Origin: a virus
Taxonomy: Duplodnaviria; Heunggongvirae; Uroviricota; Caudoviricetes
DNA length: 5,635 bases
IMG/VR virus record: IMGVR_UViG_2645727901_000019
Strand: one strand, 5' to 3'
Part shown: positions 1 through 5,635 of the stretch, one piece after another
How the letters are laid out: each line of letters begins with the position of its first letter
Position numbering within the stretch: the first letter of the stretch is position 1
Program-made: the position numbers and the translations under genes
The notes under the pieces: generated by a model
The model's database searches: none
What the model was told of the DNA's origin: nothing
The model's input: the letters and a program-made list of their open reading frames with translations, nothing else

Positions 1-78
1 TCGCTGTCGTTCTCAAAATCGGTGGAGCTGCATGACAAAGTCATCGGGCATTATCTGAACATAAAACACTATCAATAA
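1..78 (+). CDS. Possible 3' end of an upstream gene (partial, 25 codons); product unknown
   Basis: Frame +1 is open from base 1 to TAA at 76-78 (SLSFSKSVELHDKVIGHYLNIKHYQ*); no start inside the window. May instead be part of a frame-disrupted gene continuing in frame 0 (36-314). Confidence 0.25.
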   Translation, partial: SLSFSKSVELHDKVIGHYLNIKHYQ

Positions 79-152
79 GTTGGAGTCATTACCTTGCCTT
101 ACAACAGTATATTGAATGGAATTTAATTCAAAAATACGGCGAAGCTGAAGGA

Positions 153-314
153 ATGGGAAGAGCGCTGTTTCTTTATCAGAAAATGCTCACTACTTCCCCT
201 GATAAAGGTTTCATTCTTTCAGATATGGGTCGAGAAGGGCTTGAAATCCTTCTGGATGAAATTATTAACGAAATGAATACTCATGGCATGCAATCCGAAA
301 CAGATATTAAGTAA
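153..314 (+). CDS. Possible small hypothetical protein (53 aa)
   Basis: First ATG of a frame-0 ORF open from 36 to TAA 312-314 (MGRALFLYQKMLTTSPDKGFILSDMGREGLEILLDEIINEMNTHGMQSETDIK). GAAGGA lies directly against the ATG, so SD spacing is poor. Low-GC segment. Weak call. Confidence 0.25.
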   Translation: MGRALFLYQKMLTTSPDKGFILSDMGREGLEILLDEIINEMNTHGMQSETDIK

Positions 315-324
315 AAGGGACCAC

Positions 325-573
325 ATGACCGTTATCGAGTATATCCAGGAAAATCCAGATTGCAGTAGAGAAGATATATCCCTCGCACTTGGAAGAAGCG
401 CAACTTCTATCAGTAATGAATTATCACGGTTATTGTGGAATGGGTTAATAGTACGAACTGGAGAAAAAAACAAAATGATTCTGTACTGCGTAAACAATCT
501 GCCGTTTGGATACAGCAATCCCCTAAGTGTTATGTTCAACCAGTTACTTAAACAGGTAAGAAATGGCAACTGA
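325..573 (+). CDS. Small winged-helix-turn-helix DNA-binding protein (82 aa), function unknown
   Basis: ATG 325 preceded by AAGGGA (315-320). Translation MTVIEYIQENPDCSREDISLALGRSATSISNELSRLLWNGLIVRTGEKNKMILY... has the helix-turn-helix-wing pattern of MarR/ArsR-like wHTH proteins (recognition-helix candidate SISNELSRL, wing IVRTGEKNKMILY). An in-frame ATG at 283 lacks an SD. Lies in the low-GC segment. Confidence 0.6.
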   Translation: MTVIEYIQENPDCSREDISLALGRSATSISNELSRLLWNGLIVRTGEKNKMILYCVNNLPFGYSNPLSVMFNQLLKQVRNGN

Positions 574-880
574 CTCACAACTAACCATAGAAACGGCCCT
601 GAATGTCGGCCTGGCGCTCCTTGGTTATTTTTACATCGTGTTCTGCAGCGGACGGTGGCTGTCGCTGTTGTTCCTGAAAAAATGGAATAAACGCCGTAAG
701 CAGGATGAACGCCAGAAGGCAATGAATGCGTTTTCCGAAGCCTTCGGAATTGACGGCATGGAACCAGGGGATCCAGCTCGCGCAATCAGCAGAGGGGGTG
801 TAGTAATCCTTGTATATCGGAGTGAAGAGAAAAATGACGATCACAAAACAACGAGTAGAAAAAATCATATATCGCCATGA
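563..880 (+). CDS. Small membrane protein (105 aa): one long hydrophobic helix then a basic/charged tail
   Basis: ATG 563 with AGGT 5 nt upstream; overlaps the wHTH stop (TGA 571-573) by 11 nt. Residues ~11-38 (TALNVGLALLGYFYIVFCSGRWLSLLFL) are hydrophobic, followed by KKWNKRRKQDERQK. Codon usage resembles neighbouring genes. Confidence 0.5.
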   Translation: MATDSQLTIETALNVGLALLGYFYIVFCSGRWLSLLFLKKWNKRRKQDERQKAMNAFSEAFGIDGMEPGDPARAISRGGVVILVYRSEEKNDDHKTTSRKNHISP

Positions 881-1148
881 AATGGGACTGAACAGCGATG
901 TCACTGCCGAAGAGGTTTATGACCTGGCTGTACTGGCGCTGAATTTATCAAATATCGCAAACCTGAAGCGATACGAGCTTGATATGGATGGTTGCGACTC
1001 GTGCGGTCAGGATTGTGGCGCAGATATGACTGAAAATCCTGATGGTGATTATGTCCTGTTTGATGACGTGGTTAAGTTGTTTGAATTTGATACAACCACT
1101 CAAAAGTTAGAAATCCCGGCAAAGGAGGCTGCCAGTGAGCAAGATTGA
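834..1148 (+). CDS. Hypothetical acidic protein (104 aa)
   Basis: First ATG (834) of the ORF, with GGAG (819-822) and GAAGAG upstream; stop TGA 1146-1148. Alternative start ATG 882 lies 1 nt after the upstream stop (ccATGAaATGg). Acidic, Cys-containing segment DMDGCDSCGQDCGADMTENPDGDY. No family recognised. Confidence 0.55.
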   Translation: MTITKQRVEKIIYRHEMGLNSDVTAEEVYDLAVLALNLSNIANLKRYELDMDGCDSCGQDCGADMTENPDGDYVLFDDVVKLFEFDTTTQKLEIPAKEAASEQD

Positions 1149-1177
1149 CTATCAGGCACTGCGCGAGGCGGCGGAAC
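1119..1177 (+). repeat. Direct repeat copy A (59 bp): RBS plus first ~14 codons of an Ea22-like N-terminal module
   Basis: Base-by-base alignment with 1804-1862 gives 50/59 identical (~85%). Identity starts abruptly at GCAAAGGAGGC and decays after GCGGAAC. Confidence 0.85.
1122..1128 (+). promoter_or_regulatory. Consensus Shine-Dalgarno AAGGAGG for GTG start at 1135
   Basis: Perfect AAGGAGG with 6-nt spacing to GTG; embedded in the 3' end of the upstream CDS. Confidence 0.6.
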
Positions 1178-1320
1178 AGGCAACGCAAGATGAATGGGTA
1201 GCATATATTTTGCCGGGTCATAACGGCATTTATCCTGCGCGCACGTCTGAGGGTAGGCATTGTGCGGATACTTTATTGACTGGCCTGGCGTCTGTCAGGG
1301 GCGGGAGAGCATCAACATGA
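1135..1320 (+). CDS. Ea22-like N-terminal module, truncated (61 codons); possibly a gene fragment or pseudogene
   Basis: GTG 1135 sits 6 nt after a perfect AAGGAGG (1122-1128). N-terminus MSKIDYQALREAAEQATQDEW is paralogous to the N-terminus of the 1820-2305 product (MSEINYQALREVAERA). The ORF stops at TGA 1318-1320 after a tail that does not resemble the paralogue. Confidence 0.45.
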   Translation: MSKIDYQALREAAEQATQDEWVAYILPGHNGIYPARTSEGRHCADTLLTGLASVRGGRAST

Positions 1321-1823
1321 GCATCAGAACCTACGCAGTGAATTGCAATGACGCATGGCTAAACACCGAAGGTGATGACATCTCCGGCTCATACGTTAAG
1401 TACAAAGACCATCAGGAAGTGGTTGCCGCTCTTGAGGCCAAGTGCGCGGCGCTGGCAGCGGAGAATGCGGGAATAAAGTCTGCAATTCCAGAATCACGGG
1501 ATATTGAAGATGACAATGACAATATGGATGACGTATCTCTCGCGGAAGACTTCGGGTTCAATCATGCAATAGAACGGATGAGGAGACAGATACCTGAAAC
1601 GCCAACCACTGATGCTTTCCTGGCTGAAGTCCGGGCGCAGGGGGTGGATGCTGCTATAGAAGCTGCAAAAAATCTGGTGGCCCAAGAATATGAGTATAAG
1701 GATTTCAAAGCGGCGCAGAGTGATTGCTGTATGTACCCTGGTTCAGACCTGGTAGGGAAGGTTGAAATGACTGAGTGGTTAGTTGACTTTGCTGCCCAGC
1801 TTCGCAAAGGAGGCAACCAGTGA
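1317..1823 (+). CDS. Hypothetical protein (168 aa); possibly the displaced C-terminal part of an Ea22-like gene
   Basis: ATG 1317 overlaps the upstream TGA (ATGA); GGGAGAG SD 7 nt upstream. The segment HQEVVAALEAKCAALAAEN resembles PETVLALLDERERN in the 1820-2305 paralogue. Stop TGA 1821-1823 overlaps the next GTG start (GTGA). Confidence 0.6.
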   Translation: MSIRTYAVNCNDAWLNTEGDDISGSYVKYKDHQEVVAALEAKCAALAAENAGIKSAIPESRDIEDDNDNMDDVSLAEDFGFNHAIERMRRQIPETPTTDAFLAEVRAQGVDAAIEAAKNLVAQEYEYKDFKAAQSDCCMYPGSDLVGKVEMTEWLVDFAAQLRKGGNQ

Positions 1824-1862
1824 GCGAAATTAATTACCAGGCACTGCGTGAGGTGGCGGAAC
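1804..1862 (+). repeat. Direct repeat copy B (59 bp), paralogous to 1119-1177
   Basis: Same alignment as copy A. AAGGAGG and the GTG start are at identical relative positions in both copies. Confidence 0.85.
1807..1813 (+). promoter_or_regulatory. Consensus Shine-Dalgarno AAGGAGG for GTG start at 1820
   Basis: Perfect AAGGAGG with 6-nt spacing to GTG; paralogous to the site at 1122-1128. Confidence 0.65.
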
Positions 1863-2305
1863 GTGCAATTCCAGCAATGGAACGCCTGTTAATGTTGCCA
1901 GCTGATGATGACTTGTTAAGTGAACAGGAACTTAAAGATTACGGTGTGGATATTGATGCGCTCAACGCCTTCAAATTTCTGACCGGACCAGAAACCGTGC
2001 TGGCACTGCTGGATGAACGGGAAAGAAACCTGCAATACATCAAAAGCCGCGATCAGGAGAACGAGGATATTGCGCTAACGGTAGGGAAGCTGCGCGTTGA
2101 GCTTGAAGCAGAAAAACAGCGGGCAAAAGTTCTATTTATGGAAAATGCTCGGCTTAAGTCAGGCATAGCCGGTCTGATACACCTCGGTATTCGATATGCA
2201 GATGTTGAGGTCATGAAAATTGCTGGAGATGCCCAGCTTTCTACCCCATGCACTGACAGCATCATAAACAGCATTGCAACAGGCATTCGCATCAAAGGAG
2301 AGTGA
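1820..2305 (+). CDS. ead/Ea22-like family protein (161 aa) with a coiled-coil-like centre
   Basis: GTG 1820 sits 6 nt after AAGGAGG (1807-1813). N-terminus MSEINYQALREVAERA and internal PETVLALLDERE match my recollection of lambdoid-prophage Ea22-like proteins. Heptad-like charged stretch KLRVELEAEKQRAKVLFMENARLK. Stop TGA 2303-2305. Confidence 0.75.
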   Translation: MSEINYQALREVAERAIPAMERLLMLPADDDLLSEQELKDYGVDIDALNAFKFLTGPETVLALLDERERNLQYIKSRDQENEDIALTVGKLRVELEAEKQRAKVLFMENARLKSGIAGLIHLGIRYADVEVMKIAGDAQLSTPCTDSIINSIATGIRIKGE

Positions 2306-2306
2306 T

Positions 2307-2822
2307 ATGGCGTTAACACACCACGAACTCTGTCAGATTGCGTACAAGTTCCTTAAGCGCAACGGGTTCAAGGTTTGCTTTCATGACCGCTTTGTTGCTG
2401 TAACCAGTACCGGAGAACAGCCAGATGCTATGGGATTCAGAAATTCAGCATCATGCCTGATAGAGGCGAAGTGTTCTCGTGCTGACTTGTTGGCAGATAG
2501 AAAAAAGCGTTTCCGTAAAAATCCCTCACTTGGCATGGGCGACTGGCGATTCTTTATTAGTGAGCCGGAAATTATTTCAGTTGAGGATTTACCTCCCGGC
2601 TGGGGATTACTTCACGTTGTTAACGGAAGAGTACGGAAAGTACATGGATGGCCCAGGGGTAATTGCTGTTGGGGTAATCCTGACGATAAGCCATTTACTG
2701 GGAATAAGCAGGTTGAATGCGATTACATGTTATCTGCATTAAGGCGCATGGAGTTGAGAGGGCACCTTAATGAAATATATGACGGTGTGATTGTTAATAA
2801 GAAAGAAGGAAACGCGGCATGA
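2307..2822 (+). CDS. Putative PD-(D/E)xK-fold nuclease (171 aa; Hjc/VRR-NUC-like N-terminal core plus Cys/Trp-rich C-terminal region)
   Basis: ATG 2307 lies 1 nt after the upstream stop, with AAGGAG (2295-2300) upstream. Residues 5-60 show helix(E7)-PD(39-40)-x12-EAK(53-55): HELCQIAYKFLKRNGF...QPDAMGF...LIEAKCSRADL. C-terminal part includes GWPRGNCCWGNPDD. An upstream in-frame TTG at 2274 lacks an SD. Confidence 0.7.
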   Translation: MALTHHELCQIAYKFLKRNGFKVCFHDRFVAVTSTGEQPDAMGFRNSASCLIEAKCSRADLLADRKKRFRKNPSLGMGDWRFFISEPEIISVEDLPPGWGLLHVVNGRVRKVHGWPRGNCCWGNPDDKPFTGNKQVECDYMLSALRRMELRGHLNEIYDGVIVNKKEGNAA

Positions 2823-3577
2823 TCACTATTACCAAAGGGCGACTGCTGACAATCAAGCAGTGGCGCGAAACATACGGACCGGGTAGCAACGTTGTACTGC
2901 CAGCAGAAGAAGCGGAAGAACTGGCACGAATTGCACTGGTATCGCTGGAAGCAGAGCCGGTGGCAAAGATTATAGCTCATTACCCATTAGGAGTTGACGT
3001 AGGCAAACAAAAGTTCGTACAGGCCATTGGAGAGCTTCCTGACTTTGGCGGATATCTATTTGCCGCCCCGCCAGCGCCGGTAGTGCCGGAAGAAGCAACT
3101 CCGGAAAACGTAGAAATGCTCTCTGGCTATGTTTCCACGTACAAATTAACCGATAGCGAGCGCGATATTGCTGCCGAAATATGGAACGCCTGCCGCACCG
3201 CCATGCTTCAGTCCGGAAACTTTCGGGAAAGCAAGAATTCGTCAACCAATAATTTTCGGGAAATCCCGGAAGCGTCAACCAGCTCTCCGGTAACTCCGGC
3301 TCTTCTGCCTGGTGGTTTCACCATTGAGGAGGCGAAGGAATTACATGAAGACCTGGTACGCAGCCACATAAGCAAGGCCTTAAGTGGCGAAAAGATGAAA
3401 AAGAAAGATCGCGATGCTGATTTGCGCTGGATTCATGGCGTTATAGTTCAGGCAGCGTGGTTTGTAAAAGCATCACTGGAGCAGAATGCACTATCGGGCA
3501 ACTCTCCGGTAACTCCGGATGGTTGGATAAGCTGTAGTGAGCGAATGCCGGACGACAGGCAGGAGGTGAATCAATGA
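2819..3577 (+). CDS. Hypothetical prophage protein (252 aa) with an internal repeat-rich linker; ends just after a PDGWISCSERMPDD motif
   Basis: ATG 2819 overlaps the upstream TGA (ATGA); GAAGGAAA SD. Contains a 33-bp tandem repeat (FRESKNSSTNN / FREIPEASTSS) and a 17-bp perfect direct repeat in frame 219 bp apart. The C-terminal motif resembles, from memory, the start of a DUF551-type prophage domain. Stop TGA 3575-3577. Confidence 0.7.
   Translation: MITITKGRLLTIKQWRETYGPGSNVVLPAEEAEELARIALVSLEAEPVAKIIAHYPLGVDVGKQKFVQAIGELPDFGGYLFAAPPAPVVPEEATPENVEMLSGYVSTYKLTDSERDIAAEIWNACRTAMLQSGNFRESKNSSTNNFREIPEASTSSPVTPALLPGGFTIEEAKELHEDLVRSHISKALSGEKMKKKDRDADLRWIHGVIVQAAWFVKASLEQNALSGNSPVTPDGWISCSERMPDDRQEVNQ
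3221..3286 (+). repeat. Imperfect 33-bp tandem repeat (2 units) inside the 2819-3577 CDS
   Basis: TTTCGGGAAA recurs at 3221 and 3254 and CGTCAACCA at 3240 and 3273, both with period 33 bp (in frame, 11 codons). Confidence 0.6.
3283..3299 (+). repeat. 17-bp perfect direct repeat, copy 1 (CTCTCCGGTAACTCCGG)
   Basis: Identical 17-mer recurs at 3502-3518, 219 bp (73 codons) downstream in the same frame of the same CDS; flanking bases differ on both sides. Confidence 0.9.
3502..3518 (+). repeat. 17-bp perfect direct repeat, copy 2 (CTCTCCGGTAACTCCGG)
   Basis: See copy 1. Encodes SPVTP in both places (SSPVTPALLPGG vs NSPVTPDGW). Confidence 0.9.
3561..3568 (+). promoter_or_regulatory. Strong Shine-Dalgarno AGGAGGTG for the 27-codon peptide gene
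   Basis: AGGAGGTG lies 5 nt upstream of ATG 3574, inside the last codons of the preceding CDS. Confidence 0.55.
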
Positions 3578-3657
3578 GCTGGCCTGATGCAATCGTAACT
3601 CTGGGGGTGGTATTCGCAGCAGCGTTTGTTGTGTTCTCGATTTGTCGATGGGGATAA
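3574..3657 (+). CDS. Small hydrophobic single-helix peptide (27 aa), not in the supplied ORF track
   Basis: ATG 3574 overlaps the upstream TGA (ATGA); AGGAGGTG (3561-3568) lies 5 nt upstream. Translation MSWPDAIVTLGVVFAAAFVVFSICRWG, stop TAA 3655-3657. Fills the gap between two coupled genes exactly. Confidence 0.45.
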   Translation: MSWPDAIVTLGVVFAAAFVVFSICRWG

Positions 3658-3661
3658 CCAC

Positions 3662-3904
3662 ATGTTCGCTTTGATTCAACGCGGTCAGATATACACGGAC
3701 AGAGCTGGATACCCCGTGGTGATTACTCGCATCACTGAGCACTCAGTGTTCTTTCGACGGATGGACGGACGATCCGGGCGGGTACGCATTGGTGAGTTAA
3801 ACTGCCTGTTCGAACATATTGACCACCAGGAGTACCGCAAAATTCTCGCGGACACTGAGCAGGAAAAGCACCTGAAAAAATTACGAGCCATAAAAAGGAA
3901 GTAA
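3662..3904 (+). CDS. Small hypothetical prophage protein (80 aa)
   Basis: ATG 3662 lies 4 nt after the peptide stop; GGGGA upstream. Translation MFALIQRGQIYTDRAGYPVVITRITEHSVFFRRMDGRSGRVRIGELNCLFEHIDHQEYRK... Possibly a DUF4222-like small prophage protein (recollection only). ORF-track start 3626 is TTG without an SD. Confidence 0.6.
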   Translation: MFALIQRGQIYTDRAGYPVVITRITEHSVFFRRMDGRSGRVRIGELNCLFEHIDHQEYRKILADTEQEKHLKKLRAIKRK

Positions 3905-3907
3905 AGA

Positions 3908-4042
3908 ATGAATAAAGCATTTGAACGATGGGTCCACCAACGTTACGGCAATCGCTATGACCTGACGCGAGATGTTGACGGCTTCTACTGTCGTGAAGTT
4001 GTGAAGCGAATGTTTGAAGTGTGGTGCCACTGCCGTGGATGA
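3908..4042 (+). CDS. Small Cys/His-containing protein (44 aa), unknown function
   Basis: ATG 3908 with AAGGAAG SD (3895-3901), 3 nt after the upstream TAA. Translation MNKAFERWVHQRYGNRYDLTRDVDGFYCREVVKRMFEVWCHCRG; stop TGA 4040-4042. Below the ORF-track size cut-off. Confidence 0.45.
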   Translation: MNKAFERWVHQRYGNRYDLTRDVDGFYCREVVKRMFEVWCHCRG

Positions 4043-4060
4043 AAATTTTATGAGGTTGGC

Positions 4061-4315
4061 ATGCAGACAATCATCTATCAGATAACCCCCAGCAAATGGT
4101 GTACGGAGAGAGTCCTCATTGCATCAACAGGGCTAAAGCCTGGCACCATTGAGCGGGCAAGAAGAAAGTCATGGATGCAGGGAAAAGAATACCGCCATTA
4201 CGCTGTAGAAGGTGATCCGGGGCACTACAGTGAATGCCTGTACAACATCGAAGAAATTATGCGATGGATCGAAAACCAGAAACAACCAGGTGCCAAAAAT
4301 GCAAGTTCCGGTTAA
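4061..4315 (+). CDS. Excisionase-like protein (84 aa; recombination directionality factor candidate)
   Basis: Small basic protein immediately upstream of the integrase on the same strand. Translation ITPSKWCTERVLIASTGLKPGTIERARRKSWMQGKEYRHYAVEG...YNIEEIMRWIE matches my recollection of enterobacterial prophage excisionase-like proteins (DUF1233-type). GAGG 5 nt upstream of ATG 4061. Confidence 0.65.
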   Translation: MQTIIYQITPSKWCTERVLIASTGLKPGTIERARRKSWMQGKEYRHYAVEGDPGHYSECLYNIEEIMRWIENQKQPGAKNASSG

Positions 4316-4348
4316 CCTGTTAATGCTCCTGGACGTCTGGGAGGTTTA

Positions 4349-5635
4349 ATGAGTAACGCATCATACCCGACAGGCGTTGAAAACCATGGAGGATCACTCC
4401 GTATATGGTTTCACTATAATGGCAAACGTGTCAGAGAAAACCTCGGTGTTCCTGACACAGCCAAAAACCGGAAGATCGCTGGTGAACTTCGCACTTCCGT
4501 TTGTTTTGCAATCAGAATGGGGAGTTTCGACTACGCCGCGCAGTTCCCTAATTCCCCTAACCTGAAACACTTTGGTCTGGGAAAAAGAGAGATAACCGTT
4601 AAGGCACTTTCGGAAAAATGGTTGGACCTTAAGAAAATTGAGATTTGTGCGAATGCACTTAATCGTTACCAGTCAGTAATTAAAAACATGTTGCCTATGT
4701 TGGGTGAGAAAAAACTGGTTTCATCCATAACAAAAGAGGATTTACTTTTCGCAAGGAGAGATTTGTTGACCGGTTACCAAAAGCTTTCTAATGGAAAGAT
4801 TTCTTCCATAAAAGGGCGCTCAGTGGTCACAGTAAACTACTATATGACAACCATAGCTGGAATGTTTCAATTTGCAACAGATAATGGTTATACCTCAGGA
4901 AACCCATTTAACGGTCTGGCACCCTTAAAAAAGTCCAAGGTAAAACCAGATCCTCTCACCCGTGACGAATTTATTCGTTTTATTGAAGCTTGCCGTCATC
5001 AACAAACAAAAAACCTGTGGATTCTCGCTGTATACACGGGTATTCGTCACGGGGAGCTGGTATCGCTGGCATGGGAAGATATAGATCTTAAAGCAAGGAC
5101 TATAACCATCCGTAGGAATTATACAAAACTTGGCGAATTCACTCCACCAAAAACCGATGCTGGCACCGGAAGGACAATTCATCTGGTTCAACCAGCTATT
5201 GATGCTCTTAAAAGTCAGGCGGAAATGACCATGCTTGGAAAGCAACATTCTGTAGAGGTAAAGCAGAGGGAATATGGGAGAAGTACTGTGCATAAATGCA
5301 CTTTTGTTTTTAGTCCTCAGGTAATAAAACAGCGGCAGTTTTCCGGACCGCACTATAAGGTTGACTCCATCAGGGAGTCATGGACAAGTATCTTAAAACG
5401 CGCAGGTCTGAGACACAGAAAATCGTACCAATCCAGGCATACTTATGCATGCTGGTCACTTGCCGCTGGAGCTAATCCTAGTTTTATCGCAAGCCAGATG
5501 GGCCACACAAACGCACAAATGGTATTCAATGTTTACGGAGCATGGATGAAAGACAACAATCACGAACAGATAGAACTCCTTAACAAAAGACTATCTGAAA
5601 GTGTCCCATGTATGCCCCATAAGAAAGCTGGGTAA
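4349..5635 (+). CDS. int: Tyrosine site-specific recombinase / phage integrase (428 aa)
   Basis: GGGAGG SD 5 nt upstream of ATG 4349. Catalytic-domain signatures: box I Arg in TGIRHGELVSLAWEDIDL, Lys in PPKTDAGTGRTIHL, box II YQSRHTYACWSL, then GHTNAQMVFNVYGAW with the tyrosine nucleophile. N-terminal ~70 aa resemble an arm-binding domain. Stop TAA is the last codon of the window. Confidence 0.95.
   Translation: MSNASYPTGVENHGGSLRIWFHYNGKRVRENLGVPDTAKNRKIAGELRTSVCFAIRMGSFDYAAQFPNSPNLKHFGLGKREITVKALSEKWLDLKKIEICANALNRYQSVIKNMLPMLGEKKLVSSITKEDLLFARRDLLTGYQKLSNGKISSIKGRSVVTVNYYMTTIAGMFQFATDNGYTSGNPFNGLAPLKKSKVKPDPLTRDEFIRFIEACRHQQTKNLWILAVYTGIRHGELVSLAWEDIDLKARTITIRRNYTKLGEFTPPKTDAGTGRTIHLVQPAIDALKSQAEMTMLGKQHSVEVKQREYGRSTVHKCTFVFSPQVIKQRQFSGPHYKVDSIRESWTSILKRAGLRHRKSYQSRHTYACWSLAAGANPSFIASQMGHTNAQMVFNVYGAWMKDNNHEQIELLNKRLSESVPCMPHKKAG

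Follow-up and report, generated by a model that had tools for sequence, protein, structure and literature searches.

Among the described proteins closest to the one analysed here is Ren of phage lambda (NP_040633; PHROG 142, 'Ren-like exclusion protein'), a product named for the phenotype of resistance to Rex exclusion, on whose mechanism our literature search returned nothing. Regulators of the MarR family (PF01047, PF12802) offer a second point of comparison; they are chains of ~140 aa in which N- and C-terminal helices form the dimer and the ligand pocket, and 'MarR family transcriptional regulator' is the GenBank name that our gene carries in Stx1a phages (LC567819 and related records). 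A closer sequence relative is gp09 (YP_009113052) of P88, a P2-like myovirus and namesake of the P88-like Peduoviridae. Finally, there are the morons of lambdoid phages, for which a published working definition is 'usually independently expressed ... appears to be inserted' (PMC2629481).

Here we compare with these systems a locus at the start of a 5,635-nt stretch of Caudoviricetes DNA (IMG/VR record IMGVR_UViG_2645727901_000019), the whole of which we call the window. The original prediction had taken positions 61-600 for a single low-GC insert carrying a winged-helix gene. The explanation that we favour, and to which we assign a probability of roughly 70%, is that this segment is a composite piece of an early-left operon that includes a Ren-like accessory cassette with a role early in lytic growth. 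Our reference throughout was the intact prophage of E. coli O55:H7 RM12579 (locus L001), to which the window is 100% identical from base 94 on, and gene order was compared across >200 related loci. In the closest relatives the prophage lies next to mlrA, with the integrase and excisionase genes adjoining mlrA, and all genes from repressor to integrase are co-directional; the host element is a lambdoid, Stx-phage-like prophage, in whose early-left operon 61-600 lies. The features of the segment and its right-hand neighbour are as follows.

1-93, + strand: right end of IS1, 100% identical to annotated IS1A/IS1B copies; the prophage match begins only at base 94.
94-314, + strand: 3' remnant of p193 (the early gene for a 193-aa protein), from codon 121 to the stop; base 94 is base 6001 of L001, within the RM12579 CDS 5640-6221.
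153-314, + strand: 53-aa open reading frame (ORF) that begins at the first in-frame ATG of the p193 remnant.
292-581, no strand assigned: mosaic cassette with the winged-helix gene, delimited by blastn breakpoints against relatives that have only one of the neighbours.
315-320, + strand: AAGGGA, by its sequence a likely ribosome-binding site, separated by 4 nt from the start codon at 325.
325-573, + strand: 82-aa winged-helix gene, supported by PHROG 1687, dN/dS, AlphaFold, Foldseek and hhalign.
563-880, + strand: DUF4752 gene (Pfam DUF4752, E = 7e-37), the first gene of a higher-GC right-hand block.

The window begins inside an IS1 that runs in the direction of the operon, and 4963 of 5426 E. 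coli genomes have annotated IS1A/IS1B copies identical to 1-93. From the sequence and the usual structure of IS1 ends, we take the last insB codons to end with the TAA at 76-78 and the terminal inverted repeat to lie at 71-93. Window 1-420, which crosses the IS1/prophage junction, is covered by no complete E. coli genome, the 38-nt junction sequence has no exact match among GTDB representative genomes, and IS1 is absent from those contigs encoding the 53-aa ORF that were listed; the strain of origin, which may belong to an IS1-rich lineage, is thus not among the complete E. coli genomes or GTDB representatives. The other IS1 junction is not part of the window, and neither complete E. coli genomes nor GTDB representatives nor the 53-aa-ORF contigs listed showed it; because it could not be located, IS1 may mark a deletion instead of a simple insertion. 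A 9-bp direct repeat of TTGCCTTAC followed by the 5' part of p193 at the far IS1 end would indicate simple insertion, and a different flank would indicate deletion. IS1 insertions are polar on an operon, and in this copy the upstream IS1 would be expected to cut the winged-helix gene off from the early-left promoter.

The gene into which IS1 has inserted encodes a hypothetical protein when intact (WP_001199104; PHROG 1515 match, E = 3e-90), and alignment of intact with broken copies shows that p193 is split at codon 121, its 5' part being cut off. The 'possible small ORF' at 153-314 is therefore not a gene in its own right but a piece of the broken p193 tail; in other assemblies, each p193 copy with a nonsense or frameshift lesion yields an identical 53-aa ORF call. 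This leaves 325-573 as the only intact gene in the 61-600 segment. Neither PADLOC nor NCBIfam gave a match for p193, p62, p68, DUF4752 or PHROG 3126.

Lesions in p193 are also seen in near-identical prophages (L217-L223 and L233; positions corresponding to window 94-152 and upstream), where at least 8 different ones occur: 4 nonsense substitutions, 3 single-base frameshifts and 1 further truncation with a 119-aa first ORF. This set was gathered by searching for the leftover 53-aa ORF and is a biased sample, and we ascribe the clustering of the lesions at codons 115-140 to the same ascertainment effect. None of 34 distinct IMG/VR variants of p193 is broken, and the complete genomes listed annotate it as intact; its lesions may be ordinary prophage decay. 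A natural fusion of p193 to the winged-helix gene (a 279-aa ORF in L005) stems from a single-base deletion in an A-run, and we do not regard it as meaningful.

With regard to base composition, the hand-counted dip that first drew attention to 61-600 proved accurate, as GC computed over the window is 38.1% for this segment vs 48.7% for 601-4300, and 0.387 for 94-600, i.e. without the IS1 part. In the RM12579 prophage 540-nt windows have a mean GC of 0.519 (sd 0.061), and only 1.2% of them lie at or below 0.381. The dip is thus real and unusual, though not unique within the prophage. Its presumed confinement to 61-600 did not hold, since in the intact prophage low GC extends, on and off, over a tract of ~3 kb that begins where the repressor gene (0.42) ends and reaches to the winged-helix gene, with an interruption of 0.45-0.48 in the 5' two-thirds of p193, and the integrase gene in the window is low as well (0.43 overall, 0.365-0.38 at 4600-4900). 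Gene by gene, the values are 0.386 for p68, 0.381 for p62, 0.367 for the p193 tail and 0.386 for the winged-helix gene (prophage mean 0.517), so that composition does not set the last of these apart from the left-hand block. Low GC is a trait of this lambdoid block and not of the winged-helix family, given that p62 and p68 match the gene and that its P88 homologue, at a GC of 0.53, is richer than its own surroundings. The GC step near 580 coincides with the start of the DUF4752 block (0.478 for the DUF4752 gene) and is a junction between two mosaic blocks.

Comparison of related prophages locates the boundaries of the cassette. In blastn alignments similarity stops at 291 in two relatives (L191, L212; relatives breaking here are 72-87% identical across the left block) and starts at 582 in four others (L098, L102, L122, L133), which makes 292-581 a gene-sized mosaic cassette; further junctions lie at 526 (L061) and 544 (L047). 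One gene-order class retains p68-p62-p193 followed by unrelated membrane and lipoprotein genes, and other classes retain DUF4752 preceded by antirepressor-like and small zinc-finger genes, DUF4752 being present without the winged-helix gene in many relatives. Across the >200 loci p193 was in no case directly adjacent to DUF4752 and no empty site was seen. As the flanks are joined in no locus, the winged-helix gene is not an insertion between conserved flanks.

The prevalence of the three genes is nested: out of 5426 complete E. coli genomes, 140 carry the winged-helix gene, 203 p193 and 587 DUF4752. Among 50,697 phage records the winged-helix gene was found in 24 and p193 in 36, with the same 10 records holding both; the other 14 with the winged-helix gene include P88-like Peduoviridae. 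In every lambdoid locus that carries it, the gene directly follows p193. The expectation that relatives would differ by presence or absence of the segment between conserved flanks was thus borne out for the gene, which is accessory and travels as a gene-sized cassette, but not for the flanks, which are never found joined. Nor is 61-600 a single low-GC insert; it consists of three joined pieces, namely the IS1 end, the p193 tail and the intact winged-helix gene, and is a composite of ordinary lambdoid mosaicism plus an IS1 insertion. The cassette marks the point at which a left-hand, AT-rich, immunity-proximal block (p68, p62, p193) meets a right-hand block of ~48% GC (DUF4752, Ea22-like).

The winged-helix gene is real and under purifying selection, with a dN/dS of ~0.2 (0.18-0.23) against relatives that are 84-95% identical in DNA. 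Predicted secondary structure elements of its 82-aa product are helices at 3-9, 15-22 and 26-38, wing strands at 42-48 and 51-56, and a C-terminal helix at 66-79, and the AlphaFold model (pLDDT 87.6) likewise shows three helices, then a wing of two strands and a single helix at the C-terminus. A three-helix bundle followed by a beta-hairpin wing, the hallmark of the winged helix-turn-helix, is thus seen in the model and in its Foldseek matches (probability 1.00 to SlyA, MepR, YgaV, SmtB, CzrA and MexR), in agreement with the fold that the original prediction had proposed. The protein matches PHROG 1687 (E = 7.9e-24), as do 19 of 19 family members, and its C-terminal helix carries a family motif, PFG(C/Y)xN...MFNQLL..R, that is common to relatives. 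When 1.8 billion representative proteins were searched exhaustively with HMMER, only 36 relatives came up, ~15 of which are stand-alone proteins of 80-100 aa with 30-46% identity. PADLOC gave generic winged-helix matches only and no defence system, and a similarity to Z-DNA-binding proteins (PKZ Zalpha, E = 1.4e-4) was treated as generic winged-helix likeness.

As for its wider kinship, an hhalign comparison with lambda Ren gave a probability of 88% (E = 3e-6) against a single-sequence template, the 79 aligned columns taking in the C-terminal helix as well. The 82-aa protein matches PHROG 142 at E = 6e-5 over residues 2-55 only, i.e. the winged-helix part; reciprocally, lambda Ren matches PHROG 1687 at 1.5e-10, and 9 of 19 members of the winged-helix family match PHROG 142. 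On these profile comparisons the protein appears to be a remote relative of lambda Ren. Scores against Pfam MarR_2 (21.4 bits vs a gathering threshold of 27), MarR (14.1 vs 24.6) and HTH_24 are all below threshold, and as the chain is also too short and lacks dimerisation helices we rejected its assignment as a true MarR regulator.

Two further observations concern the gene in other prophages. It is unannotated by RefSeq in RM12579 (L001 6232-6480). Truncated forms of 50, 73, 76 and 7 aa also occur (L059, L060 and related loci; L047-L054), the 50-aa form being due to a frameshift, the 73-aa form to the recombination junction at 544, while the 76-aa form lacks PFGYSN; the gene is therefore dispensable in those prophages.

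The arrangement of the genes bears on expression. A gap of 10 nt separates the winged-helix gene from the p193 stop, its 3' end runs 11 nt into the DUF4752 gene, and a consensus scan of the + strand, a weak test that could miss an internal promoter, found no promoter- or terminator-like site flanking 325-573. Because it apparently lacks a promoter and terminator and is translationally coupled to its neighbours, we infer that the gene is transcribed from the repressor-controlled early-left promoter. Such co-transcription with the operon would fit poorly with a moron understood as an independently expressed insert (PMC2629481). In the intact prophage, a strong intrinsic terminator directly follows the repressor gene and is in turn followed by a near-consensus TTGACA-17-TAATAT site (at 4127-4155, within L001 4074-4200), beside which an ACTTGAT element recurs as ATCAAGT in the divergent/rightward operator region. 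By its sequence, this stretch is probably an early-left promoter and operator of the phage type. Transcription of the winged-helix gene would then start ~2 kb upstream, after induction or infection, and would be off in the quiescent prophage.

The idea put forward at the outset, that of a classic moron, would have the winged-helix gene acquired, independently transcribed and expressed by the resident prophage so as to alter transcription of the host or of superinfecting phages. Part of this is in keeping with the data, as the gene is accessory among relatives, forms a gene-sized cassette with tight breakpoints, departs in GC from the prophage mean (0.386 vs 0.517) and belongs to a family common to lambdoid and P88-like phages, and PHROG 142 is itself filed under 'moron, auxiliary metabolic gene and host takeover'. 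The part that is not supported concerns independence and insertion, both of which the working definition names (PMC2629481): the consensus scan of the + strand around the gene gave no promoter or terminator signal, the gene shares the orientation of the operon and lies 10 nt from one neighbour and 11 nt into the other, the flanks are joined in none of the >200 loci, p62 and p68 a little way upstream have the same GC, and the P88 homologue, at 0.53, exceeds its surroundings. We consider this reading unlikely. The composition could instead be purely regional, since lambdoid phages are usually AT-rich near the immunity region and in the integrase region, with the winged-helix gene an old resident lost from some lineages by recombination. 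The ~3-kb low-GC tract from repressor to winged-helix gene, the values for repressor (0.42), p68 (0.386), p62 (0.381) and integrase (0.43), and the step at ~580 where the DUF4752 block begins are all as this would have it, yet the 291 breakpoint parts the gene from p193 in relatives otherwise 72-87% identical over the left block, and the 5' two-thirds of p193 (0.45-0.48) interrupts the tract, which makes regional composition a rather improbable account of the whole.

That p193 and the winged-helix gene might form a two-gene module, e.g. an effector that is toxic or causes abortive infection, paired with an antidote or a regulator, is suggested by their invariable order in lambdoid loci carrying the latter, by the 10-nt spacer between them, and by the IS1 together with at least 8 nonsense or frameshift lesions in p193 of near-identical prophages, which would then be the outcome of selection against a harmful gene. 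The two genes are, however, found largely apart, p193 being alone in 26 of 36 phage records and the winged-helix gene being without p193 in 14 of 24, and on the strength of these distributions we rejected a toxin-antitoxin-like pairing as the main reading. With the lesion set biased by the 53-aa ORF search, 0 of 34 IMG/VR variants broken, p193 annotated as intact in the listed complete genomes and no PADLOC match, we hold the module to be highly improbable. The Ren-like accessory cassette has points against it as well, in that the link to Ren is remote (20% identity, an 88% hhalign probability against a single-sequence template, and PHROG 142 similarity over the winged-helix part only), lambda ren lies in the rightward operon after gene P and not in the leftward one, and some prophages carry variants truncated to 7, 50, 73 or 76 aa.

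By analogy with Ren, and from the early-operon position of the P88-like homologues, the likeliest role of the 82-aa protein would be that of an early-lytic accessory protein, a small DNA- or partner-binding factor acting early in lytic growth. As a specific task, it might counter exclusion by resident prophages, a suggestion that we make with low confidence on the same analogy. A bolder and quite doubtful variant would see in the family a distinct Ren-like branch that moves between lambdoid and P2-like early operons for counter-defence against prophage exclusion, perhaps together with a p193 that is a fold orphan and costly to the lysogen; if that were true, the repeated inactivation of p193 (by IS1 and at least 8 point lesions) would reflect this cost.

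Elsewhere in the window we noted several further irregularities. The stretch 1135-1823 contains neighbouring ORFs of 61 and 168 aa that correspond to positions 1-45 and 48-138, respectively, of the Ead/Ea22 profile; they resemble the two parts of a split Ea22-like gene, and a complete one, of 161 aa, lies directly downstream. The 252-aa ORF at 2819-3577 ends with only positions 1-16 of the DUF551 profile, the ORFs of relatives being 308-314 aa, and its C-terminus is probably truncated or recombined. Window 2307-2822 holds an intact 171-aa ORF with no family match, over whose first 179 nt RefSeq places a 'frameshifted' pseudogene in RM12579; its IEAKCS presumably resembles a nuclease motif.

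These findings indicate that where GC drops strikingly in the early region of a prophage, the cause is not necessarily a single acquired island; an IS end, the tail of a pseudogene and one small accessory gene may together make up the dip. They also correct the "MarR family" label to that of a minimal winged helix with a remote relationship to Ren. If the Ren-like link holds, the family would provide a second handle on how Ren-type proteins protect phages from exclusion; beyond annotation, the result otherwise matters little.

Set against the described systems, the locus shares some traits with each. Like the morons of lambdoid phages, the winged-helix gene is accessory and lies inside an operon, and its composition departs from the prophage mean and from the right flank, though not from the genes on its left; unlike them, it shows neither promoter nor terminator in the consensus scan, is translationally coupled, and has flanks that are adjacent in none of the relatives compared. 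The core of its product superposes on the MarR-family proteins MexR, MepR and SlyA at 1.4-1.8 Å over 54-58 residues, whereas its 82 aa compare with 134-147 residues for the MarR-family chains among the Foldseek matches, and the model is devoid of the dimerisation helices that stand on both sides of the winged helix. The P88-like homologues, with P88 gp09 as an example, are 43-46% identical over the full length, C-terminal motif included, and the P88 gene also sits in an early operon with tight overlaps to its neighbours (4 nt on each side, between cox and the replication gene) and an Ead/Ea22-like gene next; P88 differs in being a P2-like myovirus without p193 or DUF4752 neighbours and in GC (0.53 vs 0.39). 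Lambda Ren, finally, is of similar size (96 vs 82 aa) and of the same build, with a winged helix at the N-terminus and a further helix at the C-terminus, and both are encoded by non-essential genes of temperate phages inside early operons. It differs in its identity of only ~20% to the 82-aa protein, in the absence of an evident PFG(C/Y)xN...MFNQLL motif, and in the position of ren after replication gene P in the rightward operon, the winged-helix gene being in the leftward one.

Follow-up and report, generated by a model that had tools for sequence, protein, structure and literature searches.

Genes at the locus

The window, i.e. the whole stretch of 5,635 nt that was analysed (IMG/VR record IMGVR_UViG_2645727901_000019), was searched over positions 700-2500 and found to be 100% identical in this part to the chromosome of E. 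coli O55:H7 RM12579, in the record of which the segment forms the left arm of a lambdoid prophage adjoining mlrA, with xis and int at its end. Two neighbouring genes of the Ea22 family occur there in the early leftward operon, on the same strand as xis and int and upstream of them, which is the location expected for this family. Their ribosome-binding site, start codon and first 16 codons constitute a conserved block that is present once at the 5' end of each gene (Table 1).

Table 1. Features of the window, with positions counted from its first nucleotide
Feature	Position	Strand	Remarks
Small winged-helix ORF	325-573	+	
DUF4752 gene	563-880	+	
Upstream hypothetical gene	834-1148	+	phrog_3126, without Pfam match; 3' end 14 nt into Ea22-like gene 1
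Junction block, copy 1	1119-1183	+	SD AAGGAGG 1122-1128, 6-nt spacer, GTG 1135, codons 1-16 of Ea22-like gene 1
Ea22-like gene 1	1135-1823	+	Split: 1135-1320 (61 aa) and 1317-1823 (168 aa)
ORFs annotated ead/Ea22-like	1135-1320, 1317-1823, 1820-2305	+	
CAGGCACTGCG, exact run of both copies	1153-1163 (also 1838-1848)	+	Crossover interval in contig L110
TGTG (TG in intact alleles)	1261-1264	+	2-bp TG duplication causing the frameshift
Junction block, copy 2	1804-1868	+	SD AAGGAGG 1807-1813, 6-nt spacer, GTG 1820, codons 1-16 of Ea22-like gene 2
Ea22-like gene 2	1820-2305	+	161 aa, full-length PF13935 match
Central conserved Ea22 island	1994-2116	+	LALLDERERN...coiled coil; second cluster of homology breakpoints
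3' boundary of putative cassette	2291-2309	+	ATC AAA GGA GAG TGA (IKGE-stop) contains SD AAAGGAG, 6 nt before ATG (2307) of next gene
ORF without Pfam match	2307-2822	+	
Mosaic "phage protein"	2819-3577	+	
DUF4222 gene	3662-3904	+	
Small ORF	3908-4042	+	
xis	4061-4315	+	PF06806
int	4349-5635	+	

Proteins of the Ea22 family have been described as mosaics in which a common amino-terminal segment and a coiled coil are followed by unrelated C-terminal domains, with two or three variants per genome (PMC10834534, PMC7093339, PMC8614690). For Ea22 of lambda and of Shiga-toxin phages, a bias toward lysogeny and a tetrameric state are known, from experiments on those phages only (PMC7093339, PMC10834534). 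In the window, the three ORFs of the region all bear the name ead/Ea22-like in the PGAP annotation, and their matches to PF13935 (Ead_Ea22) all exceed the Pfam gathering score of 27 bits, with 108.8 bits for gene 2 (profile positions 1-139) and 54.0 and 43.3 bits, respectively, for the first and second ORF of gene 1. Because these last two matches cover profile positions 1-45 and 48-138, the two ORFs represent halves of one gene, and in strain BEC1-S17-ESBL-09, in which TG is found in place of TGTG, gene 1 is intact and encodes 228 aa. The first-pass annotation had reported two Ea22-like N-terminal modules; these are genuine 5' ends of the family, but they belong to two complete tandem paralogs, the first of which is split by a 2-bp insertion.

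Gene 1 has been inactivated repeatedly, by the 2-bp duplication here and, in strain SF-088, where it is annotated as frameshifted, by the independent loss of 1 nt from a T-run near 1208. The 61-aa form was encountered five times among IMG/VR copies and the intact 228-aa form nine times; in the window, the two half-ORFs are joined by an ATGA overlap (1317-1320).

When ten Ea22-like proteins with different bodies were aligned, the invariant columns were almost all located in the first 16 residues, 11 of which are invariant (M1, I4, Y6, Q7, A8, L9, R10, E11, A13, E14 and A16). The corresponding N-terminal peptides of the window, MSKIDYQALREAAEQA for copy 1 and MSEINYQALREVAERA for copy 2, match that of lambda Ea22 (VSEINSQALREAAEQA). 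Further downstream, gene 2 contains the central LALLDE and coiled-coil segment (VLALLDERERNLQYIKSRDQENEDIALTVGKLRVELEA), which also matches lambda, whereas the coiled coil of gene 1 differs. At the other end, most Ea22-like genes terminate with ATC AAA GGA GAG TGA (IKGE-stop) or a near variant, and the next start codon follows within 1-4 nt; at least 79 of 108 distinct full-length genes end in IKGE, IKGGE, INGGE, IKGD or LRKGGNQ. A terminal "R/KGE motif of unknown significance" has been published for Ea22.

The neighbouring genes gave few functional clues, as PHROGs searches returned only families of unknown function and an NCBIfam search with five proteins gave no match. Upstream, the DUF4752 and phrog_3126 genes overlap by 47 nt in different frames, and homology to other phages often starts at ca. 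827, just before the start of the latter. Downstream, the ORF without Pfam match is uninterrupted (171 aa), although in RefSeq the annotation covers only 2307-2485, given as a frameshifted pseudogene; the match of the ORF to phrog_9263 starts at profile position 62, and an N-terminal part may be missing. The product of the following gene (252 aa) is a patchwork with direct repeats at 3218-3248/3251-3281 and 3280-3299/3499-3518 (SSPVTP / NSPVTP), its last 16 residues correspond to only the first 16 positions of DUF551 (PF04448), and homology breakpoints pile up within the gene at 3475-3574.

Anatomy and conservation of the repeated block

A direct-repeat search of the window yielded one outstanding pair, formed by the two copies of the block, which are identical at 54 of 65 positions (83%) with a spacing of 685. 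Over the first 59 nt of each copy (1119-1177 and 1804-1862), the 50/59 identity noted at first pass was recounted and found correct, and the match extends to 65 nt. Its onset is as abrupt as had been claimed, since identity rises from 3/10 in the 10 nt upstream to 10/10 in the first 10 nt of the block, with a step at 1119/1120; it is back at background past ca. 1189. The longest exact run common to both copies is 11 nt (CAGGCACTGCG). A chance match, already discounted in the first-pass annotation, is ruled out by a top ungapped diagonal score of 32 for the window against itself, when 40 first-order Markov shuffles gave a mean of 12.5 and a maximum of 15.

Each copy contains the AAGGAGG, the 6-nt spacer, the GTG and the codons for MS(K/E)I(D/N)YQALRE(A/V)AE that had been read from the letters. 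The upstream ORFs do end in different phases, their TGA stop occupying block positions 28-30 in copy 1 (1146-1148, 14 nt inside the Ea22 ORF) and 18-20 in copy 2 (1821-1823, overlapping the start codon as GTGA). In copy 1, another frame encodes the last 10 codons of the upstream gene (AKEAASEQD-stop). In copy 2, the first 20 nt, including the 16 nt before the start, also encode RKGGNQ-stop, the tail of Ea22-like gene 1 (LRKGGNQ-stop). Conservation had initially been attributed to the Ea22-like module only, and not to the upstream coding sequence; this does not apply to the 16 nt that precede the start of copy 2, which belong to both genes because they also encode the conserved LRKGGNQ tail.

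Adjacent position, same orientation and common family membership would suit a recent tandem duplication in this prophage, in which the two copies of the block are the remnant and the rest of the genes has since diverged. The two genes are, however, at background identity outside the block, and uniform divergence cannot leave 83% identity over 65 nt beside unalignable sequence. Moreover, close relatives of each body (94-100%) occur in other phages, where they are joined to other partners. With bodies that cannot be aligned and closer relatives of each found elsewhere, a recent duplication in situ was rejected, and we regard this origin of the copies as highly improbable.

Another way to account for the block is selection on the N-terminal peptide and the ribosome-binding site alone. 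According to this explanation, which corresponds to the Hendrix model, illegitimate recombination takes place anywhere, the joints at gene boundaries are retained, and the block is but a passive landmark. The SD is a functional requirement, the 10 body types agree in 11 of their first 16 residues, and mosaic breakpoints are common at other gene boundaries of the window (e.g. near 94, 827, 2282, 2818 and 3497). Synonymous positions are, however, nearly invariant across unrelated bodies. This was seen in a codon test with genes retrieved from IMG/VR by a peptide pattern that left synonymous codons free to vary, a scan that retained mostly relatives of copy 2 and thus provided only 6 body types. 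The codons of I4, Q7, A8 and L9 (ATT, CAG, GCA and CTG) are identical in all six, and five of six use CGT for R10, a codon that accounts for 5% of Arg in the rest of these genes; the probability of the same codon expected from the rest of the genes is 0.25-0.6 per site. Selection of this kind also fails to explain why the 16 nt upstream of the start are kept even though they are read in two frames, as AKEAAS... in the phrog_3126 gene and as RKGGNQ-stop in the upstream Ea22-like gene. The constraint on the protein is real, yet the nucleotide pattern of the block is not explained by it; purifying selection alone accounts for part of the conservation. In a scan for the N-terminal peptide with one genome per species, there were only 12 pattern matches and one confirmed locus (Shimwellia), too few to compare synonymous sites between species.

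Conservation of nucleotides beyond what the peptide requires could also reflect a nucleic-acid signal of another kind, whether at the RNA level (a structured RNA or sRNA target), in transcription (a promoter or terminator) or in site-specific recombination. A structured RNA or known RNA family was rejected: an Rfam search at the block gave no match at E<=1 and the two copies fold no better than shuffles (z of +1.43 and +0.67). Promoter-like or terminator-like sites were looked for at the block and none was found, nor was any inverted repeat involving it, so that an integron-like or shufflon-like site, for which neither inverted repeat nor structure is present, was discarded as well. In integron attC, shufflon and DGR systems, a palindromic or structured site goes with a dedicated recombinase or reverse transcriptase; here the only recombinase gene found is the int gene of the prophage, which closes the window, with none seen in the 4.5 kb upstream in the source genome. 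A signal of this sort is therefore extremely improbable.

Reassortment of flanks and natural recombinants

A pattern scan of IMG/VR with the block core retrieved 120 loci, from which 116 occurrences with 150 nt on both sides were used. Clustering of the flanks (ungapped, 85%) gave 28 left and 18 right classes that are associated in 55 combinations, including 33 complete 2x2 (four-gamete) sets; as these loci were chosen for carrying the block, breakpoint counts at its edges are inflated. Among the flanks listed, many unrelated left and many unrelated right sequences surround one same block, and related phages thus do vary at this junction, as the first-pass annotation required. Linkage to the flanks decays along the block: polymorphic sites 1-17 are informative on the left flank only, sites 59-65 on the right flank only, and sites 23-55 weakly on either, the pattern expected of crossovers scattered along the block. 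A block kept by selection only would not account for such a gradual decay, with no break at one edge.

The position of the exchange was further examined with a sliding pseudo-junction control, in which offsets of -560 to +600 relative to the block were applied to 89 non-redundant regions. Four-gamete sets amounted to 9-12 at offsets -40 to +80 and to 0-1 at the other upstream offsets (-560 to -80). Downstream, there were 2-4 at +120 to +160, 4-12 at +240 to +360 and 0-1 from +400. The second peak (+240 to +360) corresponds to the central LALLDE/coiled-coil island, at window positions ca. 1994-2116, which is ca. 91-92% identical between otherwise unrelated genes, with 57 HSP ends at 2100-2124. 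The expectation that breakpoints would cluster at the block is thus borne out by a peak of reassortment centred on it. Exchange is not confined to the block: there is the second peak in the island, and the putative cassette is closed by a conserved 3' boundary.

Three sequences illustrate individual events. Contig IMGVR_UViG_2648501150_000023 (L110), 99.7% identical to window positions 94-1177, follows copy 1 exactly to TATCAGGCACTGCG; the remainder of the contig, which stops 84 nt past the crossover, is 100% identical to copy 2. The switch falls in the longest exact run of both copies (CAGGCACTGCG), a location that conservation by selection only would not predict. A deletion of ca. 685 bp between the copies had been forecast from the letters, and L110 is, as far as the contig extends, the exact product of a crossover between copy 1 and copy 2; some residual probability has to be granted to an assembly artefact at this junction. 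A second contig, L029, has the same backbone (98.8% to 526-1189 and 98.6% to 3499-5635) with the Ea22 body replaced from ca. 1189. In the complete genome CP200004.1, a homolog of the upstream gene (89%) is joined to a body of the copy-2 type (95%), and the two HSPs overlap over exactly the 65-nt block. No exact 685-bp deletion derivative was found top-ranked among 5,426 complete E. coli genomes, in which single-piece matches were relatives of ca. 95% identity.

Taken with the codon and reading-frame data, the decay of linkage and the position of the L110 switch make it rather unlikely that selection on the peptide and ribosome-binding site is the whole explanation. The flank classes, the linkage decay, the sliding control and L110 speak instead for the initial suggestion of a portable start module swapped by homologous recombination. 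Most probably, an Ea22-family cassette has its conserved 5' boundary in the block, which serves as a homology patch for the exchange of flanks between lambdoid prophages. The simplest reading combines both forces: selection on the start region and the N-terminal helix keeps the block similar, and recombination can act on this similarity to homogenise the block and exchange its flanks.

Proposed model and relation to known systems

In the model that we propose, the block is found twice in the prophage on account of the two tandem Ea22 paralogs in the leftward early operon, upstream of xis and int, and would play three roles. It would act as a translation start, in which a strong SD is followed after 6 nt by a GTG that overlaps the end of the upstream gene, an overlap that implies translational coupling. 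It would encode the nearly invariant N-terminal segment of the family, MSxIxYQALREAAExA. Finally, it would provide a short homology patch of near-identical nucleotides among co-circulating lambdoid prophages, at which homologous or homeologous recombination would join different upstream neighbours to different Ea22 bodies and could delete or expand tandem copies. Candidates for the enzyme are RecA of the host and a Red/RecT/Erf-type annealing protein supplied by a co-resident phage. Efficient pairing by RecA requires exact runs well above 11 nt, and RecA-dependent deletion within the element should therefore be rare or inefficient, because the two copies share no longer exact run. Between prophages, block haplotypes are often identical over 40-65 nt; exchange partners should be common, since 475 of the 5,426 complete E. 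coli genomes contain the haplotype of copy 2, which was located on plasmids in 163 places. The rate at which exchange would proceed, the part that the N-terminal peptide may play and the pathway that probably acts are what we infer.

Copy 2 of the block was also detected with tandem Ea22-like genes on E. coli plasmids of ca. 90-120 kb (e.g. NZ_CP086483.1 and NZ_CP195333.1), the size of which suggests that they are phage-plasmids.

A broader version of this model, which we put forward as a possibility with the odds against it, is that Ea22-family genes form a true cassette system. Each cassette would be delimited by the 5' block (SD, start and 16 codons) and by a 3' boundary (IKGE-stop or LRKGGNQ-stop with the SD of the next gene), and would combine a constant scaffold, made of the N-terminal helix and the coiled coil, with interchangeable C-terminal domains. 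Homology-driven exchange would replace whole bodies, stack them in tandem or delete them, much as at polymorphic effector loci. If so, the published R/KGE motif would be mainly a by-product of an embedded ribosome-binding site and boundary sequence, and not a functional motif of the protein. In annotation, likewise, boundary sequences and frameshifts, and not separate functions, may lie behind Ea22-like ORFs that are in tandem or split and behind the terminal R/KGE motif. Exchange at the defined 65-bp block, together with that at the internal island, would explain the origin of the C-terminal domain diversity of Ea22 between phages, and the block may offer a clean and testable natural substrate for the long-standing debate on whether phage mosaics arise by homologous or by illegitimate recombination.

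The closest known counterparts are lambda Ea22 and the variants V1-V3 of Stx phages (PF13935 / IPR025153; PMC7093339, PMC10834534), which share with the genes of the window the HMM family, the opening codons and the early leftward operon position ahead of xis and int. Lambda ea22 opens with GTGAGCGAAATTAACTCTCAGGCACTGCGTGAAGCGGCAGAGCAGGCAA (VSEINSQALREAAEQA), i.e. with the same codons as both copies, but its upstream ribosome-binding region differs. Judging from descriptions, body 1 (228 aa when intact, ending in LRKGGNQ) is absent from the bodies reported for lambda and V1-V3. This published work is at the protein level and does not cover a nucleotide block with its SD, the reassortment of upstream neighbours or evidence of crossover; a limited literature search found no paper on such boundary anatomy or exchange for ea22. 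What is added is thus the DNA-level anatomy of one boundary, a quantitative localisation of exchange and a natural crossover product.

With regard to mechanism, lambda Red recombines DNA that is 22% diverged, with joints in short identical runs (PMC2327257), and homeologous recombination by Red or Rad52-like proteins (PMC2327257, PMC3945230) is able to use short diverged homology such as that of the 83%-identical copies. In contrast to these systems, the pathway acting at the block is one that we infer, in a window with no recombinase other than the prophage integrase.

Earlier work has invoked short conserved boundary or flanking sequences for module exchange in lambdoid phages (Clark 2001, HK620; Susskind & Botstein 1978; cited in PMC3029335, PMC2327257). 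Recombination at such sequences is a classical proposal for these phages, and the block is a further instance of a known phenomenon, not a new idea. As in lambdoid boundary sequences, a conserved stretch of a few tens of bp lies at a gene boundary between unrelated, non-homologous flanks; many phages carry it with different modules on either side, in combinations that peak at the block, and crossovers fall inside the conserved sequence, as seen in the linkage gradient and in the L110 switch within CAGGCACTGCG. The earlier examples are mostly intergenic and from the nin region. Unlike them, the block described here reaches from the SD through the start to codon 16, and the preceding gene ends within it, in one of two different frames.

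Follow-up and report, generated by a model that had tools for sequence, protein, structure and literature searches.

The window, which is the whole 5635 nt stretch of DNA that was analysed, belongs to a prophage of E. coli O55:H7 RM12579. An excisionase-like gene (PF06806; 4061–4315) and an integrase gene (4349–5635) follow on the same strand as the region of interest, 1135–1823, which is the arrangement found in the exo-xis part of lambdoid prophages. This region carries two overlapping ORFs (Table 1). Both had been described in an earlier note on this DNA, and the sequence bears them out: one of 61 codons, from GTG 1135 to TGA 1318-1320, and one of 168 codons with an ATG at 1317 and its own Shine-Dalgarno (SD) sequence, GGGAGAG. 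Further ATGA/GTGA overlaps occur in the operon at 1820, 2819 and 3574, the first of these (GTGA) linking the 168-codon ORF to a second Ea22-like gene, the intact paralogue of the earlier note. Several other genes around the region are flagged as damaged.

Table 1. Coordinates of the features at the locus (positions in the window).
Feature	Coordinates	Strand	Basis or remark
Winged-helix-like gene	325..573	+	Same operon; weak MarR/HTH Pfam matches; context only
61-codon ORF, WP_001300192.1	1135..1320	+	ORF list; PGAP annotation in RM12579
Codons 1-43, canonical Ead/Ea22 N-terminal domain in native frame	1135..1263	+	Alignment to canonical genes
TGTG, tandem TG duplication (+2 frameshift, gene-splitting lesion)	1261..1264	+	Comparison with the 228-aa allele
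Seven Ea22 N-domain codons out of frame	1264..1284	+	ADTLLTG instead of GYFIDWPG; translations of split and fused alleles
GCCTGGC, 7-bp microhomology at the recombination joint	1283..1289	+	Four-way nucleotide alignment
Relic 3' end of a small winged-helix gene (LASVRGGRAST, then stop)	1285..1320	+	Native frame in the split allele; TGA overlaps ATG 1317
SD sequence GGGAGAG of the 1317 gene	1303..1309	+	GGAG core 1304-1307; 9-nt spacer to ATG
168-codon gene, WP_000027851.1	1317..1823	+	ATG 1317 to TGA 1821-1823; PF13935
Second Ea22-like gene, 161 aa	1820..2305	+	PF13935 profile positions 1-139, E 4e-31, 108.8 bits

The start of the 1135 ORF is Ea22-like, as the earlier note had proposed, with an N-terminus (MSKIDYQALREAAE) that resembles that of the paralogue (MSEINYQALREVAE; BLASTP E 2e-5). 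The 61-aa product matches positions 1–45 of the PF13935 profile (E 3.6e-14, 54.0 bits) and the 168-aa product matches positions 48–138 (E 7.2e-11, 43.3 bits). These scores, like those of the paralogue and of the fused form described below, lie above the Pfam gathering threshold of 27 bits, and by profile comparison the assignment of the two ORFs to this family is far beyond chance. The 1317–1823 product is thus not a member of an unrelated family, a possibility that the earlier note had allowed for.

All three frames had been thought to be closed between 1199 and 1256, and several indels were invoked to explain this. Stop codons are indeed present at 1199 (position modulo 3 of 2) and at 1221, 1248 and 1254 (modulo 0), but no stop interrupts the frame of the 61-codon ORF itself (modulo 1) between 1108 and 1318, leaving it open from 1111 to 1317. 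That of the 1317 ORF has an open stretch from 1257 to 1820, so that the two frames overlap by 61 nt (1257–1317) and a single -1/+2 shift joins the 61- and 168-codon ORFs. Near-identical E. coli prophages carry one 228-aa gene here (WP_033877702.1), relative to which the window has a 2-bp insertion. Over 1120–1340 the only difference from the 228-aa allele is TG to TGTG at 1261–1264, and removal of one TG yields a 228-codon ORF identical to the annotated RefSeq protein. Canonical Ea22-like genes (at loci L135 and L104) have a single TG, and TGTG is therefore the derived state. The fused 228-aa form matches PF13935 positions 1–138 (102.2 bits), a match that the split form divides into 1–45 and 48–138. 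The idea of a broken Ea22-like gene is upheld in so far as the closest relatives have a single frame and the family profile is split, but one 2-bp duplication takes the place of the plural indels. Compared with closely related full-length homologues the reading frame is interrupted, as in a pseudogene; downstream coding capacity, on the other hand, appears to be retained, since the native SD and ATG are kept and no stop interrupts the 1317 ORF before its usual end.

The 228-aa form, although it looks intact, has a composite origin. The nucleotides of 1135–1263 are near-identical to the canonical genes at L135 and L104, and the protein they encode matches the canonical proteins P0138, P0179, P0183 and P0197-P0199. 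Upstream of the heptanucleotide GCCTGGC the window follows the canonical gene, with the coding frame of that gene running through to W-P-G. At this point the identity to the canonical gene drops from at least 0.82 to 0.30, while the identity to a set of stand-alone loci climbs to about 1.0. At those loci a winged-helix gene ending in LASVRGGRASA overlaps, by ATGA, a gene that starts MSIRTYAVNC; for example, at L064 and L082-L086 an ORF of 108–160 aa ends in ...NLFNQCLASVRGGRA(SA/EV) on the same ATGA. The product of the winged-helix-like gene at 325–573 is homologous to the family of ORFs that own this tail (BLASTP E 3e-10), and the homology includes the C-terminal motif NPL..FNQ.L..VR.G. Canonical proteins run on as ...WPG-IDGQRNAGANARYIAA...ALLDE and are joined to many different bodies. 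In the window, homology to the canonical N-terminal domain stops at WPG and its second half is replaced, so that the NA..FIAA..ALLDE part, which in a complete domain leads into the coiled coil, is absent from 1135–1823, in addition to the frameshift at codon 43/44. The ALLDE motif lies in this missing half, and the likeness once proposed between EVVAALEAKCAALAAEN and VLALLDERERN of the paralogue was not confirmed; BLASTP instead pairs AALAAENAGIKSAI with VLFMENARLKSGI of the paralogue. Judged from these alignments, the 228-aa form is itself a chimera, a recombinant fusion, and not a pristine ancestral state.

The 168-codon ORF was previously read as the 3' part of the broken gene, re-initiated as a separate gene. 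This does not hold, as ATG 1317 and its SD are the native start of a widespread stand-alone family. Both elements are identical to those at L064 and L082-L086, and the homologous methionine is the start in at least 30 diverged clusters (50% level), among which the start context varies (MKIN-, MSEVK-, MREVK- and MSI[RKIN]-). More distant stand-alone members sit after unrelated genes or spacers. A further scan of IMG/VR, with an MSEVKTYAVNC-type protein as seed, retrieved mostly loci that share the C-terminal part, and the few N-terminal matches were distant stand-alone relatives. At 168 aa the product is within the size range of the family (135–170 aa), and TYAVNCNDAWLNT, TPATDAFLAEVRAQGV and AAQLRKGGNQ are all present. 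On this sequence evidence, 1317–1823 is not a re-initiated fragment but a complete gene belonging to the stand-alone "TYAVNC-type" branch of the Ead/Ea22 family.

In an AlphaFold2 (AF2) model of the 168-aa product, residues 1–27 are of low confidence. They are followed by a helix (29–56), a linker also modelled with low confidence, and a C-terminal domain made of helices (79–163, pLDDT 90–97). The predicted structure therefore has the long central helix and separate C-terminal domain of Ea22 proteins. A Foldseek search of the PDB with this model gave no match with E <1, and a PDB sequence search with the fused protein found nothing meaningful (best E 0.89). By analogy with studied relatives, the 168-aa product may have an Ea22-type function (PMC7093339, PMC10834534). 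The AF2 model of a canonical N-terminal domain (P0138) has a mean pLDDT of 50, too poor to judge whether residues 1–51 fold alone, and its secondary structure (helix, three strands, helix) agrees with the published prediction (PMC7093339).

The 61-aa product consists of 43 native residues of the Ea22 domain, seven out-of-frame residues and 11 residues from the last codons of the relic gene, read in their native frame. The out-of-frame ADTLLTG looks like the native tail NNLFNQC found upstream of the crossover, a possible homeology that could have aided recombination, albeit over a very short stretch. An entire protein family, phrog_14804 (60 positions), matches the 61-aa ORF over its full length, and full-length homologues had been named beforehand as a sign of a bona fide short protein. 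Such homologues do exist, but phrog_14804 matches the TGTG fragment and the fragment of another lesion (ΔT, below) equally well, and these two have nothing in common beyond their first 25 residues and the relic tail. From its sequence matches, this family is one built from such frameshift fragments.

The occurrence of the split was surveyed in 5426 complete genomes, of which about 230 are carriers, and in an IMG/VR sample (loci L009-L088). The TGTG allele is present in 34 of the 5426, with chromosomal as well as P1-like plasmid copies. Proteins identical to the 61-aa and 168-aa products are each encoded on at least about 1000 contigs. A single TG at the 1261–1264 site occurs in 196 of the roughly 230 carriers, and a fusion protein of 226–228 aa is the form in most of them. 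Four independent lesions produce the same split: +TG at 1261–1264, ΔT in TTTT at 1208–1211, ΔG in GGG at 1215–1217 and ΔG in GG at 1225–1226. In that order, the lesions were seen in 34, 7, 20 and 0 of the complete genomes and, in the IMG/VR sample, at 20, 4, 6 and 1 loci. Together, split alleles make up about a quarter (about 27%) of the complete-genome carriers, and the split is commonplace among E. coli prophages, an ordinary polymorphism that calls for no new mechanism. Only 24–43 N-terminal residues are common to the products of the split lesions, and to judge from the four independent lesions the N-terminal remnant is dispensable.

In the IMG/VR sample, the internal ATG is kept in 31 of 31 split loci. 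The C-terminal ORF is open to the usual family terminus in all 30 that are complete on their contig (one further runs off its contig), and these ORFs span at least eight different C-terminal bodies. Among the 38 unlesioned, in-frame loci of the same sample the internal ATG is present in 21 and absent in 17, and one fused allele is truncated. Complete genomes contain 41 records of fused alleles without the internal ATG. Since these 41 records and 17 of the 38 loci have lost the internal start, the fusion protein must work in such lineages, and the N-terminal remnant is not necessarily harmful or inert.

Taken as a whole, the locus is probably best explained as a mosaic, in which a fusion at a microhomology was later split by the TG duplication, leaving a functional downstream gene and a 61-aa by-product. 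Region 1135–1823 is a three-part mosaic, situated where a lambdoid prophage has its early-left (exo-xis) genes. The alignments show that an older illegitimate recombination at GCCTGGC joined two parents. The left parent supplied codons 1–51 of a canonical Ead/Ea22 N-terminal domain, ending at W-P-G, and the right parent the last 11 codons of the winged-helix gene, the SD, the ATGA overlap and the complete 168-aa gene. By an accident of phase, the Ea22 frame continued through the old gene boundary (VCQGRESIN) into the ATG, creating the fusion protein. In the lineage of the window, the change of TG to TGTG at codons 43–44 shifts the remnant by +2. This is the original frame of the boundary segment, and translation therefore ends at the relic TGA (1318–1320), which overlaps ATG 1317. 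Translation of the downstream gene presumably continues from its native SD and ATG, and ribosomes terminating on the ATGA overlap probably help initiation at 1317, as at the other ATGA/GTGA junctions of the operon. The functional unit would be the 168-aa product, whose long helix, acidic linker and helical C-terminal domain follow the general layout of Ea22-type lysis-lysogeny modulators, while the 61-aa peptide would be a functionless by-product. On such a history one would expect translation to start at ATG 1317, peptides of the 168-aa protein such as MSIRTYAVNCNDAWLNTEGDDISGSYVK to be made, and no peptide to span ...GRHCGYFIDWPGVCQGR....

A different view of the same events, which we regard as unlikely but as the strongest of the alternatives, is that the fission was selected. 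The fusion would be mildly deleterious, and selection would favour frameshifts by which the relic stop and ATGA come into use and the downstream gene is freed, making the split adaptive rather than neutral. The frequency of split alleles among complete-genome carriers is in keeping with this, as are the four lesions, each of which belongs to the -1/+2 class and brings translation to an end on the ATGA, and the retention of the internal ATG in every split locus when nearly half of the fused loci (17/38) lack it. However, with only four independent events the probability of a same-class outcome is about 0.06–0.12 even when equal priors are assumed, and the indels expected to be commonest are 1-nt deletions in short runs. 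The frame-class bias was set aside as evidence for selection, four events being too few. The retention of the ATG could come from purifying selection alone, which would remove split alleles without it because the downstream gene is lost; the locus counts are not phylogenetically independent; and the ATG-less fused alleles show that the fusion protein is tolerated. The broader notion of a natural fusion-fission cycle at a module boundary, with an accidental fusion repeatedly undone by selection through at least four independent frameshifts, is similarly doubtful. If it were true, the boundary segment (gene tail, SD and ATGA) would serve as a portable junction, so that the downstream gene stays translatable no matter what recombines ahead of it.

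Somewhat less probable again is a plain pseudogene, in which neither piece functions and the ORFs persist only because little time has passed since the lesion and decay of prophage DNA is slow. PGAP labels the sister ΔT alleles "frameshifted" (the TGTG form is annotated as two ordinary proteins), the damage flagged in several neighbouring genes fits this reading, and the downstream ORF of AR_0372, a ΔT carrier, contains a further frameshift, consistent with some decay. No isolated phage record has the split junction, as against five with the unbroken one, but these numbers are too small to interpret. As in other prophage pseudogenes that PGAP calls frameshifted, an accessory gene has been hit by an indel in a short tandem repeat or homopolymer. 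Unlike them, the downstream part is a complete gene with the native signals of a normally stand-alone family, and the lesion undoes a fusion and destroys no gene. Decay is also at odds with the C-terminal ORFs of the 31 split loci, all of which are open where the contig is complete and across at least eight recombined bodies, much as in the fused alleles. Moreover, split forms have spread over E. coli chromosomal prophages and P1-like plasmids, and a variant of the 61-aa protein has also been named from Salmonella.

That the 61-aa ORF is a functional small protein in its own right seems improbable. It is annotated in RefSeq, is found on at least about 1000 contigs and corresponds to a PHROG family of its own, but it holds only positions 1–45 of a 139-position family profile. 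So little peptide is shared between the TGTG and ΔT fragments that what is conserved is DNA and not a peptide.

Recoding is a poorer explanation still. Under this scenario, programmed -1 ribosomal frameshifting or transcriptional slippage within 1257–1317 would restore a protein of about 228 aa. Programmed -1 frameshifts are known from phage genes of the lambda G/GT and dnaX type, which resemble the window in having two overlapping ORFs in a -1 relation; the overlap here is 61 nt, and -1 is the usual direction of programmed shifts. In contrast to those systems, a conserved shift site is lacking. A scan of 1135–1320 found no X XXY YYZ slippery heptamer in any frame and no homopolymer of the length (about 8 nt or more) expected for transcriptional slippage, none being longer than 4 nt (TTTT at 1208–1211 and GGGG at 1298–1301). 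Most alleles are in frame and require no shift, so a need to shift is not conserved among homologues, and the frame is broken at four different positions across lineages, a pattern of mutation. The programmed shift considered in the earlier note is thus without support. A sequencing or assembly error in the record, also considered there, is excluded for practical purposes by the same TGTG junction in 34 independently assembled complete genomes and 20 IMG/VR contigs, by the many contigs that carry the two proteins, and by the dinucleotide nature of the duplication, which is atypical of homopolymer errors.

The main value of the mosaic interpretation is for annotation and for the reading of phage mosaicism. 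Three consecutive RefSeq "ead/Ea22-like family proteins" correspond to a half-domain remnant, a complete stand-alone-type gene and a canonical-type gene. The 228-aa protein looks intact yet is chimeric, and is unsuitable as a reference architecture, and at least one PHROG family (phrog_14804) consists of frameshift fragments. The natural allelic series (fused, fused without internal ATG, split and stand-alone) may be useful for probing the importance of the canonical N-terminal domain. Literature searches found no experimental study of any member of the TYAVNC-type branch, and no paper on a split or fused Ea22-like gene.

Among known systems, the closest are Ea22 of lambda and the Ea22 variants V1–V3 of Stx phages, which belong to PF13935/IPR025153 (Ead_Ea22) (PMC7093339, PMC10834534). 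Pro-lysogenic activity and a tetrameric state have been described for the lambda and Stx-phage proteins only (PMC7093339, PMC10834534). [quoted passage not shown] It differs in that the first copy has only the half of the N-terminal domain up to WPG, which was joined to another gene and later separated from it by a frameshift. Furthermore, the C-terminal domain of lambda Ea22 is a mixed alpha-beta dimer (PMC10834534), whereas that of the 168-aa product is predicted to be all-helical.

Stand-alone TYAVNC-type proteins (such as P0168, P0171, P0181 and P0186-P0191, part of phrog_368, phrog_492 and phrog_614) share with 1317–1823 the homologous methionine, the SD, the TYAVNCNDAWLNTEGDDISGSYVKY N-terminal motif, the ...AALAAENAG.K helix, TPATDAFLAEVRAQGV and the ...AAQLRKGGNQ end. 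Unlike them, the gene in the window is preceded by a 61-codon Ea22 remnant and not by a winged-helix gene. Lambdoid phages exchange modules at gene boundaries by illegitimate or short-homology recombination. The joint described here is like other lambdoid mosaic joints in its sharp change of parentage and in a 7-bp microhomology adjoining a conserved tail/SD/ATGA boundary segment. It departs from the usual ones in lying within a coding domain and not exactly at the boundary, and the outcome was a fusion protein that was later split again.

A prophage of E. coli O55:H7 str. RM12579 matches the window with 100% identity, and in RefSeq 1135-1320, 1317-1823 and 1820-2305 are three proteins, each annotated "ead/Ea22-like family". 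All window genes lie on the + strand and head towards an excisionase-like gene followed by a tyrosine integrase, an order that identifies the window as accessory DNA from the exo-xis (early-left) region of a lambdoid prophage. Neighbouring genes are packed closely, with 4-nt ATGA/GTGA stop/start overlaps at 1317, 1820, 2819 and 3574.

Features of the window and frameshift lesions in the Ea22 remnant
Feature	Position	Strand	Match or content	Complete genomes with lesion
61-codon ORF, first part	codons 1-43		Ea22 N-domain, native frame	
61-codon ORF, middle part	codons 44-50		Ea22 sequence, out of frame (ADTLLTG)	
61-codon ORF, tail	codons 51-61		relic 3' end of displaced winged-helix gene, original frame (LASVRGGRAST, stop)	
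Lesion ΔT in TTTT	1208-1211			7
Lesion ΔG in GGG	1215-1217			20
Lesion ΔG in GG	1225-1226			0
Lesion +TG	1261-1264			34
Uninterrupted 171-codon ORF	2307-2822	+	phrog_9263, phrog_631	
252-aa 'phage protein'	2819-3577	+	DUF551	
Unannotated 27-codon hydrophobic ORF (MSWPDAIVTLGVVFAAAFVVFSICRWG)	3574-3657	+	ATG overlaps the 2819-3577 stop as ATGA	
Excisionase-like gene	4061-4315	+	PF06806	
Tyrosine integrase	4349-5635	+		

The first Ea22-like copy (1135-1823) is read as two ORFs, the limits of which had been placed correctly in an earlier note: one of 61 codons, from GTG 1135 to TGA 1318-1320, and one of 168 codons, from ATG 1317 to a stop at 1821-1823, with GGGAGAG at 1303-1309. All three frames were said to be closed between them, but the stops listed, while present, occur only in the two frames other than that of the 61-codon ORF, which is stop-free over 1111-1317. 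The frame of the 168-codon ORF is open from 1257, so the two overlap over 1257-1317 and a single -1/+2 shift suffices to join them. A proposed likeness of EVVAALEAKCAALAAEN to VLALLDERERN of the paralogue (1820-2305) is not given by BLASTP alignment, which pairs AALAAENAGIKSAI with VLFMENARLKSGI.

In near-identical prophages (99.7% identity; e.g. strain BEC1-S17-ESBL-09) the same interval holds a single 687-nt CDS, the product of which is WP_033877702.1 (228 aa). Over 1120-1340 the sole difference between the window and this fused allele is CATTGTGCGG vs CATTGCGG (fused), a tandem TG duplication, and removing one TG in silico restores exactly the 228-aa protein. The gene is broken, as had been proposed, but by one 2-bp insertion and not by several indels. 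The fused protein aligns without interruption to positions 1-138 of the Pfam Ead_Ea22 profile (PF13935), of which the 61-aa ORF covers 1-45 and the 168-aa ORF 48-138; one family profile is therefore cut by one 2-bp insertion. Both canonical genes examined, which have a complete Ea22 N-domain (L135 and L104), carry TG only once, which makes TGTG the derived state. Probes that could seed a match at the exact junction and nowhere else found TGTG in 34 of 5426 complete genomes of E. coli, at 20 places on chromosomes and 15 on plasmids, and single TG in 196. Sequencing error, considered earlier, is excluded by these 34 genomes and by the occurrence of the exact 61-aa and 168-aa proteins each on at least ~1000 contigs. 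Salmonella is named as the source of a 61-aa variant, and many fused variants exist (226-237 aa). The split junction is carried by chromosomal prophages and P1-like plasmids, preceded by differing upstream genes and followed by C-terminal bodies of 168, 147, 137 and 166 aa.

Judged by the parentage of its sequence, the "intact" 228-aa protein is itself a chimera. Canonical Ea22-like proteins sharing its first 51 residues run on as ...WPG-IDGQRNAGANARYIAA..PKVALALLDE and then into a coiled coil, with many different bodies. In a nucleotide alignment of the window, the fused allele, the two canonical genes and three stand-alone loci (TYAVNC-type genes without the Ea22 N-domain), the window equals the canonical genes up to GACTGGCCTGGC and the stand-alone loci from GCCTGGC on, and this sharp switch places the crossover within the 7-bp microhomology GCCTGGC (1283-1289). 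The codons in this region are TGG CCT GGC (W P G) in the Ea22 parent and TGC CTG GCT (C L A) in the other. After the crossover, the Ea22 frame reads through the old gene boundary (VCQGRESIN) into the stand-alone ATG, producing the fusion. The first Ea22-like copy lacks a complete canonical N-domain, and all pieces are PF13935 members by score.

The 168-codon ORF had been taken for a re-initiated 3' fragment but, to judge from its relatives, is a complete gene of the stand-alone family. An exhaustive search without profiles, with the 228-aa sequence as query, gave >30 diverged clusters (45-75% identity) whose first residue corresponds precisely to query residue 61 or 62, where ATG 1317 encodes Met. 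Their N-termini vary (MKINTYAVNC..., MSEVKTYAVNC..., MREVKTYAVNC..., MSI[RKIN]TYAVNC...), which shows the starts to be genuine and not the result of truncating a single sequence. At the IMG/VR loci L064 and L082-L086, the TYAVNC-type gene is preceded by an unrelated ORF of 108-160 aa, a small winged-helix-like protein ending in ...NPLNNLFNQCLASVRGGRA(SA/EV), the TGA of which overlaps the TYAVNC-type ATG, with GGGGCGGGAGAGCA ahead, as in the window. This upstream ORF is homologous to window 325-573 (E 3e-10, C-terminal motif included), also a small gene of winged-helix-like type, with weak matches to MarR/HTH in Pfam. Remoter stand-alone relatives (MSEVKRYDIS..., MKEVKIYTI...) sit behind other genes or spacers and are without the Ea22 N-domain. 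In every testable respect the 168-aa gene belongs to the stand-alone TYAVNC-type branch. The module is also joined to other upstream sequences, e.g. ...ENTSLKQSEKECGYFIDWPGVCHRRESIRTYAVNC... and ...LRRASISIRTYAVNC... (locus L067, 1414-; proteins P0182, P0185 and P0268), and with such varied partners its boundary seems to be a recurrent recombination site.

The tail of the 61-codon ORF (1285-1320), described earlier as unlike the paralogue, is a relic gene end in its original frame and therefore not random sequence; its stop is the displaced gene's own, within the ATGA overlap. The 60-position phrog_14804 matches both the TGTG fragment (61 aa, E 1e-35) and the ΔT fragment (60 aa, E 5e-41) end to end, including the out-of-frame tail, and appears to be a PHROGs family made from frameshift fragments. 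The lesions leave only 24-43 residues in common and hence no conserved peptide; the 61-aa product is probably a by-product.

An alignment of 84 loci revealed four independent frameshifts in the Ea22 remnant, all of the -1/+2 class and with one shared terminal TGA, together accounting for ~27% of the ~230 carriers among complete genomes. Within the IMG/VR sample (L009-L088), the internal ATG is kept in 31/31 split loci, and every contig-complete C-terminal ORF in these reads uninterrupted to the usual end (...QLRKGGNQ-type), with at least 8 different bodies. Another 38 loci are lesion-free and in frame; in 17 an in-frame 6-nt deletion has removed the internal "NM" codons, including the internal ATG, and so locks the gene in the fused form (...RESISIRTY...). 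Fused alleles with this deletion include L036, L040, L045-L048, L050, L051, L057, L073, L075-L078, L081 and L087. Complete E. coli genomes hold 41 records of this ATG-less form. The only clear further decay noticed was in E. coli AR_0372, a ΔT carrier (L004 1815-2156), where a second frameshift truncates the downstream ORF to 113 aa.

Selection for fission of the fused gene would fit the restriction of all lesions to one frame class and to ATG-bearing alleles, but this is only suggestive, because the events number four, 1-nt deletions in short runs are the expected mutational bias, and the ATG-less alleles show that fusion is tolerated. Decay to a dead pseudogene is less likely, given the retained native signals and open ORFs. 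Programmed frameshifting, for which no supporting motif was found, is at odds with the four different break points and with most alleles being in frame. Under fusion followed by fission, with the mosaic structure and the lesion's polarity established, the native SD, ATG and ATGA present and the downstream ORF retained, ribosomes on the early-left transcript would read the 61-codon remnant and stop at the ATGA. Translation of the 168-aa protein would then use that gene's own SD and ATG, aided by termination-reinitiation at 1317, as at the other overlaps of the window operon.

Among the neighbouring genes, the 2307-2822 ORF matches phrog_9263 (residues 3-171; profile positions 62-230 of 230) and has no Pfam match; the RefSeq/PGAP annotation covers no more of it than 2307-2485, labelled a 'frameshifted' hypothetical pseudogene, and leaves 2486-2818 blank. 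A candidate PD-(D/E)XK-like motif (PDAMGF...CLIEAKCS) was spotted in it by eye. The 2819-3577 protein ends in a partial match to DUF551 (residues 235-250; no more than positions 1-16 of 68 in the profile), and the stretch SGNSPVTPDGWISCSERMP equals the linker and DUF551 start of longer Ea22-type proteins (e.g. P0198), so that it resembles the product of a DUF551-bearing gene whose C-terminal domain has been truncated. A near-repeat lies within the same gene (SSPVTPALLPGG and NSPVTPDGW). The 3574-3657 product may be a small membrane peptide. The paralogue ends in ...GIRIKGE, which fits the K/RGE C-terminal motif common in Ea22 proteins (PMC7093339).

In the predicted model of the 168-aa protein, the first 27 residues are uncertain; a long helix follows at 29-56, then an acidic linker and, at 79-163, a helical C-terminal domain predicted with confidence. 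PDB searches with this model and with the sequence of the fused protein gave no structural relatives. The predicted layout resembles that described for Ea22 proteins in general, which are pro-lysogeny in lambda and Stx phages and have variable C-terminal domains (PMC7093339, PMC10834534). By analogy, the function of the 168-aa protein would be Ea22-like. Prophage genes split by frameshifts are familiar, as are microhomology joints, and this locus is not a new kind of system. Its fusion-then-fission history and relic tail are apparently undescribed in the searched literature; mosaicism and the presence of several ea22 variants per genome have already been described (PMC10834534).

Follow-up and report, generated by a model that had tools for sequence, protein, structure and literature searches.

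The closest described relatives of the gene analysed here are the MmcB-like proteins (Pfam PF06319). Caulobacter crescentus MmcB is a PD-(D/E)XK endonuclease that guards against mitomycin C and cisplatin damage and is SOS-regulated (PMC9578287); otherwise, a literature search for "MmcB-like" returned only passing genome-annotation mentions. Hjc (PF01870), VRR-NUC, and NucS are also minimal PD-(D/E)xK nucleases of similar size, and NinG/Rap and RusA are small nucleases found in lambdoid accessory regions. Conjugative plasmids have leading regions, with genes such as ssb, psiB, psiA, ardA, and orphan methylases, in which anti-defence genes are over-represented and one in three of the most prevalent families is uncharacterised; the establishment class encoded there is common to plasmids and phages (PMC11541004).

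The window, that is, the whole 5,635-nt stretch of DNA analysed here, is 100% identical to Escherichia coli O55:H7 RM12579 over positions 94-5635, and its excisionase and integrase genes place it at the end of a prophage beside mlrA (Pfam; RefSeq record of RM12579). The features to which we refer are as follows.

1317-1823 and 1820-2305, + strand: two Ead/Ea22-like genes (Pfam PF13935), upstream in the same tightly packed operon
2307-2822, + strand: nuclease gene, 171 aa, ATG at 2307
2415-2498, + strand: predicted active-site segment of the nuclease (E37, P39-D40, E53-x-K55, S57-R58-x-D60-x3-D64)
2819-3577, + strand: mosaic protein of the EaA/Ea22/DUF551 group, 252 aa, ATGA overlap with the stop of the 171-aa ORF
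3561-3567, + strand: Shine-Dalgarno sequence AGGAGGT, 6 nt ahead of the 27-aa ATG and within the last codons of the upstream gene
3574-3657, + strand: membrane micro-ORF, 27 aa, ATGA overlap with the stop of the 252-aa ORF
3662-3904, + strand: DUF4222 protein, 80 aa, starting 4 nt past the stop of the 27-aa ORF
4061-4315, + strand: excisionase, DUF1233/XisR-like (Pfam; RefSeq annotation of RM12579)
4349-5635, + strand: tyrosine integrase (Pfam; RefSeq annotation of RM12579)

An earlier note on this DNA had read the four ORFs from 2307 to 3904 as a translationally coupled cassette headed by a nuclease. All four ORFs and both ATGA overlaps are where that note had placed them, but tight coupling is no hallmark of this set. 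Upstream, the starts of the Ea22-like genes likewise overlap the stops that precede them (ATGA at 1317, GTGA at 1820), and the second of them ends at 2305, 1 nt ahead of the nuclease ATG; the coupling therefore reaches past the proposed cassette. Scans of the window revealed no promoter-like site on the + strand and no Rfam family, and hence no internal promoter or RNA element that would delimit a cassette. Packing beside the integrase is a trait of the entire lambdoid early-left operon and should not be taken as a sign of a functional cassette.

The ORF at 2307-2822 is a real gene, since the exact 171-aa protein is present on at least 1000 contigs and its profile matches 3233 clusters at 50% identity (E <= 0.001). 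The AlphaFold (AF2) model (pLDDT 82.9) has the alpha-beta-beta-beta-alpha-beta order of the PD-(D/E)xK core around the residues proposed as catalytic, with D40 preceding, at the start of, strand 2 and E53 and K55 on strand 3, as is typical of this superfamily. Together with the conservation of these residues and a profile match to PDB entry 3dnx, the model bears out the nuclease-fold call. The 171-aa protein is very likely a genuine DNA-cutting enzyme of known fold, belonging to an uncharacterised family of phages and conjugative plasmids; its nuclease activity is inferred.

The proposed motif is confirmed at P39-D40 (nt 2421-2426) and E53-A54-K55 (nt 2463-2471), and the family as a whole carries GExPD...[IV]E[CAV]KxSRxDFxxD. 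Among 102 divergent relatives, D40 and D60 are invariant; E37, E53, K55, and D64 are each kept in 101, S57 in 94, and R58 in 93. The IECKSSRADFQAD motif of the active-site segment aligns likewise in 3dnx. In the case of the helix glutamate, the assignment has to be changed: E7 is glutamate in 47 and aspartate in 22 of the 102 relatives, and conservation is seen instead at H5 (100/102), at position 27, which is acidic in 101/102, and at E37. A zinc or iron-sulphur site in the part described as Cys/Trp-rich was considered and rejected, as C9, C50, C56, C120, C121, and C138 vary across the family.

By both profile and fold, the nearest relative of the 171-aa protein is SPO1766 (PDB 3dnx). The profile built from the 102 relatives matched it at E 8.8e-6, whereas a narrower profile gave only E 0.69, so that significance came with the broader profile, and single-sequence phmmer of the 171-aa protein against the PDB returned noise only. 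The aligned fragment of 3dnx is a bona fide member of PF06319 (E 1e-32), and the fold matches in BFVD carry the name MmcB-like DNA repair protein. The window protein itself has no match to PF06319 at E <= 0.1, weak matches occur in 11 of the 102 relatives, and the best individually tested relative scores 17.9 bits against a gathering threshold of 22 bits. Because this cut-off is missed, we treat the 171-aa protein as a probable member of an unmodelled sister family rather than of MmcB-like proper, and the function of the latter is not simply transferable. None of the window family reaches the PF06319 gathering score, and its own conserved H5, E37, G76-x-G78, R81, W99-G100, E137, and R146-R147 mark a separate clade; moreover, it is carried by phages and plasmids, whereas MmcB is a chromosomal SOS gene.

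The nuclease gene is found in about 910-928 of 5426 E. coli genomes (~17% of complete genomes), and 864 plasmids, 411 of them conjugative, carry a relative. Despite this distribution and the number of clusters, the family has no Pfam or NCBIfam model: searches of both with the 171-aa protein assigned no family, no paper on the family was found in the literature, and "hypothetical" is its name in every source. RefSeq repeatedly labels the intact gene a 179-nt frameshifted pseudogene.

Both strictly lytic and temperate phages carry the family, including Stx, Kuttervirus, and Vibrio phages. In Vibrio phage MAR10, the relative lies after the primase/helicase and an SNF2-type helicase; in Vi01 it abuts the gp61 primase gene; and in other viral contigs relatives are found near NinB, NinG, and DnaB. 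Lambdoid nin regions are a further site of relatives. A Providencia prophage has the order Dam, Lar, X, RusA, where X is the relative. For bacterial genomes, neighbourhoods were drawn from E. coli, plasmid, and contig look-ups. The order in IncF leading regions is ssb, ParB-like, psiB, psiA, X, hok, with the start of X overlapping the psiA stop, and on pHNEP28_cfr and four other contigs it is ssb, DUF905, ParB-like, psiB, psiA, X, hok, DUF932, traM. On these contigs, the family (not the window copy) sits on the leading side of oriT/traM and runs in the same direction as ssb, psiB, and psiA. A Pseudomonas conjugative plasmid has its relative near rdgC, an orphan methylase, and ssb.

The F plasmid has lost the gene, having 71 nt between psiA and hok where pHNEP28 has X. 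Homology to pHNEP28 resumes within the last 24 nt of the nuclease gene, which points to a deletion in F and not to an empty target site; its absence also indicates that the gene is dispensable for laboratory conjugation. As a class, leading-region establishment genes resemble the window family in being shared by plasmids and phages (PMC11541004).

We consider it probable that the product of 2307-2822 is a nuclease with which mobile elements process DNA, catalytically competent, stand-alone, and expressed early. The protein would be a metal-dependent PD-(D/E)xK DNA endonuclease, with the MmcB-like DNA-repair nucleases as its nearest kin, and would work alone as a single-gene module. The window copy would be expressed early from the lambdoid early-left (pL) operon running into xis-int, and copies elsewhere from the replication or nin modules of phages and the leading regions of plasmids. 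Its likeliest job may be to cut some structure or lesion in the DNA of the element itself while that DNA enters or replicates; MmcB and Hjc suggest, by analogy, branched, stalled-fork, or damaged intermediates as candidate substrates. The DUF551-deleted mosaic protein, the 27-aa micro-protein, and the DUF4222 protein would then be unrelated passengers of a mosaic operon. If this reading is true, the protein is of an ordinary kind, a small PD-(D/E)xK nuclease, but its family is large, uncharacterised, and poorly handled by current resources.

Of the other roles, an anti-defence or establishment factor deserves the most attention, although we think it rather unlikely. Here, a nuclease made right after DNA entry would disable a threatening host component, possibly defence nucleic acid, a signalling molecule, or host DNA ends feeding RecBCD or the SOS response. 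The IncF leading-region homologue is 66% identical to the window protein, starts over the psiA stop, is co-oriented with ssb, psiB, and psiA, and is flanked by ssb, psiB, and hok; with such a position, the family is a concrete candidate for a role in plasmid establishment or anti-defence. Other plasmid homologues lie beside orphan methylases, ssb, and rdgC, and the Providencia prophage copy follows a Lar-like restriction-alleviation gene and Dam. The presence of the family in lytic and temperate phages alike also speaks for this role, and because leading regions are enriched in such genes (PMC11541004), the genomic context fits it as well as it fits DNA processing. However, a PD-(D/E)xK nuclease of the window family is not among the known leading-region functions, and it is position only that suggests an establishment role. 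The nearest characterised relatives are repair or resolution nucleases rather than inhibitors, the lytic-phage copies sit in replication modules and not in early anti-defence clusters, F is without the gene, and a look for the family's name or accession in the supplementary tables of the study on leading regions (PMC11541004) gave no match.

A broader and equally tentative idea is that the family is an unrecognised "establishment nuclease" of conjugative plasmids and phages, made upon DNA entry, which would either clear a host obstacle or process incoming single-stranded or newly replicated DNA. This idea follows from the plasmid copies that overlap the psiA stop in the leading region and from the phage copies in early operons or beside primase.

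A more specific version of the DNA-processing reading, and one that we regard as improbable, is an Hjc-type Holliday-junction or branch resolvase that finishes phage or plasmid recombination. The earlier note had predicted matches to Hjc or VRR-NUC. Weak profile and fold similarity to Hjc, VRR-NUC, and NucS does exist, and 19 of the 102 relatives have weak Hjc matches; however, it is far weaker than that to MmcB-like and no family threshold is reached. The Hjc matches of relatives are all sub-threshold (best E 1.3e-4), PDB Hjc chains appear at E 0.11-0.15, and the window protein has no match to PF01870. NinG/Rap and RusA have folds and families unrelated to that of the window protein; as relatives of the latter adjoin them, a role other than junction resolution is the better fit.

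It is very unlikely that the gene is a selfish, homing-type endonuclease spreading between related elements by cutting empty sites. Such spread would account for its patchy presence: pHNEP28 and F share conserved flanks but only the former has the gene between them, many unrelated contexts carry it with high nucleotide identity, and one phage has HNH homing endonucleases nearby. However, F versus pHNEP28 is better read as a deletion, lambdoid mosaicism accounts for the patchiness, conservation inside phage groups such as Kuttervirus is deep and vertical-looking, and there is no domain past the nuclease core able to act as a separate DNA-recognition domain.

The 252-aa protein is a mosaic of the EaA/Ea22/DUF551 group that has lost the DUF551 core, a neighbour and not a demonstrated partner of the nuclease. 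Pfam DUF551 (PF04448) matches residues 235-250 only, that is, positions 1-16 of a 68-position profile, which falls short of a complete domain, and PHROG matches are patchy. Its first 44 aa, and TPDGWISCSERMP at its C-terminus, have counterparts in the 309-aa Ea22 of phage EC.W1-9; the latter runs on for ~55 residues in a Trp-rich C-terminal stretch absent from the 252-aa protein, and we take this extra stretch to be the DUF551 core. E. coli matches across the gene break at many internal points. N-terminal kinship with the 104-aa protein at 834-1148, suggested by common PHROG matches, was set aside when BLASTP returned nothing. The 80-aa protein is a full-length DUF4222 member (PF13973, E 8.2e-14, 51.3 bits where the cut-off is 27, covering profile positions 2-53 of 53) that also matches phrog_285. 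DUF4222 is common beside xis-int, and its gene occurs without the nuclease: there are E. coli genomes that have it on its own, and there are loci where different genes precede it.

Co-occurrence, proposed in the earlier note as a check on the cassette, goes against it. The whole block is found in 58 E. coli genomes as against about 910 with the nuclease gene, and the junction with the 27-aa ORF in about 194-209. Of 80 viral contigs with a nuclease relative, 10 contain pieces of the 252-aa protein, and not one has the 27-aa, the DUF4222, or the 44-aa gene; the nuclease thus has no fixed partners. An EaA-like gene directly follows the relative in 28 of the 80, about a third of lambdoid-type loci, and a loose partnership with this mosaic family is still conceivable. 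PADLOC-DB returned 0 families for the eight proteins of 834-4042, the four cassette products included. The locus resembles PADLOC-catalogued nuclease defence systems in having a PD-(D/E)xK-type nuclease and in its site within a prophage accessory region near an integrase, where such systems can lie; it differs from them in that its proteins have neither a defence-model match nor a conserved partner, and in that the family is found in lytic phages. Strictly lytic phages and conjugative-plasmid leading regions, where relatives also occur, belong to the side against which host defence is directed. Within this mosaic prophage operon, the genes of the "four-gene cassette" are neighbours by chance and do not form a defence system.

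Defence genes do occur in prophage accessory regions, four ORFs with overlapping stops and starts are tightly packed beside the integrase here, and one proposed partner is a conserved small membrane protein; nevertheless, the earlier reading of the nuclease as the effector of a multi-gene prophage defence or exclusion system, with the 252-aa, 27-aa, and 80-aa products as partners, is highly improbable and already contradicted by the co-occurrence data, to which the empty PADLOC search, the domain-deleted "partner", the family's presence in lytic phages and leading regions, and the packing common to the whole operon may be added.

The 27-aa ORF deserves separate attention, as it is a conserved, mostly unannotated membrane micro-gene that is independent of the nuclease gene. 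Its product is a single-pass hydrophobic peptide with the consensus M[ST]WP[DE]A...G..A....[FY]SICRW[GR], and of its 118 occurrences in viral contigs, 107 keep the string (A/G)GGAGGTGAATCA-ATGA at the start; the string is also conserved across four distinct upstream contexts. In 933W and in an rV5-like lytic phage, this ORF of 27 codons comes after genes of the EaA/DUF551 type, and in a third context it is contained in a 40-aa ORF called by PGAP. One might suspect a chance ORF over a recombination junction; this was rejected on the multiple contexts, the constant length (exactly 27 codons in 116 of 118 pattern matches, the remaining two being in-frame deletions), and an excess of pS over pN (median 0.55 vs 0.21 over 30 alleles, with unrelated flanks). 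The product was not found in the protein collection, and the ORF is without annotation in the RM12579 and PhiR5_1 records. If the assignment is true, it would add a new and conserved membrane micro-protein to those known from lambdoid phages, Stx phages included.

The locus is a lambdoid early-left operon running into xis-int. Window positions 94-5635 are 100% identical to the prophage end abutting mlrA/yohO in E. coli O55:H7 RM12579, a genome in which positions 1-93 have no match, and Escherichia phage PhiR5_1 matches positions 2307-3904 at 100% identity. The same-strand order in PhiR5_1 is kil, gam, bet, exo, several small ORFs, Ea22, the 171-aa gene and the 252-aa gene, followed downstream by DUF4222, a 44-aa ORF, xis and int. 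All called genes of the window lie on the + strand; no + strand promoter-like site and no Rfam family was found in it. The four ORFs of a cassette proposed in the earlier note are present where it placed them:

Features of the proposed cassette
2307-2822, + strand, nuclease gene (171 aa), with PD at 2421-2426 and EAK at 2463-2471
2819-3577, + strand, 252-aa gene, overlapping the nuclease gene (ATGA)
3561-3567, + strand, AGGAGGT, perfect Shine-Dalgarno ribosome-binding site of the 27-aa ORF, inside the last codons of the 252-aa gene
3574-3657, + strand, 27-aa ORF overlapping the 252-aa gene (ATGA), encoding the hydrophobic MSWPDAIVTLGVVFAAAFVVFSICRWG
3662-3904, + strand, 80-aa ORF starting 4 nt further on, a standard DUF4222 protein (Pfam)

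The tight coupling is not peculiar to these genes: the upstream Ea22-like genes overlap likewise (ATGA at 1317, GTGA at 1820), and the stop of the gene preceding the nuclease gene lies 1 nt before its ATG. Two ORFs in different frames, joined by the ATGA overlap, make up a split Ead/Ea22-like gene (1135-1823): one of 61 aa (1135-1320, Pfam positions 1-45) and one of 168 aa (1317-1823, Pfam positions 48-138); a related locus in one RefSeq genome is called as a single frameshifted gene. A 96-aa ORF at 283-573, with sub-threshold winged-helix matches (MarR_2, HTH_24), falls in a gap in the RM12579 RefSeq annotation.

The 171-aa gene is real and widespread. Its product has no match in Pfam, NCBIfam or PADLOC; its PHROG families, phrog_9263 and phrog_631, are both listed as of unknown function, and there is a weak match to phrog_5429, 'DNA repair protein'. 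A word-index search found 308 relatives across Enterobacterales, every named one 'hypothetical', and the identical sequence lies on at least 1000 contigs. A profile built from 33 relatives matches 3233 clusters (50% identity) at E <= 0.001, and 2435 of these reach E <= 1e-10.

The protein very probably has the PD-(D/E)xK fold. Built from the 33-sequence alignment, the AlphaFold model (mean pLDDT 82.9, pTM 0.77) predicts helix 5-18, strands 22-24, 41-45 and 48-54, helix 58-64 and strand 80-85, then two further strands and, at the C-terminal end, a long helix (134-150). These elements form the canonical core anticipated in the earlier note, in which D40 is modelled ahead of strand 2 and strand 3 bears E53/K55. 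Residue conservation was counted over 102 divergent representatives of the family:

Conserved positions of the 171-aa protein
D40, D60, G78, R81: 102/102, invariant
E37, E53, K55, D64, K67, R70: 101/102
Position 27, acidic: 101/102
H5, W99: 100/102
G100, E137: 99/102
R147: 91/102
R146: 90/102

E7, proposed as the helix glutamate, does not hold up, being E in 47/102 and D in 22/102 relatives. The Cys/Trp-rich extension of about 100 aa exists but is part of the conserved domain, and no cysteine is conserved among the 102 relatives, the CC pair of GNCCWG included.

Fold and profile comparisons concur in predicting MmcB-like proteins, with 3dnx (the PDB structure of SPO1766), as the nearest relatives. 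The 102-sequence profile matches 3dnx at E 8.8e-6; Hjc chains, one type of match that had been expected, reach E about 0.1. The aligned 3dnx fragment is a clear member of PF06319 (MmcB-like; E 1e-32), and several Foldseek matches among viral models are named 'MmcB-like DNA repair protein'. Weak PF06319 matches occur in 11/102 relatives; because none of the family reaches the gathering score of 22 bits (the best relative tested singly scores 17.9), we file the protein as a sister family of MmcB-like and not as a PF06319 member. Caulobacter MmcB is described as an SOS-induced PD-(D/E)XK endonuclease conferring protection from mitomycin C and cisplatin, with a proposed role alongside translesion polymerases (PMC9578287; bioRxiv 10.1101/2022.06.10.495655).

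The four genes do not form one system, and the nuclease gene has no fixed partner. Counting genes or blocks at least 80% covered among 5426 complete E. coli genomes, the nuclease gene is present in 910 and the whole block 2307-3904 in 58; matches end at many points, leaving the nuclease gene alone, pieces of the 252-aa gene alone or DUF4222 alone. We also fetched 80 IMG/VR contigs encoding relatives at 38-75% identity. By tblastn, fragments of the 252-aa protein occur in 10/80, and the 27-aa, DUF4222 and 44-aa products in 0/80. Among same-strand neighbours within 3 kb, an EaA-like gene lies directly downstream of the relative in 28/80 loci, and a family without Pfam match, possibly Ea22-like, just upstream in 25/80; NinG (13/80), integrase (12/80), NinB (10/80) and a DnaB-type helicase (9/80) follow.

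Contexts elsewhere point once more to DNA metabolism. Vibrio phage MAR10 has the relative behind a primase/helicase and an SNF2-type helicase, Vi01 has it abutting the gene for the gp61 primase, and a Providencia prophage has the order Dam, unnamed gene, Lar-like, nuclease relative, RusA. Relatives occur on 864 plasmids, 411 of them typed conjugative. In the IncF leading region a 66%-identical homologue, its start overlapping the psiA stop, stands in the order ssb, DUF905, ParB-like, psiB, psiA, homologue, hok, DUF932, traM; relatives on conjugative plasmids of Pseudomonas and Acinetobacter have rdgC, orphan methylases and ssb nearby. The F plasmid has 71 nt after psiA (L223 10706-10776) where pHNEP28_cfr carries the homologue before hok (L020 4981-5470), and appears to have suffered a deletion, since homology picks up again within the final 24 nt of the gene. 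Nearly identical copies of the window's own nuclease gene (95-100% amino-acid identity) are carried by about 290 plasmids in the 50-110 kb range, of which many are typed non-mobilizable and are probably phage-plasmids. One such copy, on a 62-kb E. coli plasmid (L225 4001-4516), has a mobilization protein, TraL and an LPD7-domain protein in its vicinity.

The fold, predicted catalytic triad, MmcB-like kinship, absence of a fixed partner and contexts can be taken as established, and the protein is a new, unmodelled representative of a well-known kind of enzyme. We propose that it is an active, metal-dependent endonuclease, made early, that would process a structure or lesion in the DNA of the element itself while this enters or replicates. 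Overall, this statement is rather probable; the 'own DNA' role in particular is put forward tentatively. The main alternative, an anti-defence or establishment factor, draws on the homologue's place in leading regions, which are enriched in anti-defence genes and uncharacterised families (PMC11541004), and we think it unlikely. A narrower variant, an Hjc-like resolvase, is weakened because RusA and NinG adjoin the gene's relatives, and is improbable. The cassette as host defence is not supported and, like a homing endonuclease, highly improbable; an effector role is unlikely because relatives occur in lytic phages and on the first DNA to enter a recipient, and the 171-aa protein has no PADLOC match. 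Points of some interest are the family's size and distribution, its place in plasmid leading regions, a systematic mis-annotation and the 27-aa micro-ORF.

The nuclease ORF is intact (516 nt), yet in four independent RefSeq assemblies PGAP labels its first 179 nt (2307-2485) 'hypothetical protein, frameshifted' (comparison loci L001 8214-8392, L007 1501-1679, L224 1501-1679 and L225 4001-4179), and the gene therefore has no protein accession there. The full-length CDS (171 aa) is called in GenBank records of phages.

The 252-aa protein is mosaic and belongs to the EaA/Ea22/DUF551 group. It matches the 309-aa Ea22 of phage EC.W1-9 over residues 1-44 and the 'TPDGWISCSERMP' segment, the middle being unrelated; it ends after 'DDRQEVNQ', and the Ea22 runs about 55 residues further, which we take as the DUF551 core. 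Pfam DUF551 matches at positions 1-16 of 68 only, and '...WMPLPEPPQEVNQ*' is the end of at least one other protein, as read from DNA upstream of the 27-aa ORF in locus L008. The C-terminus (3521-3577), which closes with the usual '...QEVNQ*', fits an internal deletion of the DUF551 core that kept the last codons with the micro-ORF's ribosome-binding site. This allele occurs in about 194 E. coli genomes, O104:H4 among them, and the 121-nt junction with the 27-aa ORF in about 194-209 of 5426.

The 27-aa ORF is, on the sequence evidence, a gene for a conserved hydrophobic micro-protein (M[ST]WP[DE]A...G..A....[FY]SICRW[GR]). A first guess, a junction artefact, was ruled out by conserved length, pS > pN and unrelated flanks. 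Among 118 viral-contig occurrences, found by its first codons, 116 keep 27 codons and two have in-frame deletions; over 30 alleles the median pS is 0.55 vs a pN of 0.21 (mean ratio 0.45), and the two commonest alleles have unrelated flanks. At exactly 27 codons, the same ORF recurs behind differing upstream genes in E. coli, in 933W and in a lytic rV5-like phage; the preceding gene is always of EaA/DUF551 type in 933W, other Stx phages and the rV5-like phage. The ORF accompanies DUF551/EaA-type gene ends rather than the nuclease gene. Neither the RM12579 nor the PhiR5_1 annotation includes it, and its exact sequence is missing from a 15-billion-protein collection; in one genome a PGAP-called 40-aa ORF contains it. 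Other lambdoid-type phages have unrelated hydrophobic ORFs of 30 and 40 aa at the same position (L003 3950-4042; L006 4442-4564), both overlapping the EaA/Ea22 gene stop, and the sequences suggest a recurrent arrangement of a small membrane peptide after the ea gene.

Follow-up and report, generated by a model that had tools for sequence, protein, structure and literature searches.

Two linker 17-mers, an optional 73-codon cassette and a partial DUF551 domain in a mosaic accessory gene of a lambdoid prophage

Whether the modules of mosaic phage genes are exchanged under the guidance of boundary sequences or by illegitimate recombination is an old debate (PMC3233612, PMC2327257, PMC3945230). 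A 252-aa gene in which one 17-nt sequence occurs twice, and whose product ends shortly after the opening residues of a conserved domain, offers a countable example for this question: is module exchange sequence-guided, or is it random and then filtered by selection? The window (the whole stretch of DNA that was analysed, 5,635 nt) belongs to a lambdoid prophage, of which it forms the early-left (exo-xis / ea) arm, with the gene order three Ead/Ea22-like ORFs, a 171-aa ORF, the 252-aa ORF, a 27-aa ORF, DUF4222, a 44-aa ORF, excisionase and tyrosine integrase. Genes of the ea22 region are mosaic in block structure, and DUF551 is a portable C-terminal domain among them (PMC10834534). By comparing the repeats, the homologues and the flanking modules of this gene across phage and bacterial sequences, we reach, with good confidence, the reading that the 252-aa ORF is a mosaic lambdoid accessory allele in which 17-mer linkers bracket an optional cassette, and from which DUF551 has been removed between CCGGACGA repeats. 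The parts of the gene are as follows.

2819–3577, plus strand: mosaic accessory gene of 252 aa (from the ORF list)
3221–3286, plus strand: two in-frame 33-bp units in a Ser/Thr/Asn-rich linker (24 of 31 nt identical)
3283–3299, plus strand: linker 17-mer, copy 1, coding for SSPVTP; left cassette boundary (exact match)
3300–3501, plus strand: unique part of the optional 73-codon cassette, a putative portable helical domain of about 60 aa (202 bp)
3502–3518, plus strand: linker 17-mer, copy 2, coding for NSPVTP; right cassette boundary and left edge of the DUF551 joint (exact match)
3521–3568, plus strand: DUF551 remnant, GWISCSERMPDDRQEV (Pfam, profile positions 1–16 of 68)
3546–3556, plus strand: junction of the in-frame 159-bp deletion of the DUF551 core, TGCCGGACGAC (by comparison with the full-length locus L004)
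3557–3577, plus strand: normal C-terminal tail, (R)QEVNQ, and stop codon (shared with full-length DUF551 genes)
3574–3657, plus strand: 27-aa hydrophobic ORF, MSWPDAIVTLGVVFAAAFVVFSICRWG (read from the sequence)

Setting and identity of the gene

Positions 2819–3700 are 100% identical to E. coli O55:H7 RM12579, where the neighbours of the 252-aa gene are DUF4222, xis, int and mlrA and the integrase abuts mlrA; the lambdoid prophage that carries the gene is inserted at mlrA. The same interval is also identical in phage PhiR5_1 and about 12 further complete genomes, and at least 80% of it is present in 61 genomes. The labels attached to the product vary: RefSeq has it as 'phage protein' or 'DUF551 domain-containing protein' (WP_000628775.1), the PhiR5_1 annotation calls it 'Ea22', and the PHROG families that it matches (60, 660 and 5117) are all of unknown function. 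PF13935, the profile of the Ead_Ea22 N-terminal and coiled-coil region, scores at 4e-31 and 7e-11 on two ORFs upstream and has no match in the 252-aa ORF at E <= 1. Because that match is missing, the ORF is, judged by its sequence, not a member of the Ea22 family; likewise, what makes it a DUF551 protein is no more than a remnant of that domain, and for annotation this means that RefSeq 'DUF551 domain-containing' proteins of the 252-aa type lack the domain. Immediately downstream, the ATG of the 27-aa ORF overlaps the stop codon of the gene (ATGA), and a diverged homologue of this small ORF follows DUF551 genes in nin-region loci. Both this membrane-like ORF and the PGGF domain of about 60 aa in the cassette (see below) are without family models.

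Other readings of the region as a whole found little to build on. No minus-strand ORF had a family match, and an explanation of the repeats as RNA, promoter or terminator is set aside: the window has no Rfam match at E <= 1, and consensus scans for promoter-like and terminator-like sites stayed at shuffle or background level.

Ahead of the first 17-mer lies the in-frame 33-bp tandem repeat that a preliminary description of this DNA had pointed out, and it is real. Positions 3218–3248 and 3251–3281 match at 24 of 31 nt, the top near-tandem match of the whole window, and none of 100 first-order Markov simulations reached this figure (the best simulated pair had 22). In codon register the units are 3221–3253 (FRESKNSSTNN) and 3254–3286 (FREIPEASTSS), both predicted, at low confidence, as coil. 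Tandem Repeats Finder reported no array at 3217–3290, because there are just two diverged copies, and there is no variation in copy number among homologues, all 146 of 146 instances having two units; these two results dispose of a variable-number tandem repeat locus of the contingency type. The 33-bp pair is an old duplication within this Ser/Thr/Asn-rich linker.

The 17-mer pair and the optional cassette

The 17-mer, CTCTCCGGTAACTCCGG, has exactly two occurrences in the window, both on the plus strand, and no further copy appears there when up to two mismatches are allowed. The preliminary description had placed the perfect pair at 3283–3299 and 3502–3518, 219 bp apart, and this is exact; with one mismatch the repeat stretches to 20 nt (3280–3299 and 3499–3518), and the spacing equals 73 × 3. 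Its estimate that such a pair is expected by chance in roughly one window per thousand was right as well, as the expectation computes to 9.2e-4 per window (5635^2/2 × 4^-17). Two occurrences of the 17-mer arose in 0 of 200 dinucleotide shuffles, so that, together with the 0 of 100 simulations for the 33-bp pair, a chance origin of either repeat is out. The 17-mer also contains a small hairpin (CCGG-TAACT-CCGG), with −3.9 kcal/mol for copy 1 and −7.3 kcal/mol for copy 2 (z = −3.6), which is too weak to build on.

A length polymorphism of 73 codons bounded by the 17-mer, as predicted from the repeat pair, exists in nature. We composed a synthetic deletion junction of 77 nt (one 17-mer with 30 nt of flanking sequence on each side) and searched for it with an E-value limit set beyond the reach of a 47-nt partial match. 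This cassette-less junction was found in one contiguous piece, at 90–98.7% identity, in 466 of 5,426 complete E. coli genomes, and the 202-bp cassette sequence in 491 of the same 5,426; the cassette-plus and cassette-minus states are therefore about equally common. The alleles of IAI39 (237 aa) and FORC_069 (242 aa) are without exactly the cassette interval and read ...NFRKIPEASTSSPVTPDGWISCSERMP..., their cassette-less junction reading ...FRKIPEASTSSPVTPDGWISCSERMP, and FORC_069 carries one cassette-plus and one cassette-minus gene in separate prophages.

Pairs of long and short alleles also come from IMG/VR contigs. There, the 243-aa alleles are longer than those of 170 aa by exactly 73 codons, with flanks about 99% identical (3–5 differences in 437 nt on the left, 1–5 in 800 nt on the right), and the junction of the 170-aa allele, CAG-17mer-ATGG, runs from the sequence left of copy 1 into that right of copy 2, with exactly one 17-mer kept. 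A second pair with the same difference of 73 codons (194 versus 121 aa) has an unrelated N-terminus, MINRTKLEH.... The picture is that of an in-frame indel bounded by direct repeats: both alleles are natural, one copy of the repeat is kept, and the flanks are near-identical. The junction that a reciprocal duplication would leave, with one 17-mer between what precedes copy 2 and what follows copy 1, occurs in none of the complete E. coli genomes, and a cassette-less junction of the FRE type in none of the GenBank phage records. Two protein clusters considered as duplication products (P0001 and P0022) were rejected, having other junctions and being single-contig clusters, possibly assembly artefacts.

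What lies between the two 17-mers is a small portable domain, its function unassigned. The 68-aa cassette interval has no Pfam family, and a HMMER scan of 1.84 billion cluster representatives returned 84 cassette proteins at E <= 0.001. They are 36–585 aa long, and the cassette stands in them at the N-terminus, internally, at the C-terminus, or makes up the whole protein (71–89 aa). Its motif is PGGF(T/S)xEEAKELHxxLVxSHISKALSGE(K/R)M...DLxWI...AAWFV, with a short form PGGF...SHISKALSGEKM...AAWFV, and two helices are predicted for it at low confidence.

These sequences fit a deletion between the two copies, yielding the short allele, as well as an insertion yielding the long one. We consider it a real possibility, falling a little short of an even chance, that the long allele is the derived one: a cassette with a linker at each end would have entered a short gene made of left module, linker and DUF551, and the 17-mer pair would be the footprint of that insertion. 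The cassette is indeed portable, occurring in many architectures and in stand-alone proteins; most contexts of the 17-mer have a left module set directly onto DUF551; and the cassette has other left boundaries elsewhere, for example ...EAEAPNLPGGF in proteins of 134 and 186 aa. Such an insertion, however, is compatible with later deletion, both processes yielding the same pair of alleles, and the 243-aa and 170-aa alleles resemble each other as closely to the left of the junction as to the right, so that their flanks give no hint of direction.

The DUF551 remnant

The preliminary description saw in the last residues the opening of a conserved C-terminal domain, and took that domain to be lost or displaced from a truncated module. 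A profile search for a DUF551-type match at the C-terminus bears out the first part: PF04448 matches residues 235–250 only, at 24.0 bits against a gathering cut-off of 22, the score coming from 16 residues. Full DUF551 is present in homologues, covering profile positions 1–65 in P0004 (residues 235–298) and 1–68 in the IAI39 allele (residues 169–234), and it is the core of the domain (profile positions ~17–65, with four beta strands and the C-terminal HWMPLP motif) that the 252-aa protein is missing. Homologues with 97–100% identity over residues 1–244 run on into full DUF551 and reach 291–313 aa; one of them, P0004 (305 aa), also has a matching neighbourhood of DUF4222, 44-aa ORF, integrase and mlrA. 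In the AlphaFold model of P0004, which is confident only for DUF551 (mean pLDDT 43), all four predicted beta strands (residues 250–295) fall within the missing segment. Foldseek found nothing significant for this model in the PDB, with faint Tudor/SH3-like barrel matches at E ~1, and a sequence search of the PDB gave no match.

The nature of the loss is seen by comparison with L004, the locus of P0004. Relative to this full-length locus the window lacks exactly 159 bp, or 53 codons, which make up the whole beta core; there is one other mismatch, in the gene upstream of the gap, and the aligned sequence downstream is identical. In L004 the missing segment is flanked by TTCCGGACGAT and TGCCGGACGAC, the flanking repeat being the 8-bp CCGGACGA. 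The tail of the 252-aa gene is the one that closes full-length DUF551 genes at this locus (NCTC9112, EC100 and L004), and it holds the GGAGG ribosome-binding site of the next ORF at 3562–3566. On this comparison, the C-terminus of the 252-aa protein is best described as an apparent in-frame internal deletion, not a premature stop. The idea of a truncated module thus gives way to an internal in-frame loss of 159 bp with the normal tail and stop codon kept; and of the alternatives of loss and displacement only loss stands, for tblastn of the missing core against the window returned noise.

The deletion junction is widespread. It occurs in 158 complete E. coli genomes, in 71 IMG/VR contigs and in phage PhiR5_1, the only GenBank phage record that has it, and it is joined to at least 12 upstream architectures of 134–431 aa, in which the ORF is open. 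On its other side the DUF551-less end belongs to a conserved block of stub, small ORF, DUF4222 and 44-aa ORF (to at least ~4040), often continuing through xis and int; the 27-aa ORF that follows the junction is identical in 65 of the 71 viral loci. Varied sets of N-terminal modules thus appear to have been recombined onto a common DUF551-less end. The deposition of PhiR5_1 as a complete phage, with E. coli C as host, suggests that the DUF551 core is dispensable for phage growth, and as this phage bears the allele, the frequency of deletion or exchange is directly measurable.

The full-length allele of the L004 type, with the tail LPDDRQEVNQ, is itself rare. It was found on one metagenome scaffold only; its 3' junction is absent from IMG/VR, and no full-length allele with that tail occurs in complete E. 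coli genomes, the best being 93.9% identical with the tail LPEPPQEVNQ. It is conceivable, though somewhat doubtful, that L004 is a secondary recombinant, such that an unsampled ancestor with MPDDRQ at the start of DUF551 underwent a deletion ending at the CAG (Gln) of the shared tail, and the core was later re-inserted. This history would agree with DDxQ as a common start of the DUF551 core (MPDDKQ, MPDDGQ, MPDDAQ) and with the finding of the DDRQ tail in no other full-length allele. However, the MPDDRQ-plus-core allele that it postulates did not emerge from our scans, which gave one unrelated match in viral sequences and, for the same 18-nt MPDDRQ-type pattern in genome contigs, only chance matches in unrelated taxa; and two microhomology events are needed, as opposed to one in the simpler account of a single deletion.

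The linker between modules and related systems

The exact 17-mer occurs in at least 120 stretches of IMG/VR contigs. Among the matches listed, it always reads (N/S)SPVTP, and it stands between at least 25 unrelated sequence contexts on its left and at least nine on its right, in mixed combinations. The right-hand contexts include the DUF551 start GWISCSER, a GWVMVPK domain, the cassette (LLPGGFTI), GHIQFSVS, DVRRMDWL and others, and the commonest arrangement, found in most contexts, has the left module joined straight to DUF551. Because so many unrelated left-right combinations share the 17-mer, the pair in the 252-aa gene can be taken as two copies of a family-wide inter-module linker, one not private to this gene. 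We found no paper that mentions the linker peptide.

The DNA of the linker is conserved beyond its surroundings. When 90 distinct full-length alleles are compared pairwise, their DNA is on average 93% identical in the 48-nt joint, a figure that is partly circular in that the search pattern prescribed the first 23 nt of this stretch, as against 64% in the 60 nt to the left, 59% in the DUF551 core and 77% in the tail. When PVTPDGWI was sought with a codon-degenerate pattern, 166 of the 184 matches shared the same codons. Breakpoints cluster at the linker too, with the proviso that their counts, like those of contexts, are biased towards it, the viral loci having been fetched by linker or junction pattern: among the BLAST tracts that the window gene shares with 239 viral loci, 172 start at 3490–3509, 36 end at 3290–3299 and 129 at 3540–3559, lesser clusters lie near 2955, 3065 and 3185 (other linker positions), and the match to the window begins at ~3500 in 45 of the 71 loci with the DUF551 deletion. 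The numerous left-right combinations around the 17-mer do not depend on this sampling bias.

One bold reading of these data is that the block of about 17–55 nt coding for (N/S)SPVTP-DGWISCSERMP is maintained as a joint for in-frame recombination and gives accessory proteins a domain-shuffling system of their own; we hold this to be unlikely. If true, N-terminal modules, the PGGF helical cassette and highly diverse DUF551 cores could pass by way of this joint between co-resident lambdoid prophages, and the DUF551-less allele would be an 'emptied' slot of that system.

At the opposite pole, and in our judgement less probable again, the identity of the linkers would come from a need for the SPVTP peptide together with narrow codon choice: joints would be made by random illegitimate recombination and then selected, and the 17-mer would have no mechanistic role. 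This is one of the two standard models of phage mosaicism (PMC3233612), and 17 nt lie under the quoted minimal pairing lengths (PMC3945230). Variants of the linker such as NYPVTP and NSTVTP tell of a peptide that tolerates change; they may be counted in favour of this model, but tolerated amino-acid changes speak against a strong constraint on the peptide. Against it, too, are the four-fold degenerate positions, which are the same in those 166 of 184 matches, the breakpoints, which numerous independent combinations have precisely at the 17-mer, and the cassette-less junction, which retains exactly one 17-mer. As for the view that the short C-terminus is a decaying pseudogene or a sequencing or assembly error, the missing core and an almost unsampled full-length parent might prompt it, but it is largely refuted and very improbable, given an in-frame change with no frameshift or internal stop and a normal stop codon, an identical junction in the 158 complete genomes, the 71 viral contigs and a sequenced phage, and an ORF that is open in at least 12 upstream architectures.

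We return to the reading that we prefer, that of a mosaic allele with bracketed cassette and deleted DUF551 core. Proteins of this family are chains of short modules with Pro/Ser/Thr-rich linkers between them, and a linker whose DNA is near-identical between unrelated modules would form a short patch of in-frame identity; the near-identity could therefore serve as a patch for joining, inserting or removing modules in frame. Replication slippage, single-strand annealing and phage recombination of the Red/RecT type are the likely routes, and once both cassette alleles exist, exchange could also use the long flanking homology. At the 3' end, an in-frame 159-bp deletion between CCGGACGA repeats would have taken out the DUF551 beta domain and left in place the first ~12 residues of the domain, the tail with its stop codon, and the signals for translation of the 27-aa ORF. 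The repeats, the two polymorphisms, the variety of contexts around the linker and the exact deletion as measured against a full-length allele are observations, whereas a repeat-mediated mechanism, the direction of each event and any consequence for function are inferred.

The length of the patch bears on the route. Minimal efficient pairing takes 31–34 bp with RecA and 23–27 bp with Red-beta (PMC3945230). The 17–20 nt of the repeat are below these minima, so that recombination confined to the linker would be expected only rarely. At short repeats, RecA-independent slippage or annealing is at least as likely as homologous exchange, on the basis of the deletion hotspots of lacI.

The 252-aa gene is, in these respects, an ordinary and well-documented further instance of phage gene mosaicism of a known type, and its wider impact is modest because the biological role of the protein is unassigned. 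Its nearest relatives are the DUF551 (PF04448) proteins of enterobacterial prophages (YfdS of CPS-53, and the C-terminal domain of Ea22 variant V2 of Stx phages), with which it shares family and neighbourhood; unlike them, the 252-aa allele has profile positions 1–16 only and is without all four predicted beta strands. The pro-lysogenic lambda Ea22 (Ead_Ea22, PF13935) of the exo-xis region comes from the same early-left region, where the 252-aa ORF lies immediately downstream of three Ead/Ea22-like ORFs, itself without PF13935.

For the events themselves, the spontaneous deletions between short direct repeats in E. coli lacI, reportedly described by Albertini et al. in 1982, are a close parallel; their main hotspot is said to have 14 of 17 matching bases. 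The present gene is alike in having a perfect 17-nt direct repeat at 219 bp, with natural alleles that keep one copy, and in a DUF551 deletion that is also flanked by a short (8-bp) repeat; it differs in that only standing alleles are seen here, a pattern that cassette insertion fits equally. The conserved boundary or linker sequences of lambdoid phages, and the model of relaxed recombination by Red-beta or RecT, are alike in that a short conserved island of DNA coincides with mosaic breakpoints. In contrast to the pairing by these enzymes, the linker of 17–55 nt is at or below the quoted minimum (PMC3945230); and in contrast to the boundary-sequence model, the island lies inside a reading frame, at the linkers between domains and not between genes.

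Module boundaries and possible exchange of the DUF551 core

Across loci L010-L250, homologous to that of the 252-aa gene, DUF551 cores are highly diverse (at least 36 distinct starts among 90 distinct alleles) and share a mean nucleotide identity of about 59%. The flanks are conserved: the preceding 48-nt joint (the linker plus the start of DUF551) is 93% identical, a figure that is partly circular because its first 23 nt were set by the search pattern, and the tail after the core is 77% identical. The core therefore behaves like an exchangeable cassette, and possibly a fast-evolving one. The counterpart of this comparison in the 252-aa gene, together with additional clusters of homology breakpoints, is as follows.

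3521-3577: joint-side stub to the stop of the 252-aa gene
2945-2960: breakpoint cluster at ...ASLEAEP
3062-3095: breakpoint cluster at AAPPAPVVPEE
3180-3200: breakpoint cluster at AMLQSGN

The last three are linker-like motifs that recur in the gene's family and mark module boundaries. Both copies of the 17-mer, the linker repeat coding (N/S)SPVTP, also contain a small palindrome-type hairpin, CCGG-TAACT-CCGG (3286-3299 and 3505-3519), with an extended stem in copy 2 (-7.3 kcal/mol, z = -3.6); these hairpins are probably incidental.

Two homologous proteins, P0001 (395 aa) and P0022 (375 aa), carry internal duplications spanning the optional 73-codon cassette or the module preceding it. Their duplication junctions do not coincide with the 17-mer, and each protein is known from a single contig; the duplications may be real and rare, or may be assembly artefacts.

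Upstream open reading frames

Four ORFs are found ahead of the 252-aa gene.

1135-1320 (+): first Ead/Ea22-like ORF, a 61-aa fragment
1317-1823 (+): second Ead/Ea22-like ORF
1820-2305 (+): third Ead/Ea22-like ORF
2307-2822 (+): 171-aa ORF, PHROG 9263 and 631

The three successive Ead/Ea22-like ORFs (1135-2305) look like tandem paralogues, the first apparently truncated; the N-termini of the first and third are near-identical, MS(K/E)I(D/N)YQALRE. This is a further mosaic remnant. The 171-aa ORF, which has no Pfam family, is an intact reading frame in the window; at the equivalent position in the E. coli genomes RM12579 and FORC_069, RefSeq has only a short frameshifted pseudogene.

The downstream ORF and the nin region

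3574-3657 (+): hydrophobic 27-aa ORF (MSWPDAIVTLGVVFAAAFVVFSICRWG)

Covered by no Pfam or PHROG family, this ORF has a start ATG that shares bases with the stop codon ending the 252-aa gene (ATGA). GGAGG lies 8 nt 5' of that ATG, and the ORF is kept in 65 of the 71 viral loci that carry the junction of the in-frame 159-bp core deletion. Loci L005 and L006, from the nin region of other prophages, have a diverged homologue (MIWPEAFAITGVAMAIAFLVYVICRCG) downstream of their DUF551 genes. The 27-aa product is possibly a small membrane peptide, translationally coupled to DUF551 genes. In L005-L007, all from other prophages, the gene at 3001-3909 is identical to the 252-aa gene over about 730 nt but has a full DUF551, and it lies in the nin region, between the replication genes and RusA/Q; one gene body is therefore found in two different genome regions.

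Follow-up and report, generated by a model that had tools for sequence, protein, structure and literature searches.

A previously undescribed 27-codon microgene family of enterobacterial temperate phages with a predicted single-pass membrane peptide as its product

KdpF (29 aa), MgtS (31 aa), PmrR (29 aa), CydX (37 aa), AcrZ (49 aa) and MgrB (47 aa) consist of one transmembrane helix and few flanking residues, and proteins of this type exert their effect on a larger membrane protein to which they bind (PMC12648545). The 27-codon phage gene reported here has a product of similar size and build. Like these proteins it was missed by gene callers, and like theirs its conservation falls mainly on the residues of the helix face and of the interfaces. 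In contrast to the chromosomal genes of this group, it is phage-borne, mobile and present in several copies, and has no obvious partner gene alongside. Homology of its product to KdpF, MgtS, AcrZ, PmrR, MgrB or CydX was not detected with Pfam or NCBIfam, and a PDB profile search gave only matches with E > 3.

A viral protein of comparable build is E5 of bovine papillomavirus (44 aa), which has little beyond its transmembrane helix and acts through helix packing with a membrane protein of the host. The likeness is an analogy of mechanism only, and not a family relationship: E5 is encoded by a virus of eukaryotes, has no sequence relationship to the peptide, and dimerises via its cysteines. In genomic neighbourhood and presumed timing of expression, the gene is closest to the accessory genes of the lambdoid early-left or exo-xis region (lambda kil, cIII, orf60a/61/63 and ea8.5, and kilR of Rac), which are non-essential, mosaic and host-directed. 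To our knowledge, the products of these genes are soluble or peripheral, and none is a bare transmembrane helix; there is also no homology to the 27-residue peptide. The type I toxins (Hok/Gef, Ldr, Ibs, ShoB, TisB, DinQ, ZorO) are likewise very small, hydrophobic membrane peptides, often encoded on prophages or plasmids. The 27-codon gene differs from them in that consensus, library and folding scans showed no antisense RNA, no promoter of its own and no translation-blocking fold.

The gene lies in a stretch of 5,635 nucleotides of Caudoviricetes DNA (IMG/VR record IMGVR_UViG_2645727901_000019), analysed as a whole and referred to below as the window. It is part of a co-directional, tightly packed run of accessory ("ea") genes leading toward xis and int. 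A sequence-only reading had proposed a start codon with a ribosome-binding site at 5-nt spacing and an ATGA overlap with the stop of the preceding gene, and our reading of the sequence agrees on each of these points (Table 1). The further claim that the ORF fills the gap to the next gene exactly is essentially right, except that 4 nt are left over.

Table 1. Coordinates of the 27-codon gene, its start signals, its predicted structural features and its neighbours in the window.
Feature	Position	Strand	Remarks
27-codon microprotein gene	3574..3657	+	product MSWPDAIVTLGVVFAAAFVVFSICRWG; ATG 3574-3576, TAA 3655-3657; 291 intact 27-codon homologues
Shine-Dalgarno AGGAGGTG	3561..3568	+	5-nt spacer (AATCA) to ATG; within last codons (Q-E-V) of upstream gene
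ATGA start/stop overlap with upstream gene	3574..3577	+	signal for termination-reinitiation coupling; upstream TGA 3575-3577
Predicted transmembrane core, residues 6-24 (AIVTLGVVFAAAFVVFSIC)	3589..3645	+	Hessa-scale dGapp sum -1.85; GRAVY 1.46; flanked by W3 and W26
GxxxA motif	G11 3604-3606, A15 3616-3618	+	from column conservation
Upstream gene, Ea22-region protein with truncated DUF551 tail	2819..3577	+	252 aa; Pfam DUF551 profile positions 1-16 of 68 only
Downstream DUF4222 gene	3662..3904	+	Pfam; starts 4 nt past the small ORF's stop

The observation in this single sequence is not significant by itself, because the count of Shine-Dalgarno-ATG motifs is within chance and the window contains 93 ORFs of at least 20 aa. 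The pattern AGGAGG-N3-9-ATG occurs once, compared with 0.43 occurrences expected, and at least one occurrence was found in 69 of 200 shuffled sequences. Judged at the level of sequence, it is the comparison with relatives that is decisive for the reality of the gene, and not the window alone. A GGAGG-type motif was present at the same spacing in all 207 copies inspected, regardless of the upstream gene. The ATGA start was likewise found in 207/207 copies, and in 189 of the 207 an upstream ORF with a length of 50 aa or more ended in a stop codon overlapping the start. In P1-like SJ46, as an exception, ATGA is replaced by TAATG, and in the type represented by locus L213 the small gene sits 35 nt downstream of the stop of the upstream gene. 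The family has a single start, apart from an MM variant in one allele.

Altogether, 291 intact 27-codon copies were collected, with 77 different DNA sequences and 48 different peptides among them; their sources were gut metagenomes as well as phages, prophages and phage-plasmids. The ORF was intact in 80 of 80 metagenome loci, and also in 86 of 87 loci that were anchored on the DUF4222 gene only. Disruption of the frame in relatives, which would speak against a gene, was looked for and found in only three frameshifted copies (L073/L087, L217 and P0004), a count to be read with the qualification that a copy had to match part of the motif at the N-terminus, the C-terminus or both to be collected, and that badly decayed copies would be under-sampled. 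In addition, four in-frame length variants (24, 25, 29 and 30 aa) were found, with indels of +6, -6 and -9 nt among them.

The copies also bear the marks of selection on the protein. Entropy at codon positions 1, 2 and 3 was 0.40, 0.29 and 0.85, respectively. Changes counted on a minimum spanning tree of the alleles comprised 126 synonymous and 109 nonsynonymous ones, where a fraction of 0.26 would be expected to be synonymous (p = 5e-19), and the same counts gave an omega of ~0.31 for the ORF. An omega near 0.3 indicates constraint of only moderate degree. Over the 18 codons left free by the search pattern, pairwise pN/pS was 0.43. Amino acid replacements were mainly I/V, A/V, L/M, F/L and F/Y. 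Residues M1, W3, A6 and W26 were invariant and P4, G11, A15, A17, C24 and R25 nearly so, with G11 and A15 each retained in 46, and A17 in 44, of the 48 distinct peptides. The claim of a genuine peptide gene thus holds up, since frame, length, start, ribosome-binding site and ATGA are kept across the 77 distinct DNA versions together with the synonymous excess. We are highly confident that 3574..3657 is a real protein-coding microgene. The family to which it belongs, from enterobacterial temperate phages, is previously undescribed.

The product had been described as essentially one transmembrane helix, and the apparent insertion energy over residues 6-24 is in accord with this description. That the 27 residues form a membrane helix is very likely. 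The peptide would consist of an acidic N-terminal cap, M-x-W-P-(E/D)-A, a hydrophobic core of ~19 residues, and a C-R-W-G tail. The GxxxA motif and A17 form a stripe of small residues on one helix face. This conserved face may suit packing against another helix, which is suggestive, but not specific. W3 and W26 are spaced by 23 residues (~34 A if helical), and this spacing would match the two membrane interfaces. An N-out/C-in orientation is predicted because of the single arginine near the C-terminus. Both the GxxxA and the tryptophan-anchor arguments are structural considerations that we infer from the conserved columns.

The 27-codon gene occurs independently of the neighbours that it has in this window. 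Upstream genes vary (DUF551, Ea22-like, EaA and others); six or more unrelated C-terminal regions precede the gene, and five or more kinds of sequence follow it. The downstream neighbour was the DUF4222 gene in 64 of 134 distinct contexts and otherwise hok/sok, a second small membrane ORF, or a terminator. In the window, the ribosome-binding site and ATGA of the small gene supply the last five codons and the stop of the upstream gene, whose DUF551 tail is truncated; phage YYZ-2008, by comparison, has the DUF551 gene in full. The resulting C-terminal tail, QEVNQ or QEVNR followed by the stop, is encoded by the cassette and common to unrelated upstream proteins. The varied neighbours on both sides indicate that the gene moves as a unit with its own ribosome-binding site, as a mini-cassette that passes between phages.

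Of 5426 complete E. coli genomes, 1634, about a third, contained DNA related to the gene, with a maximum of 7 copies in one genome, and the allele of the window itself was present in 182 E. coli genomes. Copies were found in 933W, VT1-Sakai and VT2-Sakai, ArgO145 and YYZ-2008, and in virulent Vequintavirinae. Around 226 plasmid records also contained copies; most of these were non-mobilizable and ~90-120 kb in size and are taken to be phage-plasmids. The microgene travels among temperate phages of E. coli and Salmonella.

The gene had been said to be absent from annotation, and this was confirmed: the ORF is missing from the RefSeq/PGAP and GenBank records of identical and related DNA, and nearly all sampled E. 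coli genomes had no feature annotated under the match. The gene has remained unannotated, including in 933W, VT1-Sakai and VT2-Sakai, because it is shorter than the minimum length accepted by gene callers and by the only Ribo-seq study that bears on it. It is found in about one in three complete E. coli genomes, frequently with more than one copy, and is absent from annotation and from protein-family libraries. No homologue was found in the K-12 prophages Rac and Qin, and published start-site profiling of these two prophages in K-12 therefore cannot settle translation.

Searches of Pfam, PHROGs, NCBIfam and PADLOC yielded no credible match for the 27-residue peptide. A match of the YYZ-2008 allele to phrog_35838 (E = 0.085) was treated as noise, and pilin helices in the PDB profile search (E > 3) were dismissed. 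PADLOC models gave no match to the peptide or its neighbours at E <= 1, that is, no defence or superinfection-exclusion protein was recognized. The 40-aa form predicted by PGAP, used as a query, retrieved four entries among 5.8 billion proteins and seven among 1.84 billion representatives. Protein-database matches were N- or C-terminally extended or frameshifted artefacts of the same gene, except for P0006, an unrelated multi-helix protein. A tblastn search with the 24-aa SJ46 variant gave no matches. The peptide string found nothing relevant in the searchable literature, and the supplementary data of a preprint on the "Cryptic bacterial microproteome" contained no match to it.

Ribosome profiling of O157:H7 Sakai bears on the locus from close by. 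In prophage Sp6, the Ribo-seq data define the ORF XECs145 (ECs_5710), a small membrane ORF of 34 aa, for which a translatome RPKM of 346, a ribosome coverage value of 4.35 and a coverage of 0.99 were reported in uninduced culture; ORFs below 30 aa were left out of that study (Hücker et al. 2017; PMC5597208). The Sp6 homologue of the 27-codon gene occupies 1550843-1550926 of NC_002695.2, with its stop codon at 1550924-1550926, and Sakai has further copies in Sp5 and Sp15. XECs145 is positioned 35 nt downstream of the Sp6 homologue, and the ORF as defined by Ribo-seq overlaps the last 22 nt of this homologue. The signal belongs mostly to this next small ORF, and is indirect for the 27-codon homologue. 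The two genes resemble each other in an acidic N-terminal end, one transmembrane helix, an arginine near the C-terminal end, a strong Shine-Dalgarno sequence, and in having been missed by the original annotation. They differ in sequence family and length, and XECs145 has a RefSeq accession now, whereas the 27-codon gene has none.

We propose that the coupled microgene encodes a tryptophan-flanked single-pass peptide of the inner membrane that packs against a membrane partner, an overall reading that we consider probable, with the function inferred. By synteny with lambdoid phages, the gene would be transcribed as part of the early-left transcript. Translation would be efficient, by means of the near-consensus Shine-Dalgarno sequence and of termination-reinitiation at the ATGA behind any upstream gene. 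The peptide would then act by helix-helix binding inside the inner membrane. This mode of action appears most likely because the peptide has no soluble domain and because the helix face and end motifs are under purifying selection. With less than 50 aa, a single transmembrane helix and purifying selection (omega ~0.31, p = 5e-19), the product has the features of small membrane-protein regulators. Given the variable neighbours, the gene for the partner probably lies elsewhere. A conserved host protein may be the partner, or, less likely, a membrane protein of the phage, and its activity would be modulated during phage development or lysogeny. The peptide may regulate a partner protein or serve as an exclusion factor, two of the roles named in the sequence-only reading.

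That the peptide is a partner-binding modulator, and not a membrane-damaging toxin, has about an even chance in our estimate. A membrane-damaging toxin, similar to type I toxins or to Kil, that depolarises or permeabilises the inner membrane appears unlikely, although it is the most probable of the alternatives. The size and hydrophobicity of ShoB, DinQ, TisB and Ibs span a range that includes values like those of the peptide. The gene is often found directly upstream of hok/sok or beside toxin-antitoxin genes, and it is located in the early-left accessory region, where the kil functions of lambdoid phages reside. However, a consensus scan identified no promoter-like site on the minus strand over 3574-3657, and a library scan identified no Rfam family in the whole window at E <= 1, although an RNA of an unknown kind could escape such a scan. 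The fold of 3540-3680 was no more stable than that of shuffled sequences (z = -0.11) and left the ribosome-binding site exposed. Translation of type I toxins is typically under tight repression, and a strong, exposed Shine-Dalgarno sequence with translational coupling is the reverse of this. The gene also has no locus of its own, being placed within an operon of overlapping genes, and Pfam, PHROGs, NCBIfam and PADLOC showed no homology to Hok, Ldr or other toxin families. Moreover, the Sp6 locus appears to be ribosome-bound in healthy uninduced cultures, and up to 7 copies are tolerated in a genome.

The absence of an antisense RNA or promoter and of a lysis cassette, and the strong and exposed ribosome-binding site, make the context disfavour a role as type I toxin or as holin, as judged from these predicted features. 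Where a holin would be expected in a lysis cassette, the gene has as neighbours the Ea22/DUF551-type gene, DUF4222, xis and int in the window, and hok/sok or terminators elsewhere. Where a holin would have a charged cytoplasmic C-terminal tail and frequently dual starts, the tail of the peptide is only R-W-G, and the start is single. An RNA element was rejected, as the window has no Rfam match and no stable fold, promoter or terminator was found in or around the ORF.

Returning to the partner-binding reading, a more specific version of it is tentative: a portable effector of a new kind, in the form of a minimal, 27-residue tryptophan-anchored helix that switches one specific, conserved machine of the host inner membrane. 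Possible targets are a sugar transporter or channel through which the DNA of competing phages enters, a membrane protease or insertase, or a component of the divisome. The peptide might be made in the lysogen in some prophages, as the Sp6 Ribo-seq signal hints. If true, a factor for exclusion or lysogenic conversion that is very widespread in pathogenic E. coli, Stx phages included, would have gone unrecognised. More generally, the combination of strong expression signals, clear purifying selection and a cassette that rewrites the C-terminal tail of the preceding gene makes this a testable example of a phage microprotein. If the peptide targets a host membrane protein, it would represent a new effector for phage-host biology in pathogenic E. 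coli. If it does not, the gene still amounts to a correction of annotation touching thousands of genomes.

It is improbable that the peptide is functionless and that the frame is kept only as a relay that feeds ribosomes to downstream genes or shields the transcript from Rho or decay. The stop codon 4 nt before the DUF4222 start, the likely DUF4222 ribosome-binding site GGGGA (3650-3654) within the last codons of the small ORF, and the universal ATGA coupling would fit such a relay. However, peptide, length and C-R-W-G end are also kept before terminators or separately promoted hok/sok, where there is nothing to relay to, and the constraint is on amino acid identity, beyond openness of the frame.

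We give very little credence to the idea that ribosomes shift frame at the overlap and attach the helix to the upstream protein as a C-terminal membrane anchor, in which case the small gene would not be independent. A Shine-Dalgarno-like element just ahead of a stop codon is able to promote frameshifting, prfB being an example; a few database proteins are upstream fusions (P0005 and P0008). On the other hand, the junction contains no slippery heptamer, the ATG and Shine-Dalgarno sequence of the ORF itself are invariant, the position of the ORF relative to the frame of the upstream gene varies (ATGA, TAATG in SJ46, or 35 nt past the stop in the L213 type), and the upstream proteins are mutually unrelated.

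Finally, a chance open frame, as the unexceptional motif count in the window might suggest, or a real gene on the minus strand instead (a 30-aa ORF at 3571..3663, open in 57 of 58 variants and with a pN/pS of 0.37), is next to negligible, given that the sense-strand start, stop, length and Shine-Dalgarno sequence are conserved in all contexts, that a start codon for an antisense frame spanning the region exists in only 49 of 106 contexts, with none at all in 37, and that the antisense frame is open because a transmembrane helix uses few Tyr, His and Gln codons, while shared wobble positions account for its low pN/pS, regarded as an artefact.

The ORF that the sequence-only reading had proposed as an unannotated transmembrane peptide gene is very probably a real gene, and the core of that interpretation is supported. 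Its 27 codons and the Shine-Dalgarno (SD) sequence 5 nt before ATG 3574 are as described. Its start forms an ATGA with the TGA that ends the ORF before it, and 4 nt lie between its own stop and ATG 3662, so that it essentially fills the gap to the next gene. Taken from the window alone, the small ORF is within chance. The window holds 93 ORFs of at least 20 aa, and AGGAGG-N3-9-ATG was observed once against 0.43 expected, with at least one occurrence in 69 of 200 shuffles. The case must therefore rest on comparison with relatives. The mRNA fold at the small ORF was ordinary (z = -0.11), no promoter-like or terminator-like sites were found in or beside it, and Rfam gave no match in the window.

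In E. coli, a lambdoid prophage lies inserted beside mlrA/yohO, and the window is its end nearest the attachment site. The genes of the window are co-directional and tightly packed, with several ATGA overlaps. By synteny with lambda and established lambdoid genome organisation, this run of genes would be the distal part of the early-left transcript.

Features of the window and of selected related loci (window coordinates unless another record is named)
Feature	Position	Strand	Remarks
Ea22-like gene	1820..2305		Family-profile assignment
171-aa ORF	2307..2822		No family match (no Pfam family)
Ea22-region gene	2819..3577		DUF551 reduced to profile positions 1-16 of 68
SD AGGAGGTG	3561-3568	+	5-nt spacer to ATG 3574
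Small ORF, 27 sense codons	3574..3657	+	Product MSWPDAIVTLGVVFAAAFVVFSICRWG; TAA at 3655-3657
Antisense 30-aa ORF	3571-3663	-	Covers the small gene
DUF4222 gene	3662..3904
44-aa ORF	3908..4042		phrog_3871 (E = 2e-32)
Excisionase	4061..4315
Integrase	4349..5635
Small ORF copy in 933W	58832-58909 of 933W		Unannotated, directly upstream of hokW/sokW
Sp6 homologue MIWPEAFAITGVAIAIDFLVYVICRWG	NC_002695.2 1550843-1550926		O157:H7 Sakai; ATGA overlap with preceding DUF551 gene
ECs_5710, 34-aa membrane ORF MSDDISLAMEGALAVIAVVGVYCLVVFLMDRLGN	NC_002695.2 1550962-1551066 (= locus L214 1663-1767)		Strong SD

Both the window and phage PhiR5_1 carry an intact 171-aa ORF (compared with 2408-2923 of the related locus L002); for strain 2012EL-2448, RefSeq gives a frameshifted pseudogene and a separate hypothetical protein. 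Between the DUF4222 gene and xis, the block has a further conserved small gene, the 44-aa ORF, which matched neither Pfam nor NCBIfam.

Anchoring on the DUF4222 gene alone yielded 87 loci. All 87 carried the ORF upstream of that gene, 86 of them in intact form, and three strongly diverged alleles (MSWPDAIVTLGVVFAAAFVVFSICRWG, M-MNWPEAFTAVGVAIAVAFILYSLFRWG and MTWPEALTTVGIAMAVALVVYSICRWG) occurred in this set. Scanning viral contigs with a DNA pattern, running tblastn on phage and plasmid records, and scanning metagenomes added further copies; of the metagenome loci, 80 of 80 were intact. The final tally, for which only a loose N-terminal anchor was applied to all DNA collected, comprised 291 copies of exactly 27 codons (77 distinct DNA sequences, 48 distinct peptides), one in-frame length variant each of 24, 25, 29 and 30 aa, and one contig with a +1 G frameshift. 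Frameshifted copies outside the tally were locus L217 (-1 C) and the protein-database entry P0004. The integrity of the frame in relatives, on which the sequence-only reading had made its proposal depend, is thus borne out, frameshifts being few. The rare length variants (among L218, L219 and L215) included a +6 nt duplication (29 aa) and a -6 nt deletion with P4S (25 aa), and the P1-like phage SJ46 carries the 24-aa form (-9 nt). One of two 1-nt frameshifts (among L217 and L073/L087) lies inside a G-run at codons 10-12, which is likely a hotspot for sequencing or replication slippage.

Besides 933W, carriers included VT1-Sakai, VT2-Sakai, ArgO145, YYZ-2008 and BP-4795, the virulent Vequintavirinae TH18 and Av-05, and about 226 plasmid records. 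The latter, mostly ~90-120 kb and non-mobilizable, are taken as phage-plasmids because of this size and typing. Of 5426 complete E. coli genomes, 1634 contained DNA of the commonest allele group, with as many as 7 occurrences in one genome, and the window's allele was found in 182 E. coli genomes; the K-12 prophages Rac and Qin had no copy. In vB_EcoM_TH18 (L089, 27935-28015), EaA lies upstream and an ea22-like gene downstream of the small gene. The occurrence of the small gene with 'ea' genes in the large virulent phages vB_EcoM_TH18 and Av-05 indicates that temperate and virulent phages have exchanged an 'ea' accessory block. PP818812.1 (L090, 'Actinobacillus phage vB_Apl-pPE4'), labelled as an Actinobacillus pleuropneumoniae phage, has the small gene, hok and flanks near-identical to those of ArgO145, a phage of E. 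coli; either its host is doubtfully labelled, it seems, or its origin is in E. coli.

Variation among the copies bears a coding signature. Column entropy was 0.40, 0.29 and 0.85 at codon positions 1, 2 and 3, and pairwise pN/pS, computed over the 18 codons left free by the search pattern, was 0.43 in the sense frame, whereas the other two frames of that strand gave 0.74 and 1.64. Across codons 7-27, the minimum spanning tree that joins the 77 sequences contained 126 synonymous and 109 non-synonymous changes, with an expected synonymous fraction of 0.26 (binomial p = 5e-19, omega about 0.31). Replacements were mostly conservative hydrophobic swaps, and many distinct DNA sequences encoded the commonest peptide identically.

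Every copy has the ATGA start and a GGAGG-type motif at SD distance, and in 189 of 207 copies a long ORF from upstream terminates over the start (in SJ46, start and stop are arranged as TAATG). The upstream genes are mutually unrelated (full DUF551, truncated DUF551, Ea22-like, the 933W coiled-coil protein, EaA and others). Many of their products nevertheless share the C-terminal tails QEVNQ*, QEVNR* or GMNQ* (window 3559-3577; L088, L089, L214 and other loci), because the last codons and stop are the SD and ATGA of the small gene; the cassette rewrites the C-terminus of whichever gene it lands behind. Downstream, the 134 distinct contexts had a DUF4222 gene (64), a hok/sok locus (about 30), a second small membrane ORF (about 11) or one of several different intrinsic-terminator hairpins (about 18), and the small gene is often the last in its operon. 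The variable sequence on both sides indicates that the mobile unit is 'SD + ATGA + 27 codons'.

In the window, the tail of the upstream gene (3521-3577) reads ...PDGWISCSERMPDD followed by RQEVNQ*, with no more of DUF551 than the first 16 of its 68 profile positions; compared with phage YYZ-2008 (L001 2375..2737), the gene lacks the DUF551 core without a change of frame. In other contigs an identical truncated tail is joined to any of three different N-terminal parts, so recombination has spread the truncation. In 933W (L088 1585-1950), L093 and about 30 other loci, hok/sok starts directly after the small ORF stop, and read-through transcripts of the small gene would therefore enter hok. A candidate promoter, TTTGCG-17-TAGAAT, was spotted by eye at those loci.

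Ribo-seq data are available for O157:H7 Sakai, whose prophage Sp6 has the order DUF551 gene, 27-codon homologue, ECs_5710, mokC/hokC. An ECs_5710-type ORF follows the homologue at 35 nt in about 11 contexts. Hücker et al. (2017) analysed intergenic ORFs of at least 30 aa only (PMC5597208). ECs_5710 corresponds to their XECs145, which runs from the final 22 nt of the homologue across the spacer and through ECs_5710 (PMC5597208). In one uninduced condition, XECs145 had RPKM values of 79 (transcriptome) and 346 (translatome), a ribosome coverage value of 4.35 and a coverage of 0.99 (PMC5597208). This shows that the Sp6 locus is transcribed and ribosome-bound in the lysogen. The near-complete coverage upstream of ECs_5710 is compatible, indirectly and for another allele, with ribosomes finishing the 27-codon ORF.

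M1, W3, A6 and W26 are invariant in all 48 distinct peptides. P4, C24 and R25 are each present in 47, G11 and A15 in 46, A17, I23 and G27 in 44, and S22 in 43. Membrane insertion is predicted for residues 6-24, with a dGapp of -1.85 for the window's allele and of -0.9 to +1.6 for other alleles, on a scale that is crude and position-independent. The product is quite probably a membrane helix. Capped by proline, it would cross the bilayer with one tryptophan at each interface, the two lying 23 residues apart, and a GxxxA/small-residue stripe may serve helix packing. The sole basic residue, at the C-terminal end, predicts an N-out/C-in orientation. Since nothing would protrude from the membrane, the action of the peptide should lie within the bilayer.

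As to function, the inference best supported is that the product would be a single-pass inner-membrane microprotein, made efficiently and under translational coupling. It may act by packing against a membrane partner, a mode of action to which we give about an even chance; given that its neighbouring genes vary, the most likely partner would be a conserved protein of the host. Closest in this proposed mode are the small membrane regulators KdpF, MgtS, PmrR, AcrZ, MgrB and CydX, and the transmembrane-only viral modulator E5 of papillomavirus is similar by analogy only. The main rival, a membrane-damaging toxin, appears rather improbable. The size and hydrophobicity of the peptide and the frequent adjacency to hok/sok or TA genes would fit a toxin, but the SD is strong and exposed, the gene is coupled to an operon, no antisense RNA signal was found, healthy lysogens apparently express it, and up to seven copies are tolerated. 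Type I toxins look similar, but the small gene fails their defining regulatory features.

That the small ORF is a mere relay for the downstream gene is unlikely, as the cassette moves with varied downstream sequence and often ends the operon, and it is also unlikely that the helix is an anchor added to the upstream protein by frameshifting. The antisense frame is open in 57 of 58 variants with a pN/pS of 0.37. The low pN/pS arises because its wobble positions are common with the sense frame, and the frame is open because its stops need Tyr, His or Gln codons, absent from a transmembrane helix. Only 49 of 106 contexts gave this frame a region-spanning start codon, and 37 had none. We treat its apparent selection as a by-product of sense coding and consider an antisense gene in place of the small ORF unlikely, as is a chance open frame.

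The peptide had no credible match in Pfam, PHROGs, NCBIfam, PADLOC or PDB, and full-text literature searches for peptide strings gave nothing relevant. Four entries were found among 5.8 billion proteins and seven when 1.84 billion representatives were scanned exhaustively with HMMER; all were extended, fused or frameshifted versions of the small ORF except P0006, an unrelated multi-helix protein. As no sequence membership in any described family was found, we file the small gene as a new family in a known kind, the phage/bacterial single-helix microproteins, and not as a new type of system.

A widespread, strongly signalled, cassette-like microgene has been missed systematically by annotation and by the one relevant Ribo-seq study, and the annotation gap extends to the reference Stx phages. 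The small ORF is unannotated in RefSeq/PGAP for identical DNA and in GenBank phage records. Of 60 genomes drawn as a spread sample from the 182 with the window's allele, all but 6 showed 'none' as the annotated feature at the match. Two annotated exceptions that were inspected (H162 and H186) represent one genomic context, in which the frame happens to be open for another 13 codons on the 5' side; a 40-aa 'hypothetical protein' (WP_021501359.1) is the PGAP call there.
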